Made by a program: the position numbers and the translations under genes
In this document: positions 1 through 64,000 of the stretch, one piece after another
How positions within the stretch are numbered: position 1 is the first letter of the stretch
Layout of the letters: every line of letters starts with the position of its first letter
Source: a virus
Virus record (IMG/VR): IMGVR_UViG_3300045988_109767
Coordinates: 1-64,000 of that record
Length of the DNA stretch: 64,000 nucleotides
Strand: one strand, 5' to 3'
The notes under the pieces: model-generated
What the model was told of the DNA's origin: nothing
Database searches by the model: none
What the model saw: the letters and a program-made list of their open reading frames with translations, nothing else

Positions 1-8884: not shown

Positions 8885-10203
8885 ATTATGAATCTTTTAG
8901 ACATTTCCTCTGCAATATCATACACGACCGTATGATCCTCTTCATTGTACGGCTTATTGATATTCAGCACTCCTTTTCTCACTTTGAACTTCTTATCTTT
9001 TCTAAGGTGATTCAACATCCCTTGTTGGAACACACAGTCCGCCTTTTCAAGTGCTACACTATCTTCTGTCCATTCTTTCAGCGTATATCCTTTACTGCTC
9101 GTGCTTTTTGGAGAAAAGTTCATAATACGCGCGTCAATCCCATACCATGCTTTAACCATTCTTCTTTCAGCTTCTAATTGAAATGCGTATGATTCCCATA
9201 TTCCCCCTGATTTAAAGTCGAGAATAACCACTTCTTCCTTCTCCACGTCTCTTACCTCCTTCTTCGGATCACCTTTTTTGAACTGCCCCGTAGCCCTTTG
9301 ATACACGGCTCCAAAATAACCTTCTTCTTTGTATTTGAATGTCATTTTAACCATCGCATCTATCGGCGTAGCTACCAAATAATCTTCTAATGACAATATT
9401 CTTTCAATCATCATCGGCTTAACCTTATACTCCGAACAAAATTTAGCAAACTTCATAACCCTAACAATCATATCATCAAGATCATCTATGCTACCAAAGA
9501 ATTTGTCAAGATTCTTTTTTGATATTTTAAGCTTGCCTTCTTGCACTGTCTTAACTATAAAACTTCGATTTAAGACCATATCTCTACCTGTCAAGTACAA
9601 TCCGTATAGGTAGTGCATGATCGTTCCCTTATCGGCTTCATACTGCGCTATCTCTTCTGGATTGCGACCAAGCATCTTCATCTCTTGCTTCCATTCCTGA
9701 AGTGCTGTCTTATCATCTACATATCCGTCTTTGATTAAGGTTGTTACCGAAGCATATATCTTGGCTGTCCCATCATCCATCTTCCTTACATAAAAACGAT
9801 TGTCGTCTAATGTCAATCTTACGAATTTGGGAGTCTCGATCTTCTTTAACTCATCACAGATATAAAACGGCTCTAACGTTTCCTGATTTTCTGTAAACGG
9901 ATTCGAATCTTCCTCTCCAGGGTTAGGATCTGCTTCCTCTGCCGGAGCTTCCGGTTCTTCTCCCTGGGCCTGCTCTGGCTCAGGCGCCGGCTCTTTAACC
10001 ACTGGAACCTGTCCGCTTCTTTCTGCCATATCCTTGTTCTTTATCAAAGACATAACTTCTTTCTTTAATTGCTCTGGTGTTTGATTAGGATCTGATACCG
10101 ACATCACAACATCGTTCATTCTAAACAACGTATTTCCTTCTCCTTCCACCATAGGAATAAACCCTAAATCTGTCAATATTTTTATTTTCTGCTCCATCAT
10201 CAC
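8881..10203 (-). CDS. PD-(D/E)XK family exonuclease (RecB/YqaJ/Cas4-like fold) with acidic Pro/Glu-rich N-terminal linker
   Basis: VVILDFKSGG...YAFQLEAERRM matches the RecB-family motif III (hDYKtG) followed by the QhxxY motif. Confidence 0.5.
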   Translation of the reverse strand: MMMEQKIKILTDLGFIPMVEGEGNTLFRMNDVVMSVSDPNQTPEQLKKEVMSLIKNKDMAERSGQVPVVKEPAPEPEQAQGEEPEAPAEEADPNPGEEDSNPFTENQETLEPFYICDELKKIETPKFVRLTLDDNRFYVRKMDDGTAKIYASVTTLIKDGYVDDKTALQEWKQEMKMLGRNPEEIAQYEADKGTIMHYLYGLYLTGRDMVLNRSFIVKTVQEGKLKISKKNLDKFFGSIDDLDDMIVRVMKFAKFCSEYKVKPMMIERILSLEDYLVATPIDAMVKMTFKYKEEGYFGAVYQRATGQFKKGDPKKEVRDVEKEEVVILDFKSGGIWESYAFQLEAERRMVKAWYGIDARIMNFSPKSTSSKGYTLKEWTEDSVALEKADCVFQQGMLNHLRKDKKFKVRKGVLNINKPYNEEDHTVVYDIAEEMSKRFII

Positions 10204-10382
10204 ATTGTTTCAATTAATGCTTCTTTAACATAATACAATATAGTTTCAGCTTCATCCATATCTTGGACTGCCCCTTCAAAGTTAATTTCTCTCTCACTCT
10301 TTCCTCTTTTTATGTTGGCAATGAAAATGATTTCACCATCAGCTTCTATTGTAACCTTATATTTTTTTCTCATATTTGTCAA
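10200..10382 (-). CDS. hypothetical protein
   Basis: 60-aa ORF. Confidence 0.35.
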   Translation of the reverse strand: MTNMRKKYKVTIEADGEIIFIANIKRGKSEREINFEGAVQDMDEAETILYYVKEALIETM

Positions 10383-10881
10383 TTATTTCAATAATCAACC
10401 TACCTCTTTCTTTAATCATTCCCCTGCTTTCCATATCCAGTACCTTCTTTACCGCATATTTCCACACAAAAGGAAATTCTGTTTCAAGTTTATCAAATTC
10501 CATCCGGTCAAGATACATGTCGAATACCGTATGCTCCGATTCATGTAGAAAAACTATATTATCTCTGCAAGTGGCAACCGACTTATATATCCTTTTTGGA
10601 AGTATGTGACATACGTTACATACTGTAGGAAAATGAATAGCCTTACCAGTCATAGACATCCGAATACTATTCAGCTCTTCCAACATAAGACGAAAAAACC
10701 CGGATAAATCCGGGTTCTCTAACTTTTTCTTCTTGCTGCTGTTTTTAATGGATGTAATTCTGTTTTTTTTCTTCGGAGTCAACTCTTTGCTCCTGCAAGC
10801 CTGGCATAAGCCATGACTTCTTATCATCACTTTTCGTCCGCATCGTTCGCAGACGTATAGTTTCTTTTCCTTGCTTTCCAT
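10357..10881 (-). CDS. zinc-ribbon protein (CxxC...CxxC N-terminus)
   Basis: VCERCGRK...CQAC at the N-terminus; basic linker. Confidence 0.45.
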   Translation of the reverse strand: MESKEKKLYVCERCGRKVMIRSHGLCQACRSKELTPKKKNRITSIKNSSKKKKLENPDLSGFFRLMLEELNSIRMSMTGKAIHFPTVCNVCHILPKRIYKSVATCRDNIVFLHESEHTVFDMYLDRMEFDKLETEFPFVWKYAVKKVLDMESRGMIKERGRLIIEIIDKYEKKI

Positions 10882-11066
10882 TCGAATAATAATGATATTA
10901 TTGAAAAGAACAATCCCGCTGAAGCCAGTAGATAAGGTACGTTCATTAATAATTTAGATACCTCGTCTGTCTTAATCACTATCAGAAGGAAAGCGCCTGC
11001 TGAAAGCAATAATATTATCGCCACAACAAGCGCTATGTTGGAAACTACATCAGCCTTACTCTTCAC
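10827..11066 (-). CDS. small membrane protein (two TM helices)
   Basis: IALVVAIILLLSAGAFLLIVI and LLASAGLFFSIISLLF hydrophobic segments. Confidence 0.35.
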   Translation of the reverse strand: MKSKADVVSNIALVVAIILLLSAGAFLLIVIKTDEVSKLLMNVPYLLASAGLFFSIISLLFEWKARKRNYTSANDADEK

Positions 11067-11526
11067 TCTTCTTCTCGCCTAATTTTTCAGCTCCCTTCTG
11101 AAGATCGTATTTGAATACGTCAATGATCTTCGTTTCAGCAATAGCTTCGCAATTCCAGTCTCCTAACGTGCCCTGCATACCTTTAGTTAACACAGCCTCA
11201 GCGTCTTTCGGATTGCCGGCCTGGACATACATATAGCATGGCGTTTTCTTTTCTTTACCTTTCTTTTCATCCAGTGTAATGTAATTCACCTTACACTTAT
11301 ACCAGTACTCAGCTTCTCCGTTGAAGAAGATTTCCGACACTTTAATAGGATTTATTTTAACAATGTCGAACACTTGAAATAAATCCTTGAAAATCTCTAA
11401 AGATCTTGATTCTGCCTCTGTATAAGATAAGGCATCTACCAAATACTTTTCAGTTACTTTCTTTTTTTTGCCGTTCTCGATATTATCAATCTCGGCTTTT
11501 ACCGTAATTTCAAACCAGCGATTCAT
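11056..11526 (-). CDS. hypothetical protein
   Basis: 156-aa ORF. Confidence 0.45.
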   Translation of the reverse strand: MNRWFEITVKAEIDNIENGKKKKVTEKYLVDALSYTEAESRSLEIFKDLFQVFDIVKINPIKVSEIFFNGEAEYWYKCKVNYITLDEKKGKEKKTPCYMYVQAGNPKDAEAVLTKGMQGTLGDWNCEAIAETKIIDVFKYDLQKGAEKLGEKKSEE

Positions 11527-11537
11527 TGTATTAATAT

Positions 11538-11813
11538 TTAATTAGTTGATTTCTTTCCTTTCTCTATACTATTTTTAAATCTTTCAGAACACCACTGCAA
11601 AACGTCCATCATCATCATTTCATTATTAGATAAGATGCCTTTTATAATTAACGCCAATTGATGCTGTGACATTCTTAGGCTCATATCAAATCTTCTTTCC
11701 TCTTCATTTACTATCGTGGCTACGAAATACTTACACCCCTCTAAGTGCGTCAGGGCTTCAATCATAGCTTCTTTTATCTCTTTTTCTTCCATTCTGTTTG
11801 TTTTTTTGGACAA
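11538..11813 (-). CDS. hypothetical protein
   Basis: 91-aa ORF. Confidence 0.4.
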   Translation of the reverse strand: MSKKTNRMEEKEIKEAMIEALTHLEGCKYFVATIVNEEERRFDMSLRMSQHQLALIIKGILSNNEMMMMDVLQWCSERFKNSIEKGKKSTN

Positions 11814-11868
11814 AGATATGTCTTTTGATAATAAAAAAGATTCAAAATGATTTAATTTAGCTTAATTA

Positions 11869-12534
11869 CTACTCTTTTGATTCGTCCGGCATAGGCATGT
11901 CAAACTTTTTCCTGATAAACGATTCTGTTTCTTCATTGAATGGATAGGCCTCCTTAATAAAATTCATAGCTACCTCCATATCACCGTCTGCTATATCTTT
12001 ATACCTTTCAAAGATACCAACCAGGTCATTGTTATATGAACGCTCTTGTTTTATGTTGTACACGTATTTCAACACCCTGTCTTTAATTTCATTGGTTTTT
12101 TTCACAGTATCATTGAAAGAATTTATACTTTCCAATTCTGGATCTTCGTTTCCCTTGTTTGCCTTATCAAACTCTTCCTCGCTATATCCTGCTTCTCCTG
12201 TAATGGCCGGGCAAACACTTTTCCCTATGATCCAAAATTTTTCATACGAGCCTTTCAGATACCTTGATTCTGTTTTAAATGCATTATATTTAACAAGCAA
12301 ATTAGCCACCTCAGTTGCACCTTCTATGGTTCTAAAACCGATGCCGATATCTTTTAACATAAATATTGGAACTCCCGTTCTTGGATACACGATTTCTTTT
12401 TTGTCCTTTATATTCCAGTTTTTAGCTTCAATTGGAATACCTTTACCAGCAAGCTCTTTGTCTATATACAGATATATCTCTTTGCATGTCAATGACACAA
12501 TCTCATCTCTGCTTAAATCAAAAACTGTTTTCAT
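11869..12534 (-). CDS. hypothetical protein
   Basis: 221-aa ORF; the antisense 173-aa ORF 12029..12550 is judged spurious. Confidence 0.5.
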   Translation of the reverse strand: MKTVFDLSRDEIVSLTCKEIYLYIDKELAGKGIPIEAKNWNIKDKKEIVYPRTGVPIFMLKDIGIGFRTIEGATEVANLLVKYNAFKTESRYLKGSYEKFWIIGKSVCPAITGEAGYSEEEFDKANKGNEDPELESINSFNDTVKKTNEIKDRVLKYVYNIKQERSYNNDLVGIFERYKDIADGDMEVAMNFIKEAYPFNEETESFIRKKFDMPMPDESKE

Positions 12535-12733
12535 TTTTTTTATTCATTAAATTAAACAACTTACTTCTTTGTTTAGGCTCCGTATATTCCACCCATATAT
12601 CGGCTGCCACATTTCTAAGAAATTCCATAAAGTCTTGATGATCCCTGTATTCAGCAGAATCAACTTTTCTCACAAAACTTAGAATTTCCTTTAACATCTT
12701 GTTATTTTCTTCAAGAAGTTCTCTGTCGGTCAT
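12518..12733 (-). CDS. hypothetical protein
   Basis: 71-aa ORF. Confidence 0.4.
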   Translation of the reverse strand: MTDRELLEENNKMLKEILSFVRKVDSAEYRDHQDFMEFLRNVAADIWVEYTEPKQRSKLFNLMNKKNENSF

Positions 12734-12853
12734 AACCTTTCATATTTTCTTCTTAAGTCTTTACCTGCCCAGATATCATGATCTTTTTCTTGTTCTTGAT
12801 AAATCTTTGCTGCTTTTTCAATATCTTCTCTTTTCATAATTTTATACTTTAAT

Positions 12854-13108
12854 CTAACCTCCAATAAAATCATCGGGAGTTATATATCCTACTGATTCCA
12901 TACGGTCTATAATCTCATTCGCATTCATTTCTGAACCGTTCCATTCAAGTATGATTTCATTTCCTGAAGCCATGCTCAAATTAGGCTCATTATCTCTAAA
13001 TCCTGAGAAAGCAAGATGTCCCCAAATGGATTGCAGTGCAAGGTCCGCTTCGTTTTGTTTGTTTTCTGCTTTCTTTATGGCATTTTTTAATTTTTTATTC
13101 ATTATCAC
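12854..13108 (-). CDS. hypothetical protein
   Basis: 84-aa ORF. Confidence 0.4.
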   Translation of the reverse strand: MIMNKKLKNAIKKAENKQNEADLALQSIWGHLAFSGFRDNEPNLSMASGNEIILEWNGSEMNANEIIDRMESVGYITPDDFIGG

Positions 13109-13364
13109 CCCCCCCCTTTTTTTCTTCTTCGCATGGGAGCAAGTCCTCGATGTATGCCCAGCGCATATAATGATCCTTTTCTGAAAGTTCTTCCCATGGC
13201 TTGCTCTTGGTTAAATAGACCAAATCATAAGCACCGTCAATATCCTCCACAATGAGCAGCTTCCCTTTGTCTGGCTTTTCTCTTGCATCGTGCCACACGC
13301 TGTTAATGCGCCATTCTGCACCAGCTTTAAAAAGAGGAACAGCATATTCTATATCTTGTTTCAT
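13095..13364 (-). CDS. hypothetical protein
   Basis: 89-aa ORF. Confidence 0.4.
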   Translation of the reverse strand: MKQDIEYAVPLFKAGAEWRINSVWHDAREKPDKGKLLIVEDIDGAYDLVYLTKSKPWEELSEKDHYMRWAYIEDLLPCEEEKKGGGDNE

Positions 13365-13408
13365 GTCTTATTATTGTTTAATTAATTTAAATATTTTTAG
13401 TTTTGAAA

Positions 13409-13654
13409 TTATTTAATATGCTTATCGGCTGGATTGATTATCAGTCCATCGTCACATGAAGGGAATGATATGTTAGATTCTCCATTATCAAGATTAGTCA
13501 GTTTAACCGTTCCAGCATATTCATCATCCACAAAAAACAATTGACCCGAAGAAACCACAAACCTGCATTGATATGCATTCATCATTGCTCCAAGTTGTCT
13601 AATCTTAGTTTTAATCTCTAAAAGTTGAGCGTTGTTGATTATATTCTTATTCAT
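13409..13654 (-). CDS. hypothetical protein
   Basis: 81-aa ORF. Confidence 0.4.
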   Translation of the reverse strand: MNKNIINNAQLLEIKTKIRQLGAMMNAYQCRFVVSSGQLFFVDDEYAGTVKLTNLDNGESNISFPSCDDGLIINPADKHIK

Positions 13655-13807
13655 ATTTTATTAAAGTTTATCTATTATTTTGTCACCCATTTCCTGCCAT
13701 TCATCACTCACGCTTATAACCAATCCTATGACAGTGAATGATAATAACAATGTAAAAATAAGTCATAACAGAAAGCAGATAAAAACACATACATACCTCA
13801 TGATTTT

Positions 13808-14554
13808 TTAGTTGTTAGATAAAAGCAAAATCGGTTCATTTGACTCCGCAATTGCTTTTATTTGTTCTGGATTGATAAAACTCTTAACTTGTTCGCTTAT
13901 ATTACAAATGGACTTGATCATATCAACGAATAATTTCGAGGTACATTCGTTACACTCCACTTCCATTACCTGTTTATGTCTATTGTATGATATGCTCGTT
14001 ACACAATTCAGCCAGTGCGCATAAGTTCCTTTTTCTGTATTTAACCTGTCGTATTCTACTTTTGTCTCTCCATTTCCATATTCAATTACTCTTTTTAGAA
14101 ATGGTTTTGCATAAATACTAAAACCGAAAGGTTGGGGGTTTAAGGCATCTAAACTAGAAGTTCCATCCCTCCATTTTCCATTCTCATCATTTCCTGTCCA
14201 TTCCTTAGAGGGGTTAGGGACAATATTTCCGTTTTTGTCATATGAAAACGTGCAATTCGTTTCCAGTTGATACTTAATAACAGGCGCTTCTTCTACTATT
14301 TTATAACTCAAACATCTCTTCAGAACTTCCCTGATTTGACTTTCCAAATCAGAAAGTGCTATACTATTGAAATATCCTTCGTTGCCTAATCTGTTTGTAG
14401 GTAATTTGATCCTATAAGAATGAATCTTATCCACATCTTCTTTTGATAAAGTAGTGGTAAACACCCCTTCTTTGGTGACATTCACTTTAGCAGTTACAGA
14501 TAAACTGTTGTTAGCATTCTTTTCCGTTATATTTAGTGTTGTTAATGCTGCCAT
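13808..14554 (-). CDS. hypothetical protein
   Basis: 248-aa ORF. Confidence 0.5.
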   Translation of the reverse strand: MAALTTLNITEKNANNSLSVTAKVNVTKEGVFTTTLSKEDVDKIHSYRIKLPTNRLGNEGYFNSIALSDLESQIREVLKRCLSYKIVEEAPVIKYQLETNCTFSYDKNGNIVPNPSKEWTGNDENGKWRDGTSSLDALNPQPFGFSIYAKPFLKRVIEYGNGETKVEYDRLNTEKGTYAHWLNCVTSISYNRHKQVMEVECNECTSKLFVDMIKSICNISEQVKSFINPEQIKAIAESNEPILLLSNN

Positions 14555-14572
14555 AATCAGATCTTTTTAAAA

Positions 14573-14824
14573 TCAATTTGAATAAATATAATGCATTCCT
14601 GCTTCATACACCTTATGTACATCAGGGTCATTCTTGTCTTCCGGTTCCAATTCGCTCTCTTCACGAGTATAATCCCATTCAGAGTTGTAGTACATATCCT
14701 CGTTTGTTTTTTCCAAGGAACAATCTTTCATTAGATTCATATTTTCTCCCCATACTGCAACTTCTTGTCGTTGCTCTTCTTCCGTCATAAGGGATATTTT
14801 GTCTTTCAATTCTTTCCAGGTCAT
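14573..14824 (-). CDS. hypothetical acidic protein
   Basis: 83-aa ORF. Confidence 0.4.
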   Translation of the reverse strand: MTWKELKDKISLMTEEEQRQEVAVWGENMNLMKDCSLEKTNEDMYYNSEWDYTREESELEPEDKNDPDVHKVYEAGMHYIYSN

Positions 14825-14848
14825 GATTTTTAAAAGATGATTAATAGT

Positions 14849-15232
14849 TTATTCTACATCAAAAAGCTGATCTAACACCAACAATTCCGCATTCATATCT
14901 TCATCTTTCGGGAAACGAACTTTTATATTTCCAAACTTAGATGTCTTAAACAAGATGTAGGGGTTCATATCTTCGGCAGTCACCGGCTTATACTCCTTAA
15001 CTTCCGACATCTTGAGATACCAGTCACCTATTTTTACAAACCCAGAAAAGATAGAACACAGATGCGCTTTTACAGACTGTATCTCCTTTTTATCTTTGAA
15101 AGGTATAATTTCGTCCTTTCCCCTTATCCTGATTGACAAGAAAGGACGAATGTTATCTGTTTCATTTTGAAATTTGAAGCCTGTTATGGCTTGCTTGGGG
15201 ATTCTTCTTCCCATTAATATAAAATAGCTCAT
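14849..15232 (-). CDS. hypothetical protein
   Basis: 127-aa ORF. Confidence 0.45.
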   Translation of the reverse strand: MSYFILMGRRIPKQAITGFKFQNETDNIRPFLSIRIRGKDEIIPFKDKKEIQSVKAHLCSIFSGFVKIGDWYLKMSEVKEYKPVTAEDMNPYILFKTSKFGNIKVRFPKDEDMNAELLVLDQLFDVE

Positions 15233-15576
15233 TGTGATAAGTGATTTTGTTTTATATCAGGTAAGTAATTTGTAATAACATCAAGTGATATCCACAACTC
15301 TGGCTCTATGCTGTTTTTTATTCTATCACTGAAAAGAGAATTATCATCACAATCACAATGAGAGATTGTGACATAACAATCTTGATAATCCCACCAATGA
15401 GCCGATTTAAAATCGTCCCCTCCATTCCAGAATCCTATTCTTATACCTCTTGGGTTGAAATCTTCATCTATCCAACTTGGATGATAAGCCAACACTTCTT
15501 CTCCCTCTGAAGGTTTTTCCTCTTTGAATTTCTTCCAGTTCATATCACTTTTAATTAGTTGGACACAAATGTACAA
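15229..15576 (-). CDS. hypothetical protein
   Basis: 115-aa ORF. Confidence 0.45.
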   Translation of the reverse strand: MYICVQLIKSDMNWKKFKEEKPSEGEEVLAYHPSWIDEDFNPRGIRIGFWNGGDDFKSAHWWDYQDCYVTISHCDCDDNSLFSDRIKNSIEPELWISLDVITNYLPDIKQNHLSQ

Positions 15577-16352
15577 GTTTTACTAAGATACCCTTCTGTC
15601 ATCTCTATAAAGTTCACACAATCTAATTTGCTTAATTTGTAAATCAATGCCGGATTGTGTACTATGGCTATAATTTGTGTTTGTGGTTTATGGAATGACA
15701 ATACATTATAAATTTGCATTATATTGTCAATGTCAAGATTCCTGTCTGGCTCATCCATGAGAACCGTGTATTCAAAACTGCTTTTTGTTAATGTTATGCG
15801 ATTTCTTTTATAATACTTCAACAGATTATCAATTCTTTTAATCCAAAACGCATTTGATTTTTTCTTGTATTCTACAAGATCTTGTATTGGAAACGTATAA
15901 TCCTTTTGACCGAACATTAAATTGAAAAGTGATTCCAATGATAACACCACTTTCTCTCCATAAGATCTTCGAATATTATTCACATACAAATCTAAATTGC
16001 TGATGTTTTTCAATACACTATCTCGATTCATCTCCGCCGATGGCAATAAACGGAATACTTTCCCTATATAATCGGATGATATGTCAATCCCATCAAGAAC
16101 CTTGTCATCATCATCAAATATAGGCGGAAAATCCAGTGCCTCGGTCGGCATTTCAGAACACATGGACTTCTCACATAACGCATACATTGATATGATGTTA
16201 AGTAAGGTTGATTTTCCACTACCGTTTTTTCCTACAATCACATTCACTCCTGGCTTGAAAATAAATTCTCTACCATTTTCAAACGCTTCTATGTCAGAAA
16301 CGTATTCAAAAGGAGTTTTTGTATTGTCTTTTATTTTTACTGATGTTATCAT
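15555..16352 (-). CDS. minimal ABC-type ATPase (AAA_21/SMC-like nucleotide-binding domain only)
   Basis: Walker A VIVGKNGSGKSTLL; signature-like RSYGEKVVLSL; Walker B VLMDEPDRNLD; H-loop IAIVHN; all ABC motifs in 265 aa. Confidence 0.65.
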   Translation of the reverse strand: MITSVKIKDNTKTPFEYVSDIEAFENGREFIFKPGVNVIVGKNGSGKSTLLNIISMYALCEKSMCSEMPTEALDFPPIFDDDDKVLDGIDISSDYIGKVFRLLPSAEMNRDSVLKNISNLDLYVNNIRRSYGEKVVLSLESLFNLMFGQKDYTFPIQDLVEYKKKSNAFWIKRIDNLLKYYKRNRITLTKSSFEYTVLMDEPDRNLDIDNIMQIYNVLSFHKPQTQIIAIVHNPALIYKLSKLDCVNFIEMTEGYLSKTCTFVSN

Positions 16353-16363
16353 TGTAATCCTTT

Positions 16364-17218
16364 TTAAAAATCAATTACCGTCCGAACCATGTCTCCGATG
16401 TGCTTGTTGCCGGTGCCCGTGAGGCCACTGGAGAAGACCACGTACCACGCGACGGCCTGGCTGCTCTCAGTACTGGACCAATACCACGTCGAGGAGAGGG
16501 GAGATGCCGAAACATAAGCGAATGCTTTATTTAGTTCGTTCATATAATGGGCCATTAAATTTAATTGACCAAGAGATGGTATATACTCGCCATCTTCCAG
16601 CAGATTTCTCAATTTTGGATTTCTGGTTACAAGGCGTTCCGTATTGCCGCGTCCGTCAATGTCAAACAGCGCATCACATTCACGTTCGTAATATGTCCCA
16701 CTTCCGGATTCTTCACGGCTATCATCGTCAAGCAATTGTACGCTATCATGCTCCGTCAGTGAGATTGCAAATGACATGTATCTGTGCTTCAACCCGATGT
16801 ATCGTACACAATCTTTTGAGTTATGGCCGGTAAACGGCTCTGCATGTCCGTCTTTGTAGATTATATACAGTCCATCAGTTGACTCTTTCTTATCCTCTTC
16901 GGATGGCACTCTGTTTTCACATGTACATTTCTCACTTTTGGATCTTACGATTATATTCAACTCATTTAATACATGATCCCTGATGACGTTCTCGCACGCT
17001 TTTCTTACAAAATCATGATCTTTTCGTTTGAGTTCATCATTCACCATGCATCTGATCCAGTTTTCTATCTGGTTGTCACCTCCATATGTATTAACCATGT
17101 ACCGTTTTACGTGTTTCTCCAATAACGGCTCTATGTTTTTGATTATATCTTCTTTGGTAAGGTGAAGTTCATTTAATATACAGCTCCTTACTGCCTTGTA
17201 TTCTTTACTTGTGCTCAT
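16364..17218 (-). CDS. protein with C-terminal DUF1566/Fib_succ_major-like (C-type-lectin/FGE-like fold) domain
   Basis: C-terminal IPSLGQLNLMAHYMNEL...STWYWSSTESSQAVAWYVVFSSG...VRTV matches the LPxxxEL...YWSST...AWxVxF..G pattern. Confidence 0.4.
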   Translation of the reverse strand: MSTSKEYKAVRSCILNELHLTKEDIIKNIEPLLEKHVKRYMVNTYGGDNQIENWIRCMVNDELKRKDHDFVRKACENVIRDHVLNELNIIVRSKSEKCTCENRVPSEEDKKESTDGLYIIYKDGHAEPFTGHNSKDCVRYIGLKHRYMSFAISLTEHDSVQLLDDDSREESGSGTYYERECDALFDIDGRGNTERLVTRNPKLRNLLEDGEYIPSLGQLNLMAHYMNELNKAFAYVSASPLSSTWYWSSTESSQAVAWYVVFSSGLTGTGNKHIGDMVRTVIDF

Positions 17219-17229
17219 GATATGCCCAT

Positions 17230-17697
17230 TTAATACTGTGAATCATATTTTCTTTCTCTCCCGCTGTCTTCCCCTATAGGATTATCCCATCCGTATTTTA
17301 CAGCCGTAGCTTTAAATAGAGGTAGCCCGTAAAATCCATAATCATCCTCATCCCAGTCTTCAAGACCTTCTTCCAGGATGTAGTTCCACATCATCACACA
17401 TTCAAACATTAAACTGGCTGATATCCCTCTCTGATTTAATGCCTTTTCAAAACCGAATCTTACATCTTCTTCAAGCTGTTTCAAAACATTCTCCCTGGTA
17501 AATTCAACTACAGTACTATTCCACCTTTCTTCGTTATTGTATTCTTCGTTCGGCTCCATACCGAAATCCTTTATCATGTTATATGGGATAAATTTAGCCA
17601 GTCTGTTAAAATCTCTACCGTCTAAACATTTTGATGCTAATTCTTTAAGTTGTTCTAATGTTTTCATAAGCAATTTTGTTTTATAGGTTAATCCCAT
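17230..17697 (-). CDS. hypothetical acidic protein
   Basis: 155-aa ORF. Confidence 0.45.
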   Translation of the reverse strand: MGLTYKTKLLMKTLEQLKELASKCLDGRDFNRLAKFIPYNMIKDFGMEPNEEYNNEERWNSTVVEFTRENVLKQLEEDVRFGFEKALNQRGISASLMFECVMMWNYILEEGLEDWDEDDYGFYGLPLFKATAVKYGWDNPIGEDSGRERKYDSQY

Positions 17698-18350
17698 CCT
17701 CCAGTAGTGTACAAAGATACATCTTCCTCTTCTACATTTACACCTTTAAGAGCCTGTAGAAGTTTTTTCTTTGTCTCCCGGCACATATTGTAACCATATC
17801 CTTTATACCGATATGAGCGCTCCCATGTACTTACCGGAAAAGGAATATTTTCGTCAATGACCAGCCTCTTCATATGAAGATGTTCGAAGAATTTCTCATG
17901 ATAGAGTAGTTTGTACTCGTATGCTACTATACTTGCAGATGAGAATGGAAAATAATCATCTTCTTTTTCTTCGTATTTGGGCTCCTTATAGTAAGCCATT
18001 TTTGTCACAGTAAAATCGAAGCTCCTAAGAATCTCTTTCGGCTTTCCAAACTCTGACTCTATGAACTCTATCCATACCTTTTCTCCCTCTTTCTGGAACG
18101 CACATACCTTCTCATTTCTGTACTTAAATTTCCATCCTTCTTTCTGATGTTTTTCATCATTGAACGAATCAATAGCCTCCTGAAAATCGCTTTCACTTTC
18201 AAAGAAAATATCAATGTCTTTTACTCTTTCTCCGGAAAGGATATTTTTAAAACATCCACCAGCTATGAACCCTTTGTGACCTTCCATATACTTGTCAAGC
18301 CATCTTATTTGCCAGAAATTATCTGGAGTATCTATTACAAAATTATTCAT
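17688..18350 (-). CDS. putative nucleotidyltransferase (pol-beta superfamily)
   Basis: GFIAGGCFKNILSGERVKDIDIFF fits the [GS]-x(9-13)-DhD NTase signature; further acidic residues downstream (SFDFTV). Confidence 0.4.
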   Translation of the reverse strand: MNNFVIDTPDNFWQIRWLDKYMEGHKGFIAGGCFKNILSGERVKDIDIFFESESDFQEAIDSFNDEKHQKEGWKFKYRNEKVCAFQKEGEKVWIEFIESEFGKPKEILRSFDFTVTKMAYYKEPKYEEKEDDYFPFSSASIVAYEYKLLYHEKFFEHLHMKRLVIDENIPFPVSTWERSYRYKGYGYNMCRETKKKLLQALKGVNVEEEDVSLYTTGGWD

Positions 18351-18368
18351 ATCGTTTATGTTTTGCTA

Positions 18369-18623
18369 TTACCAAGCGAGATAAAAATTCCGCTTCACAA
18401 TAATACAGTGAGTGTAATTGCTTAGGTCGATTCCGTTGTCCGTAAATGCATCCAGGACCCGTTTTTCCACGTATTTGAGTTTTACTGTTATCCCCTTCTT
18501 AAACACTTCTATTAACTTCTCATTGCACTCAATAGGTCCAATAAGACAGTATCTATTCGAGGGACTGTCTGATATACAATATGTCTGACATCCTAGCATG
18601 TTGCTTAAAATATTCTCATACAT
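18369..18623 (-). CDS. hypothetical protein
   Basis: 84-aa ORF. Confidence 0.35.
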   Translation of the reverse strand: MYENILSNMLGCQTYCISDSPSNRYCLIGPIECNEKLIEVFKKGITVKLKYVEKRVLDAFTDNGIDLSNYTHCIIVKRNFYLAW

Positions 18624-18707
18624 ATTTTTATGATTTTAATATGATATTTACAAACGTCGAAACTGATAGTGACTCGCCGTATTTACGATCTTTGACAAAG
18701 CCCCTGC

Positions 18708-19460
18708 TTAAAAGCAGGGGATCAATTCTTCTGGATTTTCAACAGTTCCTAAAAGATATTCATTGCCCTCAAAAGGAATGCAACAATTCCACAGCGTTCC
18801 ATTGGAACATTCATACTTATAAGACAATCCATCAGAATCGTCCACAATTTCCCTTGCAAACAAGCTGATATGCCATTCTTTATCGTCCTCGTCTCTTACC
18901 AGCACTTTGTCAAACGGCTTAAAATCATATTTCGGCTTTTCTTCAATCCCAAAGAAGCGTTTCAGATACTCTTTAGCTTTAGGTTCTTTGCTTGCCTTTA
19001 ATGCGTCAACCAACTTTTGTCTTTCGGACTCAGTGGCAAATCTGTATTTTTCTATCTGATTTTCCCAAGCAGATAAACCATCTTCTATTTTAAGAATACC
19101 TTTTTGATTTAAAGAGGCATAAAAAGACGTTAAATATTTCCCATGTGTATTTAAAATAAAGATATAGCTACCATCTTTATTACTTAACACCTCTCCATCT
19201 GTAAATGTAATATATTCTGGAACTTCAAGAAGGAGGCGATTTTCGCTGCTAAGTGCTTTTCCTGTAGCAGAAAACCAGTCTGCCGATACAGAAATCGAAT
19301 GAATTACAACCAATAACGGACAATTTGACGAATTGTCTTCATATACGATTTCTGCTCTATTTTGTCCTTTCTCTGTCACAATACGACCTGTTATTTCCCC
19401 TATGTTTATTTTTTTCGCCGTTTCTAAATCAAACGGAATTGTTGCTGTTCTCTGTTCCAT
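18708..19460 (-). CDS. hypothetical protein, tandem paralog A
   Basis: Shares N-terminal IPFDLETAKKINIGEI and C-terminal DFKPFDKVLVR...WHISLFARE...YKYEC...CIPFEGNEYLLGT with the next gene. Confidence 0.5.
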   Translation of the reverse strand: MEQRTATIPFDLETAKKINIGEITGRIVTEKGQNRAEIVYEDNSSNCPLLVVIHSISVSADWFSATGKALSSENRLLLEVPEYITFTDGEVLSNKDGSYIFILNTHGKYLTSFYASLNQKGILKIEDGLSAWENQIEKYRFATESERQKLVDALKASKEPKAKEYLKRFFGIEEKPKYDFKPFDKVLVRDEDDKEWHISLFAREIVDDSDGLSYKYECSNGTLWNCCIPFEGNEYLLGTVENPEELIPCF

Positions 19461-19464
19461 GATC

Positions 19465-20268
19465 TTATTTGCTTTTATTAGTTCCTAAAAGATGCTCATT
19501 TCCTTGGTATGGGATACACTCTTTGTATCTCAAACCTCCCAAGCATTCATATTTATATTCTTCTTCTCTTACTCTGGCAAATAAGTGTAGATTCCAATTT
19601 CCCAAATTGCTTGCTCTCACCAAGACTTGATCGAATGGCTTAAAATCGCATTTCTTTTGTTCGCCAAGTAAATATTCGTACTTACTTAGATATTTTTTTA
19701 TTATGATTTTTGCTTTTTCAAGGTTTTCTGTATTAGCAATTCTTTCAGCAAAAGATTTTTTCTCTTCCTCTGTGGCTAATCTAACATACTTGGATTTATC
19801 CTTACTACACACACTTGTCCATATTGGAACTTCTTCAGATATAATCTCGTCATATGCCGATATACCATATATGCATCCCATATCTCCTTCTCTATTAATA
19901 ATACCATTATATATAAATGGGTTCCCAAGCGTGCTTATTAATATATCTCCTTTCTTGAAATACGCTCCAGCCTCTACTTCCAATTCCAGATCGCTGTTGA
20001 AAAAAGTACGACCTTCTGTATCGGCATATATAGCACTTATCCCAGATTCATCTTTTTTTACAAAAAGTAAATTATAAGGACCTGCACAGTTTTTCGACTC
20101 ATATACAAATTCTATTTCAATATTACCAATTAATACTGAACCTTCTATTTCTCCGCTTTTAATTTTTCTCGCCGTATTTAAATCAAACGGAACAACAATT
20201 GAATTTTTCATATTTTTCTTGTTTTTAATTATGTGATTAATAAAATAAGATGGGCTACTTACGCCCAT
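19465..20268 (-). CDS. hypothetical protein, tandem paralog B
   Basis: VVPFDLNTARKIKSGEIEG ... DFKPFDQVLVR...LHLFARV...YKYEC...CIPYQGNEHLLGT; paralogous to 18708..19460. Confidence 0.5.
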   Translation of the reverse strand: MGVSSPSYFINHIIKNKKNMKNSIVVPFDLNTARKIKSGEIEGSVLIGNIEIEFVYESKNCAGPYNLLFVKKDESGISAIYADTEGRTFFNSDLELEVEAGAYFKKGDILISTLGNPFIYNGIINREGDMGCIYGISAYDEIISEEVPIWTSVCSKDKSKYVRLATEEEKKSFAERIANTENLEKAKIIIKKYLSKYEYLLGEQKKCDFKPFDQVLVRASNLGNWNLHLFARVREEEYKYECLGGLRYKECIPYQGNEHLLGTNKSK

Positions 20269-21320
20269 CCCAGTTGTTTCGCAATACTTTCCATCTCACT
20301 ATATGCAATCCGGTGGCATCCGGCAGTCAGCATATCGTTTTCATAACGATTGAATGCCCATCTGTGACCGGTTACATCCAATGCCAAATCGTGCTGGAAC
20401 TGACCGCCATTATGGAAGACCTTAATCAATCTCCAAAGTCTTTCAGCTTCAGTTTGTTCTATTTTGATACCCTTACTGGTTTCGATTTTCCCATTTTTAA
20501 TACGTAACCATACGTTCGGCTGGTCATCCTCAAACCAACGACAATAATTCAAATGGGAAATCTCGCCAGACTTCCATATTCGTATCTGTTCTTCCAATGT
20601 TTTATTGCGCACCTCTTCCTGTTTTCTCGCCTCTTCAAGGGCTATAGCCTCTCTCTTTTCACGACCTTCTGTCCATCTTTGACATCTGATCGTATATTTA
20701 GCCCATGTTCCTTCACCACAAACTTCATCCACAACCACATTAACGGTTCCAAGGACTTCCAGTGCTTGATGATTCAGCAATATCTGAAAAATACGTTTCA
20801 ATTCACGGACGTGTTCACGTTTAATCTCATCTGATTTCCATGGTAATTCATGGTTAATTCCAAGCCATTCGTTTGCACTCTTTTTAAGAAGACGCTGGGG
20901 AGTTTCCATATCGAAGAACTCAATATAACCCATCAGATTTTTAAAAGCTCCCCAAACATTCTGATAAGGCAATTTAGTTCTGGCTTTCTTGTATTTTTCA
21001 ATAGCATCTTTAATGGATTCCAACCTACTGGTAACAAATGCCATATTACCAGTATTTGACATATTATATCCAACACTAAATACCTTTGAGCCAGTTGGTA
21101 TTGAGTTATGAACATAGCTTTGATGTTTACAGGTGGAAGAGGAATAATACTCATCGTTAATCAAATACGCCTTTTCCCCACGCTTGTTTCGCACGATTCT
21201 TCCAACCTCAAAATGTCTTCCATAAGAGTAAATGCTTTCACCTTCAAAATATAAGTTACTACCATTTGCTGATTCTCGTTTTTCGTTTGCCCATAAGTGA
21301 GCGACCATTGAATTGTTCAT
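20259..21320 (-). CDS. hypothetical protein
   Basis: 353-aa ORF. Confidence 0.5.
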   Translation of the reverse strand: MNNSMVAHLWANEKRESANGSNLYFEGESIYSYGRHFEVGRIVRNKRGEKAYLINDEYYSSSTCKHQSYVHNSIPTGSKVFSVGYNMSNTGNMAFVTSRLESIKDAIEKYKKARTKLPYQNVWGAFKNLMGYIEFFDMETPQRLLKKSANEWLGINHELPWKSDEIKREHVRELKRIFQILLNHQALEVLGTVNVVVDEVCGEGTWAKYTIRCQRWTEGREKREAIALEEARKQEEVRNKTLEEQIRIWKSGEISHLNYCRWFEDDQPNVWLRIKNGKIETSKGIKIEQTEAERLWRLIKVFHNGGQFQHDLALDVTGHRWAFNRYENDMLTAGCHRIAYSEMESIAKQLGWA

Positions 21321-21331
21321 ATGATTGTTTT

Positions 21332-21646
21332 TTAATTGTTTAACTTACTTTTATTGTATGGCATTCTCTTTTCGTATTTTTCAATACGTTCGGTTATCAT
21401 ATCGCAAAAGACTTGCCCTTCTTTTTCGGAACCTCTGAAGTAACCAACCATCTTCAGGATATTTCCGTCAAATTCATGGACAAACTTGTTATAATAATGT
21501 TCACCCATAACTTTCCCGTATTTTCCCATAAACAAATCCTTGTCTAACGACTCATCCTTGAAACAACGGTTGTAATCCCATCTTACGATACGAAACAATG
21601 TTTCAAAATTCAATCTTTCCATATCCTGTATTTTATTTAAGCTCAA
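21332..21646 (-). CDS. hypothetical protein
   Basis: 104-aa ORF. Confidence 0.45.
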   Translation of the reverse strand: MSLNKIQDMERLNFETLFRIVRWDYNRCFKDESLDKDLFMGKYGKVMGEHYYNKFVHEFDGNILKMVGYFRGSEKEGQVFCDMITERIEKYEKRMPYNKSKLNN

Positions 21647-22529
21647 ACTTGATGCCTTCCGGCAACTGAGAGCGGTCTACCTTATTCACAAAATCATCAA
21701 ACTCTTCCTGTGTGATTTTCTTTTCATAACCGTTCCAGTTGAAAGATAAAGTGTTCGTGTGAGGATAATATATAACATTATTAATTGGTAATCCATAATC
21801 AAACACGCAGAGTATTATCTTCTTTTCTGCTTCTGCTTGTCTGATTTTCTTATCGTATCGCTCACAAATTTCAGCACATTTTGCCGCCATCTTTGCTTTA
21901 TGGGCTTCCACTCTGCGTTTCTCTATATTTTCTGAGGAATAATGCCCGGCTTTAATACGCTCTTCAATAAGAGATCGTTCCTCGTCCGTTAATATCAAAG
22001 TAAACCTTTCCTTTTCTGGTGTATATGGATTTACCCATTTCTTGCCACACAGGTCTTCAAGTTCAACAAGAAGCTCGTCTGATTCACGTTTCCATCTATC
22101 CACAATTCCTAAATCGAAAAGCAGATACTTGAAATACATCTCATCGTCCACTGCTTCAGATAATTTGGAATATTCCTTGTCTGATATACGTAAATATTCA
22201 ATAGCCACAGACTTATCGCTATTCTTTATGTGATACATGCCATTTTCCACCGGATACATAGGAGCACCATAATGGTTACAAAGATGCAACGATATGAATT
22301 TCGCTAATTCCGGAAAATGTTTTGCGACTTCATCGTGGCAGCAGCCTCCCATATATTCCCCATACGTTCCATATTGATTTTTCTGTCTAATATCGGCCGT
22401 TACGCTCCAGTCACACATATTATTATGACAATCATCATCTAAAGATACCGTGACTGTTATTCTGTATTCTTCTTTGTTTTCTGTAAAGAATTTTGTACTT
22501 AAATAAGTTAGTCTGTTTGTAGTTTCCAT
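21633..22529 (-). CDS. hypothetical protein
   Basis: 298-aa ORF. Confidence 0.5.
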   Translation of the reverse strand: METTNRLTYLSTKFFTENKEEYRITVTVSLDDDCHNNMCDWSVTADIRQKNQYGTYGEYMGGCCHDEVAKHFPELAKFISLHLCNHYGAPMYPVENGMYHIKNSDKSVAIEYLRISDKEYSKLSEAVDDEMYFKYLLFDLGIVDRWKRESDELLVELEDLCGKKWVNPYTPEKERFTLILTDEERSLIEERIKAGHYSSENIEKRRVEAHKAKMAAKCAEICERYDKKIRQAEAEKKIILCVFDYGLPINNVIYYPHTNTLSFNWNGYEKKITQEEFDDFVNKVDRSQLPEGIKFELK

Positions 22530-22540
22530 GTTATTTTAGT

Positions 22541-22777
22541 TTAATTATTACACTTATGAAAAATAAAATCTGCACATTCTCCAGGAAGTGTTCCCGCGTC
22601 ATTACAACGGTAAAACCCTTGTGTTTCCAAATCTACATCTACCGGATAACCTTCTGCTTTTTTCAAAAAAGCATCTATTTCCTGTATTTCCTCTTCAGAC
22701 AGTCCTGAATAATCACCGTTTATCAGAGCGCAAGCCCAATAAATCGGAAGCCTGTATCTTATTACTTTTATGCTCAT
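22541..22777 (-). CDS. hypothetical protein
   Basis: 78-aa ORF. Confidence 0.4.
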   Translation of the reverse strand: MSIKVIRYRLPIYWACALINGDYSGLSEEEIQEIDAFLKKAEGYPVDVDLETQGFYRCNDAGTLPGECADFIFHKCNN

Positions 22778-23166
22778 AGTTTTATTAATCTACAATTACT
22801 ATCTTCAAATACAGGAACCATACCCTGTCCCCTGAAATAAGCAGTAGCTAACTTAAAAGCGTACAGCGGATTCACTTTCTCAATTTCTCGCTGTGATTTA
22901 TAGAAAGATAACGGCTGACATACATAGAAATTTTCATTGCCAAGACTCCCAAAAAGCCAATCCATACTACCTTCATCACAATTAGTGCCACCCAGTATTA
23001 TTAAATCACATCCGGTTTTCCGAGTCCCTAAAATGAATGCCTTATTTTCATTTTCTGGTCGCATAAATATCTTTTTATCAACTTCAAACCAATCATTCCG
23101 ACAAGTATCTAAATCTCGGATAACAATCTTGTCTATCTCACGTGCATATTCTTCTTGTGTTTTCAT
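22774..23166 (-). CDS. hypothetical protein
   Basis: 130-aa ORF. Confidence 0.45.
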   Translation of the reverse strand: MKTQEEYAREIDKIVIRDLDTCRNDWFEVDKKIFMRPENENKAFILGTRKTGCDLIILGGTNCDEGSMDWLFGSLGNENFYVCQPLSFYKSQREIEKVNPLYAFKLATAYFRGQGMVPVFEDSNCRLIKL

Positions 23167-23203
23167 AAGACATGTTATTAAAAATGATAACTACATATGT
23201 TTC

Positions 23204-23617
23204 TTAAAAGAAACTCCAACAAAATGTTACGATAAATTCTCCCATTCCGTATTCAGTAAGTTGCTTAAACGATTCTATCCCATTGCAATAATAAAAAACA
23301 TCATCATTGTCATCATCGTTAATGCCCAATGATAGTTTTATTGTCATTCTTTTATCGTTTCCTGTCTCTTTCCACACAATCTGACATTCTACGTATTCAG
23401 GTTCCTTACCTGTTTTTTCTACAAATTCATGAAATCTTAAATCAATTTCATATTTGACTGCTTCAACGTTAGATATTATTACCTCGTTTTCACAATCCCC
23501 GCAAATAGCATGCGCGAAAGATCCATCAAAATAATCTATTATTTTTCCAGTATTCGGATTTACTATGGCTTCACAGACAACATTTGTTCCACCACATCTT
23601 GTACATATATATCCCAT
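23204..23617 (-). CDS. zinc-ribbon protein (CTRCGG...CGDC)
   Basis: N-terminal CxxC...CxxC. Confidence 0.45.
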   Translation of the reverse strand: MGYICTRCGGTNVVCEAIVNPNTGKIIDYFDGSFAHAICGDCENEVIISNVEAVKYEIDLRFHEFVEKTGKEPEYVECQIVWKETGNDKRMTIKLSLGINDDDNDDVFYYCNGIESFKQLTEYGMGEFIVTFCWSFF

Positions 23618-23761
23618 AATTATCTGTTTTTAAAATGTTCAACAATTTCATCTACTGTAGCCTTACGCCACGCAAAGCGGGCCCCGTCTCCCCTGAACCG
23701 GAGCTCTTCGCACTTTACCCACCTTTCTCCTGTGGCGTCCGTTACTATCAGCCATTATAAC

Positions 23762-25042
23762 CTATTCTTCTAAGCCATTCTCTATCATAACTTCCTTTAT
23801 CAATTCATCTGTCTCCTCGTAACATCCCCAGCAAGAATCAACCTCTTCCCATTCTTCGCAATCTTCATCCTCTCTTGATTCGTCTTTGTATTTCTTGGTA
23901 AATGCTACCTTCTTTTCAAGAACGTACCCTTTTACATCTCCCCACATCCACATACCTATGGACTTTACCTCATTATCTATAATCTTGGCACAATCTTCTT
24001 TCCAGTCTCCTTCTTTGTTGCAGACTTCATTATCATATTTTTCTTTTGTAACGTATGCTATCCCTTTTATATAATCACCTTGATTATAACCCCTTGTTGA
24101 CCACTCTATGGCTACCACATCTTTCCCATATTTGGATATGATATCTAACAGGTTTTCATCATCCAGATCCTCTATTAATTCTCCTCTGCAATCAAAGTCC
24201 TTCAAATCACCTGGTGAAAACTCTTGACCTATATATGGACTTGTCTTATGCTTCAACTCCCATACATTGCCACCTCTGTTGTATGTGAATGAGATCCCAT
24301 TCGCTTCCCCTTTCTTTAAATATTTTACAATGTCTTTCTGTTCTATATGCTTCATTACAATAGCATCAATAACATCTCTAAGATTATGCTTGTTATCGTA
24401 GAAGAAAGTTTTCCAATTGCATTCATCATGCAATCGATGTGTATCTGAGTATTCAAAAAAGAATGACCCAAACAAACCCCAATTAGTTATAGGACATTCT
24501 GAATCACAGCAATAATACACTTTAATGCGATAATCGCCTACTTCTTTTGTTGTAATAAGATCGTCTTCCATGTCTTTATATTTTAAATAGTTCTTAATTT
24601 TTTCTTCGATAAATGCATCTATTTCATCATAGTATGATCCATCAAAATCACAATTCCCATATTCCTCTGCAAACTCTTTAGCCCACCCTTGAATGATGTC
24701 AAATGCCTCTTCCCTGCTACATTCTTTTAGTCCTGGTAGATACTCCACAGCTTCCACCGACATCTCTTGCAGATTTCGTAAGTAATTCAAACCTATGCTA
24801 TACGGTAGCTTGCCTACTTCTATACATACATAATGACCCTGTTTAAAGGTATCCTGTAAATCTTCAAGACTCTCTATCAATGACTCAGACTCATCATCTA
24901 CCCTCACCTTGTATAACTCAAAATCTTCATTTTCTGCTGACACCCATATCTTGTAGGCTTTTTCGTTGGACAATATTTTCCAAACAAATCCGTCGCTGAA
25001 TACAATTAGGCTACCTGTTACTATCGTATTTCCCATAATCAC
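23762..25042 (-). CDS. hypothetical acidic protein
   Basis: 426-aa ORF. Confidence 0.5.
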   Translation of the reverse strand: MIMGNTIVTGSLIVFSDGFVWKILSNEKAYKIWVSAENEDFELYKVRVDDESESLIESLEDLQDTFKQGHYVCIEVGKLPYSIGLNYLRNLQEMSVEAVEYLPGLKECSREEAFDIIQGWAKEFAEEYGNCDFDGSYYDEIDAFIEEKIKNYLKYKDMEDDLITTKEVGDYRIKVYYCCDSECPITNWGLFGSFFFEYSDTHRLHDECNWKTFFYDNKHNLRDVIDAIVMKHIEQKDIVKYLKKGEANGISFTYNRGGNVWELKHKTSPYIGQEFSPGDLKDFDCRGELIEDLDDENLLDIISKYGKDVVAIEWSTRGYNQGDYIKGIAYVTKEKYDNEVCNKEGDWKEDCAKIIDNEVKSIGMWMWGDVKGYVLEKKVAFTKKYKDESREDEDCEEWEEVDSCWGCYEETDELIKEVMIENGLEE

Positions 25043-25045
25043 TTT

Positions 25046-25360
25046 CTAATCTGTTACTCTGTAATAATAATCAAGTTCTTCTCCCTTAAAGTTGTTCATG
25101 GCATACTCGTCAGTTTCTCGCCATAACCGGTCATACAAAGCTGCCAGTTTACGATTGCTTTCATAATGTTGCCAGATTTTATGATTCAATACAAGCGTTA
25201 ATTCCGTGAAGAACTTATAATCGTCTTTCCATTCATTGAACGCACGTCTGTAGGTATCTTTGACACCTGCTATACCATACTTGTCGGCTATACTAAAATC
25301 TTCCCAAAAGGTAGTCAGTAGGTTATAGCCCACTTCTTTCATAAATTCTTTGAATGTCAT
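25046..25360 (-). CDS. hypothetical protein
   Basis: 104-aa ORF. Confidence 0.45.
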   Translation of the reverse strand: MTFKEFMKEVGYNLLTTFWEDFSIADKYGIAGVKDTYRRAFNEWKDDYKFFTELTLVLNHKIWQHYESNRKLAALYDRLWRETDEYAMNNFKGEELDYYYRVTD

Positions 25361-25376
25361 AATCTAATTGTTATCC

Positions 25377-26135
25377 TTATTTCTTCCAACACCAAAAATT
25401 TATAGCATATTTATTACGAAGAGTAATGAAAATTTTTTCTCCACTTACCTGAGCAAGAACTTTCTCGCCAAGTATCCTTTCAAGAAGAGGTGCGTATTTT
25501 GCGTCAACAGGGAGATCTCTTGTCTCCGTTATTGGCTTGTACGGAAAAAATATCCTGTTCCCATATACCATTTTTAAATATAATCCATCCGGCGATTCAA
25601 ATACGTCTTTCTTTGTTTGTCTCATCCCGGATTGTATTACCTTCTCTTTTAACGATCGGATATATGATTTCTCATTGACCTCATTTATCTTATTAATTAC
25701 CTCTTTCTTAAATTCGTAATACTCATATATACGACCTTTATAATCAGCCACCATTTCTTCAACCTTGCTTTTGGATGCCCATAGCCCGCAATACACATAG
25801 CAATCCAATAATCTATCTACTGAAGAAATGCCAATAAGCATCATCTCAGAAAAAGAATTTCCTTCTTTTTCTAATTCTTCTCTGGCTCTATCTGTCACCG
25901 CATCCCACCATTGTCCTTCACACTTCTCTACCTCTCCATTATCAAGTACGATATCGAACTTTCTGCCTCCGAAAGCTTCTCTTCGCTCATTTCTCTTTGC
26001 AAGGAAATCATAGAATATACCTCCTATCCTTCCAATAATGGTATCATCTCCGTACTTTGTGCTAATTTTATCAGGCATTTCGTCGAAGACAAGAAACTTC
26101 GATTTTCCTGATTCTACTAAGTATAATAGCTTCAT
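25377..26135 (-). CDS. hypothetical protein
   Basis: 252-aa ORF. Confidence 0.5.
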   Translation of the reverse strand: MKLLYLVESGKSKFLVFDEMPDKISTKYGDDTIIGRIGGIFYDFLAKRNERREAFGGRKFDIVLDNGEVEKCEGQWWDAVTDRAREELEKEGNSFSEMMLIGISSVDRLLDCYVYCGLWASKSKVEEMVADYKGRIYEYYEFKKEVINKINEVNEKSYIRSLKEKVIQSGMRQTKKDVFESPDGLYLKMVYGNRIFFPYKPITETRDLPVDAKYAPLLERILGEKVLAQVSGEKIFITLRNKYAINFWCWKK

Positions 26136-26146
26136 GATTTATCTCT

Positions 26147-26626
26147 TTAGATGTAAGTTATGCTGCCAACATTAATCTGCATTATATCGTTTTCCAGCGT
26201 AATGAAATTATTTTGTTTTATGGGTCCAAACATCAATCCATATACACTTACTGTATTAAACAGCCTAACAGTGTGAAAATCTTCATTTAGCTCTACCCTG
26301 TTTTTATCCCAATATCCCAAATCGTTGATAGTTGCCGGGAATCCTCCTACGTCGTTATACTTATAGTAATCGTTTTGATTAAAAACGATTCCCTTTATTA
26401 ACAGGTTCCCGATGCTTTTCATGTTGAATCCGGACAACGCGATCTGCTCTGAGATATAACTAATCAAACAGTTATGATACGTGTTTGGCTTATCTCCTCT
26501 CTCGTTAATAATTTTCTTCCATTTCTTCGTTAATGGAACCCTAATATCCATATATGTACCAAATACGACTATGTTAGGACATTCTCCTTCAAACTTCGTT
26601 AAATCTTCTACTCTCATAATTAACAA
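26147..26626 (-). CDS. hypothetical protein
   Basis: 159-aa ORF. Confidence 0.45.
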   Translation of the reverse strand: MLIMRVEDLTKFEGECPNIVVFGTYMDIRVPLTKKWKKIINERGDKPNTYHNCLISYISEQIALSGFNMKSIGNLLIKGIVFNQNDYYKYNDVGGFPATINDLGYWDKNRVELNEDFHTVRLFNTVSVYGLMFGPIKQNNFITLENDIMQINVGSITYI

Positions 26627-26719
26627 ACATTTGTATTGTTTTCGTTGTTCACTATCTGATTAATGTATGATCCTGGCCACGAACAGCCAGGCCGACCTCA
26701 TGGCAGGGCAGGCGCCGCC

Positions 26720-26917
26720 TCACTCTGGCTGTTCCGCCCATTCCCTGTACCCTACATTAAAACCAATAGGATCATACCTTTTGATCATAGTGCCATAATT
26801 CTCTCTACCGCAATACCTGTTCTTTCCTCCAATGATCCATGCCTCATCGTCTCTATCTGGAGATATTGAGTTAAGATACTTTTCATAATCCTTTCTGCTC
26901 TTTTTATTTATATCCAT
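26720..26917 (-). CDS. hypothetical protein
   Basis: 65-aa ORF; preceded by a GC-rich stretch 26663-26720. Confidence 0.3.
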   Translation of the reverse strand: MDINKKSRKDYEKYLNSISPDRDDEAWIIGGKNRYCGRENYGTMIKRYDPIGFNVGYREWAEQPE

Positions 26918-27507
26918 ATTCCACTATATTCCACTATATTTATGTTATCAAATTTTTCTTTTATAATATCCAAGACTCCGTACTCGTTTGTTATCATAAC
27001 ATGCTTTCCTGGCTTCATTCTCCACAAATTAAAATACCTTGTCACATTCATAGTGGCATTAAATAATGATATTTCATATCTTGTGTTTCCATTTTTATCA
27101 CGCCCTATGTTTTTAATATAACATATGTCTGGCTTGTATTTGAAATAATTAAAAAGCCTATACCAGCCTTTCCCATAACATGTTTCACGATTCCATATTC
27201 CAGCAAGCTTCCTATATCCCCTTACCGGTATTTTCTCTATTTCTTTTGGTACGATTTCAATATACTTTCCTTCTCCGATTGGTATAGTCATATTACCTGC
27301 CTCTTCCGTACAAAAGTATTCTATTTCAGATGCCATATCTTTATATACATAGAACCGGTATAGGTTCCCGTCAGGGTCTACCCGATCCATATAGTATAAT
27401 ATCACTTTGTCTACTTCTATTCTTATTTTCTCCATCTTTGTCCTCCTTCCTTGAATAAAAAAAACGACACCTATCTTCGCAGACCAGTGCCGGCAACTAA
27501 CTTGCAT
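26908..27507 (-). CDS. hypothetical protein
   Basis: 199-aa ORF. Confidence 0.45.
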   Translation of the reverse strand: MQVSCRHWSAKIGVVFFIQGRRTKMEKIRIEVDKVILYYMDRVDPDGNLYRFYVYKDMASEIEYFCTEEAGNMTIPIGEGKYIEIVPKEIEKIPVRGYRKLAGIWNRETCYGKGWYRLFNYFKYKPDICYIKNIGRDKNGNTRYEISLFNATMNVTRYFNLWRMKPGKHVMITNEYGVLDIIKEKFDNINIVEYSGIWI

Positions 27508-27513
27508 GGAAAA

Positions 27514-27918
27514 CTACTTAACTTCAACTAATTCTACAGAGTTGTAGAATTTAGTGAAGCTACCAACAAATTCTCTTATATTTTTATATTCTTCTGGTCG
27601 TTTTCTGTTACCATCTTTTATATAATTCACCCACAGTCTATCCTCTATGTTCTTAATCGCATTCTCTATCGTAAATTCGTCGCTGACGCACATTAAACAC
27701 GAAGACCCTGTTTTCTTATGCGGTTTATACACCCTTGAAAAAGACCACATTTTTATCCTGTCGTATATATATCCGTTGTTGGGATAAACGAATCCTATCC
27801 GGCTGTCACCTTCTTTAGCGTAAAACACACCTGGCTCCTTCCCGCCCTTTCTATATACTACAAATCCTTTTTCTTTTAGGATCTTAACCACTTTATCTAA
27901 TTTATTTTCCACGTTCAT
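27514..27918 (-). CDS. hypothetical protein
   Basis: 134-aa ORF. Confidence 0.45.
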   Translation of the reverse strand: MNVENKLDKVVKILKEKGFVVYRKGGKEPGVFYAKEGDSRIGFVYPNNGYIYDRIKMWSFSRVYKPHKKTGSSCLMCVSDEFTIENAIKNIEDRLWVNYIKDGNRKRPEEYKNIREFVGSFTKFYNSVELVEVK

Positions 27919-28375
27919 TTTTATGCAAAAATTTAAAAACGACCTTCATTACATTTTCGAAGTTCTCCACCTTAACCCACTCATGAGCTACTGCTCTAAG
28001 TACAGACGTTTCATATGTTGGAATATTGTCTTCTTCAATTACCTTACAAGAAGCCAGAACTCCTTCTGTCGGCTTTAGTCCGCTGTCATGCAGCTCGCAT
28101 AGACCGTCCGACCGGCGGAATGCGCACCACCCGTCTTTCTCTGTTGGTTGGATCATCGCTATTGGTTTTTCTTTCACTGCAAGATACCCCACCATCCACA
28201 TTGTCTCTTTTAACCTGTCAGCATATCCTGCATCTATGATAGCCTCTATGTCTTTTGGCGTACCAATACAAGGAACCTTACACATGTTCTTGCATTTATC
28301 ACATGTACAAGGTTGCTCCCATCTGTTATGATCTATGCCTACCAACTTCTTTATCCGTTCTACTTCCTCTTTCAT
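27902..28375 (-). CDS. hypothetical Cys-rich protein
   Basis: 157-aa ORF; CTCDKCKNMCKVPC cluster. Confidence 0.45.
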   Translation of the reverse strand: MKEEVERIKKLVGIDHNRWEQPCTCDKCKNMCKVPCIGTPKDIEAIIDAGYADRLKETMWMVGYLAVKEKPIAMIQPTEKDGWCAFRRSDGLCELHDSGLKPTEGVLASCKVIEEDNIPTYETSVLRAVAHEWVKVENFENVMKVVFKFLHKNERGK

Positions 28376-28376
28376 A

Positions 28377-28661
28377 TTATACTGTCTCTGTTAGTTTTTC
28401 GTAATACAACTTCATTTCCGGTGAAGCGTATTCCATGAATGCTTCGAATAAGCGAGGTACCTCTATTATCATATTCACATTGCAACCTTCTGCCTGTGAA
28501 AGCGATTCAAGATCATTGCTGTACGAACACGTTACATGAGCTCCTACATTAAACACATGCAAATCTAATCTTGCATATTCCATACATAAATCTAACGCTT
28601 TAAACAAGTTCTCTACCTCAATCTCCTGAAATAGGTCTATAAACATTCTTAAATCCATCAT
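28377..28661 (-). CDS. hypothetical protein
   Basis: 94-aa ORF. Confidence 0.4.
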   Translation of the reverse strand: MMDLRMFIDLFQEIEVENLFKALDLCMEYARLDLHVFNVGAHVTCSYSNDLESLSQAEGCNVNMIIEVPRLFEAFMEYASPEMKLYYEKLTETV

Positions 28662-29041
28662 TTTATCACCCTTTCCACGTGTTTAATTAATACTACTGCC
28701 ATTCCTTTGCCAGTCTTTATCGCACATTCCGATCCTTTTATCCATTTTACACATCCTACATACTTTTCCGTAGCATGAAATCCGGGATTGTATTTTCCAG
28801 ATGTACTGAACTCTACCGTATCCCCTACCTTCAGATCATCAAAAGCAATAGACCATGTGGTCCAAATTCTGTCATGTCTCCCAGGCTGAATGGCTCCGAT
28901 TACGCCCTTCTTACGACCGTTTTTTATTGCCCTTAGTATTATCTTTCTATCACCTTCGATAAGGCTGCAAAAGCGCCCGTAAAAGGTCAAATCAACCTGT
29001 TTTCCTCCTATTTCTTCTCTTATTTTTGTTATTCTGTTCAT
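28658..29041 (-). CDS. hypothetical protein
   Basis: 127-aa ORF. Confidence 0.45.
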   Translation of the reverse strand: MNRITKIREEIGGKQVDLTFYGRFCSLIEGDRKIILRAIKNGRKKGVIGAIQPGRHDRIWTTWSIAFDDLKVGDTVEFSTSGKYNPGFHATEKYVGCVKWIKGSECAIKTGKGMAVVLIKHVERVIK

Positions 29042-29285
29042 TTTCTGATTTTGTTTTATTTTTTTCTTTGTTTTTTCTATCTTCTATAGAAGATGATAAT
29101 AACATTATCTTTTCTATGTTACTTTTTGACTGTAAAAAAGAATCGCATTTCATTACTACTACCACCTTCTTAAGCTCCCCATTATCGTATAGCGATACAC
29201 GCATCATGTTTTGCACCTCGTCCACTATCAGACCTGGAGTAGTCTTAGCCATTTTGCGTAGCTTATTATACTCCGGTCTTTCCAT
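28992..29285 (-). CDS. hypothetical protein with basic low-complexity tail
   Basis: 97-aa ORF; its last 16 codons overlap the next gene out of frame. Confidence 0.35.
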   Translation of the reverse strand: MERPEYNKLRKMAKTTPGLIVDEVQNMMRVSLYDNGELKKVVVVMKCDSFLQSKSNIEKIMLLSSSIEDRKNKEKNKTKSENEQNNKNKRRNRRKTG

Positions 29286-29550
29286 TTCCTCTGTTTATTA
29301 CTCTATAGTATTTATCCTTATCCCCTTCTTTCAACTTCTCCAGATAGAAAATTCCATCATGTAAATGAGACAAACAAAACCTGTATCCGTATTTCTGTAC
29401 TCTTCTTACATGATCCCGCAGTCTTATCTCTTCACTTTTGTCTTGTACTTTGATTTTAATACTGTCTCCTTCTTTGATTGTGTATAAAATAGTTTGAATC
29501 TCTTCTTTTTTCATCTTATAAAATATTTTAACGGCAGCACCTATACTCAC
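29266..29550 (-). CDS. hypothetical protein
   Basis: 94-aa ORF. Confidence 0.4.
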   Translation of the reverse strand: MSIGAAVKIFYKMKKEEIQTILYTIKEGDSIKIKVQDKSEEIRLRDHVRRVQKYGYRFCLSHLHDGIFYLEKLKEGDKDKYYRVINRGNGKTGV

Positions 29551-29577
29551 GCACCACTACTGCCTTATGTTTAACAA

Positions 29578-30387
29578 TTAAATACTTAACTCTTCAATGG
29601 TCAAGCCTTTTTCTTTTGCCCACTTTAGCATCGCGCATAATTCTGTTTCTGACTTATATTTCGGATCACGCCACGCCCATCCGAATTTATCCAGGACATG
29701 ATGATATAATTCGTCGGCCTTTGCCGTGTAAATGTCTTTGAATAAATGCTCCGAACCTTCCGGTATAAGCATCTCTGTTGTTGCAAAATCAGAATACGAC
29801 AAACATCCGTAAGCATATTCTGTTATTTCACTCCATGCTTCTCCGGCTTTAAATCCAAATTCTTTTACAAAAGCCAAAGTTAGATACATATTTAATAATA
29901 TTGCTGGATCATATACTGAATCTGGCTTTCTCTCTATTATTTCCTTTTCAAATTCCTTTAAATCTTCAGGTCCTAAAAAGATATATCCTGCCACCGATTG
30001 ATAATTAGCTTCCGCATACTTCTTGCATTTATTGTTATCAATAATCTTACCAATGTTAGATAATATCTTTTGCCTCCACCCATCACAAAACTCCACCTCT
30101 ATATTCATCCAATCAGTATTATAATTGTATTCTCTCGGATGTCCTACCGATGTAACCCTTATACTATTCACACCATATCCATAAAGGCGTTCTCCTACCT
30201 CATTGGCCCATTCCTGTACAAAAGGAATAAACTTATCGCAATAAGAATTAAAATCAAAATCTAATTCCTCCTCATATTCCGGCATCTCTTCATAATCTTG
30301 TTCAAAGAAATATCGAGGATCTGTTATTGTTTCATAGAAACTTACGTTAATGAAACAAAACTCGTTGGTTGTCGTTTTTAATATCAT
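29578..30387 (-). CDS. hypothetical protein
   Basis: 269-aa ORF. Confidence 0.5.
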   Translation of the reverse strand: MILKTTTNEFCFINVSFYETITDPRYFFEQDYEEMPEYEEELDFDFNSYCDKFIPFVQEWANEVGERLYGYGVNSIRVTSVGHPREYNYNTDWMNIEVEFCDGWRQKILSNIGKIIDNNKCKKYAEANYQSVAGYIFLGPEDLKEFEKEIIERKPDSVYDPAILLNMYLTLAFVKEFGFKAGEAWSEITEYAYGCLSYSDFATTEMLIPEGSEHLFKDIYTAKADELYHHVLDKFGWAWRDPKYKSETELCAMLKWAKEKGLTIEELSI

Positions 30388-30638
30388 AGCTTTTTGTATT
30401 TACGTACATTTTTCTTGCCATAGAATCTACACATGGCACGAATCTGACTATAAAATACTTTTGTCCTCCTGGCCTCAAAGTATTTAAACATTTCTTCATT
30501 CTTTGTTTCCCACACGTAATCCGTTTGAGAACTCATGTGATTTTTGTCCTTGCGTGAATAATGGTAATATGATACCACAACACGTTTCGCACCATTCTTT
30601 ACAGGTACGATATTCACATCTATGTTATTATCTGTCAT
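30384..30638 (-). CDS. hypothetical protein
   Basis: 84-aa ORF. Confidence 0.4.
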   Translation of the reverse strand: MTDNNIDVNIVPVKNGAKRVVVSYYHYSRKDKNHMSSQTDYVWETKNEEMFKYFEARRTKVFYSQIRAMCRFYGKKNVRKYKKL

Positions 30639-30757
30639 ATTATTATCGTTTTATATATTATACAAATACAAAGAGCGCACACCTTCACAGGCCGGCGCTC
30701 TTTTCAATAAAAATGAAAAAACTAACATTACATAAACATATTGTTTTCTGCTCTTTA

Positions 30758-30991
30758 TTACAATACTTTTGTCCCACAATTGTTATATCGTCCGTACTCT
30801 TTTTTCGTATCATTCAAGATTTCAAACACCATCTTCTTATGATCTTTGTTTGGCAACTTGTCTTTAATAGCCGATATTACACCAGCTATAGACGTAAAGC
30901 CTGAATCCGTTATTGAACATAGTAATAATCCCCTGTCATCGCTGGTGCTTATCGCTGAAGCCTTTATAATATCATTCTTATATATTCTCAT
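30758..30991 (-). CDS. hypothetical protein
   Basis: 77-aa ORF. Confidence 0.35.
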   Translation of the reverse strand: MRIYKNDIIKASAISTSDDRGLLLCSITDSGFTSIAGVISAIKDKLPNKDHKKMVFEILNDTKKEYGRYNNCGTKVL

Positions 30992-31011
30992 AACTTTTTT
31001 GTTTTATTGTT

Positions 31012-31122
31012 TGTGAGATGCCCAGAATCGAACCAGGACCGGTACATACATGCCGGCACGCCGCGTCATCCCCCTATATGATACAGAAATAGGCATGCCT
31101 ATCCTCACGAACCGACATGCCA
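31012..31122 (-). other. degenerate tRNA-like element A (T-arm plus 3' acceptor-like GGTTCGATTC...ATCTCACA; not a canonical cloverleaf)
   Basis: Plus strand reads tgtgagatgcccagaatcgaaccaggacc; shares GAATCGAACC and the ATCTCACA tail with element B and the T-arm with the real tRNAs at 39.8 kb; I could not pair the 5' acceptor or build a D arm. Confidence 0.35.
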
Positions 31123-31167
31123 AAACCCAAAACTTAATTTGATGAATAAAATAGATTAACAAAAATA

Positions 31168-31482
31168 CTATTCTAATTCTTTTATAATATCTTTCACAAT
31201 ATTCAGCCTTACCTCCTTCGTTTCTGGACTAAGACAACCAAACCACCCATAAAACGTTCTTGTTTCCTCTGGTTCTGTGGCCATACTTATCTTCTCTTCC
31301 AATTCCGGGAAATATATTCTCACCATTTCGTCTGAACGAAACTCATAGATATTTTTATGTGTTTTGAAATACATAAACACTACATTTCTTAACGCAACAC
31401 ATATGTATTCCCCATCCTCTAACCTATCAATCATCTCATATACCTTTTTCCATATGAATAATCGCTCTTCTTTTGTAAACAT
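31168..31482 (-). CDS. hypothetical protein
   Basis: 104-aa ORF. Confidence 0.45.
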   Translation of the reverse strand: MFTKEERLFIWKKVYEMIDRLEDGEYICVALRNVVFMYFKTHKNIYEFRSDEMVRIYFPELEEKISMATEPEETRTFYGWFGCLSPETKEVRLNIVKDIIKELE

Positions 31483-31490
31483 ATTCTTCT

Positions 31491-31838
31491 TTATTTTTGT
31501 GGTATTATTTGACTGTATGCAGACTTTTCCATGTACACAACACTATGTTCCTGTCCAAGGATTTTCTTTGCTGCCTCTTTCTTTATCGCACAATATCTCC
31601 CTGTACGATACGGATTCTTTTGATCTGATCCATCCTCGACTTCGATAATAAAACAACCTCCGTCATCTATTATCTTTTTGCAATTGTCACATACTCCGCC
31701 CGTGCATATATGATGCGGCGCCTGCCCTTTGATGTTATTTCCTAATAAAGCAATCCCCATCTCTTCGCCACATATCATGCAGACTTCTATAGACGGATTC
31801 AATCCGTGTTCTGGATGTAATGTAATACTGTCTTTCAT
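31491..31838 (-). CDS. hypothetical Cys-rich protein
   Basis: 115-aa ORF; CMICGE...CTGGVCDNCKK. Confidence 0.45.
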   Translation of the reverse strand: MKDSITLHPEHGLNPSIEVCMICGEEMGIALLGNNIKGQAPHHICTGGVCDNCKKIIDDGGCFIIEVEDGSDQKNPYRTGRYCAIKKEAAKKILGQEHSVVYMEKSAYSQIIPQK

Positions 31839-31864
31839 TTTCTTTCCTCCTTTGTTTTTAATAT

Positions 31865-31940
31865 TGTGTGAGATCGCCGGAATCGAACCGACCTACCGCA
31901 CCATGAATCCCATAAAGCAAATGCTCCGATCTTCGCAGAC
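31865..31940 (-). other. degenerate tRNA-like element B (T-arm GTCGG-TTCGATT-CCGGC plus acceptor-like GATCTCA-CA)
   Basis: Plus strand reads tgtgagatcgccggaatcgaaccgacc; partial 5' acceptor pairing (GAAGATC) only; too short for a D arm. Confidence 0.35.
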
Positions 31941-32180
31941 GGGAGCATTCTGTCTAAAGCATAAGAAAATTAATGAAGAAAATCTTCCTCACTTACGCCA
32001 TAGCATCTAAAATAGCTATCAACACTATTTCTATGACAAGCATAATAGAGAATGTCTTAAATATCTTTTTCATATCTCCTCCTTTTTTATCTGTTCTTTT
32101 CACGTTCCACAATAAACTGTTCCGGCTCTGCTCCGACCTACGTTCCACCTACAACCGCAGGCCTTAGCCCAAGGCGCCGC

Positions 32181-32441
32181 CTACTCCCCCTCTATGGCAG
32201 CCTGTTCGTACCTACAAATCCAATCTCCATCTATACAACTATTACTACGCGATAACAAACATTTATCCTTATAACAATCATAAAAAATACACCTCTCACA
32301 ACTGTAATCCCTAATTTCTACACAGCTAACTACCTTAGCATATACTATACCATCACTACCTTCTATTCCTCTTACCCCAAAAATAGAACCTTCTCCCTCC
32401 TTACTCAAATCTAAGTCAGGTGCAAAATCATATACGTTCAT
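32181..32441 (-). CDS. hypothetical Cys-rich small protein
   Basis: 86-aa ORF. Confidence 0.4.
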   Translation of the reverse strand: MNVYDFAPDLDLSKEGEGSIFGVRGIEGSDGIVYAKVVSCVEIRDYSCERCIFYDCYKDKCLLSRSNSCIDGDWICRYEQAAIEGE

Positions 32442-32515
32442 GTTGTTTATGTTTTAATTGTTATACATTCCGATTACTACTAATCTATAGAATATAGTTT
32501 TCAACTCTCAACCTA

Positions 32516-32694
32516 TTGAATTTTGTAGAATAAACTCACATTATGCTGTTTTAAAGCACTGTAAGTCTTAATTTTGTAGGAAAACCCTACATAATGCTGT
32601 TTTAAAACGCTGATCTGTTGAATTTTGTTGGCAGGAACTACATAACGCTGTTTTAAAACGCTGTAAGTCTTAATTTTGTGGGAAGACAGTGCCC
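32516..32694. repeat. tandem direct repeats, about 3.5 units of 50-52 bp (TTGAATTTTGTAG...ATGCTGTTTTAAAGCACTGTAAGTC)
   Basis: Units at 32516-32567, 32568-32617, 32618-32669 and a partial unit 32670-32694, each 80-90% identical to the others; intergenic. Confidence 0.85.
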
Positions 32695-33410
32695 TCCCTC
32701 TCCCCCTCTCCAACCCCGGCTAATCCTCCGACTTTCTGCATAGAAACTGCGCTCTCGGCCTCACTACAGGCATACGGAGAGCGCTACAAGCTTATACTAT
32801 GGCATGGGATATGGGGTGTTTAGAGATAATATCATTCCATAGAGAGAATAGAGAGCCTTCAGCCCACGCCCTACCGTCTGCTCCTCCTATCGAGATAGAT
32901 ATTCAAACCTATAATCAAAGCCAAAAACGAAAAGCAAAAGATCATTACAATATTATACTGATCTGCTCCGTACTCTAACATAGAACGGATACCAACTGAT
33001 AAAAAATATAGGTCAGCGACTAATAAAAACCACCACATAGAATAAAAAAAAATACAATAAGTATGTCCGAAAATACGGGTATTATAAAACCTAACTAATT
33101 GATAATCAAACATACCTCATTTTTAAGAAAAATACAATAAGCCTAATTTTCAATCCATAGAGACGAAAAAGGCGGCATCCTACACCATATTTTGGGTCAG
33201 AAAACCGCCTCCAGTTTCGTTTTAGACCAATTTTAACGACAGGATATAGACAAAATACCGGCGTTATATCCGAATACTCCTATTTTTGTTTCGTTTTAGA
33301 CCAATATAGCTCTCATCCGCCGTTCACTCTCAGAATATCCTACCCGTAAATAGAAAGAGTAGGATACAAAAATAGGACTGCTCCGATATTCGGAACAACC
33401 CTATTCCTGT

Positions 33411-33617
33411 TTAAATACTGTTTATGTTCTCCTTCACGTATGTTCGTGATGTATGGACTTTACGTTTGCATTTGTCCTTTCCTGTATCGGCATGATACGC
33501 TTCTTTGAGATCACGATACAACATAAATTCACGATACGCTCTTTTCCGCTTTTCTTTAGCTTCTTTCCTGGACAGACCGCGGACGTCTACCATATGAGAT
33601 TTAAATTTCCTTTCCAT
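33411..33617 (-). CDS. small basic protein (possible)
   Basis: 68 aa, Lys/Arg rich; lies in the gene-poor region. Confidence 0.3.
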   Translation of the reverse strand: MERKFKSHMVDVRGLSRKEAKEKRKRAYREFMLYRDLKEAYHADTGKDKCKRKVHTSRTYVKENINSI

Positions 33618-33651
33618 TTTCTTTATGCTTTAATTATGATTAACCCCAGCG

Positions 33652-33810
33652 GTTAAGTGCTTCGATATAGAAACCTTCCGCCTCTTTGTACTCACTTTCG
33701 CTCAATGTTTCCACCGTCTCGATATAGTTACGCAATGTTATTTTTACGCAACTGTTTTTAGATTTATTGAACGCTTCAATTAAAGCGTTGATCATTGCTT
33801 TCTTTTCCAT
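33652..33810 (-). CDS. small ORF (52 aa) not in the ORF track
   Basis: ATG (rc of cat 33808-33810): MEKKAMINALIEAFNKSKNSCVKITLRNYIETVETLSESEYKEAEGFYIEALN. Confidence 0.25.
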
Positions 33811-33833
33811 GCTATTATATTATTTATAATTTA

Positions 33834-33897
33834 GAGGTTGCTCCGGAATCGAACCGGACACGCATTCCTATCCTATAGAGATTTTATGCTACAACCA
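33834..33897 (-). other. degenerate tRNA-like element C (perfect T-arm TCCGG-TTCGATT-CCGGA, six-pair acceptor stem, no D arm)
   Basis: Plus strand reads gaggttgctccggaatcgaaccggac...acaacca; acceptor TGGTTGT/GCAACCT pairs over six positions; only 64 nt. Confidence 0.35.
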
Positions 33898-34392
33898 ACA
33901 GCCCGTAATTAGTACGTAGTTCTTGCGTACAGGCCCGTACTATGTTGTTATTATATTTTCCGTCTGCTACACAACTTAGCCACAAATAAAGGCGATTGTG
34001 TCCTTGCGCTTTGATACGGCACGTCCCTACATGGTAGGCTACATGCTTGTACCCTGTAATTTAATCTACAGCCTTGTTCTATTTTTTCGTGTAAGCAAGT
34101 AAGACACGTTTCGATCTGGAGATAAACCTCGTACAACGGCATGTTTTCCAAACTGTAATCACATACCTAACATGAATCACGCCTATTCGGGTGATTCATG
34201 CAGTAATACCAGCCCTTTAATTGCCAACGGCAAGGGCAACGGTATATCTATCTCCAATATGTAAAATAACTCTCTTTTTGTCAGCTTCAGTCTAAAGCAT
34301 ACGCGGGACGTGCACCCACTGACACTGGCGTACAGGCGCGTTAAGGTACGCGACAAACCTTTGGAGAGCTTAACGGCGCTCTCCGTGCCTTG

Positions 34393-34932
34393 TTACTGCT
34401 GGTTGCTTTCATGTGCGAGATATTCACTTACACACTTTGCCACAGTGCGAATAGAATAATATTTGATCTTAACAGCCACATAAGTAGCTTTATACTCGTC
34501 GTTTTCTTTTATCAACCATTTAGTGCTTTTTTTGGTCTCCAATGATTCGGCAGTAGTAAAACCAAATGATTTATATTCGCTACCGTAAACCACATTCTCA
34601 GCGCACCAATCAGCCGTTTTAGCCTCAACGCCTTTCTCTTTGTCTGCATTGGTATCCTTATACACTTTAGAGTATAAAGCAAATTTAACAAATGTATCGT
34701 CAACTTTCGGTAACATTTGGCTACACACAGCTACCAGGCGTTTTTTATCCTTGGCGAGGGCTGCAACCTTTACGGCGTATTCTGCCGGTATTTCTAAGGC
34801 CTTGCAAATAGACTTAAGATCAGCTCCATTAGCAAATAGAGCGTTGTACAGTTTAACAGCACCTACCAAATTTGCAGCATTTTCTTTGATAACGGCATTC
34901 TGTAGTTTGTTTACATTTTTTTTCGTAATCAT
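34393..34932 (-). CDS. hypothetical Lys/Ala-rich protein, isolated inside the repeat-rich region (start taken as MITKKNVNKL)
   Basis: Track ORF 34393..34995; the internal Met at 34932 is preferred because the first 21 codons are hydrophobic junk. Confidence 0.45.
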   Translation of the reverse strand: MITKKNVNKLQNAVIKENAANLVGAVKLYNALFANGADLKSICKALEIPAEYAVKVAALAKDKKRLVAVCSQMLPKVDDTFVKFALYSKVYKDTNADKEKGVEAKTADWCAENVVYGSEYKSFGFTTAESLETKKSTKWLIKENDEYKATYVAVKIKYYSIRTVAKCVSEYLAHESNQQ

Positions 34933-35325
34933 ATCCCAATATATTTTAATTGTTAAACAAATGATATTCAAATTAATGACCCACAACGCAGGCAATTACA
35001 GATACATATATAGCCAGCCCAACGGGTACACTATATAGGTTCACTATGTTAACTCGTAATCTCTCTCGATCACGACGCAAATATACGACATTTATCAATA
35101 TTACATATATATATGCTATATTTTTTTTGTTAACTTGTATTAATTTCGATTCTATTATCTGATTATCAGTAAGTTACAAAAAAAACACAAGAGCAGTATT
35201 ACACGCGTACATTAATATGTAGGATATATTCTTATTTAAGTGGCTTATAATCAATAGGTTATAATAACACATTGATTATCAATAATTTAAATAAGTGATT
35301 GATAATCAGAGAGTTTGTGGGTTTG

Positions 35326-35382
35326 AGGTAAAACGCGTTTCCGGTTTTCCAGCGAAGGGGGTGTGGGGAAGAAAACGCGTTT
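35326..35382. promoter_or_regulatory. pair of palindromic sites AAAACGCGTTTC (43 bp apart) in a GC-rich island with G-runs
   Basis: taaaacgcgtttccgg at 35327 and gaaaacgcgtttcggg at 35370; AAACGCGTTT is its own reverse complement; GGGGGTGTGGGG and GGGGGCGGGAGG nearby. Confidence 0.4.
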
Positions 35383-35419
35383 CGGGGGCGGGAGGTTCGT
35401 GATAGGTACCCCCTCTCTC

Positions 35420-35524
35420 TCATCACATAAATATTTTTTCTCATATCTCTCATCACATAAACCTCTTTCTCATATCTCTCCTATCACATAAACATTTCAC
35501 CATTCCTCTCCCTCATCACATAAA
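35420..35524. repeat. four direct copies of CTCT-n-(T)CATCACATAAA with about 31-bp periodicity
   Basis: tcatcacataaa at 35420, 35450 and 35513, and tatcacataaa at 35482; each copy is preceded by a CTCT tract. Confidence 0.8.
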
Positions 35525-35574
35525 AATATGGGGAACCTATCCAAAGTTCCCCATACTTATTTTACGACCAGTAA

Positions 35575-35967
35575 TTATTTACTTTCCCATATTAGTTTAT
35601 CTTCGGCTATTCCGATCTTTACTTCCTCGCACTTTCTTCCTATCCATCCATTGAGATACGAGAATGGTTCTGAGTTTTTTACTTCTTCTCCTAAGAAATT
35701 AAAAGCTTCAGTAGAAACATGGGATGCTTCATGGCAAACTGTTTCAAAATCAATTATTTTCTTATTAATAAACCATATCAAAAATCCCGTATTAGGATTT
35801 AATTTACACCCTCCGTATGGAACGGATACAGTTACAGCCTTGCTATTATCTACGTAACTAAAATCGTTATTGAAACATTCTACCATGCCAGATACGTCTT
35901 TTCCTACGTATATCCACAGATTAAAAGGATAGACTTCCGGATAGAACTGATATAATTCACGCTTCAT
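35575..35967 (-). CDS. small protein with HExxH zinc-metallopeptidase-like motif
   Basis: VCHEASHVSTEAFNFLGEE: HExxH plus a downstream Glu. Confidence 0.4.
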   Translation of the reverse strand: MKRELYQFYPEVYPFNLWIYVGKDVSGMVECFNNDFSYVDNSKAVTVSVPYGGCKLNPNTGFLIWFINKKIIDFETVCHEASHVSTEAFNFLGEEVKNSEPFSYLNGWIGRKCEEVKIGIAEDKLIWESK

Positions 35968-36932
35968 TTCGATAAAAGTTTTTTACTTTCAAGGAAGTCC
36001 TTAAACTGGTCACTTGATACGTCTATGACGAATCCAGCAGCACCAGTATGTCCTCCACCACCGAATCTTTTACTTACCTCACAGCAATCTACGCTGTCTT
36101 CTACGCATTCATAAAGAGAGAACCGTACTTTACCACCTGGCATGATACAAAATGGCATAAGGGCTTTAATTTTTCTACCGTCTAACCAGTCTCGTGTAAG
36201 AGAATCAAATACCTTAGAACTAAATTCGGTGGTATTCATCGCCACGACCTTCACCTCATCAACGTACGCTTCGAACGAATACGCACTTACCTCTTGTTCG
36301 TTTTTACCAGCCATGTAGTTAATTATAGCACGTCCTTCTTTAGCGAGATCATAAAAAATAAGATCAATTTCATTGTCCTTCATATCTTCTTTAAAGTGAT
36401 CATACAAATACGACAATGCTATTAATACATTGAGTCTTATTTTTGATCTCAAGGCATACTGGATAGCTACTACCGTATCCCAGCCTAAACCGGATTCTTT
36501 ATTCCACACATCGTAGTCTGACAGACACCGGACGATCGCCGGCACCTTCCCCATCAGCAGGTCCGAGGCCAGAGCGCACGCACCGACACCGACTCTCCTC
36601 AACCCTGGAACTACGAACCCCCATGTTTTACTATCTTCGATAATTCCCTTATGGTGATCTATCCACATCAGGCTCTTTCCTTCATCAAGCCATTTCTTGA
36701 AAATCGTTTTAGAATCGGCTCCGAAAGACACGTCAAGAACGTAAACAACCCCACATTCATCTACTTTATCAATAACTTTCTTTACATCATCTTCATACGA
36801 ATACGGGATATAAATAACATCCTTGTTTTTACTGTTTTCGTACATGGTTGCGATGGCTGCCGACACAACGCCATCTAAATCCGATTTATGATAAACTATC
36901 GCCGTTTTATTCACCTTCATAATATTGCACAT
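35964..36932 (-). CDS. DHH-family phosphoesterase (DHH plus DHHA1; NrnA/RecJ-like)
   Basis: Motif I YHKSDLDGVVSAA; DHH motif LMWIDHHKG; C-terminal GGGH motif RFGGGGHTGAAGF. Confidence 0.7.
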   Translation of the reverse strand: MCNIMKVNKTAIVYHKSDLDGVVSAAIATMYENSKNKDVIYIPYSYEDDVKKVIDKVDECGVVYVLDVSFGADSKTIFKKWLDEGKSLMWIDHHKGIIEDSKTWGFVVPGLRRVGVGACALASDLLMGKVPAIVRCLSDYDVWNKESGLGWDTVVAIQYALRSKIRLNVLIALSYLYDHFKEDMKDNEIDLIFYDLAKEGRAIINYMAGKNEQEVSAYSFEAYVDEVKVVAMNTTEFSSKVFDSLTRDWLDGRKIKALMPFCIMPGGKVRFSLYECVEDSVDCCEVSKRFGGGGHTGAAGFVIDVSSDQFKDFLESKKLLSK

Positions 36933-36944
36933 AACTACCTAAAA

Positions 36945-37505
36945 TTATTTACCAACAAACGTGATAACGTCCATATAGTCAATACCGGCATTCTCAGAAC
37001 ATACCTTATCCGAATCAGAGAACTGCCCTGGCAGACCACTGGCGTCCCCGACCATCAACGAACATCCCTTAAGTTGACTAAAGTTCATACCACGCATTAC
37101 CGTGTCTTTACACTTCATAAGAATATCATCAATCATGCCCGTGTTAGGCTTCCTCATCGGATTTTGTTCGTCATTTGAATAACACAACCTTTTTTCATAT
37201 AGGACGCCTCTTATGCCACGTTTTACCGCCAGATCATGTACGGACCTCAGTACGTATTCTATCTTAGCTTCAATATCAGCTCCAGAAACAAACCCAGCTT
37301 CTACTCCTCCTTGATTGCTTACGATAGCAAACACCTTAACACCGTTCTCCTGCATGAGGTCAAGAGCCTTATTCACCACATCCATCTTAATCCTCATATC
37401 TGTCAAGTCTGTAGCGAACGTATTCCCAGAAGCGGTTTCTATAAGCGTCCCGTCAAAATCGAATAGCAGTATTCTTTTGTTTTTAATATCCAAATCGTTC
37501 ATCAT
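36945..37505 (-). CDS. HAD-superfamily phosphatase (subfamily III; GmhB or polynucleotide 3'-phosphatase-like)
   Basis: Motif I LLFDFDGTLI; motif III RKPNTGM; motif IV MVGDASG. Confidence 0.65.
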   Translation of the reverse strand: MMNDLDIKNKRILLFDFDGTLIETASGNTFATDLTDMRIKMDVVNKALDLMQENGVKVFAIVSNQGGVEAGFVSGADIEAKIEYVLRSVHDLAVKRGIRGVLYEKRLCYSNDEQNPMRKPNTGMIDDILMKCKDTVMRGMNFSQLKGCSLMVGDASGLPGQFSDSDKVCSENAGIDYMDVITFVGK

Positions 37506-37912
37506 TTTTCACTCCTACTCTTTTTTATTACCCTAAGCTGAAGACGGAATAGATTACTGTCTTCTTTTATAATATCATACACAGCATAAGAATTTTCTCC
37601 TATATCCCATCCAAGATAATCGAGCAGGTCTTTTAAGTAAACTCTCTTGTATTTTACACCAAGGTTATTTACCTTAAACGATCTCTCGTCTTCAACATCA
37701 GAAGCAGCCAGATAAAAGACCGTATTTTCAACTCCTTCAAATATCTTCCCTTCTTCTAAGCCGATAACAACCGCATCCGTTACCCCCATCCAATTCAAAT
37801 TATCGACAGAGATAGTCATTATCTTACTTTTGCTGATTGACAACTTCCGGATCTTGCTTTCTTTAGTTTTAGATCCTAAAAAATCATTACTGTTAAAAAA
37901 ATCTACTTTCAT
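37502..37912 (-). CDS. hypothetical protein
   Basis: 136-aa ORF. Confidence 0.45.
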   Translation of the reverse strand: MKVDFFNSNDFLGSKTKESKIRKLSISKSKIMTISVDNLNWMGVTDAVVIGLEEGKIFEGVENTVFYLAASDVEDERSFKVNNLGVKYKRVYLKDLLDYLGWDIGENSYAVYDIIKEDSNLFRLQLRVIKKSRSEK

Positions 37913-38058
37913 GGTTATAATGTTTTATATTGATGTTGCAAATATACATAATAAATAATCAACAAAGAAATAAATAGGATTAAAACATGATAAAAAAACC
38001 CATAGCACTACGTATTTAATAAAAATAAATCAATGACGTAAGATAATAAAAATAATCA

Positions 38059-38066
38059 TATATTTG
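38059..38066 (+). promoter_or_regulatory. Bacteroidota-type -7 promoter element TATATTTG (TAnnTTTG) upstream of the BACON gene
   Basis: Exact TAnnTTTG match 32 nt upstream of ATG 38098, inside an AT-rich intergenic region. Confidence 0.4.
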
Positions 38067-38097
38067 TCGGTATCTTAATCAATTAAAAATAAATGTC

Positions 38098-38754
38098 ATG
38101 GCAGAAATGAAAATAGGTTTTGTAACCTTCAATCCGGGATCAGGTGATGGTGATCAGGCGGTTACCGTATCAGGTGAAAAATACGAAGGTCGTGTACAGC
38201 GTACGTTACAAGTAGAATTTGGTGCCGAATCCGGTGGTGTTAAGAAAAGTGCTACCATAAACCAAGCTGCGGTAGCTGAGTTTGTAAAAATAGATCCTAC
38301 TGCATCAGTAGGAAAAGGAGGTGGTACTGTAACGATCAACGGTACAAGTAACTCAACTAAATTAACGTTCTCCTTAACTCCAGACGAGTCTCATCCTCTG
38401 GCGCTGGAAATACCAGCCTCCTATCAAGCAGCAGGCAAGGCTACCAACAACGGCGCTGTTATTGCCGACGACCCTGGTGCAACAGGGGGCTTTGCTTTCA
38501 GTATCGTATTCTCCGGTATTGCAGCGAACACTAATATAAACGATCTGGTAAATACTCTTAAGGTGACGGCCGCTGGTGGTCAGACAGCTAATACGGTTAT
38601 TACCCAGACAGCAGGTGATCCGTTCTTGGAAATAGACAAGAATGTAATCAACTTGGATGCAAACGGTACTCCTCAGACTATCAATGTTAATTCTAACATC
38701 AGGTGGACTATCACGCAAGCTGTTTCTAAGTTGGTAAGGACAGTAATGAAATAA
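38098..38754 (+). CDS. BACON-domain protein (three Ig-like BACON repeats)
   Basis: LDANGTPQTINVNSNIRWTITQ and FVTFNPGSGDGDQAVTVSG fit the BACON consensus (F.A.GG.QT..VTSN..W.VS); plus strand inside the minus block; about 45% GC against about 34% background. Confidence 0.6.
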   Translation: MAEMKIGFVTFNPGSGDGDQAVTVSGEKYEGRVQRTLQVEFGAESGGVKKSATINQAAVAEFVKIDPTASVGKGGGTVTINGTSNSTKLTFSLTPDESHPLALEIPASYQAAGKATNNGAVIADDPGATGGFAFSIVFSGIAANTNINDLVNTLKVTAAGGQTANTVITQTAGDPFLEIDKNVINLDANGTPQTINVNSNIRWTITQAVSKLVRTVMK

Positions 38755-38773
38755 CAATTACTTACAGAAAAAG

Positions 38774-38804
38774 AAAAGGGGCGTCTATTTGGCGTCCCTT
38801 TTTT
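38774..38804. terminator. bidirectional factor-independent terminator hairpin with a U-tract on both strands
   Basis: AAAAGGGGCGTC-tattt-GGCGTCCCTTTTTT: about 12-bp stem with two G-U pairs, A-run on the 5' side and T-run on the 3' side; the stop codon of the convergent minus gene lies in the loop. Confidence 0.7.
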
Positions 38805-39054
38805 CTATGCATTGTATGTAGTATTTATCTTTTTGCCTACTGACAAAAATCTTTTTTAAAATCATCTGTTTTATAATATGGACTCTTTTCCCGTCATCTA
38901 ATTCCCTCCATATTTCATTAAAGATCAAATCTATTAATTCCATAACCTTCTTATCGGAGACAAGATTCTTCCTACCGGGGCTGACCCATCCATCATCAGT
39001 CATCTTACCGGCTATCCTATTAGCTATTCTACTTAATTCACGTGGGGTGCTCAT
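38785..39054 (-). CDS. hypothetical protein
   Basis: 89-aa ORF whose last six codons are encoded by the terminator stem. Confidence 0.4.
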   Translation of the reverse strand: MSTPRELSRIANRIAGKMTDDGWVSPGRKNLVSDKKVMELIDLIFNEIWRELDDGKRVHIIKQMILKKIFVSRQKDKYYIQCIEKRDAK

Positions 39055-39743
39055 TTTAATTTGTTTTTAAATATTCTACCTTTTTCACACTGAAGAATGC
39101 AGTCTCTCATGGGATGATCTTGTTCGTGATCGTCACACATCGGAAATTCATTTCCATAGGGGAAAGCAATGTGCGGGCACTGCGCCCTGAACGCATCCCA
39201 GGCCGACTTCCTCACAGCCTCAGCCCCGGCACGCACGCCTTTCTCTCTTTCCTTGGCTGGGTCAGCATACACGTTTGAAATAGCTCTTTTCTTCCAAGTA
39301 AGCATATTGTAATAAAACTTATCCACCAGTTTCCTACCCACTACATCAAACTTCTGTCTATGAATTAAAGGTGCGACCTTAACGACGTTCTTCCTATTTT
39401 TACTAACATCGACATAAATCAGACCAGCATAAGACGGAACTTCACTTACGTCAATCATATTAGGAGGACAGGCGTAATAGAAATAGTTTGGAGGATAGCT
39501 TATGACACCACCTACCTTAATAATGCCGTCTTTAAGAACCTTATGTTTTTTATCCTTTTTGAAGTCGTTAAAGAAATCTTGTTTAGACATCTTGACCTCT
39601 ACTTCATAAGCGTACAATGATCTTGTTATGGCCAGGAAGTCAGATTCCCAATCATATATATGGAGATTGTTAATAACATACATCGGATTACTTAACAGAT
39701 CCCTATTAAGGATCTTAAGCATTTGTTGCTCTGGGTAGTTCAT
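39051..39743 (-). CDS. hypothetical protein (possible PD-(D/E)XK-like core WESDF...EVEVK)
   Basis: 230-aa ORF; D...EVK motif is suggestive only. Confidence 0.45.
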   Translation of the reverse strand: MNYPEQQMLKILNRDLLSNPMYVINNLHIYDWESDFLAITRSLYAYEVEVKMSKQDFFNDFKKDKKHKVLKDGIIKVGGVISYPPNYFYYACPPNMIDVSEVPSYAGLIYVDVSKNRKNVVKVAPLIHRQKFDVVGRKLVDKFYYNMLTWKKRAISNVYADPAKEREKGVRAGAEAVRKSAWDAFRAQCPHIAFPYGNEFPMCDDHEQDHPMRDCILQCEKGRIFKNKLK

Positions 39744-39759
39744 TGTCTTACTTTTTTAG

Positions 39760-39831
39760 AGGCTTGTGGCGGAATCGAACCGCCCTACGAGATTTTGCAG
39801 ATCCCTGACTAAACCACTCATCCAACAAGCC
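39760..39831 (-). tRNA. tRNA-Cys (GCA)
   Basis: Manual cloverleaf: acceptor GGCTTGT/ACAAGCC; anticodon stem GGGAT/ATCTC; loop CTGCAAA; T-arm GGCGG-TTCGATT-CCGCC; discriminator U. Confidence 0.7.
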
Positions 39832-39834
39832 ATG

Positions 39835-39906
39835 TAGCCCAACCGGGAGTCGAACCCGGAACTAAAGTTTAGGAAACTTTTGTTATATCCGTTTAACTAC
39901 CAGGCT
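39835..39906 (-). tRNA. tRNA-Arg (CCT)
   Basis: Acceptor AGCCTGG/TTGGGCT with three G-U pairs; D-stem GTTA/TAAC; anticodon stem AAAGT/ACTTT; loop TTCCTAA; T-arm CCGGG-TTCGACT-CCCGG. Confidence 0.6.
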
Positions 39907-39975
39907 ATTTAATGTTTGCTATGTTCACACACCGCAAACATTCAGATAATTAACATTTCCACAAAAACTTAATCG

Positions 39976-40046
39976 TTATCCAAGGAGGATTCGAACCTCC
40001 GCTAACAGAACCAAAATCTGTTGTGCTACCACTACACCATTGGACA
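39976..40046 (-). tRNA. tRNA-Gln (TTG), U1:A72 as in bacterial tRNA-Gln
   Basis: Acceptor TGTCCAA/TTGGATA; D-stem GTGT/GCAC; anticodon stem ACAGA/TCTGT; loop TTTTGGT; T-arm GGAGG-TTCGAAT-CCTCC. Confidence 0.65.
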
Positions 40047-40047
40047 G

Positions 40048-40120
40048 TGGTCCCGGAGGGATTTGAACCCACGATCTTGCGGTTATGAGCCGCCTGCTTT
40101 TACCACTAAGCTACAGGACC
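40048..40120 (-). tRNA. tRNA with CAT anticodon (elongator Met or Ile-lysidine type)
   Basis: Acceptor GGTCCTG/CGGGACC; D-stem GCTT/AAGC; anticodon loop CTCATAA; T-loop TTCAAAT; one mismatch each in the anticodon stem and the T stem. Confidence 0.5.
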
Positions 40121-40159
40121 TTAAAAATATGCAGGAGCCTTCACAGACGCCTGCATATA
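40121..40159 (-). terminator. hairpin plus U-tract on the minus strand, immediately upstream of the tRNA array
   Basis: ATATGCAGG-agccttcacagacg-CCTGCATAT: 9-bp perfect inverted repeat; minus-strand RNA continues UUUUUAA. Confidence 0.45.
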
Positions 40160-40264
40160 ACAGCTAAATATTAACCAATAATTATCCTAAAAACTCTCTC
40201 AACGCAAAGTTAAGTACTAACCTAAAATATGGCAAACTTTAAAACATAAAAAGGATTAAAATAA

Positions 40265-41002
40265 TTATTTCTTTTTCTTCTTCTTTTTAGTGTCTTTTAC
40301 TCGTTCAGCTTCGTTTTCGGGCTCCACAATGTCACCGGCTTCTTCCTGAATCACATCCGTCTCAGGAACAACATCAGACTTCTCTGGTTCTGCCACATCC
40401 TTATTCGACTCCTCATCTTTATCCAATTCCGGCTCAGCGACATCGTTTTTGTCTTTACCGATTATACCTATCTGGTAGCCTCTTAATTCTACTTGCATTA
40501 ATTTCAACTTCGATTCTAACTCCTGTATTGCCTTGGCTCCAACCGAAACCTCATTTTCCAAATCTCCGATTCTGATCCTGGCTTCAATCAATGCATTTGA
40601 TTTCTTTTTTAATTCAAATGATATACTGTTTTTCTTTTCTTCCAAGTTACTGATTTTGTAATTAGCCTCATCAAGATCGGACTTAGCTTTGTCAAGATCA
40701 GCCTTGGCCGCATCAAGTTCTTCCGTTTTCTTCTTGACGCTTTTTATCAGCTTTTTCTGATTTTCCTTCAAGGCGTCAATCTTTTCCTTAGACTCAGAAA
40801 GATCTTTGCCAATAGATAAAATCTCTTTATCCTTTGAAGCGATATCTGACTTAAGTTCGGAAAGCCTTTCCTTGTAAAAATCAGCCTTATCCTGCATTTC
40901 CTCAATTTCTTTTGCAAGATTTTCGGATTTAATAGCTTTCTCCCTGTACATTGACAGCTTGCTGTCTGTGATGAATGTAAAACCTAACATGCTCATTTTC
41001 AA
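40265..41002 (-). CDS. coiled-coil protein with poly-Lys C-terminus
   Basis: 245 aa, Glu/Lys-rich heptads, ends KKKKKKK. Confidence 0.5.
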   Translation of the reverse strand: MKMSMLGFTFITDSKLSMYREKAIKSENLAKEIEEMQDKADFYKERLSELKSDIASKDKEILSIGKDLSESKEKIDALKENQKKLIKSVKKKTEELDAAKADLDKAKSDLDEANYKISNLEEKKNSISFELKKKSNALIEARIRIGDLENEVSVGAKAIQELESKLKLMQVELRGYQIGIIGKDKNDVAEPELDKDEESNKDVAEPEKSDVVPETDVIQEEAGDIVEPENEAERVKDTKKKKKKK

Positions 41003-41014
41003 AATATTTAAACA

Positions 41015-41686
41015 TTACTTAACTCCAGAACTACCAAGACCTTTTTCTCCACGTTCATTTCCGTCTTCTACCTCAATATCTGTCACCTCTTCCAATACCA
41101 TTTTGTATTGTGGAACGATTTCCATCTGAGCTATTCGATCGTTTTTATGGATTACGGTCGGTTTTTTATTGATTTTAGTAAGATTAACCATATACTCTCC
41201 TTTGTAGGTAAATTCGCATTTACCGGGTGCGTTAGTAACTACCACTCCCTCGTCAAAAGAGAATCCTGATCTTCCTTCTACATTCGCACACCATCCTTCT
41301 GGGATATTCAACTTGAAGCCGGTTCCGATTCTAACAGAATAACCTTGATATAAGGTAATTGATTCAAAATCGGAAGGAACATCTATTTCCACTCCCATGT
41401 CATTCACCATCTTCACCACTCTATATGCACGAATATCACAACATGCATCTCCATCATGTTTGTATTCAGGTACCACTACATCAGGATAAAGTTTCTTAAT
41501 ACCTACCTGCACAGTCTTCTGATAACCTGGAGTCAAATAAGATTCAGGTATTTTATTAACAACCTTATCTTCTTTTTTATGTTTGTTGTTCTTTTCAGAA
41601 ACAGTATCCTTCTTGCTATCTTCTTTTTCAGAAAGAAGTCTTTCAATATCTTCTAACTTGTCCATGATCATATTTTTATAGTACAA
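41015..41686 (-). CDS. dut: dUTP diphosphatase (trimeric dUTPase fold) with about 70-aa basic N-terminal extension
   Basis: GDACCDIRA (motif I/II), GRSGF (motif III), DRIAQMEIV (motif IV RIAQ). Confidence 0.6.
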   Translation of the reverse strand: MYYKNMIMDKLEDIERLLSEKEDSKKDTVSEKNNKHKKEDKVVNKIPESYLTPGYQKTVQVGIKKLYPDVVVPEYKHDGDACCDIRAYRVVKMVNDMGVEIDVPSDFESITLYQGYSVRIGTGFKLNIPEGWCANVEGRSGFSFDEGVVVTNAPGKCEFTYKGEYMVNLTKINKKPTVIHKNDRIAQMEIVPQYKMVLEEVTDIEVEDGNERGEKGLGSSGVK

Positions 41687-41916
41687 TAAACAATACCTTC
41701 TTTTTTTATATCCTTCGTTGATTCATAGCACTCATGAAAAGTACTTATGTCTGCATCATTAGGATCATCGACCCACTCATCTCCTTGCTTATATTTTTCT
41801 CTGGTTTCTGAGTAGATCATACATAATTTATCCCCATGCTTCGCCATAATCCTTTCTTCTGTCACTTTCCTACGAAGTTTAATAAGGGGAAATCTTGTAA
41901 CTATTTCTACCATCAT
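41668..41916 (-). CDS. hypothetical protein
   Basis: 82-aa ORF. Confidence 0.4.
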   Translation of the reverse strand: MMVEIVTRFPLIKLRRKVTEERIMAKHGDKLCMIYSETREKYKQGDEWVDDPNDADISTFHECYESTKDIKKEGIVYCTIKI

Positions 41917-41971
41917 TCTACACTATCTTTAAAAGCCCAAGAGATGTTATTCTCCTGGGCTGATGTTTATA

Positions 41972-42919
41972 TTAAAATGGAAGGTCATCTTCTTCCATGG
42001 GAGGGAAGTTCGGCATCTGTGCTTGCGGCTGTGGCTGCGTCTGATGCTGAGGCTTGGTGCTCCTTGTGGTAGGTGCCGGGGCAGGTGCAGCAGGCTGAGC
42101 CGGTGCCTGATACTGTGCTGGCTGTTGAGCAGGCTGTTGGTAATTTTGATACGGAATAGCACTCGGAACAGACTGAGGTTGTTGAACCTGTTGAGGCTCG
42201 GCCGGCTGCTGGGTATAAGTCTGAGGAGCTGTAGGCTCTTGCTGAGTATTTCCTCCTAAACCTAATTTAGCCATTATACCGGCTCTGATGTCTTTAATAG
42301 AAGCATTGAACCTGTTTGAATATTCAGTAATCTTCTGATAAGTAAAGTTGTTTTGAGCTGAATAATCGAGGCTTTTCTTGCCATCAAATCCTGTAACTTC
42401 AACAGGGTCAGGCCAACCATTTACGCCTTTTTTATAAAAACGTTCAACAAGCTGATCTTTTTCTCCGTCTACTCCGGCATATGCGATAATAAGCTCCGAA
42501 GATCCAAACTCGTCATCTTTCTTCTTCTTAAAGACATTGAAATAAATTTCACGACTGAAATCGATGTTTTCGTAGTATTTTACGAAGCTCTTAACAAAGC
42601 CCTTGATATTTCCTTTTTGATTGACGAGAGGTATGGAAATACAATAGTTTTCATTAAGCTCGTAATCTTTCAACACGATAAGGAAATTAGTAACAGTATT
42701 TCCATTAGAGAAAGAGCTTGACTTTAACCCGATGTAGTTAATGTATCCAACTACTCCATTATAATACTCTTTCCAATATCCCGCCGGCTGACCGCTATTA
42801 GGATTTATGTGCTGAACAAAACCTTCTTTTGGTTCGTTACTTTTTTCATACAAGTTACCATCCGAATTAATATACAGATAATAAGTTGTACCAAAACTTC
42901 TGTTTTCTCTAAAAGCCAT
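41972..42919 (-). CDS. SSB-like protein: Gln/Pro-rich disordered linker and acidic C-terminal tip EEDDLPF; N-terminal domain not obviously a canonical OB fold
   Basis: C-terminus ...NFPPMEEDDLPF resembles bacterial SSB DDDIPF; linker of QQPAEPQQVQQPQ repeats. Confidence 0.4.
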   Translation of the reverse strand: MAFRENRSFGTTYYLYINSDGNLYEKSNEPKEGFVQHINPNSGQPAGYWKEYYNGVVGYINYIGLKSSSFSNGNTVTNFLIVLKDYELNENYCISIPLVNQKGNIKGFVKSFVKYYENIDFSREIYFNVFKKKKDDEFGSSELIIAYAGVDGEKDQLVERFYKKGVNGWPDPVEVTGFDGKKSLDYSAQNNFTYQKITEYSNRFNASIKDIRAGIMAKLGLGGNTQQEPTAPQTYTQQPAEPQQVQQPQSVPSAIPYQNYQQPAQQPAQYQAPAQPAAPAPAPTTRSTKPQHQTQPQPQAQMPNFPPMEEDDLPF

Positions 42920-42932
42920 ATTTTTATTTTTT

Positions 42933-44042
42933 TTATAGATTATACAATGTTTGATTTAAGACGTATGTTGATTCGTATTTAGGATTGAACATCTTTATCA
43001 TCTTATACTGATCAGACCAATCCATAACAACATCTCCTTTTATAAGTGATTTTACGGAAGACAGTATATTTTCCTTACCGATAGAAAAATTAAAACACGG
43101 GCCTTCCAGCGCATTAAAAGGCATTGATTCCATTATCTTTTTTCTATTTCCAAAATCCTCAGACATTACTGTTATGCCGTTTTCTTCATCTACCTTAACA
43201 TTGACAACATTATCCACTAAAGTCATGGAATTAAGAACCGATATAAGCAAATCCCTATCGAACTTAACACTCGAAGATTTTTCGAATTTATTACATACGT
43301 ATTCGTAGTTAGGATACTGTTGTTCTACGTTCATATCCGATATAATCACATTATCAAAACATAAAAACGTCCTAATACCATCTGTGGAAATACTGATCTC
43401 CGTATCTTTATCAGATAGAAAGCGGTATAAGATGGAAGCCGCGACCTCGCTTAGCATAATTGACCTTTCTGCTACCGCATTAGCATACTCTTTCCTGTTT
43501 ATAAACAGACGGAACATGTCAGTAGAAACAATGTCAATATAGTCCTTCTTCACATTAAGGAGAATCGAGCATATAGCCGGTCTAAACTCATCCGATCCAA
43601 CAAACGCAAAAGATCTTTTCATAGACTGAATGAAAGACGAGCTCATAACACGAATACCGTCACCTACAGGATAAAAGAAATCAGGGAAAGCCTTATCCTC
43701 AATCCAAGTAGAAGAAAAAGATCCTCTATCGTATTTAAAAACGATACTGTAATCGTTTTTAATCTCTATCTCTATATCCTGGTTATGATTTTTAAAAAAC
43801 GAAATAAGAGTCCCGGCATCTACTAAAAGAGAAAACTTATGGTCACAAGAAATATCAGTATTCACATCGAAAATATCATCCGTATATGTTATACGTTCGT
43901 TCATGGCTTGTATCCGGATATGATCAAAATATAAAGTAATTTTTATATTCGATGTGACACAATCCTTTAAAACCTTATCAAACATCTTTGAAATGTTTGA
44001 AAGTTTCTCATTCATTAGTATGCCAGGAACTCTTACTTTCAT
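42933..44042 (-). CDS. hypothetical protein; size (369 aa) and position suggest a possible sliding-clamp-like protein
   Basis: Only length similarity to DnaN (about 370 aa) and its place between the SSB-like and resolvase genes; no firm motif. Confidence 0.45.
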   Translation of the reverse strand: MKVRVPGILMNEKLSNISKMFDKVLKDCVTSNIKITLYFDHIRIQAMNERITYTDDIFDVNTDISCDHKFSLLVDAGTLISFFKNHNQDIEIEIKNDYSIVFKYDRGSFSSTWIEDKAFPDFFYPVGDGIRVMSSSFIQSMKRSFAFVGSDEFRPAICSILLNVKKDYIDIVSTDMFRLFINRKEYANAVAERSIMLSEVAASILYRFLSDKDTEISISTDGIRTFLCFDNVIISDMNVEQQYPNYEYVCNKFEKSSSVKFDRDLLISVLNSMTLVDNVVNVKVDEENGITVMSEDFGNRKKIMESMPFNALEGPCFNFSIGKENILSSVKSLIKGDVVMDWSDQYKMIKMFNPKYESTYVLNQTLYNL

Positions 44043-44138
44043 TTTTTAAAACTTACGATTATGACTATCTAACACTGCAAATGTATTATTTTAAAATCTA
44101 ATTACGAATTAATTGGATTTAAAATGATTTAAAATAGA

Positions 44139-44672
44139 TTAAATGGTTCTTCTTGCTGCTTCTGCTATAAGCATCGCATCGACTATACCGTCATGGGCTG
44201 TCTTACATCTTTCGTTTTTAACGAACGTATCGTTTGGCCACAGCCTTTTAGCGCAAGCCAATGACGTTTTCTTAGTATTTACCTTACTGGCTTCCATAAC
44301 CTTATCAGAATGCGTCCAAACCAATTTCTGCCATGTTTTAGGGGCTATGAAATTAACGGAGCAACTTATGTCCGTAAATGCCATGCAGAGGGAGAGGAAC
44401 AGCCCATGCAGTTGGCCTTTGTTCTCCATGAGGGAGGCTGTAGAGGACGTGCTGACCCCGTACAGTGCGTGGACGTCCTCTATGACAAATACTACCCTAT
44501 CAGGATTGTTTTCTACGATCGTATCTCGGCAAAAAACATATTCTTTAGTCAAGTCTACTGGTCCTGAAACTGATATTCTTGGAGTGGAGATTCTTGATAT
44601 TAGTTTACTGTCCTGATCGATGCAGGCTATGGCTCCATCTTTTCCTGGATCTGCTGCTATATATAATACCAT
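44139..44672 (-). CDS. RuvC-like Holliday junction resolvase (RNase H fold)
   Basis: N-terminus MVLYIAADPGKDGAIACID resembles the RuvC MIILGIDPG...G motif with the first catalytic Asp; further acidic residues downstream. Confidence 0.45.
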   Translation of the reverse strand: MVLYIAADPGKDGAIACIDQDSKLISRISTPRISVSGPVDLTKEYVFCRDTIVENNPDRVVFVIEDVHALYGVSTSSTASLMENKGQLHGLFLSLCMAFTDISCSVNFIAPKTWQKLVWTHSDKVMEASKVNTKKTSLACAKRLWPNDTFVKNERCKTAHDGIVDAMLIAEAARRTI

Positions 44673-44678
44673 AATATA

Positions 44679-45113
44679 TCAATTTAGATTCATGTCAATT
44701 TTGACAATGCCGTCATCATTGTCAAAACCGCCATTGTCTGTAAGTTCGTAATCAATAGCCACAGCACCGTTACCAAGAATGTAAAATTCTTTAAACATCT
44801 TTCCTATCTCAATAGGATACACGACATTTACGTCCCTTCCAATATCCTCAAACGGCATAGAGATATCTTCTGTTTCAGCTTCTTTTTGTTTTGCTAATAC
44901 ACCAACGGGTATATTTTTACCTTTTATAGATGCGTATGTAACCATATACAGAACATCGTTATTAACAAACGCCCTATCACTACTCACCTTATCCAAGCTG
45001 ACATATATAATGTGTTTTATAAAACTATCGATATCCCCACATATGTTAATAGCTTCTACTTCTTTCGGAATAACGACTTCCACTTCTTCTGGTTTTATAT
45101 TTTTCTTTTTCAT
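44679..45113 (-). CDS. hypothetical protein
   Basis: 144-aa ORF. Confidence 0.45.
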   Translation of the reverse strand: MKKKNIKPEEVEVVIPKEVEAINICGDIDSFIKHIIYVSLDKVSSDRAFVNNDVLYMVTYASIKGKNIPVGVLAKQKEAETEDISMPFEDIGRDVNVVYPIEIGKMFKEFYILGNGAVAIDYELTDNGGFDNDDGIVKIDMNLN

Positions 45114-45358
45114 TGAATTAACATTTTTGTATTTTGTTTTACTTCTTCAACAAGATCCTGATCTTTCATCATCTCTTGCTTAAGTTTCTCATTCTCCTTA
45201 ATTCTTTTCACCCTATCGGCAAGAATCTTTTTGTATCTTTTATCCGAGATCTTTATAAACCAAGGACAGTTCCTTGATGGAATCCTTTTACATGGATAGT
45301 CAGTGAGACCGTTCGGTCCAAACTGCTCGCATCGGTTACATTTCTCTTCGCCCGTCAT
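45110..45358 (-). CDS. hypothetical Cys-containing small protein
   Basis: 82-aa ORF. Confidence 0.4.
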   Translation of the reverse strand: MTGEEKCNRCEQFGPNGLTDYPCKRIPSRNCPWFIKISDKRYKKILADRVKRIKENEKLKQEMMKDQDLVEEVKQNTKMLIQ

Positions 45359-45363
45359 TGTAA

Positions 45364-45666
45364 TTATATTTTAGGAAAACATTCTTCAAGTTCTCTATAA
45401 GAGCACTCTACTACAACAGAATCTCCTTTAGGGAGAAATACCAAAATAGAATCTATAGAAAAAACGCTATCTACTTTCCTTACAAGTTGGCCATGTTTGT
45501 AAGAAGACATGACCAACCTGATTCCATATGAATCCGAATAAGATCCTTTCCTACATGGAAGTATGTTTTCAACAACATAATCAAAACCTCCGACATTAAC
45601 TTCATCGCCGGCACTGATTTCCATAATAGGAATCATTTTGGCTCTTCTATCTATGCTTATTTTCAT
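45364..45666 (-). CDS. hypothetical protein
   Basis: 100-aa ORF. Confidence 0.4.
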   Translation of the reverse strand: MKISIDRRAKMIPIMEISAGDEVNVGGFDYVVENILPCRKGSYSDSYGIRLVMSSYKHGQLVRKVDSVFSIDSILVFLPKGDSVVVECSYRELEECFPKI

Positions 45667-46535
45667 TTAGCTACTTCGAATTTTATTTGCTCCTTTGGTT
45701 CATAATTCCATACCTCAAAATCATCAGCCACAAAATCATAAAATCCTTTCCCTTCCATACGAGACGAGATAGTAACCTGTGGAACCGGCCCGAATAGGGA
45801 TCGACGGAGGAGCTCATTTGCCTGTTCTTCGTGACGGTCATACACATGCATATCTTGTATAAAATGAGTGAAAACTGCGGGCCTTAACCCAGCATCGTGA
45901 GCGAACATCATCATCAACGCCGCATATTGAGCTACATTCCAGTAAGAAGCTGTAATCATATCCTGGCTGCGCTGATAAAGCGTCATATACAACTCATCTC
46001 CTTTAACAGATAAATTGATCTGAAACGCACATTCTTGAAGAGGTTTTAGTCCATTGGTTTCAGGATCGAACATGGATGCTACTATTCTTCTTGACGAACG
46101 ATCATTCTTGAGTGACCAAAGAATGAAGTCTGTTTGGTTAAGAAAACCGTAAAGACCATCATGGATATCTGTCATACCCTCTGGAGCTTTTCCGGTTCCC
46201 ATATAAACATGTCTGTTCACCATATCTCCATAACATCCTTCGATCTTTCCATTATCATCAGCCCACTGATCCCATATATGAAGACCAAGCTCTTTTACGT
46301 CTACCGATCTTTTTTGCCAAATCCACAAAATTTCTTTTATGGAGTTTTTAAGATTAGTAGGTCTAAGTGAACCAAGAGGAAATTCCCGGCGAAGATCGTA
46401 CTGGTTACATACTTGTAGGATGCGCTTCACCTTGACGCCTGTCCCGTCACCGTAGACCGGTCGCTTTACCTCTTCCCACGGCTGGCTCATTATAAGAGCC
46501 AAATTGTCTTGAAATATTTTATCTACTCTTGCCAT
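45663..46535 (-). CDS. thyA: thymidylate synthase family enzyme (ThyA fold; dUMP-specific Asn present)
   Basis: Blocks SIKEILWIWQ, IWDQWADDNG..CYG, SSRRIVASMFD, PLQECAFQINL (catalytic Cys), LYQRSQDM, ASYWNVAQYAALMMMFA align residue for residue with E. coli ThyA. Confidence 0.8.
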   Translation of the reverse strand: MARVDKIFQDNLALIMSQPWEEVKRPVYGDGTGVKVKRILQVCNQYDLRREFPLGSLRPTNLKNSIKEILWIWQKRSVDVKELGLHIWDQWADDNGKIEGCYGDMVNRHVYMGTGKAPEGMTDIHDGLYGFLNQTDFILWSLKNDRSSRRIVASMFDPETNGLKPLQECAFQINLSVKGDELYMTLYQRSQDMITASYWNVAQYAALMMMFAHDAGLRPAVFTHFIQDMHVYDRHEEQANELLRRSLFGPVPQVTISSRMEGKGFYDFVADDFEVWNYEPKEQIKFEVAK

Positions 46536-46610
46536 ATTCTTATTAGGTACTTATATACTATAGTATCACCATCTCAAGGTTATGCCAACAAACAAGAATC
46601 ATTAAAAATT

Positions 46611-46811
46611 CTAAGAGGAATGGTTATAAAGACGATTAATTTCTTCTTGTTCTAAACACGGACCACCTACAACTTTCTCTGTCACTTTTCTTTGTCTAAC
46701 AAAATCTTCAGCTTCGGAAAAAGTTGTAGCATAAATATATCCACCATACTTTTCTCCATTGATTTCAAATTCTGTCACAAACTTCTTTTGTTTTTCTTCT
46801 TTTGTTTTCAT
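46611..46811 (-). CDS. hypothetical protein
   Basis: 66-aa ORF. Confidence 0.4.
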   Translation of the reverse strand: MKTKEEKQKKFVTEFEINGEKYGGYIYATTFSEAEDFVRQRKVTEKVVGGPCLEQEEINRLYNHSS

Positions 46812-46823
46812 AACTACATTTTT

Positions 46824-48251
46824 TTATAAATTAAACTCTTCAAAATCTATTTCAGATCCGGTTGACAAATTAATCATTGACTTTTCAAGCTCTTCCATTG
46901 GAACCGGTTTCACAATACCTCCATTACCAAGAGTCTTTTTATAGAAGTTTATCACCACCTGATCGCTGGTTTTTACCGTCTTAGGAATAGGTTGACGAAG
47001 ATATAATCCATCAAGAGACTTTACTCTTGAAAGAGCCGTATATAGCTGTCCTGTTTCAAAAGAATTAGATACATCCATCATAGCCGCATCCAATGTCAGG
47101 CCTTGGGCTTTATGGATCGTGATAGAATAACCTATTTTTATAGGATACTGAATAATAGCTCCTACTACTTCAGATTCTATCTTATATCCGTTTCTTACGT
47201 ATTTTACTTTCTCAAACGAACATGGTGTTATAACAACCTTAGTATGCTCATCATCTTTCGGTTTATCAAGGACTACTTCAATCTCACCCTTTTTTATAGA
47301 TAATACAGTACCAAGAGAGCCATTGAAGTACTCTCCTCCGTTTCTTGTTATCATAACTCTTGATCCCTCTTTCAAGAAAAGAGTTTTTTCAACCGGAGCA
47401 TCTTTAGGATAATCACCGTTTATAACAGCTTCTAATTTTCTTAAAGAGCCTGGTAACGATGATATTCTCATTTCGTTAATAGCCGTAGCTTTTGAGTTGG
47501 TAGTTACAATCTCAACATATCCTTGATTATTATCAGACTGAATACATCTGCTGTTTATTGTATCAAATACATCATCATCCATCTGCCCTTCACGCACCTT
47601 ATTAAGGACACTAATAAACTTCTCATCTTTCTGACGGTATATTTTTTCAAAAGAAACCATTTCCATACCAGAAGCCATTAGAGACTTGGAGCTAAAGAAG
47701 TAAGATGTATCGTATATTTCTCTAAAAAAATCCTCCTTAATTACTGGCGGAAGTTGAAATAAATCACCTACCATAATAAGTTTCACGCCGCCAAACGGGT
47801 CCTTGTCTCCTCTTGCATGACGAAGTATATCAGCTACGTTGTCAAGAAGATCAGGGCGAACCATAGAAATCTCGTCTATGATAAGATACTTTATATTCTG
47901 TAAAATCTTTTCCGAACCTCCGTTGAATTTATATTCGCAGTTATCCATAAACGCGCCTTTTCGTATTTCAGGTATATACGGCTGCATTCCTATTCTAAAA
48001 AATGAATGAATGGTTTGACCACCTGCATTAACAGCAGCAACACCTGTAGGAGCTACAACAACCGCATTTTTTAATGCCGGTATAATACGCTTAAGGAACG
48101 TTGTTTTTCCACTTCCTCCTTTACCGGTTATAAACAGCGGTTTTGGTGACTTACAAATAGACTTAATAGCCTTTCCTTGTGCGACATTACCTTCGGACAT
48201 AACTGAACGAAGAACGCACTCCATGATTTTTTTGTCGTAACTTATAGCCAT
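46824..48251 (-). CDS. PIF1/RecD-like SF1B DNA helicase
   Basis: Walker A LFITGKGGSGKTTFLK; Walker B/motif II YLIIDEISMV; later GDLFQLPPV (motif III). Confidence 0.7.
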   Translation of the reverse strand: MAISYDKKIMECVLRSVMSEGNVAQGKAIKSICKSPKPLFITGKGGSGKTTFLKRIIPALKNAVVVAPTGVAAVNAGGQTIHSFFRIGMQPYIPEIRKGAFMDNCEYKFNGGSEKILQNIKYLIIDEISMVRPDLLDNVADILRHARGDKDPFGGVKLIMVGDLFQLPPVIKEDFFREIYDTSYFFSSKSLMASGMEMVSFEKIYRQKDEKFISVLNKVREGQMDDDVFDTINSRCIQSDNNQGYVEIVTTNSKATAINEMRISSLPGSLRKLEAVINGDYPKDAPVEKTLFLKEGSRVMITRNGGEYFNGSLGTVLSIKKGEIEVVLDKPKDDEHTKVVITPCSFEKVKYVRNGYKIESEVVGAIIQYPIKIGYSITIHKAQGLTLDAAMMDVSNSFETGQLYTALSRVKSLDGLYLRQPIPKTVKTSDQVVINFYKKTLGNGGIVKPVPMEELEKSMINLSTGSEIDFEEFNL

Positions 48252-48508
48252 CTTTTTTCTGATTTTGTTCTACAAAACAAAAGTATGAAAATAAAATAAA
48301 ACCTAAAATATAAAATGAATTAATTAGGATTAAAAAGAAATAATAAGTTTGATAAGTAGTTTTAGATCAGACAGTAATATGATTTCGTATAGATATGGTT
48401 ATGGCATAGTGGTGGCTAACGGGTGTTTCCGTCGATGTTCTACGAGATTATCGTTTTTCGGCTCTGTCGGCGACTACTAAGAACAGACCCTCTCTCAAGT
48501 ACCAAACA

Positions 48509-50131
48509 TTACAATGATGAATACTGAGATGAAGGATAAAGATAGGTATCATTATAGAATGATAGCTCTTCTAATGGTATATCCTTGAATACGGATTCAC
48601 CATCTAATTCTTTATCATTATCTACTGTTGTACCAATATTAGGTAATGATTGGATAGATATATCCATATTCTCTATCTTTTCCTTAAACTGTTCTGCCTT
48701 AACATACGTATAGATATCTTCGCTTACCGATCCAACCGCTTTAGCCATCTCGCCGGCGAACTCAGCATACATATCCCGTACCTCATTAAAACCTGCCTTT
48801 TTGTCAGGAGCGGTATTGTTATAGGTTTTCATTCTCCTACTTACCCTACCGCAGACCCCGGCAACGGACGTCCCCACCTCAGCACAGCAGGCTTCCGCAT
48901 CAGCCATGCCTGCCTTTACTGTGGCTACCTTCTCCTTACTCCATCCACTAACCTTGTCGTATGATTGTTTAAGACAGTTTAAGAACATGTCCATTCTTCG
49001 CTTCTTATCTTCTGCTATGATAGCGCGATAATACTTTCTTACAATCTGATTTTGTGTACTTCGCTCATATCCGTCCCAGAAGTCTTTGTGCGCTTCTTTA
49101 GCCATAACAGAAGCCAATGATCTTGCTTCTTCTTCTTTTGTCTTTTTACGATCTATGCCAAGGATCTCCCCATCTTCGGAAACAACTTCTTCTGCGTTTA
49201 GGAAACGTAGGATATGAGTATTGTCTTTTAAGAAGAAATTGAAATCGTCTTTCTTACTCACTTTTTCTTTTTCTCCTTTCTCTATATCCTTCTCTCCAAA
49301 ATACCATCTGTTTGTTGCTCCTTTTTTATACAAGGTCCAGGTATTTGCTATTTGCCAGAAAACTGCCCCGTGCCTATATACCGGAATCAGCTTACCTATT
49401 GGGTAGTTATGTTCGTTTGCTTCAATGTAAGCACGAGGATTATCTACGTATGTTATAAATTGTACGTTTTCGAACCTTTTTACGAGCTTGTCTTGTATCG
49501 CCATACCGACAATCTCTTTCGCTTTTGTTAGTCCTACATTCAAGTACAAGGCAATTGTTTTGTTACTTATCGTCGAATCAATTAATCCATAATACGAGTG
49601 GCTTCCGTCTACGACCTCCGCCTGAGAGTTTGTCTCTCCACTGTTCAGTACAGACTCATTGTTCCTGACTAAATTAACAAACATCGCCTCTCTTATCCTG
49701 TCAAGGACCTTTTCATGGTTTGTTATTTCATTTTTCCTTATCTTAATTAAAATCCTATTCTTTGGAAGACTCACTTTTCCACATCCGAGAGTAAGTTGTA
49801 CGCCATTAACACGATACCTTCTTGCAACGAACGTACTATCCGTCATACGGAACAGTTCGTCAAACATCGGATGTCCTGTCATGTTCTTGAATTTCGAATA
49901 CCCGATCCCAAGCTTATGAAGAAGATCTTTCTGGTTTTTGAATCTTATTCTCGAATCCCGGCGGGAGATTTTTATCATACAGTATAAAGCGTACAGTTCC
50001 ATGAACAGCGAATCTGATGACCACTGTTCCAAAAGTCTGAGACTTATGTTAATATTTCTACCTAATTGTAGCTTCATAATCTGTAACAAAAAAAAATCGG
50101 ATGGATTTTTGGGGATATCCATCCGATTCAT
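48509..50131 (-). CDS. large hypothetical protein, first gene of the leftward block (candidate replication initiator or early regulator); start uncertain (alternative Met at 50077)
   Basis: 540-aa ORF; its 5' end contains an 11-bp perfect inverted repeat. Confidence 0.5.
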   Translation of the reverse strand: MNRMDIPKNPSDFFLLQIMKLQLGRNINISLRLLEQWSSDSLFMELYALYCMIKISRRDSRIRFKNQKDLLHKLGIGYSKFKNMTGHPMFDELFRMTDSTFVARRYRVNGVQLTLGCGKVSLPKNRILIKIRKNEITNHEKVLDRIREAMFVNLVRNNESVLNSGETNSQAEVVDGSHSYYGLIDSTISNKTIALYLNVGLTKAKEIVGMAIQDKLVKRFENVQFITYVDNPRAYIEANEHNYPIGKLIPVYRHGAVFWQIANTWTLYKKGATNRWYFGEKDIEKGEKEKVSKKDDFNFFLKDNTHILRFLNAEEVVSEDGEILGIDRKKTKEEEARSLASVMAKEAHKDFWDGYERSTQNQIVRKYYRAIIAEDKKRRMDMFLNCLKQSYDKVSGWSKEKVATVKAGMADAEACCAEVGTSVAGVCGRVSRRMKTYNNTAPDKKAGFNEVRDMYAEFAGEMAKAVGSVSEDIYTYVKAEQFKEKIENMDISIQSLPNIGTTVDNDKELDGESVFKDIPLEELSFYNDTYLYPSSQYSSL

Positions 50132-50135
50132 GTCT
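50098..50135. promoter_or_regulatory. perfect inverted repeat AATCGGATGGAT / ATCCATCCGATT at the edge of the divergent control region
   Basis: atcggatggat-ttttggggat-atccatccgat; 11-bp arms. Confidence 0.5.
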
Positions 50136-50402
50136 TTTTTTTTCGTCCGGAAAACTCCAAAATCCCGTTACAAATTTGAATCAATCCAAGTAGAAAAACA
50201 ACAAGACACTTAATATTTTATATTCTTGTTGTTTTATTTGAATTGACTTCAAATCTGTAACGTGCTACAAATGTAGAAACAAAATTCAAGAATCAAACAA
50301 CAAGAACTTATTTTTTTTAATGTTACAGTGCAAATATCGGGACAAATTCTGAATCCATTGTCATAAAATACGTTAATTTTAAATTTATAAATCTTTAATC
50401 CT

Positions 50403-50410
50403 TATCTTTG
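50403..50410 (+). promoter_or_regulatory. TAnnTTTG -7 promoter element (TATCTTTG) for the rightward block
   Basis: Exact motif 18 nt upstream of ATG 50429. Confidence 0.4.
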
Positions 50411-50428
50411 TATCAAAACGATAATCTC

Positions 50429-50869
50429 ATGAAAGAAAGTGATAATAAAGATGTTAGTAATAGAGCTTATAGGCTTTTAGTACCTTATTCCAATACGGTA
50501 GATATGGCGAAGAAGATACTTCTGTTTTATAACGGATACTTAATGGCTTCCGGCAATGAGAAGAATGTCATAGATGCGAGGCATTTAAATCTTCTTGCCT
50601 ATTATTTTGTGTTTGGATATTCGTATGAGACGAAGAAGAAGTTTTCTCATTGTTTCAGTACCGATCTTCAATATGTATCGGTTTTGGATACGGAGATGAA
50701 GAAGCGTGGTATTTTGATTGACCGTGAAGGGAATTACAGGACCAGGTGTTTGTGCCCGGATATAGAGAACATGCGCCGTCTTTTTGTATTGGAGGGTTCC
50801 AGAGATCAATGTGCGTTGGTTTCTTTATTTTACAGAAAGAAAACTTTTGAAGCCGATGGCGAAGAATAA
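50429..50869 (+). CDS. hypothetical protein (ATG start; the track ORF begins at an upstream TTG)
   Basis: MKESDNKDV...; first gene of the rightward block. Confidence 0.45.
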   Translation: MKESDNKDVSNRAYRLLVPYSNTVDMAKKILLFYNGYLMASGNEKNVIDARHLNLLAYYFVFGYSYETKKKFSHCFSTDLQYVSVLDTEMKKRGILIDREGNYRTRCLCPDIENMRRLFVLEGSRDQCALVSLFYRKKTFEADGEE

Positions 50870-51305
50870 TTTCCCTATATCATTTGAGTCACATATTATA
50901 GATGATGTGATGGATAAGACCGGGGGCGTTTACGACCGAAACCAAATACGTGACGTTTTCAGAGCCAGTATTTCTTATGCCAATAACTTATGTACGTACA
51001 CAGATAACGTGTCTGTATCGTTCCCGTATGTGGGTGATATGGTTTGTAACCTTCATGAGATGGAGAGGCGAAAAAACAACCTTGAGCGTCTTAAATCCAA
51101 GGTAGAAAAATTATCTAAGTATCAGGAAAAAGAACTTCAGTGCCTTGATATTAAGATAAGGATGATAAAGGATGCTTATGACTCAGGTGAGATAAAAGGT
51201 GGGGATATGTTGATAAAACACAACAAATTATCTATCTTTAAATCTCGTAAGGGTCATAGTTTTAGTGAAATACAAAATATTCAAGAACAGGAATTTAACA
51301 GATAA
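50856..51305 (+). CDS. hypothetical protein (start trimmed to MAKNNFPISF)
   Basis: Track ORF 50784..51305 overlaps the previous gene; the internal Met removes most of the overlap. Confidence 0.45.
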   Translation: MAKNNFPISFESHIIDDVMDKTGGVYDRNQIRDVFRASISYANNLCTYTDNVSVSFPYVGDMVCNLHEMERRKNNLERLKSKVEKLSKYQEKELQCLDIKIRMIKDAYDSGEIKGGDMLIKHNKLSIFKSRKGHSFSEIQNIQEQEFNR

Positions 51306-51308
51306 GTT

Positions 51309-52046
51309 ATGAAAAAGATTTTGCAAGCGGAAGTTATATACGATGCTTTTATGGATACGATATTAAAAAAACTTCCAAGAAAAAAAGAAGATTATCCTGA
51401 TTGGTACAAGGAACGTCTTGAAAAGTGTGAAGGATGTAAATTCAATACCAAGAACGTCCCTAACTCTATGCTTCCTCTTTCTTTGTACGTAAGCAAGAAA
51501 ATAGGTAAAAATCGTTGTTCGGTATGTACGTGCTTCATCAAGCAGAAGGCCTGGAGTAAGACAGAGGAGTGTGCGCTTGGGGAGGGGCTTCCGCGTCCTT
51601 CGTGGATGGACCGACAGTATTCTACTGATTTTTATGATGAGAAATCAAGGTGGAACAGATTAGAGCTTATTACAATGGATTCTGATGAGTTTAATGTTAT
51701 TTCTACAGATGACAAGCAGTATAATATTGACCTGTCTAAAGACGGTAAATCATTTGAAATAATTTTCGAACCAGTAGAGAAAGGAAACAGTATAAGGTTT
51801 TCATTCGTTCTTGAGTCGAAGCATGATATGAAGATAACAGCATCAGAGACATCTTGTGGCTGTACGTCTTCTAATTTGAATATCATTGATTCCCGTCACT
51901 TTAAGTTCAATATAGAGATACATACAGCAGGATTTGGAATAGGAAGATTCGTAAAACATATGACTGTTCACTATCAAAAAGATGGGTCTCAAAAAGAGGA
52001 AAAGATTCCGTTTAATTTTGAAGGTATTATAATCCAAAAAAGTTAA
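51309..52046 (+). CDS. hypothetical protein with CxxC...CxxC zinc-binding motif
   Basis: CEGCKF...CSVCTCF. Confidence 0.5.
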   Translation: MKKILQAEVIYDAFMDTILKKLPRKKEDYPDWYKERLEKCEGCKFNTKNVPNSMLPLSLYVSKKIGKNRCSVCTCFIKQKAWSKTEECALGEGLPRPSWMDRQYSTDFYDEKSRWNRLELITMDSDEFNVISTDDKQYNIDLSKDGKSFEIIFEPVEKGNSIRFSFVLESKHDMKITASETSCGCTSSNLNIIDSRHFKFNIEIHTAGFGIGRFVKHMTVHYQKDGSQKEEKIPFNFEGIIIQKS

Positions 52047-52051
52047 GTGTT

Positions 52052-52333
52052 ATGGGAGGATGTGGTAAAGCAAGGCATTTACAATGCGAAGATAAAAGGA
52101 AATCCTTATTTTCTATGTTGCAGGCATCTTGTGATGATCTCCCCGATTATTCGGCCGGAGACATTCTCTATGCTGTACTTAGGTCTTTTGCAAAGAAAAG
52201 AGGATTATCTGTTTCTTTTTTAAGGACGTTGACAGACAGCGAGCTTTTTGAAGTGGCTGATTATAATTTATCAATGGAGTTGATGGACGTTATTATTTAC
52301 GATAAAAAGGTTCTTGATAATGAAGAAGATTGA
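52052..52333 (+). CDS. hypothetical protein
   Basis: 93-aa ORF. Confidence 0.4.
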   Translation: MGGCGKARHLQCEDKRKSLFSMLQASCDDLPDYSAGDILYAVLRSFAKKRGLSVSFLRTLTDSELFEVADYNLSMELMDVIIYDKKVLDNEED

Positions 52334-52841
52334 TTTTGATTCAGATATAAAGCATCTTATTTCTTATTACAACCATCTACTGTCTGAGCAGGATAAGGTG
52401 GGAGAGGATATGGAAGAGCTAACTAAGGATATTATTAGGAAGAAGGAAGAGGAAAATGATATAGAGTTGGAAGACTTTATTGATTTGGAAGAAAAGTCGT
52501 TTATGACCAACTTGTATCAACAAGAGATAATGAAAGTATCTTCTTCTGTCAAGACCGTCTACAGGTTATCTATTAACGCCGGTCATGATCTTAATATAGA
52601 TAATGACAGCAAGAAGGTTCTTGACATGATAGTAAACGACGGAGAATCGGATTTTATTATGTACGTTGATAATAATACTGATTCTGTTGCGTTCAAGGAT
52701 GAATTTGTTGAGGAAGGAATAAAAAACATGTGTAAGTATCGTGTTGATCCATCTTCTCTTGAAGACAGGTTTAATATGCTTAAGTCTCAGTATGAGGCTT
52801 TTTTAAAAATAGTTAACAATGAAAGCAAGAAAGCCGACTAA
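52314..52841 (+). CDS. hypothetical acidic protein
   Basis: 175-aa ORF. Confidence 0.45.
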   Translation: MIMKKIDFDSDIKHLISYYNHLLSEQDKVGEDMEELTKDIIRKKEEENDIELEDFIDLEEKSFMTNLYQQEIMKVSSSVKTVYRLSINAGHDLNIDNDSKKVLDMIVNDGESDFIMYVDNNTDSVAFKDEFVEEGIKNMCKYRVDPSSLEDRFNMLKSQYEAFLKIVNNESKKAD

Positions 52842-53157
52842 CGATGATGTTTCTTACGTAGATCGGAAACTTCTTGTGCTAAGGGATCAGATAGATAAGG
52901 CTGAACGTTATCTATCTGAAAATCCTTGGGATAAAATAGAAGATTCCGATAAGAGGGAGAAAGAATTTAGGTTTCAAAAGAGCTTGTCTGATAGCTTAAT
53001 GCAATGGACTGAATCTTATATTAAGATGTGTGGAATAATGGATGTCTATAATCAGCTTGAGGCTGCCAAAAACAAGAAAAGCCTAAAAGGAGGACAAACA
53101 GTATCAGGTATTCAGTCTTTTGTTAAGAATGAAGCTAAGAACAAGCTCGATAAATAG
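52819..53157 (+). CDS. hypothetical protein immediately upstream of terL (the small terminase subunit usually sits here; no motif support)
   Basis: 112-aa ORF; synteny argument only. Confidence 0.4.
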   Translation: MKARKPTNDDVSYVDRKLLVLRDQIDKAERYLSENPWDKIEDSDKREKEFRFQKSLSDSLMQWTESYIKMCGIMDVYNQLEAAKNKKSLKGGQTVSGIQSFVKNEAKNKLDK

Positions 53158-53164
53158 TTTTGTC

Positions 53165-56100
53165 ATGAATATTAACAGTAAAGAACTTTATATAAATATG
53201 GGTAACGATATTCCGTTATGGAATGACCTTTATTCTTATGAAGAGCAAGACAATGATGTCAAGCAATTCTGGGAGAATGAGGCTATGAAACTCCTTAACG
53301 GTGTTACCATAAATGGGGTATTTATCCATCCTTGGCTATACTGGCATATCAATTTCTGGAAGATGATGATTGACGTAGGAGATGATCGTATTCCTGGAAA
53401 TTCGCAGCTTCGTGATAATGAATGGATGTTTGCCGAATTTCTAAAGCAGGCTGAAGAAGAGAATAAAGGAATATTCATGTTCGGGTGCCGTCGTTTTGGA
53501 AAAGCCCTTCTTGATTCTGAGATACTTTATCTTGAGGACCGGGAAAAGATGATAGGAAATATCGTTGTAGGGGATAAGATATATGACGATAAAGGGAATT
53601 TGGTAGAGGTCGTAGGTGTTTATCCCCAAGGAAAAGTAACTACCTACAGAGTCGTATTCGAAGACGGTCGTAACGTTATTTGCTGCGGTAATCATCAATG
53701 GCGCGTCAATCATGGAGGAAAATGGCATGTTAGGAGTCTTAGATCCATAGCCGGATTAGATTATAAGAGTATGTCTATTCCAGTAGGTGAGGCCCTGAAC
53801 TACCCTACGGCAAAGCTGCCGGTTCCTCCGTCAGCCTACGCCTCGATGCTGGCGGCTTATCTCGGTGGCTATGGTGGGGATATGTTTTTTGATAAATACG
53901 TTTGTAAGAAGTTTTTAAGATCGTCCATAGATCAAAAGAAAGATTTTATAGAAAACTTCATTCGTTCTTTCAGAAACGTAGTAACCGGAGAAGAAGAGCT
54001 TATGTTGTCTCATATTGATATGGATGTCATAAATTTTGTACAACGTATGTTTTGGGCTTCAGGTTGGTATGCTAAATTGGAGGGGAACAAACTTATACTA
54101 TCAAGGAATCGTAAGGAATTAAAAATAAGATCCATATCGATATACGGTAAGGAGCATGCCACTTGTATAACCGTTGATAATGATTCTCATTTATTTTTGA
54201 CCACCAATTACATCGTTACTCATAATACGGCCATAATGAGTTCTCTTCTGGCCCGTAATGCTACAATGACGTACAATTTGACGCATAATGTTATTGGAGC
54301 AAGTAAAGAAGACCTTGCCAATATGGGAGAGTATCTTGAGTTTGGACTTGATAATCTTCCTCCTTATCTTACTATAAACAGGACTGGTAACGACTGGACT
54401 AAAGAAGTTGTTTTAGGTACAAGAAACATCAATAATCAACGTGATGTTCATGCCAGAATAAGAATCACCAACGTTGATGATGGAAAGACACGAGGCTCAT
54501 TGAAGACCGCAGGCGGAACTCCATATACGTCTATATATGATGAGGTAGGTAAATTCCCGGTGCTTGGGGCATGGCTTGCCGGTAGGCCGGCTCATATGAT
54601 GCATGGTAGAATGAGGGGCGTTTGTTTGATGGCTGGATGTTGTTGTGCTGGTACAATAGTGTACAAATCAAACGGAGAACCGTGTAGGATAGAGGATTTA
54701 AAACAAGAAGATGGAATAATAGGATTCGATAATATATCATCAAAAGCTGTAAGTCAAGACATAACATGGATGAAACCCCCTGCCGAGAAAGAGTGTTATA
54801 GAATAACAACAAAAAGAGGAAGGGTACTTGAATGTAGTGGGGATCATCCCATATTGACTGTTGTAAAGAAAAGGAAGGGTAAATTTAGGTACTTTGGATC
54901 TGATTTTAGAAGGGCTGATTCTCTTAGAGTTGGACGTAAAATATGTGTATCAGATGGTGTGGATATATGGGGAGATAAAAAAATGTTTGATCCATACCTT
55001 GTTGGCATTCTAATAGGGGATGGGAGCTATGGTTTTGATAAGACTCCTATTGTGTCTACCAGTGATGATGAGGTGTATGATTATATACGATCTAAATATG
55101 AGTGTTGTATAGAGAAACAGTATAAGACTAAGGACGGAAAAGATTATAGGGAAATAAGAATAAAAGGTATATGCCATGAGTTAAGGGAACTTGGTATATA
55201 TGGTCAGACTAAAAAAAACAAAACACTTCCTTTAAATATACATTCATATAGAAGAGAGGATGTTATTATGATGATTAGGGGGTATTTTGATGCTGATGCT
55301 ACTTTTTATTCTAATAACAATAATAGGGATCATCGTATAAGTTTAGGATCTTGTAATAGGCATCTTCTTGAAGAAGTAAAGGATGTTCTTTTTAAATTTG
55401 GAATACATAGTACTATTTCTTATAGCCCATCTAAAAATCCAGCAGATAGATCAATTATTCTTGATTCATATGTATGTAATATATTGGATAAATTATCCAT
55501 GCTTAAATATTGTGATATAATTGGAACAGATATAGGATATAGAAGAGAGAAACTTGATTCTATAAGGAAATTCGGTTCTAATTTTAGCACATTTGGATCT
55601 TTTAGGTCAAAATATTTAGATGGAGTGATAATAGAAAGGATAGATAAGATAGAGTATATAGGAATTAAGCCTGTTTACAACCTCACTGCATCAGATACTC
55701 ACACTTATATAGCAAATGGTATTATAACTCATAACACTGGCGGTAATGTAGAAAAGTCTCAAGATGCACAGAAAATCATGAACTCTCCGGACGAATATGG
55801 ATTTATTATAATGAATTATGATATTCTAAATAAGAGAGTTATTAAACCAACATGGCGTATATGTAAATCTGGATGCTTTGTTCCGGCCCAGATGTCTCAT
55901 GCGTATGAAAAGAAAGAAACGACTCTTGATAAGTATCTTGGAGTAGAGAATGCTCCCGGTCTTAAGAAGATAAAAATAAAAGTTTCAGACTTTGATAAAA
56001 ATACTGGAATAATAAAATCACGTCTTGACGAACTTGTCAAAAAGGATAGGGCTTTATACGTCCAGGAACGAATGGCATTCCCTTTGTCTATAGATGATTG

Positions 56101-57031
56101 TTTCCTTAATACGAACGTAAATAGGTTCCCTGTAGAAGATGCGTTGAAGCACAAAAGCCGTCTTCTTGAAGAAGGTAGGCCTGGTAAAACAGTGGATATT
56201 TATCAGATAGACGGCATGAAAATGGGGTATAATTTTAGTGATAAGCAGCTTGCTGATTATCCGTTTCAAGGTGGTAACATAGATTCTCCTGTTGTTATAT
56301 ATGAGGATCCACCAGAAGAAGGAGGTGTTTTTGATTACACTTATGTTTCATCGCTTGACCCCTATAAATCTGACAAGGCTGATACTGATTCTGTTGGTTC
56401 GTTTTATGTACTTAAAAGATATGTAAAAATCAACGATCCATTTGCTTATTGCATAGTAGCATCATACGCATCACGTCCTCCATCTTCCGATGATTTTTGT
56501 AGGAATTGTGAAATACTTCAAGAAGCGTATGGGGCCAAGTGTCTTATGGAGAATGCCGACCGAATGTATGAATTTTATCTTACGAGACGAAATAAGCAGC
56601 TTATGTTGCTGGAAGATGGCGAACGTCTTGCCGGTAAGATTATTCGTGCTGGCGCCCGTCAGAACAACAAGCTCGGTTTGGCTCCTACGGTTCCCAATCA
56701 GCGTATGCTTTTCAATACCGTTATTCAATATTGTTGGGAGGATGTTGTTGTTGGGTATGATGATGATGGTAATGAAATAACACAGAAAGGTATTTACCGT
56801 ATCCCTGATATAGAACTTCTTGATGAGATCATAGCCTTCGGCCCTGGGGCCAACACCGACCGTATCATAGCCTTCGGCCACGCTCTTCTTCTGGCTAAGT
56901 ATTATGATGATATGGGTTACATGCCTGAAAGTACGACTCAGAAGGAGAATCAAAAGAAGAGAGAGCGCAAGAAGATAGAACAGGTCAAAGGATTTACGGT
57001 AAGAAGACATAACCCTTATAAAATGAGGTGA
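53165..57031 (+). CDS. terL: terminase large subunit precursor with two in-frame inteins (exteins 53165-53503, 54227-54637, 55736-57031; about 681 aa after splicing)
   Basis: Walker A GCRRFGK|T is restored across intein 1; Walker B SIYDEVG; the C-terminal nuclease-domain region is acidic; lies directly upstream of the portal gene; ATG at 53165 preferred over 53120. Confidence 0.8.
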   Translation: MNINSKELYINMGNDIPLWNDLYSYEEQDNDVKQFWENEAMKLLNGVTINGVFIHPWLYWHINFWKMMIDVGDDRIPGNSQLRDNEWMFAEFLKQAEEENKGIFMFGCRRFGKALLDSEILYLEDREKMIGNIVVGDKIYDDKGNLVEVVGVYPQGKVTTYRVVFEDGRNVICCGNHQWRVNHGGKWHVRSLRSIAGLDYKSMSIPVGEALNYPTAKLPVPPSAYASMLAAYLGGYGGDMFFDKYVCKKFLRSSIDQKKDFIENFIRSFRNVVTGEEELMLSHIDMDVINFVQRMFWASGWYAKLEGNKLILSRNRKELKIRSISIYGKEHATCITVDNDSHLFLTTNYIVTHNTAIMSSLLARNATMTYNLTHNVIGASKEDLANMGEYLEFGLDNLPPYLTINRTGNDWTKEVVLGTRNINNQRDVHARIRITNVDDGKTRGSLKTAGGTPYTSIYDEVGKFPVLGAWLAGRPAHMMHGRMRGVCLMAGCCCAGTIVYKSNGEPCRIEDLKQEDGIIGFDNISSKAVSQDITWMKPPAEKECYRITTKRGRVLECSGDHPILTVVKKRKGKFRYFGSDFRRADSLRVGRKICVSDGVDIWGDKKMFDPYLVGILIGDGSYGFDKTPIVSTSDDEVYDYIRSKYECCIEKQYKTKDGKDYREIRIKGICHELRELGIYGQTKKNKTLPLNIHSYRREDVIMMIRGYFDADATFYSNNNNRDHRISLGSCNRHLLEEVKDVLFKFGIHSTISYSPSKNPADRSIILDSYVCNILDKLSMLKYCDIIGTDIGYRREKLDSIRKFGSNFSTFGSFRSKYLDGVIIERIDKIEYIGIKPVYNLTASDTHTYIANGIITHNTGGNVEKSQDAQKIMNSPDEYGFIIMNYDILNKRVIKPTWRICKSGCFVPAQMSHAYEKKETTLDKYLGVENAPGLKKIKIKVSDFDKNTGIIKSRLDELVKKDRALYVQERMAFPLSIDDCFLNTNVNRFPVEDALKHKSRLLEEGRPGKTVDIYQIDGMKMGYNFSDKQLADYPFQGGNIDSPVVIYEDPPEEGGVFDYTYVSSLDPYKSDKADTDSVGSFYVLKRYVKINDPFAYCIVASYASRPPSSDDFCRNCEILQEAYGAKCLMENADRMYEFYLTRRNKQLMLLEDGERLAGKIIRAGARQNNKLGLAPTVPNQRMLFNTVIQYCWEDVVVGYDDDGNEITQKGIYRIPDIELLDEIIAFGPGANTDRIIAFGHALLLAKYYDDMGYMPESTTQKENQKKRERKKIEQVKGFTVRRHNPYKMR
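53504..54226 (+). mobile_element. intein 1 (241 aa) in the TerL P-loop, starting with Ala instead of Cys/Ser (class-2-like), with a degenerate endonuclease region
   Basis: Block A ALLDSEILYLED; block B CGNHQW; blocks F/G ATCITVDNDSHLFLTTNYIVTHN followed by the +1 residue Thr; LAAYLGGYGGD is a LAGLIDADG remnant. Confidence 0.6.
54638..55735 (+). mobile_element. intein 2 (366 aa) with a double-motif LAGLIDADG homing endonuclease
   Basis: Block A CCCAGTIVYKSNGEPCRIEDL; block B SGDHPILT; LAGLIDADG motifs YLVGILIGDGSY and IRGYFDADATF; blocks F/G PVYNLTASDTHTYIANGIITHN followed by the +1 residue Thr. Confidence 0.75.
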
Positions 57032-57073
57032 CGAGAACAAATTCCTTATCTTTGTGAAAAATAGGATAATAGG

Positions 57074-59833
57074 ATGGAATATTTCAATAGAGATCAGGCT
57101 TTTCCGGCCAGAGGAGTATTTTCAGGTTTGCCGGTACAGGCGATACCTACCAAGAGAAAAACCAAGGAGTGGTTTAAAGCCACTATGGATTCTCTTGAAT
57201 TGATTGGTTTGAAGCAGCTTGATGAGAACCAGAAGTTCAAGGATTTTTATAGAATGATGGAAGGTAAGTTATCCTTTATGGAGCTGAAAGACGTAATTCC
57301 TTATCTTAAGGATGTTCAGTCTATAAGGGACAATGTAAATATTCCATCATTCTTACGTCATTATGATATAATAGGTACGATCGTAAACGCTTTTGTAGGA
57401 TGGTTGGGCAACCTTTCTGACAAGTATAATGTAGTTGGATTGGACGAATCTGAAGTGAATCAGTATTCTGCCACGAAGGAGAATCTCCTTCATAATTACA
57501 TTAAAGAGGAATTGGACAGAAGGATTAGGCAAGAATTGTTAAATAGGGGATTGGATCCGGATTATAATAATTTTGCAAGCGAAGAAGAAAAGCAGGCTTA
57601 TGCTCAACAGATACAAGAGGTGAAAGCATCTATGACCCCTCCTGAGATAGAGAATTTCATGAATACAAAATGGAAGACTGCCGAGGTTATATGGGGTTCT
57701 CATACGCTTGAAGCAGACAGGGGGCGTTTTTACATGGATGAGATAGACACCGAGAATTTCATCGACTATCTTCTTACCGGTCGTTGTTTTAGAAACTATC
57801 ATGTAGGATACGACTATTATAAGCCGGAGAGATGGTCTCCGTTGAATACGTTTTATTCTAAGACATTAGATAGCAAGTATCCGCAGTACGGTGATTATAT
57901 TGGTCGTGTTCATTATTATACTGCCAATGATATTATAGTAAGGTGGGGGCATCTTCTTACGGCAAAAGACAAGCAAAAGCTTATAGGAGGTGCTGATAAT
58001 TTCAATGGTACTTATAACAATGGTGATAATGGAAGCTATGTAAGTTTATCCAAATCGGCGAGTGTAGGGATGTTATATCAGAATAAGGTAATACCTTGGA
58101 AAGGATATAATGATTATGCTTCTATAAAAGCTTATGAGGATTATTACGGTATTCCAGCCGGCACATATACCGGATACGATAGTAATGGCAACGAATATCA
58201 CAGAACCAGATTCATGCCAAATTTAGAGCATGGTAATTATTATAACCGTGCCCAGAGTTTAAGCGACGAGCATGTTCGTAGTGATTTGTATCAGGTAACT
58301 GAATCATATTGGGTATCCCCGGCTCAGGTGTATGTAATTACCTACCAAACTGAAACCGGATTAGTAACTACCGAAATGGTAACCGACGAGCTTCTTCAGG
58401 ACTTTTTACAGGAAAATGGTATTAAGAAAATTACCAGAACCATGAGTAAGGGAATGGAGAACCCGGAGATTAATACCTATTTCGTAGATTACGTTCCACA
58501 GGTAAGGTACGGGGTTAAAATCAGTGGAGGTGCCCTCGCTCAGGACAACCTGTATCTGGATGGAGAACCTATTGATCACCAGATAAAAGGGGATAGCAAC
58601 ATCTATGACTTTGTTCTACCCGTTGCCGGATATATTGGTACTTCTATGGCTAACAGGATTCAGCCATATCAAATATTTTATAATTTCTCCATAAATCAGA
58701 TAAATAATATTCTTGAAAAGGAGATCGGTAAATTCTTCTTAGGAGATATAAATCTGGTTCCAAGTGAATACAAGGATTTGGGTGAAGATGTGGCTGATAT
58801 ATGGGCTAATCTTCTTGATGTAGCTAAGTCTGTAGGTGCTCTGACATTAGATACCTCATCTCAAAACACGAAAGGTGGTGTCCCTTTCAACCAGTTTGCT
58901 GTCTATGATTTGTCCCAGACAGAGCAACTTAAAACAAGAATGGAACTTGCTGAATGGTCGAGGATGAAATGTTTTGAAATGGTTGGTATCACGCCTCAAG
59001 TAATTAACGGCCCCAACAGGTATGAGACCGCCACCGGGGTCCAGCAGGGCGTTACAGCATCTATGTTACAAACACAGATATACTTTGATAACTTCGGTTA
59101 CTTCAAGAAACGCGCTTTGGATCTTCATCTGGCTGTTGCTCAACAATGTCAGGAAGAAGGAAAGGATATTTCTGTAATGTACACAAAAAGTGATCTTACC
59201 AGAGCGTTTTTATCTATAGGAACCGACGGTCTTAGTCTAAGGCATCTTGGTGTTCAGGCATTATCTAATTCCAAGAAAAGGGATGAGCTTGAGAAATTTA
59301 AAACTTTCATGTTGCAGCTAAATACAGCCGGAGGCGATATTTACGATCTTGCATCTATCTTCACATCAGATTCTATGGTGGAACTTATACAGAATGCAAG
59401 GAATACTCGCGCATACAACGAGCGTCAGATGCAGCAGCAACAACAGAATCAGATGCAGCTTAACCAGCAACAGATACAAGCTGAAGCTGCTGAGAAGGAT
59501 AAGCAACGTCAGCATGAACTTGCTTTAGAAGACAAGAAAGGTCAATACCGGATACTTCAAGAGAAGATCCAGGCGGCAGGCAGGGCGGCAGACGCCAAGA
59601 GTGACGCCACCTCCCTCAACTTCCTGGCTTCTGTTTCAGATCAGACCGTAAGGCAAGCTGATATAGAAAGTAAGGAAAGGATAGAGGATAAGAAAATTGA
59701 AAACGATTCCAAACTTCATGATGATGAAATGAGAATGAAAATGGAAGAGTTAAAATTAAAATCCAAAGAGCTTGCTCAACGAGCGAGGGAAGACGCCACT
59801 AAAAGGTATGTAGCCGGAATCAATAAGAATTAA
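57074..59833 (+). CDS. portal protein (large, crAss-like size class)
   Basis: 919-aa ORF directly downstream of terL; Gln-rich, coiled-coil acidic C-terminus; assigned by synteny and size only. Confidence 0.5.
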   Translation: MEYFNRDQAFPARGVFSGLPVQAIPTKRKTKEWFKATMDSLELIGLKQLDENQKFKDFYRMMEGKLSFMELKDVIPYLKDVQSIRDNVNIPSFLRHYDIIGTIVNAFVGWLGNLSDKYNVVGLDESEVNQYSATKENLLHNYIKEELDRRIRQELLNRGLDPDYNNFASEEEKQAYAQQIQEVKASMTPPEIENFMNTKWKTAEVIWGSHTLEADRGRFYMDEIDTENFIDYLLTGRCFRNYHVGYDYYKPERWSPLNTFYSKTLDSKYPQYGDYIGRVHYYTANDIIVRWGHLLTAKDKQKLIGGADNFNGTYNNGDNGSYVSLSKSASVGMLYQNKVIPWKGYNDYASIKAYEDYYGIPAGTYTGYDSNGNEYHRTRFMPNLEHGNYYNRAQSLSDEHVRSDLYQVTESYWVSPAQVYVITYQTETGLVTTEMVTDELLQDFLQENGIKKITRTMSKGMENPEINTYFVDYVPQVRYGVKISGGALAQDNLYLDGEPIDHQIKGDSNIYDFVLPVAGYIGTSMANRIQPYQIFYNFSINQINNILEKEIGKFFLGDINLVPSEYKDLGEDVADIWANLLDVAKSVGALTLDTSSQNTKGGVPFNQFAVYDLSQTEQLKTRMELAEWSRMKCFEMVGITPQVINGPNRYETATGVQQGVTASMLQTQIYFDNFGYFKKRALDLHLAVAQQCQEEGKDISVMYTKSDLTRAFLSIGTDGLSLRHLGVQALSNSKKRDELEKFKTFMLQLNTAGGDIYDLASIFTSDSMVELIQNARNTRAYNERQMQQQQQNQMQLNQQQIQAEAAEKDKQRQHELALEDKKGQYRILQEKIQAAGRAADAKSDATSLNFLASVSDQTVRQADIESKERIEDKKIENDSKLHDDEMRMKMEELKLKSKELAQRAREDATKRYVAGINKN

Positions 59834-59838
59834 GGATT

Positions 59839-59895
59839 AAATATCCCCAAATTTCATTAGAAAATCTCTAATAAAATTTGGGGATATTTAATTTT
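59839..59895 (+). terminator. 16-bp perfect inverted repeat AAATATCCCCAAATTT / AAATTTGGGGATATTT followed by a T-run
   Basis: Arms at 59839-59854 and 59874-59889, 19-nt loop, then aatttttag. Confidence 0.55.
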
Positions 59896-59947
59896 TAGTG
59901 AAGATTAAACACTTATAAGTTTTTTATCTGAAATATAGGTATTTAAA

Positions 59948-59955
59948 TATTTTTG
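59948..59955 (+). promoter_or_regulatory. TAnnTTTG element (TATTTTTG) 4 nt before ATG 59960; the mRNA would be leaderless or nearly so
   Basis: Exact motif match. Confidence 0.35.
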
Positions 59956-59959
59956 CAGT

Positions 59960-61126
59960 ATGGGAAAATTAGAAAAAAATGGAATAGTAGAATTGGACGA
60001 TATTTTTAGTATCGGTCCGGTTGATGATGTTTATAATAGGGAAGAAGATATTCTGCCTATTAATGGTAATGAACCGGCTAAAAAAGATGAGAAGCCTGTA
60101 GAAGAAGGTTCTCAAATTAAAGAAGAGTCGGTTGTTGATCCTACTCCTGATCATAAAGAGGATAAAAAAGGAGAAGAGAATGTAGTTGATGTTAATCAGG
60201 ATCAGGTAGAGACCCCGGTTGTCAATTACAGAAAAGTATTGGATGCCCTTTCTTCAAGGGGAATCATTCCCGATTTGAAAGATGTGGTGTTTAGCGGTGA
60301 AAATGGCGAAGAGATTACTATTAATGATCTTGATTTTAGTAAAGAAGATTCGTTGTGTGATATACTGTCTACCGTCCTTGAAAGCCAGAAAGAGGATATT
60401 GTTAAGGATAAGATAGATGTTACTTCTGTTTCTGATATTACTAAGAAGCTTATTCAGGCCGATAAGGCCGGAGCTAATATCGTTGATATTCTTAAGCAAT
60501 ATGATACGAATGTAGCTCCTATAGAAAAGCTTGACATTGAAAACAAAGCAGATCAGATAAAGATCGTTCGCCATTATGTTGATCTTCTTGGGTTGCCCAA
60601 AGATGAAGCTGATGAGTTTTTCAAAGGCATTATCAATAAAGGCGAAGAGTATGTTGAAGCAAAGGCTATAAAGTACAAGGCTGAGCTTGATAAGAGAATG
60701 GATGATATTATTCAGCAACGTACTAAGGAGGCTGCCGACAAGAAGGCGAAGGATGCAGAAGATTTTAGAAGGTATAAGAAAGACCTTAAGTCTTCTATCC
60801 AGGCAAAGTATCAGCTAAATGACACTATGGTATCTAAAGCTCTTGATTTTGCTCTAAAACCTTCTGAATCAAATCCCGGAATTACTAAAGCATTTAATAG
60901 GGTAAGGGAGATGATGATGAATCCGGAAGAGGCGCCAGATTTGATTATGTTTCTTATGAACCCAGGAGAGTTCATAAAACAGAAGTCTAATCAAGCTGTA
61001 GTTGATGAGAAAAAGAAAATTTATAAGCTCATCAGCCACACGAATAAAGACAAGAGGGTGGCTCCGGTAGATGATAGAGGTGATCAAGTTCAAGGTGTGA
61101 AGTTCGATGAAATCAGTATAGATTAA
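59960..61126 (+). CDS. acidic, helix-rich protein between the portal and capsid-like genes (scaffold-like)
   Basis: 388 aa, rich in Glu/Asp/Lys; position typical for a scaffold gene. Confidence 0.4.
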   Translation: MGKLEKNGIVELDDIFSIGPVDDVYNREEDILPINGNEPAKKDEKPVEEGSQIKEESVVDPTPDHKEDKKGEENVVDVNQDQVETPVVNYRKVLDALSSRGIIPDLKDVVFSGENGEEITINDLDFSKEDSLCDILSTVLESQKEDIVKDKIDVTSVSDITKKLIQADKAGANIVDILKQYDTNVAPIEKLDIENKADQIKIVRHYVDLLGLPKDEADEFFKGIINKGEEYVEAKAIKYKAELDKRMDDIIQQRTKEAADKKAKDAEDFRRYKKDLKSSIQAKYQLNDTMVSKALDFALKPSESNPGITKAFNRVREMMMNPEEAPDLIMFLMNPGEFIKQKSNQAVVDEKKKIYKLISHTNKDKRVAPVDDRGDQVQGVKFDEISID

Positions 61127-61148
61127 AAATTAAAACATTTTTTCGTTC

Positions 61149-62849
61149 ATGGCTAATGTACTTTTAACAAAAAATTTCCCGGCCACCATGAATGGTGACA
61201 CGGTGATTGGATATACCGACGCTAAAGTCGTTAAGCAAAGTATCGTAGAACACGATCTTAGCTCTTTAGAAGATTGGTACTACGAAGATCCGGATAAGAA
61301 CCATCTGGGTATGCTTGAGTTGTTTTCTAACATTACAAACTATCCTCTGCCTATGTATATGGGTATGATCAAACAGGATGCTACTATTACCGTAAATGGT
61401 ATCAATGGTTCATTCCGTTATGATCTTCCGGTATCAGAAACGTATGAGGTGGTTACAGTAGAAGACACGTCTTTGAAATATGCAAAACCCGGTATTGATG
61501 AAAGCTTCTTCGAAATTGTGTTGAATGCACAATTTAAACAAGGAGATGTTATTACTTACGATGTGATTAACGGTTGCCAGGCTCTTATCTCTACAGAGCG
61601 TCCTCCTAAACAAGAAGGTGAAAACTGGAGATACTGGTGTAAGCTGTGGGGTCGTTCTCGTGCTAAATACTTCCCGAAAGACATGCTTCGCGCTGGTATT
61701 AAATACTGGAAGGTAACAAACGTTCTTGGTGAGTTCTCTACTCAGTTCTCTGGTGTAGGAGGTGCTTCTAAGGCCGGTTCTATGACTTGTGAATTTACGC
61801 TTGGTGGACACCGTGGTGTTGAAGGTGAAACGACTATGTACGCTGGTATTAAGTCTTTGGCTTATGCGGACGAACGTACACAGAATTTCATCGACAAGGC
61901 TTACCAGAAAGTTCGTCAGCTTTCTGAAATCAGAGGAGGTGATGCAAGTTATGCCATTATCGGTTCTCGTCTTGGTGACGGAAGCATTGATATGCGTACG
62001 GCACGTGTAGCCAATACAGTGTCTTTGTTCTGTTTGGCTGAGTTGGCTAAGATGGAAGCATACGAACTTATGTTCATGCGTGGAGGTAGAGTTAAGGGTC
62101 ATAATGGTGTTTTGATGAAAAACGAAGGTTTGTACCATCAACTTCGCCGTGGTTTCGTTATCTCATATGCACGTCCGGGCGGTATCAAGCGCGAACACTT
62201 CCTGGCTGCTGCTGACTATATTTTCCGTGGTCGTAGCGATATGCCGATTGAAAATCGTGTAATGAAATTCAAGGTAGGTGCTATGGCTTACAAGAATATC
62301 GTTGAGATTTTCCGTGATGAGTTCTTCTCTCAATTAGGCGCCTTAGCTCCGCTTATGGGTACAGAACGTATCATCAATAACCCGGTAACAGGATCAAATG
62401 ATGCTCTTGAATTAGGAACTGTAAAGATCAAGGGCGTTACTATTCCGGGTATTGGTAAGGTCATTGTAGAACACGAACCTTCTTTGGATTACGTTGATAT
62501 GGTAGATAGAAGCCAGTTGGTAGACGGTATGACTCCTATCACATCATATTCATGTATTATGGAAGACTTGACCGCTCCTGAATATTCCAATGCATTCGCC
62601 GGTATTCCTGCTTCATCCGAAGCTCGTATTGGTAATATCAACAGCAACGTATTCTACGTTAAGCCTGATATCGGTTCTATGTGGTGGGGTTACGAACAAG
62701 GTAGATGGTCATCCAGAGTATCGGCTCAAGAAATTGTATCCAGCCATCCTCGTATGTCAGAACAATTCTGGTGCCACTCTGTATCGGCTTGTTGGGTAAA
62801 AGATACCAGCCGGTTCGTAACAATTGAATTGTTACCGAGTTCTTTGTGA
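61149..62849 (+). CDS. major capsid protein candidate
   Basis: 566 aa; follows the scaffold-like gene; immediately followed by the strongest intrinsic terminator in the window. Confidence 0.4.
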   Translation: MANVLLTKNFPATMNGDTVIGYTDAKVVKQSIVEHDLSSLEDWYYEDPDKNHLGMLELFSNITNYPLPMYMGMIKQDATITVNGINGSFRYDLPVSETYEVVTVEDTSLKYAKPGIDESFFEIVLNAQFKQGDVITYDVINGCQALISTERPPKQEGENWRYWCKLWGRSRAKYFPKDMLRAGIKYWKVTNVLGEFSTQFSGVGGASKAGSMTCEFTLGGHRGVEGETTMYAGIKSLAYADERTQNFIDKAYQKVRQLSEIRGGDASYAIIGSRLGDGSIDMRTARVANTVSLFCLAELAKMEAYELMFMRGGRVKGHNGVLMKNEGLYHQLRRGFVISYARPGGIKREHFLAAADYIFRGRSDMPIENRVMKFKVGAMAYKNIVEIFRDEFFSQLGALAPLMGTERIINNPVTGSNDALELGTVKIKGVTIPGIGKVIVEHEPSLDYVDMVDRSQLVDGMTPITSYSCIMEDLTAPEYSNAFAGIPASSEARIGNINSNVFYVKPDIGSMWWGYEQGRWSSRVSAQEIVSSHPRMSEQFWCHSVSACWVKDTSRFVTIELLPSSL

Positions 62850-62861
62850 TCATAACTTTTA

Positions 62862-62912
62862 GTATTAACTTGCGGTCGGCTTTAAAACCGGCCGCAAATT
62901 TTATTTTTTAAG
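62862..62912 (+). terminator. rho-independent terminator: 10-bp GC-rich stem plus U-tract
   Basis: TTGCGGTCGG-ctttaaaa-CCGGCCGCAA then attttatttttta. Confidence 0.7.
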
Positions 62913-62923
62913 GATATATAAAA

Positions 62924-64000
62924 ATGGGAAAAAAGATTTTTGAAGAAAGCCATGAGTCTAAGAAACTGCTGGCTACCGTAGGAGGAATGAAGATATATTC
63001 CGACTCTATTTATGTTATAACAGGTAAGATGGATGAAGAAGCTCCTTCCGGATATCAGGAAAGAGGCATTTCCAAGACTCCTTTCCCTGGTAACAAGACA
63101 GTATCTTGTTGTGGATGGGATAAGGATCTTAGGGTGTATGATACCGGTTTCTTCATCAATTCAGCATGTTATAAAGGTTACTCACTTGAAGACAAGAAGA
63201 ATGAAATGGATATGCGTATTAAGAATATTCGGTATCCGTTTGAAGAAACTGTCAATGAGGACCTGGATCAAAAGAACTTCGATTTCTGGGATTCTTACAG
63301 AATTGACTTGTATGATGGTCGTCTGTTCTACACTAATGACGTTCGTGATTTATTTGAGCTGTATATAGCTATTTTATCCAAGTCTCTTACTCCTAAAGAG
63401 GAAGACGGTAATCCGATGTATGTCGAATCTTATTATTGTGTAGAAGACAAGACTACGGCCGTAGATATCAGGAAACAACGTCAGATTGACAAGGCTGATA
63501 TTTTATACGAGTTCATGAATAAACTGAAAGGGTCAGAGGCTGAAAGGAAAAGCATTTACGATCTGCTTTTGTATCTTGACATCATATATAGCGTAGAGCT
63601 TGATCAGAGCATGGTTCAATACATATTTACTAATTGGATTGATGCCAAGAATACGAACGTCGACATGTATAAAGAAGCAAGCTCAAGGTTCTTATCTGAC
63701 GACGAATCTTCCGAAGGGATGCAGGTGATTAAATTCCATCGTATGATCAGGGAAATGATCGAGGGCCTGGCTGTCACCGTCAACACCGACGGACTGTATC
63801 TGAATGGCGAGCTCCTGGGCGCCGACGCCATCTCTGCATCTATGGCTCTTGCTTCCAATAAGTCGATGTTAGAAACCAAGTCACGTGTTCTGGAAGCGTA
63901 TAATGCTTTAAAGAACAAGCATAAAAAAATAGAAGGAGATAAGTCTGACAAGAAGAAAAAGGAAGACGAAAAAGGTTTTGATATTGATCAATACGCTGAT
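62924..64000 (+). CDS. hypothetical structural-block protein, 3'-partial (runs off the window end)
   Basis: ATG at 62924; open reading frame MGKKIFEESHESKKLL... continues for more than 358 codons to the window end. Confidence 0.45.
   Translation, partial: MGKKIFEESHESKKLLATVGGMKIYSDSIYVITGKMDEEAPSGYQERGISKTPFPGNKTVSCCGWDKDLRVYDTGFFINSACYKGYSLEDKKNEMDMRIKNIRYPFEETVNEDLDQKNFDFWDSYRIDLYDGRLFYTNDVRDLFELYIAILSKSLTPKEEDGNPMYVESYYCVEDKTTAVDIRKQRQIDKADILYEFMNKLKGSEAERKSIYDLLLYLDIIYSVELDQSMVQYIFTNWIDAKNTNVDMYKEASSRFLSDDESSEGMQVIKFHRMIREMIEGLAVTVNTDGLYLNGELLGADAISASMALASNKSMLETKSRVLEAYNALKNKHKKIEGDKSDKKKKEDEKGFDIDQYAD

Follow-up and report, generated by a model that had tools for sequence, protein, structure and literature searches.

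Among the closest described counterparts of the locus analysed here are GOLLD and ROOL, large (>500 nt), many-helix, phage-borne non-coding RNAs tied to tRNA sequence. In MALAT1/mascRNA, MEN-beta and mitochondrial tRNA punctuation, all eukaryotic or organellar, a tRNA-like fold of ~60 nt, made up of acceptor stem, T-arm and a single reduced arm, either terminates a long non-coding RNA on its 3′ side or separates cistrons. tmRNA (e.g. that of the crAss-like phage phi14:2) joins a T-arm and an acceptor stem, lacking an anticodon arm, to a structured RNA of several hundred nucleotides in a crAss-like gap. A precedent comes from phi14:2, whose long intergenic regions yield some of its most abundant transcripts; in these gaps we found the tmRNA and further T-arm motifs. 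The PeSL elements of phage T4 are promoter/stem-loop cassettes mediating the shuffling of small ORFs, and iteron origins (lambda ori, plasmid oriV) combine three to four phased direct repeats with an adjacent AT-rich segment and small gene.

The window, i.e. the whole 64-kb stretch of DNA analysed, derives from an abundant human-gut epsilon crAss-like phage (Epsilonunovirus), ~90% identical to and colinear with crAssE-Sib. An earlier note had singled out in it a gene-poor, repeat-dense island (30640–35575), which we read, with about even confidence, as an accessory and regulatory region of the Epsilonunovirus genome carrying gene cassettes and RNAs with tRNA-like ends. The S1 RNA of this island shares with GOLLD and ROOL the size, the many helices, the phage carrier and the tie to tRNA sequence, but its carrier is crAss-like, a group whose known hosts are Bacteroidetes, and its tRNA-like unit is the RNA's own 3′ end, not a neighbouring tRNA gene. 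Searched as an isolated segment, S1 matches no Rfam family even at E ≤ 10, the GOLLD and ROOL covariance models included, and is thus neither of the two RNAs named earlier. The modules that end S1 and two shorter elements, A and B, resemble the mascRNA-type folds in the arms they keep, with the difference that cleavage by RNase P/Z is only inferred for the phage modules. The likeness to tmRNA extends to a G3.U70 pair in A and B; however, S1 has G3-C70, the phage elements are unmatched by ARAGORN or the Rfam tmRNA model, carry no tag reading frame and most likely form their acceptor stems locally, not from the two ends of the RNA. As in T4, repeated regulatory elements flank small accessory ORFs that vary between related phages, although the repeated element here is a tRNA-like RNA module instead of a promoter and stem-loop. 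Phased repeats, an AT-rich segment and an adjacent small uncharacterised gene recall iteron origins, but the island lacks a recognisable initiator and a skew switch, its arrays vary in unit number between assemblies, and the second array has a 51-bp unit.

Gene content of the island

ORFs of ≥100 aa on the minus strand take up 26% of the island, compared with a median of 82% in 5-kb windows of the leftward gene block, of which the island is the minimum; the region is therefore gene-poor, as described. The accompanying claim that it holds only short, weak ORFs did not stand, since codon-position diversity over 36 related genomes, in which gene intactness and indels were also compared (one genus only, at least 87–90% identity), revealed nine conserved minus-strand genes of 26–179 aa, making ~47% of the interval coding. 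The rest is non-coding under any genetic code and conserved above synonymous sites. The genes adjoining the island encode a polynucleotide kinase/3′-phosphatase and an NrnA-like nuclease. In more distant epsilon phages, whose NrnA-like protein is 37–40% identical, both the island and T-arm motifs near the same gene are missing, which indicates a young or lineage-specific arrangement.

The 179-aa gene (34393–34932, minus strand) shows diversities of 0.092, 0.036 and 0.325 at codon positions 1, 2 and 3, i.e. a third-position diversity five times that of positions 1+2, which is a strong coding signal, and its ORF is intact in 35 of the 36 genomes. It is restricted to the Epsilonunovirus genus, and the best 120 of 334 homologues are at least 87% identical. 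The protein has no significant match in Pfam, PHROG or PDB and could not be typed; its sole PADLOC match was weak (PDC-M04B, E 0.004, 15 bits), and the AlphaFold model had a pLDDT of 37.

The other genes lie on the same strand. The 68-aa gene (33411–33617; ratio of third- to first/second-position diversity 10.5) is intact in all 36 genomes; behind it lies a hairpin with a U-tract that resembles a terminator (33367–33405, minus strand). A two-helix membrane-type protein of 55 aa is encoded at 32871–33038 (intact in 35/36); the 80-aa ORF of the window owes its upstream part, joined to this gene, only to the length of a T6–T10 run, and the frame upstream varies between genomes. The 86-aa gene (32181–32441) has a coding signal of 2.0 and is intact in 30/36, while a 26-aa hydrophobic peptide gene (31993–32073), preceded by a GGAGG ribosome-binding site, is kept in 35/36 with conservative replacements. 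Genes of 115 aa (31491–31838), 104 aa (31168–31482) and 77 aa (30758–30991) were recognised by codon-position diversity, and the ninth, of 56 aa, is a cassette described below.

The S1 RNA

The clearest new result is S1 (33835–34358, minus strand), which covariation indicates to be a conserved, strand-specific RNA of ~520 nt and 26 helices that matches no known RNA family. In alignment A1 (52 distinct sequences, 144 consensus pairs), 21 pairs were changed on both sides with pairing kept, compared with 12.1 ± 1.7 in shuffles (0/500), 0–7 in slid controls and 1–11 in coding controls, and the covariation z score was 14.2 versus −0.8 to 4.1 in four coding controls. Many of the compensatory cells may, however, represent few inherited events, because the compared genomes all belong to one genus. 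Codon periodicity was not found in S1. Its strand specificity follows from the numerous G.U pairs and the weaker antisense fold (−85 vs −131 kcal/mol).

The earlier note had offered a structured RNA, a regulatory hub or a replication origin. The first is borne out by the pairs of S1, which covary in related phages above shuffles and coding controls; the second is plausible for 34933–35574, and the third finds no positive support beyond the repeats. The GC-rich patch previously remarked on lies inside S1, as does the hairpin CATGAATCAC/GTGATTCATG, which exists, although at 34171–34200 and with a loop of 10 nt, not 13.

Repeat arrays, operator-like sites and a possible origin

Both arrays reported earlier were recovered by TRF: a 51-bp tandem array (32519–32679, 3.2 copies, score 179) and the 31-bp periodic repeat, with a unit of 29–31 bp (35414–35524, 3.6 copies, score 107). 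They are the two best tandem repeats of the window, all others scoring ≤63. On the minus strand, the core of the 51-bp unit reads TTTAAAACAGCA..TGTAG..CAAAATT; 1–8 core matches occur per assembly, spaced exactly 51 bp in nearly all, and ~14 IMG/VR contigs end inside the array. The other array, delimited by TRF and repeat families as four phased repeats with a spacing of 30–32 bp and the core CTCATCACATAAA (35412–35527), lies directly downstream, in the sense of transcription, of a terminator hairpin (35530–35556); units are gained and lost between genomes, and ~17 IMG/VR contigs end at 35412–35422. In both arrays unit number varies between assemblies and assemblies break, and the 2.75–2.8-kb core between them is frequently assembled alone.

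The palindromic operator-like sites (35158–35386) are likewise present, as TGAT(T/A)ATCA within 35158–35310 and as AAACGCGTTT at 35331 and 35373, both copies of the latter sitting in a G-rich patch (35330–35386). Diversity is 0.066 across 35100–35413, and no convincing RNA covariation was found in the operator region 35158–35386. A scan for a Bacteroidetes-type −7 box gave the candidate TATATTTG (35078–35085, minus strand), behind which the 179-aa gene has a structured 5′ leader (box and leader together, 34953–35085). Six pairs of the leader show two-sided changes (z = 8.6), and its hairpin 35068–35075/35054–35061 alternates between CGUGAUC..GAUCACG and UGUGUUA..UAACACA from genome to genome. 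With its terminator, phased repeats, palindromes and covarying leader, the stretch 34933–35574 is a plausible regulatory hub, for which no binding protein was identified.

Another non-coding stretch (33039–33366) carries a perfect 18-bp direct repeat, GTTTCGTTTTAGACCAAT (33214–33231 and 33288–33305), and only one doubly-compensated pair. The hairpin TATCCTAC-n15-GTAGGATA noted there is real and lies at 33336–33366, the coordinates given before being slightly off. The genome start of crAssE-Sib predicted by PhageTerm (PMC11054128, section 3.1) maps to 33328/33329 of the window.

This start, inside the island, is one reason to consider that the island or its 2.8-kb inter-array core may be a replication origin and/or a packaging region (pac, cos or terminal repeat), a possible but rather improbable reading under which the arrays would act as iterons or be bound by terminase and the RNA structures would be secondary. 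The repeats are in helical phase (~30 bp, 51 bp) and adjoin an AT-rich stretch (GC 0.31–0.34), and epsilon phages have no DNA polymerase of their own and must recruit the host replisome (PMC7886860). The contigs ending in the arrays and the separately assembled core would also fit, but short-read assembly alone predicts breaks at tandem repeats. Moreover, both the minimum of cumulative GC skew and the switch in gene strand fall at ~50.2 kb, outside the island; next to the island lies no initiator, DnaA-box cluster or terminase gene (the 179-aa protein defied assignment), and the strand-specific covariation of S1 is left unexplained. Thus only repeat architecture speaks for the origin proposed in the earlier note, and an origin or packaging role of the arrays is conceivable but unsupported; such a role would be compatible with the accessory and regulatory reading rather than exclusive of it.

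tRNA-like modules and gene cassettes

The three tRNA-like fragments were confirmed on the minus strand by the T-loop motif GGTTCGATTC(C/T) at 31024–31034, 31879–31889 and 33845–33855. This motif occurs nine times in the window against 1.7 expected, a count reached in 0/100 shuffles, and four of the six copies outside the island modules belong to the four real tRNA genes at 39759–40120, 6 kb from the tRNA-like pieces. The modules, each an acceptor stem and T-arm (GGUUCGAUUC) at the 3′ end of S1 or of one of the two shorter elements, escape both ARAGORN and the Rfam tRNA model.

Module C (33835–33902, minus strand), the 3′ end of S1, comprises the acceptor GGUUGU/GCAACC, one extra arm and the T-arm UCCGG-UUCGAUU-CCGGA; a D-arm and a 7-nt anticodon loop are absent. 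Compensatory changes affect its inner arm (CG/UA/UG; UG/CG/UA) and T-stem (CG → UA). The local acceptor stem has a rival in a long-range closing helix; just two sequences tell them apart, with U.U → U-A and U.G → U-A in the local stem. Element B (31864–31992, minus strand; alignment A4, 22 sequences) consists of a covarying hairpin (~31916–31955, three pairs changed on both sides) and a tRNA-like minihelix (31864–31915) with the acceptor UGGGAUU/GAUCUCA (G3.U70) and the T-arm GUCGG-UUCGAUU-CCGGC, whose stem shows U.G/C-G and C-G/U.G changes; its diversity (0.033–0.046) is below that of third codon positions (0.11–0.16). In element A (S3; 31008–31160, minus strand; diversity 0.03–0.05), a hairpin (31091–31120) precedes a module (31008–31075) with the acceptor GGGAUG/CAUCUC (G3.U70), the extra arm GCCGG..CCGG and the T-arm CCUGG-UUCGAUU-CUGGG. 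Its changes in alignment A3 are one-sided only, apart from the divergent genome L075 (acceptor G-C → A-U; T-stem U.G → U-A). As judged from these alignments, pairing-preserving substitutions maintain an acceptor stem and a canonical T-arm in all three modules, which lack what a decoding tRNA needs.

The alanine identity element G3.U70, which both A and B carry in their local acceptor stem, together with the adjacent polynucleotide kinase/3′-phosphatase and NrnA-like nuclease and the nearby tRNA cluster, could point to tRNA mimics that are aminoacylated or that engage host tRNA-targeting defence enzymes as decoys or substrates. We regard this as unlikely: the pair is replaced by G-C in L075, C stands in place of A as the discriminator base, anticodon nucleases would find no anticodon loop, and no defence or anti-defence annotation turned up for the neighbouring ORFs. 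Slightly less credible still is the view, already disfavoured, that the modules, missed by tRNA searches and lying 6 kb from real tRNA genes, are decaying remnants of a former tRNA array in unconstrained spacer. Their diversity (0.045–0.066) resembles that of the real tRNA genes (0.016–0.17) and of codon positions 1+2 (0.039–0.045) and is about half that of synonymous sites (third codon positions, as above), substitutions in their stems are compensatory or wobble changes, and the T-loop is nearly invariant. That the modules are attachment sites for integration, derived from a host tRNA gene, is very improbable, although attP often includes tRNA 3′ ends and repressor and antirepressor genes are reported in Epsilonunoviruses (PMC11054128): there are three differing modules with covarying local stems, no integrase is nearby, and a search of 185,579 representative bacterial and archaeal genomes placed the 22-nt T-arm and acceptor strings of B and C in no tRNA gene (sole matches, chance coding-DNA hits and one mis-binned phage contig), which largely refutes this reading. 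Coding under a reassigned stop codon, frequent in other crAss-like groups (PMC7886860), is hardly conceivable and was refuted at the level tested, as no non-coding segment shows three-base substitution periodicity, TAG-, TGA- or TAA-sense translation yields no ORFs filling these segments, and no suppressor tRNA was found in the window; instead of the genes under another code that the earlier note had considered, ordinary small genes occupy about half of the interval.

The accessory and regulatory reading would make the island a mosaic, combining nine small, genus-specific genes with three non-coding RNAs that have tRNA-like ends, two variable arrays and one operator-rich promoter region. Its transcription, presumably leftwards like that of the neighbouring genes, and its RNA ends and cleavage are predictions from the DNA. 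Host tRNA-maturation enzymes might recognise the modules: RNase P would act on the 5′ side, and the 3′ side would be handled by RNase Z or exonucleases and by the CCA-adding enzyme. Cutting would free a stable RNA from the polycistronic transcript and leave the mRNA downstream with a short A-rich leader, much as in mitochondrial tRNA punctuation and in the 3′-end formation of MALAT1/mascRNA. Upstream of the 179-aa gene, the phased repeats and palindromes would bind proteins that control the unit. The tRNA-like ends may serve RNase P/Z processing and RNA stability and at the same time mark points of cassette exchange, where the shared ~30-nt T-arm/acceptor sequence and conserved leader would provide a recombination landmark for cassette gain and loss.

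A swappable small ORF, present or absent between genomes, starts 20–29 nt 3′ of every module (5/5 observed cases), and indels fall exactly 3′ of the modules. The 56-aa gene (33640–33810, minus strand; coding signal 2.6), which starts 23 nt after module C, is removed by a 193-nt deletion in 6 of the 36 genomes. Directly after module B, 22 of the 36 carry an extra 134-aa ORF inserted at 31856 (+395 nt), and directly after module A, 11 of the 36 carry an extra 141-aa ORF at ~31000 (+410 nt). The island is closed by a GC-rich terminator-like hairpin, AGAGCGC..GCGCTCT (30672–30701), with T-runs on both strands.

Coding and non-coding parts of the island

To our knowledge, all epsilon crAss-like phages are still uncultured, and no function is known for most of their genes. 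The genome of crAssE-Sib (GenBank OR575929; name in the record, 'csAssE-Sib'), a 151-kb epsilon crAss-like phage which is likewise uncultured and belongs to the proposed genus Epsilonunovirus (PMC11054128), is approximately 90% identical to, and colinear with, the island (30640-35575) and its flanks. In viromes of the human gut, approximately 13-18% of the reads assigned to crAss-like phages come from the epsilon group (PMC7886860). The comparative sample comprised 80 IMG/VR loci found via the adjoining NrnA-like gene, which yielded an alignment of 36 distinct versions spanning the whole of 30200-36100. In some relatives, the NrnA-like phosphodiesterase and the neighboring polynucleotide kinase/phosphatase domain were called as a single protein of 536-558 aa (P0125, P0128, and P0138; PF08645 and PF02272). 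In distant epsilon genomes, whose NrnA-like proteins are 37-40% identical, ORFs are densely packed past the same gene, the island is absent, and neither T-arm motifs nor tRNAs are found within 20 kb of that gene; the island is therefore genus-specific, and these loci are useless for widening the RNA alignment. Cellulophaga phage phi17:2, placed in the epsilon group (PMC7886860), is too divergent from the window for comparison. A 3943-bp bacterial record (NZ_DXLG01000138.1; 'Veillonella sp.' MAG), 92% identical to 31435-35447, is, judged by its sequence, a fragment of the window's phage mis-binned into a bacterial genome.

The earlier note, whose observation was largely right, described the island as gene-poor, and ORFs of at least 100 aa indeed cover only 26% of it, compared with a median of 82%, the lowest value for a 5-kb window in the block. 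Its coding content was nevertheless understated: nucleotide diversity per codon position in the 36 genomes, by which genes were separated from non-genes, supports nine real genes, all on the minus strand, like every gene from position 1 to approximately 50131, and occupying approximately 2325 of 4936 nt (47%). They encode proteins of 77 aa (30758-30991), 104 aa (31168-31482), 115 aa (31491-31838), 86 aa (32181-32441), 68 aa (33411-33617; ratio of third- to first/second-position diversity, 10.5), 56 aa (33640-33810), and 179 aa (34393-34932; ratio, 5.1), together with a hydrophobic peptide of 26 aa (31993-32073), which has a GGAGG site and is kept in 35 of the 36 genomes, and a membrane-type protein of 55 aa (32871-33038), intact in the same proportion. 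Upstream of the 55-aa gene, the remainder of the 80-aa ORF seen in the window is set by a T6-T10 run (33039-33113), whose length determines whether a conserved 22-codon upstream frame (MLDYQLVRFYN...) is joined to this gene or separate from it; the run could be slippage-prone or merely polymorphic. Four relatives carry a 245-nt insertion after 32089, between the 86-aa and 26-aa genes (32074-32180).

The nine small genes could not be assigned with Pfam, PHROGs, PADLOC, or PDB, and the first three gave nothing usable for the two ORFs inserted in crAssE-Sib. For the 179-aa protein, a PDB sequence search produced no usable match and the AlphaFold model (pLDDT 37) is unusable; among its 334 homologs, the best 120 are all at least 87% identical and belong to the same genus. 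Third-position diversity in its gene is 0.32 compared with 0.11, approximately three times the synonymous-site diversity of the neighbors, with positions 1 and 2 conserved, a sequence pattern which may reflect ancient alleles or recombination with divergent lineages.

Hidden genes under an alternative genetic code, the reading that the earlier note had set against a non-coding one, were not found: three-base periodicity is absent from every non-coding segment, and treating TAG, TGA, or TAA as sense yields no segment-filling ORFs. Nor is there a coding signature in the ORFs that overlap the tRNA-like pieces, the 51-bp array, or 33951-34356. Diversity amounts to 0.03-0.09 in the non-coding pieces, 0.11-0.16 in pooled third codon positions, and 0.039-0.045 in positions 1 and 2; because its diversity falls short of that of third positions, most of the non-coding DNA is under constraint.

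The large structured RNA S1

S1 (33835-34358, minus strand) occupies the interval that separates the 56-aa gene from the stop codon of the 179-aa gene. Based on 52 distinct sequences, RNAalifold yielded a fold of 144 pairs in 26 helices (-130 kcal/mol), with 99.4% of the alignment cells paired. Two-sided changes affect 21 pairs, compared with 12.1±1.7 in column shuffles (none of 500 reaching 21), and doubly-changed cells number 157, with 45.6 expected. Slid controls gave 0-7 doubly-changed pairs, and four coding segments from the same genomes, passed through the same pipeline, gave 1-11 and weaker energies; the z value is 14.2 for S1 and -0.8 to 4.1 for the coding controls. Among the helices involved are one of the hairpins quoted in the earlier note, at 34171-34200, with four doubly-compensated pairs in its upper stem; a helix at alignment columns 52-57/94-99, formed by UUGUCA/UGACAA, UUGGUA/UACCAA, or other compensated variants; and another which reads GCCC/GGGC or UAUC/GAUA depending on the genome. 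The structure is specific to the transcribed strand, since many conserved G.U pairs occur and the antisense fold is far poorer (-85 compared with -131 kcal/mol). Covariation was unconvincing in 33039-33410, 32680-32870, 35100-35413, 32074-32185, and 30639-30757.

The covariation in S1 supports the earlier proposal of a structured non-coding RNA in the island. As a large, ornate, covariation-supported phage RNA adjoining tRNA sequence, S1 resembles GOLLD and ROOL, the large phage ncRNAs cited as examples in the earlier note; however, it matches neither covariance model, and Rfam returned no family, either at the gathering score or at E≤10, for the region or for S1 alone. A motif at the junction of S1 and its 3'-terminal module is present once per contig in at least 119 IMG/VR contigs. 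In crAssE-Sib, a 'hypothetical protein' is annotated over S1 (OR575929.1, 556-843, minus strand, corresponding to approximately 33890-34180 of the window), and the ORFs under this annotation have no coding signature (position ratios of 0.88 and 0.98). A covariation-supported RNA of 520 nt missing from Rfam represents a concrete target for structural and functional work, as ROOL and GOLLD did earlier.

tRNA-like modules and adjoining gene cassettes

Three tRNA-like fragments had been reported in the island, and three copies of the T-loop motif GGTTCGAWTCC, all on the minus strand, were recovered there; allowing at most one mismatch, the window contains nine, compared with 1.7 expected, of which four lie within the real tRNAs at 39759-40120. 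Each module includes a T-arm with a loop of this type, followed by a 7-nt acceptor 3' strand. Module C (33835-33902), the 3' end of S1, has the acceptor stem GGUUGU/GCAACC, a single arm with an internal loop, and the T-arm UCCGG-UUCGAUU-CCGGA, with compensatory changes in the arm and the T-stem. A rival long-range closure of S1 via AGGUU/AACCU, which like the acceptor stem of a tmRNA would join the 5' and 3' ends but with G3-C70 instead of G3.U70, is possible; two sequences strengthen the local acceptor stem and break this closure. In element B (31864-31992), a covarying hairpin precedes an acceptor/T-arm minihelix, and in element A (31008-31160), a hairpin precedes a module that has an extra arm besides its acceptor stem and T-arm. 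Changes in A are one-sided except in one divergent genome (acceptor G-C to A-U), and support for its structure is weaker than for the other modules. Read from sequence, the local stems of A and B have in common the acceptor core GGGAU/AUCUC with G3.U70, a pair that is not invariant. Diversity of the modules (0.045-0.066) falls among the values obtained for the real tRNA genes of this phage.

Several known RNA types were considered for these modules. Canonical tRNAs were called by ARAGORN and Rfam only at 39759-40120 (four), with none at E≤10 in 30300-36000, and ARAGORN calls with lowered thresholds and introns were noisy and inconsistent. Folds and alignments of A, B, and C contain no D-arm, and a proper 7-nt anticodon loop on a 5-bp stem is absent, the extra arms having 5-nt or irregular loops with no conserved U33. 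No tmRNA was called with RF00023, RF04321, or ARAGORN, although the positive control, phi14:2, gave both an Rfam hit and an ARAGORN tag peptide, and S1, S2, and S3 (element A) show no codon periodicity that would indicate a tag frame. B and C are not attachment (attP) fragments of a host tRNA, because a scan of 185,579 representative genomes found their 22-nt T-arm and acceptor strings in none of the tRNA genes. A tRNA-like fold ending a longer structured RNA is reminiscent of mascRNA-type processing elements, by analogy with which RNase P and RNase Z might cut these RNAs, and CCA might be added to them.

Directly 3' of each of the three modules, a whole small ORF is polymorphic: a 134-aa ORF (+395 nt) follows B in 22 of the 36 genomes, a 141-aa ORF (+410 nt) follows A in 11, and the 56-aa gene after C is lost (-193 nt) in six. 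Whichever arrangement a genome has, 20-29 nt separate the discriminator position from the first start codon, with an A-rich leader between. Putative roles of the modules in processing or punctuation and in cassette exchange fit this anatomy. The built-in tRNA-like 3' modules may capture host tRNA-processing enzymes, their processing could punctuate the polycistronic transcript, and they may stabilize the structured RNAs and mark exchange sites of small accessory-gene cassettes. That S1, A, and B jointly form a new RNA system with all of these properties, in a phage group that ranks among the most abundant of the human gut, S1 being a new class of ROOL scale, is a tentative proposal which we consider rather doubtful as a whole. 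The strict pairing of modules with swappable ORFs suggests a simple rule for the expression and exchange of accessory genes in these phages.

The cultured crAss-like phage phi14:2 has long intergenic regions reported as very abundant transcripts (lncRNA). One such region (NC_021806) holds a tmRNA at 4031-4500 on the plus strand, with the ARAGORN tag GSSVQKLAMVA and an RF00023 score of 46 bits (E = 3.6e-16), just under the gathering score of 47, and a second gap contains an uncalled T-arm/acceptor fragment, GAAGGTTCGAATCCTTCACCAGTGG, at 1829 on the plus strand. Because of these two occurrences, tRNA-related RNAs in early-region gaps may be a broader crAss-like habit, which connects the island RNAs to the unexplained abundant 'intergenic' transcripts of phi14:2.

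Repeat arrays, candidate regulatory region, and possible replication origin

The repeats described in the earlier note are real and exceptional: the 51-bp tandem array (32519-32679) and the 29-31-bp array (35414-35524) have the top two tandem-repeat scores in the 64 kb. The palindromes and both hairpins it quoted are also present, at coordinates differing slightly from those it gave. The core of the 51-bp unit has one to eight matches per assembled contig, exactly 51 bp apart in nearly all, and units of the 30-bp array are gained or lost between genomes; thus, unit number varies between assemblies in both arrays. IMG/VR contig ends cluster at exactly two places, approximately 17 at 35412-35422 and approximately 14 at 32532-32696, both inside the arrays, and in Logan assemblies the stretch from one array to the other (2.75-2.8 kb) frequently forms a contig of its own. 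The arrays account for these fixed break points, for which failure of short-read assembly could suffice.

In transcriptional order, a terminator hairpin and its U-tract (35530-35556) come first, then four repeats, CTCATCACATAAA, spaced 30-32 bp apart, a G/C-rich patch with two palindromes, AAACGCGTTT, and an AT-rich stretch containing three to four TGAT(T/A)ATCA palindromes; TGATTATCA is among the palindromes here. A candidate Bacteroidetes-type -7 box, TATATTTG, is located at 35078-35085, and the first hairpin of the leader alternates between CGUGAUC..GAUCACG and UGUGUUA..UAACACA. With these sequence features, 34933-35574 has the appearance of a promoter under tight control, from which the 179-aa gene and S1 would be transcribed. 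A scan for sigma-70 promoters and terminators, ill-suited to Bacteroidetes hosts, gave counts not above those in shuffled sequences.

The island may possibly also act as a replication origin or terminus. Its repeat architecture, with at least three phased direct repeats beside an AT-rich segment, would suit such a role, whereas neither an initiator gene nor a terminase gene was recognized beside it. For the nearby 179-aa protein, no family or fold could be detected, and a reading of the repeats turned up no DnaA-box consensus. Epsilon phages lack their own DNA polymerase, and the PhageTerm-predicted start of the crAssE-Sib record falls inside the island, at 33328/33329; however, a biological cause is not needed to explain why contigs break at tandem repeats, and the cumulative GC-skew minimum is at the gene-strand switch, near 50.2 kb, with no composition switch in the island. 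The strand switch and the skew minimum coincide at approximately 50131-50408, with a Bacteroidetes-type promoter match at 50268-50297 on the minus strand, and on composition alone this interval would be a better origin candidate than the island.

In approximately half of the relatives, unrelated or shorter sequence takes the place of a 130-aa gene (35575-35967) beside the island, with large deletions at these positions in more than 20 of the 36 aligned genomes.

Follow-up and report, generated by a model that had tools for sequence, protein, structure and literature searches.

The 64,000-nt stretch of DNA analysed here (the window) belongs to an epsilon crAss-like gut phage, and three of its intergenic spacers carry conserved sense-strand RNA structures, elements A, B and C. 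Each mimics only the top half of a tRNA, a canonical T-arm (GGUUCGAUUC) on which an acceptor-like stem of 6–7 bp is stacked. In place of D and anticodon arms, B has a short G-containing linker, and A and C have a linker plus an extra arm. The features of the region, with four true tRNA genes and a nucleotidyltransferase gene in the same window, are as follows.

31014-31072, minus strand: element A, tRNA-like top half plus extra arm (from pairing in relatives)
31072-31067 and 31020-31015, minus strand: acceptor strands of A, 5' GGGAUG and 3' CAUCUC, followed by A at 31014
31066-31058, minus strand: linker of A, ACGCGGCGU
31057-31038, minus strand: variable hairpin of A
31037-31033 and 31025-31021, minus strand: T-stem of A, CCUGG and CUGGG, with the T-loop at 31032-31026
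31092-31121, minus strand: GNRA-capped hairpin upstream of A, then a U-rich tract, GGCAUGUC-G-GUUC-GUGA-GGAU-A-GGCAUGCC (predicted by RNAalifold)
30992-31013, minus strand: A-rich leader from A to the ATG at 30991, CAAACAAUAAAACAAAAAAGUU (read from the sequence)
31868-31912, minus strand: element B, mini tRNA-like top half (from covariance model R1 and pairing in relatives)
31912-31906, minus strand: acceptor 5' strand of B, UGGGAUU
31905-31893, minus strand: linker of B, C-AUGGU-GCGGUAG
31892-31888 and 31880-31876, minus strand: T-stem of B, GUCGG and CCGGC
31887-31881, minus strand: T-loop of B, UUCGAUU
31875-31869, minus strand: acceptor 3' strand of B, GAUCUCA, then C at 31868
31921-31948, minus strand: GNRA-capped hairpin upstream of B, then a U-rich tract, AUGCUCC-C-GUCU-GCGA-AGAU-C-GGAGCAU
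31839-31867, minus strand: A-rich leader from B to the ATG at 31838, ACACAAUAUUAAAAACAAAGGAGGAAAGAAA (read from the sequence)
33835-33896, minus strand: element C, tRNA-like, with a long arm replacing the D and anticodon arms (from pairing in relatives)
33896-33891 and 33841-33836, minus strand: acceptor strands of C, GGUUGU and 3' GCAACC, with U at 33835
33889-33886 and 33865-33862, minus strand: stem of C, GCAU and AUGC
33882-33879 and 33873-33870, minus strand: inner hairpin of C, AUCU and GGAU
33858-33842, minus strand: T-arm of C
33811-33834, minus strand: AU-rich leader from C to the ATG at 33810 (read from the sequence)
31025-31034, 31880-31889 and 33846-33855, minus strand: GGTTCGAWTC in A, B and C (motif scan)
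39759-40120, minus strand: four true tRNA genes, Met, Gln, Arg and Cys (ARAGORN, Rfam)
17688-18350, minus strand: nucleotidyltransferase of 220 aa with motif GGCFKNILSGERVKDIDIFF, context that is possibly related to the elements

The motif GGTTCGAWTC occurs five times in the window against 0.20 expected, a count of five or more being reached in none of 100 shuffles. All five copies are on the coding (minus) strand; true tRNAs account for two of them and A, B and C for the other three, which bears out the first-pass annotation in its report of three tRNA-like elements with minus-strand T-arms. The 3' tail that it described as common to A and B holds as well, since the only two copies of ATCTCACA in the window are at the 3' ends of these elements. 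A scan for a T-arm with an adjacent 6-bp acceptor partner returned A, B, C and three true tRNAs only, compared with a mean of 0.5 hits in shuffled windows.

None of the elements is a canonical cloverleaf, as had been noted at the outset. ARAGORN with default settings and Rfam at gathering score call only the four tRNAs at 39759-40120, a search with RF00005 at E ≤ 10 in sub-windows of 641 and 991 nt gave no tRNA match at A, B or C, and ARAGORN -m and Rfam found no tmRNA there. Relaxed ARAGORN, proposed earlier as a check, calls C alone, as a poor tRNA-Pro(agg), and leaves A and B uncalled. It had also been considered that tRNAscan-SE might recognize ordinary tRNAs at these sites; the published annotation of crAssE-Sib, a 93%-identical phage, was made with tRNAscan-SE and RAST and reports six tRNAs, and its GenBank record has none at the A, B and C sites. 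All three elements have a canonical T-arm (5-bp stem, UUCRANN loop, G53-C61, then the acceptor 3' strand) and lack the cloverleaf, D-arm, 5-bp anticodon stem and 7-nt anticodon loop of a canonical tRNA.

For element B, we counted pairing in 35 distinct relatives: the acceptor is paired in 100% of cells and the T-stem in 99.4%, and in one relative three bases of the 3' strand are changed with every pair kept. The AUGGU of the linker is invariant in relatives. RNAfold on B alone favours a different pairing. The hairpin upstream ends 9 nt before B and shows strong covariation; its pair 31948/31921 is A-U in 27, G-C in 17 and G-U in 7 of 52 distinct sequences, and double changes occur at two other pairs too. 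It is a candidate terminator-like structure or 3'-end protector. On the other side of B, the ACACAA at the start of the leader is nearly invariant among relatives, about half of which have a 134-aa gene inserted directly after the element.

Elements A and B resemble each other in sequence (GGGAUK ... SAUCUCACA). The first-pass annotation described both as a tail and a T-arm, which they indeed possess, but it missed the acceptor stems GGGATG/CATCTC of A and UGGGAUU/GAUCUCA of B. It also drew A too long: the 3' part is tRNA-like, whereas 31121-31092 is a separate GNRA-capped hairpin outside the fold. In A, 98.9% of cells are paired compared with 26–47% in slid controls. One acceptor pair is G-C (44), G-U (2, crAssE-Sib among them) or A-U (1), and wobble pairs of the T-stem become Watson–Crick pairs in 6–8 relatives. 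The central hairpin, with a 10-nt loop, varies and is missing altogether in two relatives (L123 and L155), in which the other parts of A are intact. The upstream hairpin is paired in 98.8% of cells, with double changes at 2 pairs; in one relative (L094) it is deleted and A is retained. A hairpin of the same design lies at 30701-30672, where it is not accompanied by a tRNA-like element. The CACAAAC in the leader after A is nearly invariant.

Element C has the six-pair acceptor stem (GGTTGT/GCAACC) and the missing D arm that had been ascribed to it. In 24 distinct relatives, 99.6% of its cells are paired; double-sided changes are found at four pairs (10 cells) of the T-stem and inner hairpin, and an acceptor U-G pair becomes U-A in 4 relatives. 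The loop of C is 5 nt long and changes in sequence among relatives. A distal partner of 5 bp suggested by RNAalifold for the 3' strand of C shows no covariation and is broken in 2 of 215 cells. A conserved structured non-coding RNA of ∼500 nt precedes the element.

All three elements are retained in all of ∼120–160 related phage contigs. Taken together, the acceptor and T stems are 98.9–99.6% paired in 24–47 distinct relatives, whereas slid partners reach 26–55%, with structures derived from the same sequences that were used for the counts. Double-sided changes at 2, 3 and 4 pairs of the three elements are reached by ≤ 3, 0 and 7 of 500 shuffles, respectively; since the relatives are close (88–100% identical), few independent substitutions lie behind this covariation. 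Many swaps between G-U and Watson–Crick pairs in the stems would be A-C mismatches if the opposite strand were read. Positions 54–58 of the T-loop are almost invariant and 59–60 variable, as in real tRNAs. The folding energies of the single sequences are no better than those of shuffles (z from +0.02 to −1.6), and the support for the fold is comparative only. The minihelix of acceptor and T-arm with its strict T-loop is far better conserved than the flanks, and around the persisting elements neighbouring genes are gained, lost and replaced, so that the distance from B to A ranges from 504 to 2209 nt. The spacing from element to ATG is 23–30 nt for A, B and C, on the same strand.

Outside this group of phages, similar elements are common. 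We built a covariance model, R1, from 42 elements of unrelated phages only; it describes RNAs of ∼45 nt with an acceptor of 6–7 bp, an AUGGU linker of 10–14 nt, a T-arm and the acceptor 3' strand. The seed is 90.7% paired, a figure that is partly circular because the seed set was chosen for pairing. Run with filters off, R1 finds B as its top, full-length match in the window (26.4 bits, rough E = 3e-4, model positions 1–43) and scores the crAssE-Sib copy at 24.5 bits. Since the model contains unrelated phages only, B belongs to a widespread, unannotated class of phage mini tRNA-like RNAs with more than 100 examples, which is absent from Rfam. A is not reported by R1 at E ≤ 10 in the window, and the match to C covers the T-arm only (15.4 bits); as both have extra arms and lack AUGGU, they are related to the class by architecture only.

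The pattern ATGGTW-N7-10-GGTTCGATTCC has at least 122 matches in IMG/VR. Among the matches listed, only 4 lie inside ARAGORN genes, and 67 have full T-stems and at least 5 of 6 acceptor pairs, compared with ∼10 by chance. Class elements are co-oriented with local genes in 56 of 58 decidable cases. The median gap is 53 nt to the stop codon before them and 54 nt to the start codon after them, with a start codon within 60 nt for only about half. Of 102 stems, only 4 are followed by CCA. The genes downstream are unrelated. A Ro60 homologue is found in the flanks of only 2 of 234 loci that carry such elements.

The four tRNAs of the phage lack an encoded CCA and lie between two same-strand ORFs, 15 nt upstream of the ORF starting at 39743, which suggests that phage transcripts already depend on host RNase P, RNase Z-type processing and CCA addition. 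In crAss001, small ORFs likewise lie between tRNA genes, with gaps from a few to ∼20 nt. The nucleotidyltransferase is 97% identical to WOZ57379.1, annotated in crAssE-Sib as a poly(A) polymerase/CCA-adding enzyme, and matches PHROG 1614 'nucleotidyltransferase' at E = 1.5e-8; sequence searches of Pfam, NCBIfam and PDB gave no match for it. A PNK-type 3'-phosphatase is also encoded. Outside the window, the phage lineage encodes Ro60 (rsr) and a YrlA-like RNA, rsr being ∼75 kb from A, B and C. The crAssE-Sib locus beside rsr matches RF02553 (YrlA) with 28.5 bits, and in crAss001 the TROVE gene has as its neighbour a tRNA-like RNA similar to element A in acceptor and tail. At A, B and C themselves we found neither an RF02553 match nor a Ro60-binding motif.

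Several known RNAs invite comparison. In MALAT1 and NEAT1, embedded tRNA-like structures (mascRNA and menRNA) recruit RNase P and RNase Z, and a single cut generates the 3' end of the RNA that precedes them. Element C, behind its structured non-coding RNA, has a similar layout. However, mascRNA is a full cloverleaf mimic of mammals, whereas the phage elements lack D and anticodon arms and their downstream product is an mRNA. Among phages, RNase III processing hairpins between the early genes of T7 define individual mRNAs, and promoter-early stem-loop cassettes flank exchangeable genes in T4-type phages. These are also structured intercistronic elements among small phage genes, but they are plain hairpins with a different enzyme and fold, not tRNA mimics. 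The tRNA-like domain of tmRNA combines acceptor and T-arm without an anticodon arm, and a short GG-containing stretch replaces the D-loop; its acceptor strands are ∼300 nt apart and enclose pseudoknots and the tag ORF, and it has a CCA end and G3-U70 for alanylation. The phage elements likewise amount to an upper tRNA half without anticodon arm (compare PMC3929946), but the G-U pair of A and B occupies position 3:70 only under a 7-bp reading of the stem, and some relatives have A-U or G-C in its place. They do not qualify as tmRNAs.

YrlA and other bacterial Y RNAs (RF02553), which are found in phages that encode Ro60, mimic tRNA and have a canonical T-arm; RNase P, TruB and CCA-adding activity all act on YrlA (Chen et al. 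2014, PMC4201824). Its layout is a circular permutation (T-arm, closed acceptor stem-loop, D-arm), it carries the Ro-binding motif GNCGAAN0-1G, and rsr is no more than ∼4 kb away on the same strand (PMC4201824). Our phage lineage shares the Ro60 and YrlA-like RNA elsewhere in its genome, but the strands of A, B and C follow each other as in an ordinary tRNA, with neither D-arm nor GNCGAAN0-1G nor RF02553 match, and the three are not Y RNAs. Armless and D-armless mitochondrial tRNAs of nematodes and arachnids (42–60 nt) are still processed and receive CCA (PMC6158502). They too are miniaturised tRNA-derived folds; unlike the phage elements, which keep T-arm and acceptor and have no anticodon arm, they retain the anticodon arm and decode.

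The closest parallel is with the t-elements of plant mitochondria, found by scanning for GGTTCRANYCC outside canonical tRNA genes (Forner et al. 2007, PMC1920247). These signals border mRNAs, immediately before a 5' end or after a 3' end, and lack an encoded CCA; their ends coincide with mRNA ends for which cleavage by RNase P and RNase Z was proposed or shown, and several of the t-element ends were mapped experimentally (PMC1920247). By the definition of that study, A, B and C are alike: each has the motif outside canonical tRNAs, in a non-canonical tRNA-like fold with acceptor stem and T-arm and without encoded CCA. In contrast to t-elements, they reside in a bacteriophage, are much smaller (B has 45 nt and neither D nor anticodon arm) and, in the case of B, belong to a large sequence family across phages that has a conserved AUGGU linker; their own cleavage is putative.

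We therefore propose, with a probability of roughly 0.45, that A, B and C punctuate polycistronic transcripts of the phage as t-elements do, by serving as processing signals for RNase P and RNase Z. What is kept, the acceptor/T-arm stack with a strict T-loop and a GG-containing linker, is what the CCA-adding enzyme, RNase P and RNase Z recognise, and the parts for aminoacylation specificity and decoding are missing. Among the three readings of the first-pass annotation, whose observation is confirmed and whose interpretation is partly supported, this one fits best. Host tRNA-maturation machinery would excise the elements, with the linker as a possible mimic of the D-loop/T-loop elbow. A cut by RNase P on the 5' side of the acceptor stem would be followed by trimming of the upstream mRNA back to its GNRA-capped hairpin. 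RNase Z, since CCA is not encoded, would cut after the discriminator, leaving the downstream gene a standard A-rich, unstructured leader of 23–30 nt. The excised minihelix of 45–60 nt could receive CCA, perhaps through the phage nucleotidyltransferase, and may or may not have a further role. Against processing, it should be noted that the hairpins upstream of A and B resemble intrinsic terminators and, if efficient, would halt transcription before the element; that A and C stack 6+5 bp, compared with the 7+5 bp measured by RNase P and RNase Z; and that processing alone leaves the near-invariant tail (ACACAA/ACAAAC) unexplained.

It is also conceivable, if unlikely, that the function resides in the mini tRNA-like RNAs, whether excised or made separately, and that their position before genes is incidental. 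They might serve as decoys or sponges for host factors acting on the acceptor end or elbow of tRNAs, for instance defence toxins with a modifying or cutting activity at the 3' end, or as partners of phage RNA enzymes (nucleotidyltransferase, Ro60, PNK-phosphatase). Conservation of minihelix and T-loop far beyond the flanks, the wide spread of the class before unrelated genes, the CCA-adding-like nucleotidyltransferase, 3'-phosphatase and Ro60 with YrlA-like RNA of this phage, and the A-like RNA beside the crAss001 TROVE gene all agree with such a role. However, no promoter or terminator of their own is visible, B starting 9 nt after a hairpin with leader and gene directly behind; the link to Ro60 is weakened by its rarity in the flanks (2 of 234 loci) and by the lack of binding motif and YrlA match at A, B and C; and we cannot name a specific target. 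Such a function is compatible with processing and may supplement rather than replace it.

An uncleaved, cis-acting 5' UTR fold, which insulates the A-rich leader from upstream sequence, blocks decay in the 5'-to-3' or 3'-to-5' direction or binds a tRNA-binding protein that tunes translation, would account for the short and constant distance to the start codon, the A-rich unstructured leaders, the sense-strand placement and the retention of A where its upstream hairpin is deleted (L094). Yet any stable hairpin could insulate; a canonical T-loop with tRNA-like constraints and a stacked acceptor would be unexplained, and the avoidance of encoded CCA (4 of 102) suits a substrate of 3' processing. 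We consider this improbable.

Slimmer still are the prospects of a role at the level of DNA, as recombination hot spots or mobile regulatory cassettes beside exchangeable genes, comparable to the promoter-early stem-loops of T4-type phages, or as promoters of a phage RNA polymerase. Gene content around the elements is highly variable, one relative (L180) is a clean B/A hybrid from which all sequence between the two T-loops is gone, and two pairs of loci with a common element and different downstream genes (L272/L340, L096/L172) point the same way. But the helices are kept via G-U pairs, which destabilise DNA and correspond to mismatches on the opposite strand, and covariation of stems is superfluous for a linear promoter or homology patch. 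The stretch common to A and B is only ∼18 nt, a poor substrate for frequent recombination; just 1 hybrid was seen in ∼150 genomes, and any functional element present in several copies can recombine as a side effect.

The elements may plausibly descend from tRNA genes, because the T-arm consensus is perfect and the phage carries tRNA genes, but that they are now decaying pseudogenes or attP/attB-type 3' tRNA fragments, two readings of the first-pass annotation, has very little chance of being right and is already largely refuted for A and B. Retention in every relative, the near-invariant T-loop and the wobble and compensatory changes that preserve structure all contradict decay, and the same truncated design, in place of random decay, is seen in the three paralogues and in more than 100 unrelated phages. 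A search for the T-loop and tail of A and B in one genome per species (185,579 species) gave 23 pattern matches, none of them in a tRNA gene; 22 are chance matches and the only real one is a contig of this phage. Moreover, no integrase is annotated nearby, and the elements include a 5' acceptor strand, for which an attP core would have no need. Least credible is that they are non-canonical decoding tRNAs missed by the programs: animal mitochondria do have D-armless and armless tRNAs and relaxed ARAGORN gives C an 'anticodon', but B has no room for an anticodon arm, with just 13 nt between acceptor and T stems, the central hairpin of A, with a 10-nt loop, varies and is deleted in some relatives, and the 5-nt loop of C changes in sequence; none of the three has a 7-nt anticodon loop.

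If A, B and C do act as RNase P/RNase Z processing signals, they would be context-independent insulators between the small, often exchanged gene cassettes of these phages.

The window holds five matches to the motif GGTTCGAWTC, all on the minus strand, against an expectation of 0.20, and none of 100 shuffles reaches five. Two of these sites lie within true tRNAs, and the other three (31025-31034, 31880-31889 and 33846-33855) lie in the tRNA-like elements A, B and C, which are encoded on the minus strand, as are the surrounding genes:

31912-31868, minus strand: element B, UGGGAUU - C AUGGU GCGGUAG - GUCGG UUCGAUU CCGGC - GAUCUCA - C
31072-31014, minus strand: element A, GGGAUG - ACGCGGCGU - variable hairpin - CCUGG UUCGAUU CUGGG - CAUCUC - A
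33896-33835, minus strand: element C, GGUUGU - A - arm of 4+4 bp with a 5-nt loop - GUG - UCCGG UUCGAUU CCGGA - GCAACC - U
30672-30701, minus strand: hairpin after a small gene (7-8 bp, 1x1 internal loop, 4 bp, GUGA/GCGA tetraloop, U-rich tract)
31092-31121, minus strand: hairpin of the same design, after a small gene
31921-31948, minus strand: hairpin of the same design, after a small gene

Each element corresponds to the top half of a tRNA, with an acceptor-like stem abutting the T-stem and with neither a D-arm nor a 7-nt anticodon loop. When the window is scanned for T-arms that have a 6-bp acceptor partner next to them, the hits are three of the true tRNAs and elements A, B and C, compared with 0.5 hits per shuffled window, and ATCTCACA is restricted in the window to the ends of A and B. 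ARAGORN and Rfam (gathering score) call tRNA-Met, Gln, Arg and Cys at 39759-40120 and nothing else in the window; in short sub-windows searched at E ≤ 10, Rfam returns neither a tRNA nor any other credible family for A, B and C. The published annotation (tRNAscan-SE and RAST) of crAssE-Sib (OR575929), a 151-kb epsilon crAss-like phage of the human gut that is ∼ 93% identical to the window, lists six tRNAs, none of them at these sites. The first-pass annotation had described T-arms, a tail shared by A and B and non-canonical folds, which the motif counts, ARAGORN and Rfam bear out, and the tRNAscan-SE set of crAssE-Sib contains no ordinary tRNA there. Its reading of the stems holds for the acceptor stem of C but missed the acceptor-like stems on the T-arms of A and B. 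Relaxed ARAGORN calls C alone, as a poor tRNA-Pro, and not A; its intron mode turns the 3' half of B into a 'tRNA-Ile with a 2654-nt intron' (partner 2.65 kb upstream), which we reject because the acceptor is mismatched and the "intron" spans genes and C.

The 5' part of A as first delimited is a separate hairpin, and B is preceded by a similar one. Since the hairpin at 30701-30672 has the same design with no tRNA-like element behind it, we read these hairpins as the usual terminator-like or 3'-end hairpins of the phage. Relative L121 has a fourth such hairpin, as part of a fourth element built to the composite plan of GUGA hairpin, tRNA-like top half and CACAAA tail. Several other pairings were discarded. 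TGAGG 31107-31103, our first guess for the 5' acceptor strand of A, is part of the GUGA-capped hairpin, and two independent wobble changes explain its apparent G>A / C>U co-variation. The T-hairpin extension of A and B proposed by RNAfold (GGU/AUC) is lost in relatives, and the recurrent CGGAGCA motif at 31900-33900 consists of pieces of unrelated hairpins. Single-sequence folding energies of the elements are unremarkable. On the plus strand, a T-arm-like hairpin at 5440-5475 (AGGAT TTCAAAC ATCCT) is followed by CATCTC, the six 3' acceptor bases of A; it has no acceptor partner within 100 nt and is probably a chance occurrence.

The neighbouring gene, for a 200-aa protein, is present in more than 134 IMG/VR contigs, and loci of A (148), B (160) and C (124) were recovered with 88-100% identity. 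In distinct sequences, standard pairs fill 98.9% (A, n = 47), 99.4% (B, n = 35) and 99.6% (C, n = 24) of cells, compared with 26-55% for slid partners. Both sides change in three, two and four pairs across the three elements, which is matched by 0, 3 and 7 of 500 shuffles, respectively; the relatives are close, so that independent events are few, and the structures were derived from the same sequences. An acceptor pair of A runs from G-C through G-U (in crAssE-Sib) to A-U, and the 3' acceptor strand of B changes from GAUCUC to AAUUCC in one relative with all pairs retained. The T-stem of B shows a UC/CU swap (U-G/C-G to C-G/U-G) and a G-C to A-U change, that of C has two C-G to U-A changes, and the inner hairpin of C passes from C-G through U-G to U-A. 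Many of the pairs are G-U, which would be A-C mismatches on the opposite strand, indicating an RNA of mRNA sense. T-loop positions 54-58 are near-invariant and 59-60 variable, a tRNA-like pattern. A, B and C are thus real, non-random, conserved and structured. The small ORF over A (37-52 aa; annotated in crAssE-Sib) was dismissed, as 1-nt and 14-nt indels fall inside it among relatives.

The elements persist while the adjoining gene content changes. Among relatives, B and A lie between 504 and 2209 nt apart, and a 134-aa gene directly follows B in about half of these genomes, crAssE-Sib included. The variable hairpin of A is absent by deletion in two lineages, and one relative (L094) has lost the hairpin upstream of A together with the preceding gene. 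Another IMG/VR contig (L180, minus strand, ∼ 7691-7777) carries a B/A hybrid made of the 5' part of B through the T-loop and the 3' T-stem strand, acceptor strand and tail of A. In this clean hybrid everything between the two T-loops, all genes included, is deleted, which indicates that these repeats can mediate deletion; the hybrid T-stem retains 3 of 5 pairs.

Elements of this design are found in unrelated phages. A first scan (T-loop, 9-10 nt, ACAAA) gave at least 59 matches outside ARAGORN genes, and 47 among the matches listed have full T-stems. At least 12 are short elements composed of a 5-6 bp acceptor, a linker of 11-24 nt often starting A-Y-G-G-U, a T-arm, the 3' acceptor strand, a leader and a start codon. 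A second, tail-independent scan of IMG/VR, built to exclude B (ATGGTW, 7-10 nt, GGTTCGATTCC), gave at least 122 matches. Among those listed, four fall within ARAGORN tRNA/tmRNA calls, and the T-stem is complete in nearly all the rest. Five or more of the 6 acceptor pairs form at the expected place in 67 of them (54 distinct), with ∼ 10 expected by chance. The two scans together yield more than 100 distinct examples, and Rfam at permissive thresholds assigns the mini elements of other phages to no family. A covariance model (R1) built from 42 of these mini-element sequences, none of them from this phage lineage, finds B as its best match in the whole window, at full length (26.4 bits, rough E 3e-4); it matches true tRNAs and C via the T-arm only and does not report A. 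In crAss001, R1 has no full-length match (best 17 bits).

Class members share the strand of the local genes in 56 of the 58 cases that could be decided, and lie at a median of 53 nt past a stop codon and 54 nt ahead of a start codon, and their downstream genes are mutually unrelated. CCA directly follows the element in 4 of 102 cases, and C-(U/A)-A is frequent. B is thus a member of this large, widespread and so far unannotated phage class. A, into which an extra arm has been inserted, is its paralogue (GGGAUK ... SAUCUCACA); C has only the architecture in common. An unrelated, higher-GC phage (L096/L098/L172; L098 2720-2795) has a tRNA-like gene whose anticodon loop counts 6 nt (ARAGORN 'tRNA-?') and, upstream of a DNA methyltransferase gene, a D-armless tRNA-like element, GAAATG ... 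GTTGGTTCGATTCCAAC CATTTC ACAAG, which stands ahead of a different gene in L172.

The genome start that the authors of crAssE-Sib predicted with PhageTerm corresponds to window position ∼ 33328/33329, within a gene-free stretch of ∼ 970 nt between C and B (32442-33410), so that A and B belong to a block of small unannotated genes reading inward from it. The stretch also holds a 51-nt tandem repeat (32519-32679; 3.2 copies, each with a near-palindrome centred on TTTTAAAA), several terminator-like hairpins and a sequence present twice, ATTGGTCTAAAACGAAAC, and many IMG/VR contigs terminate within it; we regard it as a candidate for a packaging site, an origin or an early-promoter region. Scans with promoter and terminator consensus sequences gave no informative result. 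An ATG lies 23-30 nt past the end of each element, behind an A-rich leader.

What A, B and C retain is the coaxial stack of acceptor and T-arm, a strict T-loop and a G-containing linker that could mimic the D-loop/T-loop elbow, and the decoding parts are gone. RNase P, RNase Z, TruB, TrmA and the CCA-adding enzyme all take this acceptor/T-arm/elbow surface as their substrate. Most economically, the elements would punctuate polycistronic transcripts as minimal substrates of RNase P and RNase Z, a reading in which each cleavage step is predicted and to which we assign a probability of roughly 0.45. The upstream mRNA would end at its own protective hairpin, the downstream gene would gain a short, standard, A-rich leader, and the element would work independently of the gene placed behind it. 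Transcripts of these phages are probably already cut by host tRNA-processing enzymes, since the phage's own tRNAs lack an encoded CCA and lie between same-strand ORFs (next start 15 nt away), and since crAss001 gp5-gp8 (L460 2271-5654) are small ORFs inside a tRNA array, a few to ∼ 20 nt from the flanking tRNA genes, a layout suggesting that their mRNAs are freed by tRNA processing.

The phage also encodes a PNK-type 3'-phosphatase and a 220-aa nucleotidyltransferase (17688-18350, minus strand; motif GGCFKNILSGERVKDIDIFF), annotated in crAssE-Sib as poly(A) polymerase / CCA-adding enzyme. This annotation is supported by a PHROG nucleotidyltransferase match only (1.5e-8), with no match in Pfam, NCBIfam or PDB sequences. 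We take its GG...D.D motif to be of the class-II CCA-adding/poly(A)-polymerase type.

Further candidate structured RNAs occur in these genomes. The ∼ 500 nt upstream of C (33897-34392, minus strand) are gene-free in practice and 85-99% conserved; the crAssE-Sib CDS annotated there (WOZ57218.1) contains 1-nt indels among relatives. RNAalifold on 43 distinct relatives predicts many hairpins, at least eight with double-sided changes, and at ∼ 34200-34170 a hairpin is kept while its interior is wholly replaced. The folding z-score is -2.7, and Rfam gives no match to this region, at permissive thresholds too. The region may form a long structured RNA with C marking its 3' end; a tmRNA-like closure of the whole 33811-34392 is unsupported. 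Outside the window, OR575929 carries an unannotated YrlA-like Y RNA (72601-72705; L224 10601-10705; RF02553, 28.5 bits, E = 0.0024, under the gathering score) just upstream of tRNA-Tyr, tRNA-Lys and the Ro60 (Rsr) gene. In crAss001 (MH675552 ∼ 96200-96600; L461 46200-46600), two RNAs that lack annotation lie in a gene-free stretch of 900 nt by the TROVE (Ro60) gene: a tRNA whose anticodon arm carries an 82-nt insertion (RF00005, 46.6 bits) and a tRNA-like RNA of ∼ 142 nt, GGGGATG ... GTTGGTTCGAGTCCAAC CATCCCC A CACAAAG, with acceptor and tail like those of A.

The released minihelix might itself be the real product, either a decoy for factors targeting tRNA acceptor ends or a partner of phage RNA enzymes, which we consider unlikely. 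The A-like RNA adjoining the crAss001 TROVE gene would fit a Ro60 partner, but A, B and C lack the YrlA signature, rsr lies ∼ 75 kb from them, and a Ro60 gene is nearby in just 2 of 234 mini-element loci, so that the association is not general. That the elements act uncleaved, as structural insulators, seems less likely still. Recombination or regulatory cassettes acting as DNA would account for the L180 hybrid and the variable flanks, but the G-U pairs, the stem covariation and the strict strand bias make this improbable. Conservation with compensatory change speaks against the decaying tRNA genes of the first-pass annotation. Its attP-type 3' tRNA fragments were compared with host tRNAs for A and B, in a scan for the T-loop and ATYTCACA tail across 185,579 bacterial and archaeal species (one genome each). 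None of the 23 matches lies in a tRNA gene (22 are chance matches with no T-stem), so that neither A nor B is copied from the 3' end of a known host tRNA; pseudogenes or att fragments are very improbable. The remaining match, a 3.9-kb contig in a 'Veillonella sp.' MAG (L208; NZ_DXLG01000138.1), is a fragment of this phage lineage with B and its neighbours, more likely a binning artefact and weak host evidence at best. Odd decoding tRNAs are the least probable reading. Of the three readings first proposed, the RNase P/Z processing signal is the best supported, and the other two are unsupported.

Plant-mitochondrial t-elements are tRNA-like processing signals that were discovered via the same motif scan (PMC1920247). 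In their proposed action, A, B and C would resemble the t-elements and the mascRNA module. Defining features of a canonical tRNA, YrlA and tmRNA are absent from A, B and C, as are those of an att fragment from A and B. Phage elements of this kind are described neither in Rfam 15 nor in the literature searched, whose coverage is incomplete, so that an earlier description is possible. We rate as new the minimal form of a tRNA-like processing or mimicry element and its setting in phage operons.

Extending the processing model, we tentatively propose that many tailed phages, including the abundant crAss-like phages of the human gut, may carry a dedicated family, as yet unannotated, of mini tRNAs of ∼ 45 nt that consist of an acceptor stem, an AUGGU elbow linker and a T-arm, lack an anticodon, and are excised from mRNAs by host RNase P and RNase Z. 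Accessory-gene blocks would then be tRNA-punctuated, by portable insulators that travel with or mark exchangeable cassettes, and CCA-tailed minihelices could be a second product, for example as decoys against defence systems attacking tRNA acceptor ends.

However its members act, the class is common and strand-specific and has no entry in Rfam, and with a proper family model phage genomes and gut viromes could be annotated better. Several elements are now annotated as hypothetical proteins, in OR575929 for example over A and beside C, and if the processing model is true, annotators would have a new feature to mask. Very short natural RNase P/Z-cleavable spacers would also become available for synthetic multi-gene or guide-RNA arrays. 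Because the elements are linked to Ro60 and to tRNA-end enzymes that phages encode, cultured crAss-like phages offer a way to test the question. To our knowledge, tRNA punctuation has so far been known from mitochondria and a few nuclear long non-coding RNAs; under the processing model, bacteriophage operons would use it as well, through a minimal substrate built for the purpose, and it would explain how small, fast-exchanged phage genes obtain uniform, context-independent mRNA ends.

Follow-up and report, generated by a model that had tools for sequence, protein, structure and literature searches.

Do the repeats crowded into one non-coding gap of this phage genome act as operators for regulators of nearby genes, or do they serve the genome in a different way? 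A preliminary description distinguished four unrelated classes of repeats here (dyads, twin palindromes, a G-rich patch and a phased array) and took them for stacked binding sites of at least two regulators. Sequence and pattern scans recover all four within a few bases of where they had first been placed. They cluster more than chance would predict, recur in over 100 independent assemblies and are conserved in close and distant relatives. The clustering is thus real, but to call the classes unrelated is mistaken: they follow one another in a fixed order as parts of a single conserved module, which is present once per genome. Most likely this module serves as a replication origin or for the processing of genome ends, rather than as ordinary gene switches.

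Layout of the module and its place in the genome

The module fills a 640-bp non-coding gap with a minus-strand gene on either side. Read along the minus strand, an intrinsic terminator is followed by a purine-rich minisatellite (array 1). Next come a GC-rich block, where the G-runs and the paired AAACGCGTTT palindromes are found, and an AT-rich region whose dyads include four TGATWATCA sites. A Bacteroidota -7 promoter box then precedes a gene for a protein of 179 aa. The positions refer to the window, by which the whole 64-kb stretch of DNA that was analyzed is meant.

35531..35553, minus strand: intrinsic terminator, hairpin GGGGAAC-N9-GTTCCCC followed by the minus-strand tail AUAUUUUUAU
35414..35527, minus strand: array 1, purine-rich minisatellite of 4 units with the core TTTATGTGATG
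35398..35420, minus strand: junction site 1, GAGAGAGGGGG followed by TACCTATCAC, with the break between 35409 and 35408
35325..35413, no strand assigned: GC-rich block with the twin AAACGCGTTT palindromes and plus-strand G-tracts
35331-35340 and 35373-35382: twin AAACGCGTTT palindromes (10-mers), within AAAACGCGTTTC
35357-35368, plus strand: G-tract GGGGGTGTGGGG (G5-TGT-G4)
35384-35395, plus strand: G-tract GGGGGCGGGAGG (G5-C-G3-A-GG)
35158..35310, no strand assigned: AT-rich dyad region, with four TGATWATCA-type 9-bp palindromes and nested inverted repeats centred near 35263
35160-35168 and 35273-35281: TGATTATCA dyad, TGATWATCA type
35300-35308: TGATAATCA dyad, TGATWATCA type
35245-35253: TTATAATCA dyad, the degenerate fourth copy
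35203-35208: third ACGCGT, inside the AT-rich dyad region
35076..35088, minus strand: putative Bacteroidota primary-sigma -7 box, GTCGTATATTTGC, containing TAnnTTTG as TATATTTG at 35085-35078
34393..34932, minus strand: gene for a conserved basic protein of 179 aa, the first gene past the module and the basis of family alignment A2

This human-gut phage of 151 kb carries the module in its block of replication and early genes, at the start of the latter, where it marks the boundary between two transcription units on the same strand. The upstream genes, whose transcription ends at the terminator, belong to replication and nucleotide metabolism. The host of the phage is presumably a member of the Bacteroidota. 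The capsid protein is 34% identical to the capsids of the Cellulophaga phages phi4:1 and phi17:2. Phi4:1 is the nearest isolate by this protein, and its record is circular with an arbitrary start. No similarity was found between the phage and the crAss-like gut phages, although the nearest record carries a crAss-derived name; a literature search did not find the name csAssE-Sib in any paper. The lineage is very common in human-gut metagenomes, and the clusters of the adjacent 179-aa protein have thousands of members.

Terminator and array 1

The terminator has the features of an intrinsic one, namely a GC-rich hairpin, a U-run and a position just past a stop codon, 22 nt after that of the minus-strand gene 35575..35967. 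Its fold has an energy of -22.5 kcal/mol (z = -4.0), and none of 200 shuffled sequences was as stable. A consensus terminator scan missed this hairpin because its loop is 9 nt long. In three relatives with a diverged upstream gene (L032, L037 and L040), a different hairpin occupies the same position.

On the plus strand, the core of array 1 reads ATCACATAAA and starts at 35422, 35452, 35483 and 35515, giving spacings of 30, 31 and 32 bp. Four phased copies of TCATCACATAAA had been reported here. The shared core does occur four times, but TCATCACATAAA itself is exact in only three places (35420, 35450 and 35513), and the fourth copy is the variant CTATCACATAAA at 35481-35492. The most informative part of the unit is the conserved 11-nt core TTTATGTGATG. 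Across relatives, 97 distinct arrays contain 433 units (162 of them distinct), whose lengths form a continuum over 27-33 bp, apart from outliers of 11 to 108 bp. The number of copies varies from 3 to 13 in the resolved arrays and is at least 15 in one incomplete contig. With units and copy numbers so variable, the suggested phasing of about 31 bp, or three helical turns, which would place bound proteins on the same face of the DNA, is not conserved. A CRISPR-like array was considered and rejected, as the stretches between the cores are themselves repeated and variable in length, the units being whole-unit tandem repeats. Among the resolved arrays there are 25 distinct alleles, which could be used as a strain marker. 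Array 1 is also a place where assemblies break: 17 of the 51 IMG/VR contigs that carry the upstream gene terminate within it, at varied phases.

GC-rich block

The two copies of the ACGCGT-centred palindrome are present as described, at a spacing of 42 bp from start to start and not 43 bp. They lie in AAAACGCGTTTC at 35330-35341 and 35372-35383, and the true palindrome is the 10-mer AAACGCGTTT. ACGCGT has three copies in the 64-kb window, all of them inside 35203-35380 (less than 180 bp). When IMG/VR was searched for the twin palindromes, the matches outside the relatives were only chance or iteron-like ones in unrelated high-GC phages.

The G-rich patch had been called quadruplex-capable and unique in the genome. 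The segment 35357-35392 is indeed the only plus-strand site of the window with four tracts of three or more G and loops of at most 20 nt. A canonical quadruplex requires four G-tracts of at least 3 with loops of at most 7 nt, and the motif G5-N3-G4-N17-G5-N1-G3 falls outside this definition because of its central loop of 17 nt; it qualifies only with the limit relaxed to 20. Nor is the patch the most GC-rich part of the window, as its GC content is 0.59 and other 90-bp stretches reach 0.67.

The block is 95-100% conserved among 29 distinct close relatives, and its interior differs chiefly in the length of the C-runs, from 51 to 55 nt. A skeleton consisting of ACCACCT, C-runs, CGCGTTTT and CACCCCC is retained in distant lineages. 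C or G runs persist in most of the distant lineages, with their number and strand varying. At junction site 1, the purine/G-run end of array 1 meets this C-rich block.

AT-rich dyad region

The inverted pair of dyads is present as first described, and the further copy, CTGATTATCAG, is at 35159-35169 and not at 35163. The four TGATWATCA and three ACGCGT sites are short palindromes shaped like the sites of dimeric binders. In a dyad scan of the 64 kb, 5 exact sites were found versus 1.5 expected, and 3 of 100 shuffles gave that many. Arms at 35231-35262 and 35264-35295 form an imperfect palindrome of 65 bp, which is nested in outer arms at 35158-35176 and 35292-35310, and the region folded as single-stranded DNA has z = -3.0. 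The AT-rich interval 35100-35320 contains nested inverted repeats and A8/T8 runs and resembles the AT-rich unwinding region of an iteron origin. Matches to the IHF consensus are expected anyway in AT-rich DNA.

TTGAT...ATCAA dyads and GTACGCG(T) are found at the same place in seven distant loci (L176, L177, L178, L182, L183, L184 and L186). The TGATTATCAA-type dyad and the TTTATG core remain similar while the 179-aa protein falls to 20-44% identity, which argues against this protein as their specific binder. The preliminary description expected further copies of its motifs elsewhere in the genome or in relatives, and thereby a regulon. Relatives do carry the motifs, but the rest of the genome lacks them. 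When the complete 151-kb relative is searched, the array core, AAACGCGTTT and each of the G-blocks are confined to this locus; hence, there is no regulon. TGATWATCA has 10 sites in the same relative, 4 of them in the non-coding zone of the module and the others scattered.

Putative promoter box and the 179-aa gene

Promoters of the Bacteroidota primary sigma factor have the consensus TAnnTTTG at -7 and TTTG at -33 (PMC7366714). The TATATTTG element shares the -7 box and lies at a plausible distance from the start codon, but a -33 TTTG is not evident upstream of it. Ten bases of the box are invariant among 29 close relatives, GTAyATTTGC is kept at eight distant loci (L176-L178, L181-L184 and L186), and a weaker box, TAtCTTTG, is found at L174 and L185. 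The box presumably controls transcription of the 179-aa gene and of the early-type genes that follow it. A sigma-70 promoter scan is uninformative with a Bacteroidota host.

The 179-aa protein was modelled poorly from its single sequence (pLDDT 45) and well from the alignment (pLDDT 89). The alignment-based model matched no known fold, including the Rep, lambda-O and winged-helix folds. Within the phage collection, no homologues of the gene were found besides two gut records.

The downstream partner element

The module has a partner element downstream, which contains a second junction and a second array.

32519..32717, minus strand: partner element, consisting of the G-rich block GGGGTTGGAGAGGGGGAGAGGGAGGG (32717-32692), junction site 2 and array 2 in this order
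Junction site 2, minus strand: GAGAGGGAGGG followed by CACTGTCTTCC, between the G-rich block and array 2
32679-32519, minus strand: array 2, 51-bp units, 3.2 copies

Array 2, of which 1-4 copies are resolved in relatives, is a second point at which assemblies break. An equivalent second array lies 2.1-2.8 kb past the gene start in L177, L178, L179, L181, L183 and L186. In six lineages, the G-run/(T)AC(A/C)CC junction has a second copy in direct orientation 2455-3268 bp downstream. The two junctions co-vary: the mean score of a pair is 10.0 within a genome and 7.6 between genomes, and only 4 of 720 permutations reach the observed sum. The order of the module and the second tandem array are both kept in lineages with 20-44% identity of the 179-aa protein. 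Conservation of the layout down to 27% protein identity shows that the two-site, two-array arrangement is an old and selected feature, and it provides a comparative handle on the binding sites. Both minisatellites break short-read assemblies, and many Logan contigs consist only of the 2.75-kb segment between the arrays. This behaviour is relevant when the completeness or circularity of a genome is judged.

Possible functions of the module

As neither an RNA structure nor a coding sequence explains the module, binding of more than one protein at the DNA level is plausible, and the palindromes are of the dimer type. This much of the proposal of two or more regulators stands, but array 1 and the GC block are separated by 240-440 bp from the only promoter box that is conserved, on its upstream side, a distance too great for classical operators. 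Purely transcriptional control, in which TGATWATCA and ACGCGT would be operators for one or two dimeric regulators of the early promoter at 35085-35078, and the minisatellite a by-product or an insulator, is unlikely. The strong clustering of dimer-type palindromes would fit it, and so would the position of the dyads upstream of the conserved promoter box, which is repeated at the homologous promoter of distant lineages, and the upstream terminator, which would insulate the promoter. However, 75-83 bp separate the -7 box from the closest of the dyads upstream of it and 160-225 bp from the others, so that no palindrome overlaps or abuts the promoter. No gene for an HTH-type regulator adjoins the module, other promoters, such as the identical -7 box at 37947-37938, are without the motifs, and the second junction and array 2.7 kb away would be left unexplained. 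A structured non-coding RNA or a small protein gene is hardly credible, in spite of the high conservation of the GC block and a 65-aa ORF (35259..35456, minus strand) that has a counterpart annotated 'hypothetical protein' in OR575929. The region lies after a terminator and before a promoter. Rfam gave only four tRNAs at the gathering threshold in the whole 64-kb window and no match around the locus at E <=1, the fold z of about -1.9 on either strand is mostly due to the terminator, and RNAalifold found 0 consensus pairs in the GC block of seven lineages. The ORF was rejected as a gene: Pfam and PHROGs contain no homologue of it, its start lies in the variable array, and the C-runs that it crosses vary in length by 1-3 nt among relatives, with indels other than multiples of three.

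Alternatively, a direct terminal repeat of about 2.7 kb, or a concatemer junction, could be delimited by the two junctions, which would be sites of cutting or recognition. The arrays would then lie just outside the repeat, and the promoter inside its left end would transcribe the first DNA to enter the cell. This is a close rival of an origin, if a doubtful one. Co-varying junctions in direct orientation, 2455-3268 bp apart in six lineages, speak for it, and the arrays are immediately outside both of them (35414-35527 and 32519-32679), with equivalent flanking pairs in L177, L178, L181, L183 and L186. The terminator is directly before array 1, and a host-type promoter reads inward about 320 bp inside junction 1. 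In addition, the cassette is unusually poor in coding sequence, and the composition is discontinuous at it. Short direct terminal repeats were reported for one crAss-like gut phage (PMC8042965), and coverage or read-end evidence of terminal repeats exists for another (PMC10983915); the present phage shows no similarity to that group. On the other hand, contigs break off within the arrays, at varied phases, rather than at the junctions. The cassette is never found twice on one contig and the nearest complete record lacks a terminal repeat, both of which are expected anyway from collapsed assemblies. Similarly, the assemblies close into circles that are broken only at the arrays, an observation that is neutral because short-read assemblers collapse terminal repeats. 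A physical genome end at the array itself was rejected, given the varied unit phases of the contig ends and the absence of a double cassette and of a terminal repeat. Plasmid-type maintenance would make the family of ~30-bp repeats a segregation or centromere-like site and use the dyad symmetry for replication, leading to episomal persistence. In its favour, the 65-bp dyad symmetry with its four palindromic sites is separated from the ~30-bp repeats by about 150-250 bp, the element has no second copy in the genome, and a phage-plasmid lifestyle was proposed for a crAss-like gut phage (PMC10983915). Such maintenance is nevertheless very improbable, as no gene for a partition ATPase or a ParB-like protein was identified near the module and the array core and the dyad site have only the TGAT half-site in common.

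A possible replication origin as the preferred explanation

The module is best regarded as a cis-acting DNA element and a candidate replication origin, a tentative assignment to which we give slightly less than even credence. The elements are unique in the genome. At least three direct repeats with a conserved core and variable spacers occur at one locus, next to AT-rich nested inverted repeats, and distant lineages preserve this order. At a distance of 2.5-3.3 kb there are a second array and a co-varying junction, transcription from the conserved promoter is directed away from the AT-rich region, and the RNA and coding explanations fail. Across the cassette, within genes of the same strand, the GC skew changes from -0.33 to about -0.18 and the AT skew from -0.15 to about -0.05. 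The direction of this step is as expected at an origin, although it could alternatively reflect different expression classes. Against an origin, classical iteron origins show far less variation in copy number and unit length than array 1, which also lacks regular helical phasing. No recognizable initiator gene adjoins the module; in the relative, the genes annotated as 'DNA replication factor', primase and DnaB-like are about 24 kb away. Reading the sequence by eye revealed no convincing DnaA-box-like 9-mers, only poor matches.

If the module is an origin, its activation can be pictured as follows. The repeated cores and short palindromes would load several copies of one or two DNA-binding proteins, which may be phage-encoded (the adjacent 179-aa protein is one possibility) or a nucleoid protein of the host. 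Melting or extrusion would take place in the AT-rich dyad region, which lies immediately behind the early promoter, assisted by the negative supercoiling left in the wake of early transcription. The downstream partner array might be a second binding cluster, akin to the clusters that flank the initiator gene of iteron replicons.

The module is the only obvious candidate for the cis-acting replication or genome-end signals of this phage; thus, questions about its replication, packaging and early programme gain exact coordinates. It is improbable that the module and its partner represent an undescribed type of phage landmark, in which two co-evolving G-run/ACC junctions, each with a hypervariable minisatellite and quadruplex-capable G/C tracts, bracket a small and mostly non-coding early cassette. 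If so, it could act through a mechanism that model phages are not known to use: nicking or priming might take place at the polypurine/G-tract junction; alternatively, the landmark could be an oriP-like element that combines replication with maintenance for long-term carriage in gut Bacteroidota.

Comparison with known systems

Iteron-type origins include the ori of phage lambda, the P1 and F plasmid replicons, in which iteron clusters flank the rep gene, and the ori and crr of phage P4. The module resembles them in that direct repeats with a conserved core are clustered, at only one locus per genome, beside an AT-rich region and a palindrome. Further points of likeness are a second repeat cluster a few kb away across a small gene and a promoter whose transcription could activate the origin. 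It differs from them in its 27-33 bp units, which have no fixed phase and a copy number varying five-fold between strains, and in the unlike unit sequences of its two arrays. The adjacent 179-aa protein lacks a winged-helix Rep or lambda-O-like fold, and no DnaA boxes are seen. The GC-rich, G-tract-rich junction block has no counterpart in iteron origins.

In phage T7, the terminal repeat is flanked by the SRL and SRR arrays of short repeats, and strong early promoters for the host RNA polymerase follow. Here, too, arrays of short repeats with variable spacers lie on both outer sides of a bounded segment, with GC-rich elements and an AT-rich stretch beside them and strong inward promoters of the host type at the transcriptional start of the genome. 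The bounded segment would be about 2.7 kb long and contains genes, compared with 160 bp in T7, and its nature as a terminal repeat is putative. T7 is unrelated to this phage and has no sequence similarity to it.

The oriP of Epstein-Barr virus consists of a family of 30-bp repeats and a dyad-symmetry element, both of which bind one protein via the same 18-bp site. The array core and the dyad site of the module share only TGAT, and they are 0.15-0.25 kb apart, whereas the elements of oriP are separated by 1 kb. The phage is moreover a bacterial virus with no EBNA1-like protein known. The likeness to oriP is in the plan: ~30-bp repeats in variable number are accompanied by a separate element of dyad symmetry, about 65 bp long and carrying four palindromic sites, and neither component is coding or occurs elsewhere in the genome.

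Organization of the module

All of the repeat elements first noticed between 35235 and 35530 are present at this locus. They had been described as four unrelated repeat classes; they are instead consecutive parts of one module, which is ordered on the minus strand, the direction of transcription here, and is kept in relatives. The data show that the module is a conserved cis-acting DNA element, present once per genome, that opens an early-type transcription unit. Judged from its sequence, it likely holds several kinds of protein-binding sites.

The module occupies a 640-bp gap with a minus-strand gene on each side. Genes from 1 to 50,131 of the window are on the minus strand and comprise small unknowns together with replication and nucleotide-metabolism genes; the terminase, portal and capsid genes are on the plus strand, starting at about 50.4 kb. 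The complete relative, phage csAssE-Sib (OR575929, 151,256 bp, human gut), is 88% identical to the window over the module region. Despite that name, the nearest isolates by capsid protein (34% identity) are Cellulophaga phages phi4:1, classified in the genus Lightbulbvirus, and phi17:2.

Parts in the direction of transcription:
35575..35967, minus: upstream gene (130 aa, function unknown), whose stop codon comes first
35553-35531, minus: hairpin and U-run (-22.5 kcal/mol, z = -4.0)
35527-35414, minus: purine-rich tandem array (array 1)
35413-35325, minus: G-run adjoining TACC, then C-rich block with both palindromes
35310-35158, minus: AT-rich dyad region with the third ACGCGT
between dyad region and promoter box: A8/T8 runs
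35088-35076, minus: promoter-box sequence GTCGTATATTTGC, including the Bacteroidota -7 box TAnnTTTG (PMC7366714)
about 145 nt, minus: leader
34393..34932, minus: downstream gene (179 aa, function unknown)

The dyad TGATTATCA is found at 35160 and 35273, its complement at 35300 and a degenerate copy at 35245; a pattern scan gives five exact sites of this type in 64 kb versus 1.5 expected. The sites lie inside nested inverted repeats, with inner arms at 35231-35262 and 35264-35295 and outer arms at 35158-35176 and 35292-35310, and the region folds as single-stranded DNA with z = -3.0. The two copies of AAAACGCGTTTC, at 35330 and 35372, are spaced by 42 bp rather than the 43 bp of the preliminary description, and the actual palindrome within them is AAACGCGTTT. 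The window has three ACGCGT hexamers, all of them within 35203-35380. Two G-rich dodecamers (starts 35357 and 35384) form the window's only plus-strand site with four tracts of three or more Gs and loops of at most 20 nt; as the central loop is 17 nt long, the motif is non-canonical for a quadruplex. Three of the four direct repeats are exact copies of TCATCACATAAA, but the fourth deviates in its first two bases; their spacings are 30, 31 and 32.

The exact promoter-box 10-mer GTATATTTGC has a second minus-strand copy at 37938-37947, 26 nt before the start of gene 37502..37912. It is probably another host-type promoter; none of the module's repeat elements lies beside it. The first gene after array 1 and the first after the 51-bp-unit array 2 each have the exact 12-mer TAACAATTAAAA (minus strand, 34944-34955 and 32452-32463) 9-11 nt before the start codon. 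With up to one mismatch it has 7 matches versus 1.7 expected, and distant lineages (L181, L182, L186) have AACAATTAAA just 5' of the start codon of the homologous gene. This may be a leader or translation-initiation motif.

Variation among close relatives

Close-relative loci were collected through the upstream gene (51 IMG/VR loci) and the twin palindrome (more than 100). Array 1 is a minisatellite: the loci yielded 97 distinct arrays with 433 units in all, 162 of these distinct. Its copy number is 3-13 where resolved and at least 15 in one truncated contig, and most of the information in the unit lies in the first 11 bases, TTTATGTGATG. Unit lengths show a continuous spread over 27-33 bp (59, 38, 53, 85, 61, 41 and 33 units, respectively), so the proposed helical phasing at about 31 bp is not conserved.

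About 17 of the 51 IMG/VR contigs end within array 1, at differing unit phases, and the two ends of several ~150-kb contigs flank it, one per side. Array 1 thus interrupts an assembly that is otherwise circular and is not a mapped end. The 51-bp tandem array at 32519-32679 is a second cluster of breaks, and many of the Logan contigs with the 179-aa gene measure 2.5-2.85 kb, the piece from array to array. In two relatives (L051, 4001-4206; L052, 4001-4165) the minisatellite is joined straight to codon 27-35 of the 130-aa gene, the remainder of which is deleted along with the terminator; array 1 is thus a rearrangement site.

Across 29 distinct sequences the GC block shows 95-100% conservation, against a background of about 90-93%, and differs chiefly in C-run length (51-55 nt). 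A 65-aa ORF annotated here in csAssE-Sib is ruled out because both the C-run lengths and the array vary.

Distant lineages and the partner array

Homologues of the 179-aa protein are 20-44% identical to it, and their contigs share the upstream order:
purine-rich short-repeat array (units CTTTTATGnGGGA in L177, sharing the TTTATG core)
G-run adjoining (T)ACC/ACCACCT
C-runs, CGCGTTTT-type boxes and CACCCCC
AT-rich stretch that includes TTGAT...ATCAA dyads as well as GTACGCG(T)
GTAyATTTGC

RNAalifold across seven lineages gives zero consensus pairs, so it is DNA sequence that is conserved and not RNA structure. The 179-aa protein is basic, and its family-alignment model is confident (pLDDT 89) and matches none of the solved and predicted viral folds.

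At 2.1-2.8 kb past the gene start the distant lineages have another tandem array, preceded by a G-rich block ending in the same junction, e.g. GGGAGGGG|ACACC. In the window, array 2 (32519-32717 including the G-block) has 3.2 copies of its 51-bp unit, and relatives have 1-4 or more. It adjoins CCCTCCCTCTCCCCCTCTCCAACCCC, the window's sole canonical C-strand quadruplex-type motif, and together they look like the partner of the module. In the window, as in the complete csAssE-Sib genome, long purine/G-runs with this junction are confined to these two sites. In six lineages the junctions form a directly oriented pair separated by 2455-3268 bp, and they are more similar within than between genomes (mean score 10.0 versus 7.6; observed total reached in 4 of 720 permutations). 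With six lineages, this co-variation is suggestive and not firm.

The non-coding zone at 33040-33310, from the small genes to array 2, holds additional paired direct repeats, AAAAATACAATAAG (two copies about 80 bp apart) and TTTCGTTTTAGACCAAT (two, about 70 bp apart), and a further TGATAATCA at 33100-33108.

Possible functions of the module

A replication origin is ranked first, tentatively and at somewhat less than even chances. The repeats have a conserved core and adjoin the AT-rich dyad region, directly behind a promoter; a second repeat cluster lies on the far side of a small gene, and the elements are unique in the genome. Across the cassette in the minus-strand block of csAssE-Sib, GC skew steps from about -0.33 to about -0.18, with a parallel step in AT skew (about -0.15 to about -0.05); the direction fits an origin, although differing expression classes could also give it. 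Against an origin, the repeats are not phased, their copy number varies extremely, no initiator is recognisable, and the motifs stay conserved beyond the divergence of the adjacent 179-aa protein. A close rival, possible but doubtful, is that the module would bound a 2.7-kb terminal repeat or be a concatemer junction, for which the ends of the phage T7 genome are the model. Such a boundary would account for the paired co-varying junctions, for arrays immediately outside them and for an early promoter reading inward.

The pure operator stack originally envisaged fits the palindrome form. The palindromes, however, are too distant from the promoter, and the partner element is left unexplained. 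The regulon is also missing: a whole-genome scan of csAssE-Sib finds the array core, AAACGCGTTT and both G-blocks at this locus only, and TGATWATCA at 10 sites in 151 kb, four in the module's non-coding zone and the remainder scattered. This reading is thus improbable; a plasmid-like maintenance element is less probable again, and an RNA or protein gene very unlikely.

Taken singly, the components are of familiar types: direct repeats, dyads, AT-rich DNA, a promoter. No description of a conserved layout that combines a pair of junctions, a pair of minisatellites and G-tract blocks was found in the literature searched. It occurs in an abundant, uncharacterised gut-phage lineage, where it could be of use for strain typing and quality control of assemblies.

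Additional observations

Past the 179-aa gene, a minus-strand gap of about 580 nt (33811-34392) without a convincing ORF is 90-100% conserved in close relatives and ends with a tRNA-like T-arm, GTCCGGTTCGATTCCGGAG (33858-33841); in all distant lineages (L177-L186) a gap of some 600-700 nt is syntenic with it. The gap may encode a large non-coding RNA, with no Rfam or ARAGORN matches. Another tRNA-like T-arm/acceptor motif, GGTCGGTTCGATTCCGGCGATCTC (31870-31893, minus strand), is embedded in conserved non-coding sequence, and neither program calls it. Y-RNA-like or tRNA-like RNAs are candidates here, as the related phage has genes for a Ro60-like protein and for a CCA-adding/poly(A) polymerase-like enzyme.

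The twin-palindrome search also matched unrelated high-GC phages (L074, ~6644-6760; L146, ~4638-4760; L164, ~1922-2040; L140) through GAAACGC(GTTTC) repeat clusters, which lie at the end of a replication-associated gene and look like iteron origins of a different phage group.

The terminase large-subunit ORF (53120-57031) encodes 1303 aa versus 937 aa in csAssE-Sib. Its terminase matches are split (residues 123-192 and 867-1288), with helicase-like and endonuclease-like matches between them, and the N-terminal segment is overlapped by additional matches of primase and DnaC type (residues 113-211). This pattern suggests an intein or inserted homing element.

Follow-up and report, generated by a model that had tools for sequence, protein, structure and literature searches.

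The gene for the terminase large subunit (TerL), a marker used in classifying crAss-like phages, encodes 1288 residues in the window analyzed here (the whole stretch of 64,000 nucleotides, positions 1 to 64,000 of the IMG/VR virus record IMGVR_UViG_3300045988_109767), and two inserts lie within the catalytic motifs of its ATPase. The locus therefore raises the question of what the two inserts are, and how a working packaging enzyme could be made from such a gene.

The TerL Gene and Its Joined Product

The reading frame at 53,120–57,031 on the plus strand is open throughout, and translation from the ATG at 53,165 gives a precursor of 1288 aa plus stop (53,165–57,031) with a mass of 147.5 kDa. 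This ATG is conserved, as the gene calls of relatives begin at the equivalent methionine; an in-frame TTG at 53,120 is an alternative start that is not conserved in relatives. The portal gene lies downstream, from 57,074. The first-pass annotation had read the frame as a TerL interrupted by two inteins, and this is confirmed to the base, with cuts at 53,504–54,226 (241 aa) and 54,638–55,735 (366 aa). Translation of the segments with the inserts removed yields joined exteins of 681 aa and 78.1 kDa, in which the continuous P-loop (GCRRFGK-T) and the intact Walker B (IYDEVG) that it had described are both present.

All three exteins lie on the plus strand. Extein 1 (53,165–53,503, 113 aa) ends in the Walker A residues GCRRFGK; extein 2 (54,227–54,637, 137 aa, TAIMSS...LMAG) begins with the Walker A Thr, contains the Walker B SIYDEVG, and closes with LMAG, the first half of the C-motif; and extein 3 (55,736–57,031, 431 aa plus stop) opens with the second half, TGGNVEKS, and holds the remaining ATPase and the C-terminal domain. 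GCRRFGKT, SIYDEVG, and MAGTGG are thereby found in order and contiguous in the joined protein, as in a terminase large subunit. A single stretch of the joined protein (residues 7–666) matches the TerL family phrog_6681 (E 7.5e-81), and the protein aligns in one piece by tblastn with the intein-free TerLs of Cellulophaga phages phi17:2 and phi4:1, Leptolyngbya phage Lbo-JY46, and crAss001. In these searches and in a multiple alignment, the exteins run contiguously with TerL homologues across both junctions, as the earlier reading had anticipated. Pfam Terminase_6N is sub-threshold (14 bits versus a cut-off of 22), and a PDB sequence search with the spliced TerL returned no match to any solved structure. 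By sequence, the joined exteins are assigned to the terminase large subunit of a human-gut crAss-like phage of the Epsilon group.

Both inserts appear in the multiple alignment as clean gaps in intein-free homologues, exactly between K and T and between G and T, and in csAssE-Sib, the closest deposited phage, insert 2 is missing to the exact codon; the insert boundaries and the continuity of the exteins are far beyond chance. A self-splicing RNA intron of group I or II was rejected, as an Rfam scan of 52,800–57,300 gave no match to an RNA intron family at E ≤ 1 and the reading frame is continuous. The inserts match PHROG families annotated "terminase large subunit" (phrog_19299, phrog_15, and phrog_36964), but their identification as ordinary TerL domains was likewise rejected, since the stretch that matches is the N-terminal part of the Hint region. 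In intein 1, the same or an overlapping stretch also matches primase and helicase-loader families, so these PHROG profiles evidently include intein-bearing members.

Intein 1 in the Walker A Motif

Intein 1 (53,504–54,226, plus strand; 241 aa, 27.5 kDa, ALLDSE...VTHN, with Thr at +1) is inserted between the Lys and the Thr of the Walker A P-loop, and its boundary is unambiguous because homologues read GK/T or GK/S (the slash marks the insertion point here and below). The window has Ala at position 1 (Ala1, 53,504–53,506), as do all five homologues whose sequence spans the junction, which leaves no Cys, Ser, or Thr nucleophile there. Block B contains His64 and, two residues further on, Trp66 (53,699–53,701), in GRNVICCGNHQW; block F contains Cys221 (54,164–54,166), in ATCITV; and block G ends the intein with Thr239-His240-Asn241 (54,218–54,226), in VTHN. 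Class 3 inteins are defined by three residues (PMC5050341): a Trp at position 12 of block B, a Cys at position 4 of block F, and a Thr at position 5 of block G. In matches to solved inteins, Trp66, Cys221, and Thr239-His-Asn fall opposite the W, C, and THN of 6BS8 and 6RIZ, and Ala1, the Trp, the Cys, Thr/Ser-His-Asn, and the +1 Thr are kept in homologues down to 41% identity, the most distant of which has Ser in place of the triplet's Thr at G5. A Hint fold is supported for the insert, which lies under every intein threshold in Pfam. Intein 1 is assigned to the class 3 type from its motif positions and its alignment with class 3 structures, not from chemistry.

The central domain (residues 93–207; 53,780–54,124, plus strand) consists of four helices and three strands and is possibly a LAGLIDADG remnant. 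No endonuclease motif was recognized in it by Pfam, hhalign against the endonuclease profile of intein 2 gave a probability of 0.1%, and the best Foldseek match of the isolated domain, to endonuclease-bearing VMA inteins, was not significant (E 0.09); the proposal of a demonstrable remnant was dropped on these three results. In actinophage inteins, an endonuclease can be encoded out of frame or antisense to the intein (bioRxiv 10.1101/2025.01.02.630785), and a search of the other frames and the antisense strand of the intein 1 center for such a gene gave no ORF of at least 60 aa. The 5′ end of intein 1 is overlapped by a 95-aa ORF on the minus strand.

Intein 2 in the C-Motif

Intein 2 (54,638–55,735, plus strand; 366 aa, 42.0 kDa, CCCAGT...ITHN, with Thr at +1) is inserted in the ATPase coupling C-motif, at MAG/TGG. 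Its splicing blocks comprise Cys1 (54,638–54,640), Ser67 and His70 in block B, Asn348 in block F, His365-Asn366 (55,730–55,735), and the +1 Thr, and the match to Pfam Intein_splicing (PF14890), at 48.1 bits, is above the cut-off of 35.8. The LAGLIDADG homing endonuclease domain (54,953–55,627, about residues 106–330) scores 49.2 bits with LAGLIDADG_3 (PF14528; cut-off 22.5) and carries two motifs on the plus strand, LVGILIGDG with Asp128 (55,019–55,021) and IRGYFDADA with Asp220 (55,295–55,297). By these features, intein 2 is classified as a canonical class 1 intein with an apparently intact two-motif homing endonuclease. It is atypical at two positions: position 4 of block F has Asn where Asp is usual, and position 7 of block B has Ser in place of Thr. 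Thr is a weaker nucleophile at +1 than Cys or Ser, and these three features together mean that splicing could be slow.

Relatives of intein 2 at 34–43% identity occupy the same G/T site in other crAss-like TerLs (for example P0020, Dulem viruses 41 and 42, and cr53_1); the flanks in P0020, ...AYG/CCCAGT...ITHN/TAGDKESDF, correspond to LVG/TAAESESDF in crAss001. The earlier description of both inserts as Hint-domain inteins thus holds for insert 2, which is above the Pfam thresholds, and for insert 1 by its matches to solved inteins, but insert 1 is not a standard intein, having Ala1 and the Trp/Cys/Thr triplet.

Population Distribution and Selection

The set of related alleles that cover both regions numbers 82 (80 loci, csAssE-Sib, and the window). 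At the intein 2 site, 57 of them are empty, 17 carry the full intein, and six carry a 144-aa mini-intein. The site is precisely empty (...G/TGGNVEKS) in csAssE-Sib and 56 IMG/VR loci, and some empty alleles match occupied alleles exactly in the flanks over ±45 nt. Occupied, empty, and mini-intein alleles are found side by side in nearly identical phage genomes, and on this basis intein 2 behaves like a mobile element that is active now or was recently. All 16 full copies in the selection set (the window and 15 IMG/VR loci) are open, and every catalytic residue is invariant, including both endonuclease Asp residues. Pooled pairwise estimates of pN/pS over related haplotypes, which are not tree-based, are 0.10 in the N-terminal splicing region, 0 in the C-terminal one, and 0.27 in the endonuclease.

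The exteins around the intein 2 site form a divergent patch (54,241–56,143 on the plus strand, consisting of 54,241–54,637 and 55,736 to about 56,143) in which identity to csAssE-Sib falls to 61–84%, whereas the rest of the gene is at about 97%. Intein 2 is restricted to alleles with the window-type patch and never occurs in the Sib-type patch. Co-conversion as a simple cause of the patch was rejected, as 38 empty alleles have the same window-type patch; what remains is an association of the two.

Intein 1 is present in all 80 examined loci that cover the region, and also in a TerL whose exteins are only 54–58% identical. A degenerate DNA pattern for the uninterrupted junction (RRFGK-TxIM) found no empty site in 2.9 million IMG/VR viral contigs, its two matches both being non-coding chance matches. 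Intein 1 is fixed in all relatives examined and is inherited vertically with TerL, and its pN/pS (0.060) is close to that of conserved extein parts (0.062–0.064). The first-pass annotation had made every virion dependent on two splicing events. The two inteins differ in their standing in the population, with intein 1 fixed and lacking any recognizable endonuclease, and intein 2 polymorphic and equipped with one. The annotation's further suggestion of heavy homing-endonuclease traffic in the lineage is unsupported, since the window yielded no further intein or endonuclease: eight intein queries run by tblastn gave no additional intein in the 64 kb, the ten ORFs in window segments absent from csAssE-Sib contain nothing recognizable as an endonuclease by Pfam, and no homing endonuclease is annotated in the corresponding 64 kb of csAssE-Sib.

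Proposed Splicing and Alternative Readings

The reading favored here, with a probability of about 0.88, is that the 147.5-kDa precursor splices out two unrelated inteins to give a working 78-kDa packaging ATPase-nuclease. In intein 1, Cys221 of block F would attack the Lys113–Ala1 peptide bond to form a branched thioester, the N-extein would then be passed on to the +1 Thr, and cyclization of Asn241 would release the intein, after which an O-to-N shift would restore a peptide bond. Intein 2, with Cys1, His-Asn, and the +1 Thr of class 1, would also be spliced out, and its LAGLIDADG domain is predicted to be active. The evidence for cleavage of intein-free alleles is indirect, namely that occupied and empty alleles with identical flanks coexist and that the divergent Sib-type site never holds intein 2.

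The inteins might also be more than selfish passengers and act as conditional switches, for example of redox or temperature, that time the activation of the terminase, a role for TerL inteins as modulators that has been discussed as possible (PMC5050341) and is given a slim chance here. Such a switch would account for the purifying selection on the fixed intein 1 and its central domain (pN/pS 0.115), which persists though spread is no longer possible; both inteins are hosted by ATPase catalytic motifs, and each has a cysteine cluster near its active site, intein 2 in its opening CCC and intein 1 in the ICCG of block B. Yet purifying selection is expected on any fixed intein in an essential gene, because failure to splice is lethal; intein 2 is dispensable, being missing from most of the related alleles, and insertion in conserved catalytic motifs is the usual outcome of homing-endonuclease target choice. 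A comparably doubtful proposal concerns intein 1 alone, as a domesticated class 3 intein whose domain or splicing timing might have gained a function. Intein 1 cannot spread, because no empty sites remain, and it is fixed in every Epsilon-type TerL examined and kept, central domain included, under purifying selection as strong as that on TerL. If domestication were true, candidate roles would be the gating of terminase activation in an anaerobic host, or an action of the excised 27.5-kDa intein on DNA or against competing phages.

It is somewhat less probable still, and unlikely, that intein 1 takes another route that bypasses the block F thioester, with the +1 residue attacking the N-terminal junction directly in the manner of class 2 (KlbA-type) inteins, or with cleavage as the only outcome. 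Ala1 is common to class 2 and class 3 inteins, but class 2 inteins use Cys at +1 (PMC5050341) and intein 1 has Thr, and it carries a Trp(B12)-Cys(F4)-Thr(G5) triplet that is conserved across the homologues and aligned with that of solved class 3 inteins; assignment of the insert to class 2 was rejected on the +1 Thr and the triplet. Finally, the reading in which one or both inserts are dead, leaving a defective phage with a TerL pseudogene, or in which the inserts are artefacts of assembly or RNA introns, could point to a frameshift within intein 2 in contig L067 and to fragment P0004, which diverges near the same place, but it is effectively refuted by a TerL frame open across 3.9 kb, a two-intein arrangement intact in 15 independent IMG/VR contigs (some with 100% identical protein), invariant catalytic residues, pN/pS far under 1, and in-frame inserts with Hint folds that match no Rfam intron model.

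Implications for crAss-like Phages

No Epsilon-type TerL examined is free of inteins, which affects trees and length comparisons made from unspliced sequences. Inteins are never mentioned in the Epsilon-group paper (PMC11054128), and mobile elements have been stated to be absent from Epsilon genomes (PMC12386605). The class 3 intein literature consulted (including PMC5050341) concerns actinobacterial hosts and their phages, and the present analysis documents an intein of class 3 type in a crAss-like gut phage. A single target site, that of intein 2, is seen in four states in nearly identical genomes: empty and permissive, empty and divergent, filled by a full intein, and filled by a mini-intein. 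A polymorphic intein 2 beside a fixed intein 1 offers a compact natural system for the study of intein invasion, fixation, and decay, set in one of the most abundant phage groups of the human gut.

Comparison with Known Systems

The TerL inteins of mycobacteriophages include TerL1-a, between the Lys and Thr of the P-loop, and TerL6-f, in the ATPase C-motif (Kelley et al. 2016, PMC5050341); several TerL inteins were shown to splice, and two to cleave intein-free alleles (PMC5050341). They share with the present TerL the host protein, the Walker A Lys/Thr site, and the coupling C-motif site, and class 1 and class 3 inteins both occur in mycobacteriophage TerL, as here. The present TerL is from an Epsilon crAss-like gut phage and belongs to a distantly related TerL family, and the sites are likened by motif; unlike in the mycobacteriophages, both sites are filled in one protein. 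Identity to phage inteins outside this TerL lineage is about 25% among the matches listed.

The class 3 structures to which intein 1 is likened are M. smegmatis DnaB intein 1 (6BS8), M. chimaera DnaB-1 (6RIX/6RIY), and the WCT-engineered gp41-1 (6RIZ). PI-SceI, the yeast VMA1 intein (1JVA, 1LWS), is a class 1 intein at 11–16% sequence identity with a full-size LAGLIDADG endonuclease, whereas intein 1 has at most about half a domain and no identifiable catalytic motifs.

For intein 2, homologues lie under TerL annotations in GenBank, in Dulem viruses 42 and 41 and the uncultured phages cr53_1, cr7_1, and cr131_1; for Dulem 42, Dulem 41, and cr53_1, full-length identity is 32–43%. These homologues are from other crAss-like lineages and mostly annotated "terminase large subunit" with no intein feature. 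The GenBank matches to intein 2 include none from the Epsilon group, whose only TerLs matched there, csAssE-Sib and contig MT839152.1, both lack intein 2.

A similar arrangement is that of the Delta-group crAss-like cMAG OBYQ01000140, whose TerL has two "Hint-Hop" inteins (Yutin et al. 2021, PMC7886860). It is likewise a crAss-like TerL in three in-frame pieces with two inteins between them, but it belongs to another crAss family, and its TerL gene also uses TAG recoding. The main text of that paper gives inteins for the Delta and Zeta groups, not for Epsilon, and does not mention a class 3 intein. TerL inteins at such sites and a crAss-like TerL with two inteins are already published, and the gene described here is a further example.

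The terminase gene and its two insertions

The nearest deposited genome to the window (OR575929.1, 151 kb) is that of csAssE-Sib, a human-gut crAss-like phage of the Epsilon group that appears as crAssE-Sib in PMC11054128; the window is collinear with it at 86–98% nucleotide identity. An open frame on the plus strand runs from a TTG at 53120 to 57031 and, counted from the ATG at 53165, comprises 1288 aa in the ORF list; it encodes the terminase large subunit (TerL), with the portal gene downstream, from 57074. Gene calls of relatives begin at the ATG at 53165, where conservation with a divergent relative also sets in. In the csAssE-Sib record (L001, 5956), TerL is annotated from the upstream in-frame TTG, equivalent to 53120 in the window, and overlaps a putative small-terminase gene (52819–53157); the gene calls of the other relatives, together with the conservation, favour the ATG as the true start.

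The first-pass annotation had described this frame as a TerL with two inserts, and translation in five segments matches the description exactly: extein 1 (53165–53503; 113 aa, ending GCRRFGK), insert 1 (53504–54226; 241 aa, ALLDSE...YIVTHN), extein 2 (54227–54637; 137 aa, TAIMSS...VCLMAG), insert 2 (54638–55735; 366 aa, CCCAGTIVY...GIITHN), and extein 3 (55736–57031; 431 aa, starting TGGNVEKS). Joined, the exteins make a protein of 681 aa (78.1 kDa), against 147.5 kDa for the precursor; junction 1 of the joined protein reads FGK-TAIMSS, and the peptide over junction 2 is GVCLMAGTGGNVEK.

The joined exteins proved contiguous with TerL homologues over both junctions by multiple alignment, tblastn, and a family profile, as had been proposed for checking the description. 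The PHROG TerL family phrog_6681 matches the 681-aa protein in one stretch (residues 7–666, E 7.5e-81), and tblastn aligns the joined TerL in a single piece with the intein-free TerLs of Leptolyngbya phage Lbo-JY46 (37% identity) and of Cellulophaga phages phi17:2 and phi4:1 (34%), as well as with those of crAss001 and many other Crassvirales (~21%). When the unspliced protein is aligned with four homologues, both inserts appear as clean gaps; with a slash marking the junction, RRFGK/T in the window corresponds to RRLFK/S, RRLAK/T, and RGCAK/S at junction 1, and LMAG/TGG to LSG/TGG, LVG/TGG, and LVG/TAA at junction 2. This alignment indicates that insert 1 separates the Lys and the Thr of the Walker A P-loop, and that insert 2 interrupts a motif lying downstream of Walker B (SIYDEVG) and corresponding to the ATPase coupling C-motif. 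A TerL interrupted by two inteins is confirmed as an observation and supported as the main interpretation.

ALTERNATIVES rejected are that the inserts are TerL domains, that the gene is a pseudogene or artefact, and that the inserts are RNA introns. The first draws on PHROG matches labelled 'terminase', which are due instead to intein-containing family members; primase and helicase-loader families match the same or an overlapping stretch of intein 1 equally well. The profiles that match the N-terminal Hint region of intein 1 (phrog_19299, phrog_15, phrog_36964, phrog_510, and phrog_50; E down to 4e-13) carry the labels terminase, primase, and helicase loader and evidently have intein-bearing members, so that an intein can pass for part of its host protein. 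A pseudogene or artefact is excluded by recurrent intact copies, and no Rfam family, group I and II introns included, matches 52800–57300 at E ≤ 1.

Intein 1, a probable class 3 intein

Insert 1 remains sub-threshold in Pfam. In phmmer searches against the PDB, it matches the gp41-1 intein (E 1.5e-8) and also class 3 inteins from the DnaB proteins of M. smegmatis (6BS8) and M. chimaera (6RIX/6RIY); with a profile built from insert 1 and its homologues, the gp41-1 match strengthens to E 1.5e-11. Its AlphaFold model, obtained from a 7-sequence alignment (pLDDT 84, pTM 0.80), gives 44 Foldseek matches in the PDB at E ≤ 1e-3, all of which are inteins or Hint domains.

As insert 1 starts with Ala, the standard start of splicing is impossible. 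By the definition in PMC5050341, class 3 inteins lack a position-1 nucleophile and carry a triplet of Trp (B12), Cys (F4), and Thr (G5). Insert 1 has Trp66 in GRNVICCGNHQW, Cys221 in ATCITV, and Thr239 in VTHN/T, which match their counterparts in 6BS8 and 6RIZ column for column, and homologues down to 41% identity keep Ala1, Trp, Cys, Thr/Ser-His-Asn, and the +1 Thr. Only 13 relatives of insert 1 are found in a collection of 5.8 billion proteins, all at the same TerL site and in the same phage group. Class 2 does not fit because the +1 residue is Thr, not Cys, and because the WCT triplet is found. With every defining feature found, the sequence of insert 1 places it among the class 3 inteins.

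Intein 1 is fixed and under constraint. It is present in all 80 of the 80 IMG/VR loci with the region covered, and a degenerate DNA pattern of the healed junction detects no intein-1-free allele in IMG/VR, its 2 matches being non-coding chance hits. Over the full length of intein 1, pooled pairwise pN/pS is 0.060 (N-terminal splicing region, 0.044; centre, 0.115; C-terminal region, 0.081), compared with 0.062–0.064 for the conserved extein parts. The divergent contig MT839152.1 (L004) keeps intein 1 at 41% identity, its exteins being 54–58% identical. The TerL of this contig (4710–7250) is Epsilon-like, with nothing inserted at the intein 2 site; frameshifts break the gene, its Walker B region is unalignable to that of the window in any frame, and the record is flagged UNVERIFIED.

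The centre of intein 1 (~105 aa, residues 93–207), modelled alone, consists of four helices and three strands with a pLDDT of 88. It matches nothing in Pfam, shares no profile similarity with the intein 2 endonuclease, and contains no alternative-frame or antisense ORF able to encode an endonuclease; a fold search with the isolated centre yields non-significant matches, the best of which are endonuclease domains of VMA inteins (E 0.09). The centre is possibly a truncated LAGLIDADG remnant without catalytic motifs.

Intein 2, an endonuclease-bearing intein

Insert 2 scores 48.1 bits with the Pfam family Intein_splicing (cut-off 35.8) and 49.2 bits with LAGLIDADG_3 (cut-off 22.5), above threshold in both cases. 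Its splicing residues are Cys1, Ser67..His70 of block B, His365-Asn366, and the +1 Thr, and the acidic residue is kept in both LAGLIDADG motifs, LVGILIGDG (Asp128) and IRGYFDADA (Asp220). In the 16 intact full-length copies, the catalytic residues are invariant, and pN/pS amounts to 0.27 over the endonuclease, 0.10 over the N-terminal splicing region, and 0 over its C-terminal counterpart. By these sequence features and the allelic states given below, insert 2 is a canonical, mobile intein bearing an endonuclease.

Other crAss-like phages, among them Dulem viruses 41 and 42, cr53_1, P0018, and P0020, have homologues with 32–43% identity at the same position in TerL, and further homologues have glycine-rich non-TerL proteins as hosts. 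Hosts of this kind include P0019, P0021, P0023, P0024, P0025, and P0029, which carry full-length intein 2 relatives of 34–38% identity and are encoded on large, phage-like contigs. The intein flanks in these hosts resemble each other (...GPWG/C...HN/[TSC]xxGG), suggesting that the intein family has moved among unrelated proteins with a locally similar target.

Allelic states around the intein 2 site

The population sample consisted of 80 retrieved loci out of 237 related IMG/VR loci, plus csAssE-Sib and the window; in it, the intein 2 site is empty in 57 cases, filled by full-length intein 2 in 17 (L067 among them with a frameshift), and filled by a 144-aa mini-intein in 6. Insert 2 is missing to the codon in csAssE-Sib (...CSG/TGGNVEKS), and over ±45 nt around the site, several of the empty alleles match occupied ones exactly. 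The surrounding extein sequence falls into two allele classes, window-type and Sib-type, and the DNA at the insertion point of an empty window-type allele reads GGCTGGA/ACTGGCGG.

The mini-intein resides exactly at the intein 2 site (54638 in the window) in six related phage contigs, at 4412–4843 in L070, L071, L076, L080, and L081 and at 4208–4639 in L077. Over ~90 nt at its start and ~60 nt at its end it is 87–100% identical to full intein 2, its interior has no in-register alignment with it (20–73% identity per 30-nt block), and only the first 72 residues of the two proteins align, at 76%. The mini-intein is therefore a mosaic, not the product of simply deleting the endonuclease. In L067, a frameshift at ~4566, early in intein 2, would shift extein 3 wholly out of frame, and an independent protein fragment (P0004) diverges at nearly the same position, after ...ITTKRG; both could stem from a recurrent sequencing error or from defective genomes.

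Between the window and csAssE-Sib, nucleotide identity is 61–84% over 54241–54637 and 55736 to ~56143, as against ~97% in the TerL gene outside this patch. The patch starts only 14 nt past the end of intein 1; mismatches affect 109 of the 411 positions of extein 2 and 21 of the 723 positions of intein 1. Either form of intein 2, full or mini, is found in 23 of 61 window-type patch alleles and in 0 of 19 Sib-type alleles (Fisher p 9e-4, which is indicative only, as the alleles are kin). Pure co-conversion is insufficient as the cause of the patch, given that the window-type form also occurs in 38 alleles with an empty site. The Sib-type allele has many base differences beside the insertion point and, for this reason, may not be a substrate of the endonuclease.

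The further suggestion of the first-pass annotation, that the lineage is under heavy homing-endonuclease traffic, is not supported. A tblastn search of the 64-kb window, in which the two inteins and six of their homologues served as queries, reveals nothing beyond inteins 1 and 2, and the csAssE-Sib annotation lists no endonuclease in the region matching the window. Besides intein 2, the window segments missing in csAssE-Sib are 8331–8879, 12757–13290, 13670–14564, and 23391–27425, and the ORFs in these four segments have no Pfam match, to endonucleases or otherwise. Minus-strand ORFs occur in these segments, including those of a 4-kb block encoding proteins of 426, 252, 199, 159, and 137 aa.

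Proposed splicing and homing

As both catalytic motifs of the ATPase are split in the precursor, both splicing events would be needed for any packaging activity. In intein 1, Cys221 would attack the Lys113–Ala1 bond to form a branched thioester, the N-extein would then be passed to the +1 Thr, and Asn241 would cyclise, with an acyl shift finishing the peptide bond. In intein 2, an N–S acyl shift at Cys1 would be followed by transesterification to the +1 Thr and cyclisation of Asn366. The excised intein 2 would be expected to cut intein-free window-type alleles during co-infection, and then to be copied in by repair. Indirect support for the chemistry proposed for both inteins comes from an essential gene that keeps its reading frame open across dozens of independent assemblies under strong purifying selection.

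Comparison with known systems

Among mycobacteriophage proteins, TerL is the most frequent host of inteins, with insertions documented between the Lys and Thr of the P-loop (TerL1-a) and in the C-motif (TerL6-f); these TerL inteins belong to classes 1 and 3, their splicing has been shown, and two of the endonucleases cut intein-free alleles (PMC5050341). Surveys of actinophages count 293 TerL inteins, with class 3 frequent in TerL (bioRxiv 10.1101/2025.01.02.630785). For crAss-like phages, Yutin et al. (2021) describe the TerL of the Delta group as typically containing an intein, and one TerL as containing two; the main text of that study names no Epsilon inteins, and its supplementary map includes an epsilon genome (PMC7886860). 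The word intein appears nowhere in the dedicated Epsilon paper (PMC11054128), and a 2025 paper states that Epsilon genomes are without mobile elements (PMC12386605), a statement that the Epsilon TerL inteins correct.

The present analysis adds to the first-pass annotation the class 3 nature of intein 1 and its fixation under constraint, as well as the three-state polymorphism at the intein 2 site and its association with a divergent extein patch. Its main value lies in annotation and in a natural system for the intein life cycle. A crAss-like TerL with two inteins, and TerL inteins at the P-loop and the C-motif, were already known, and the window provides a further, well-resolved example.
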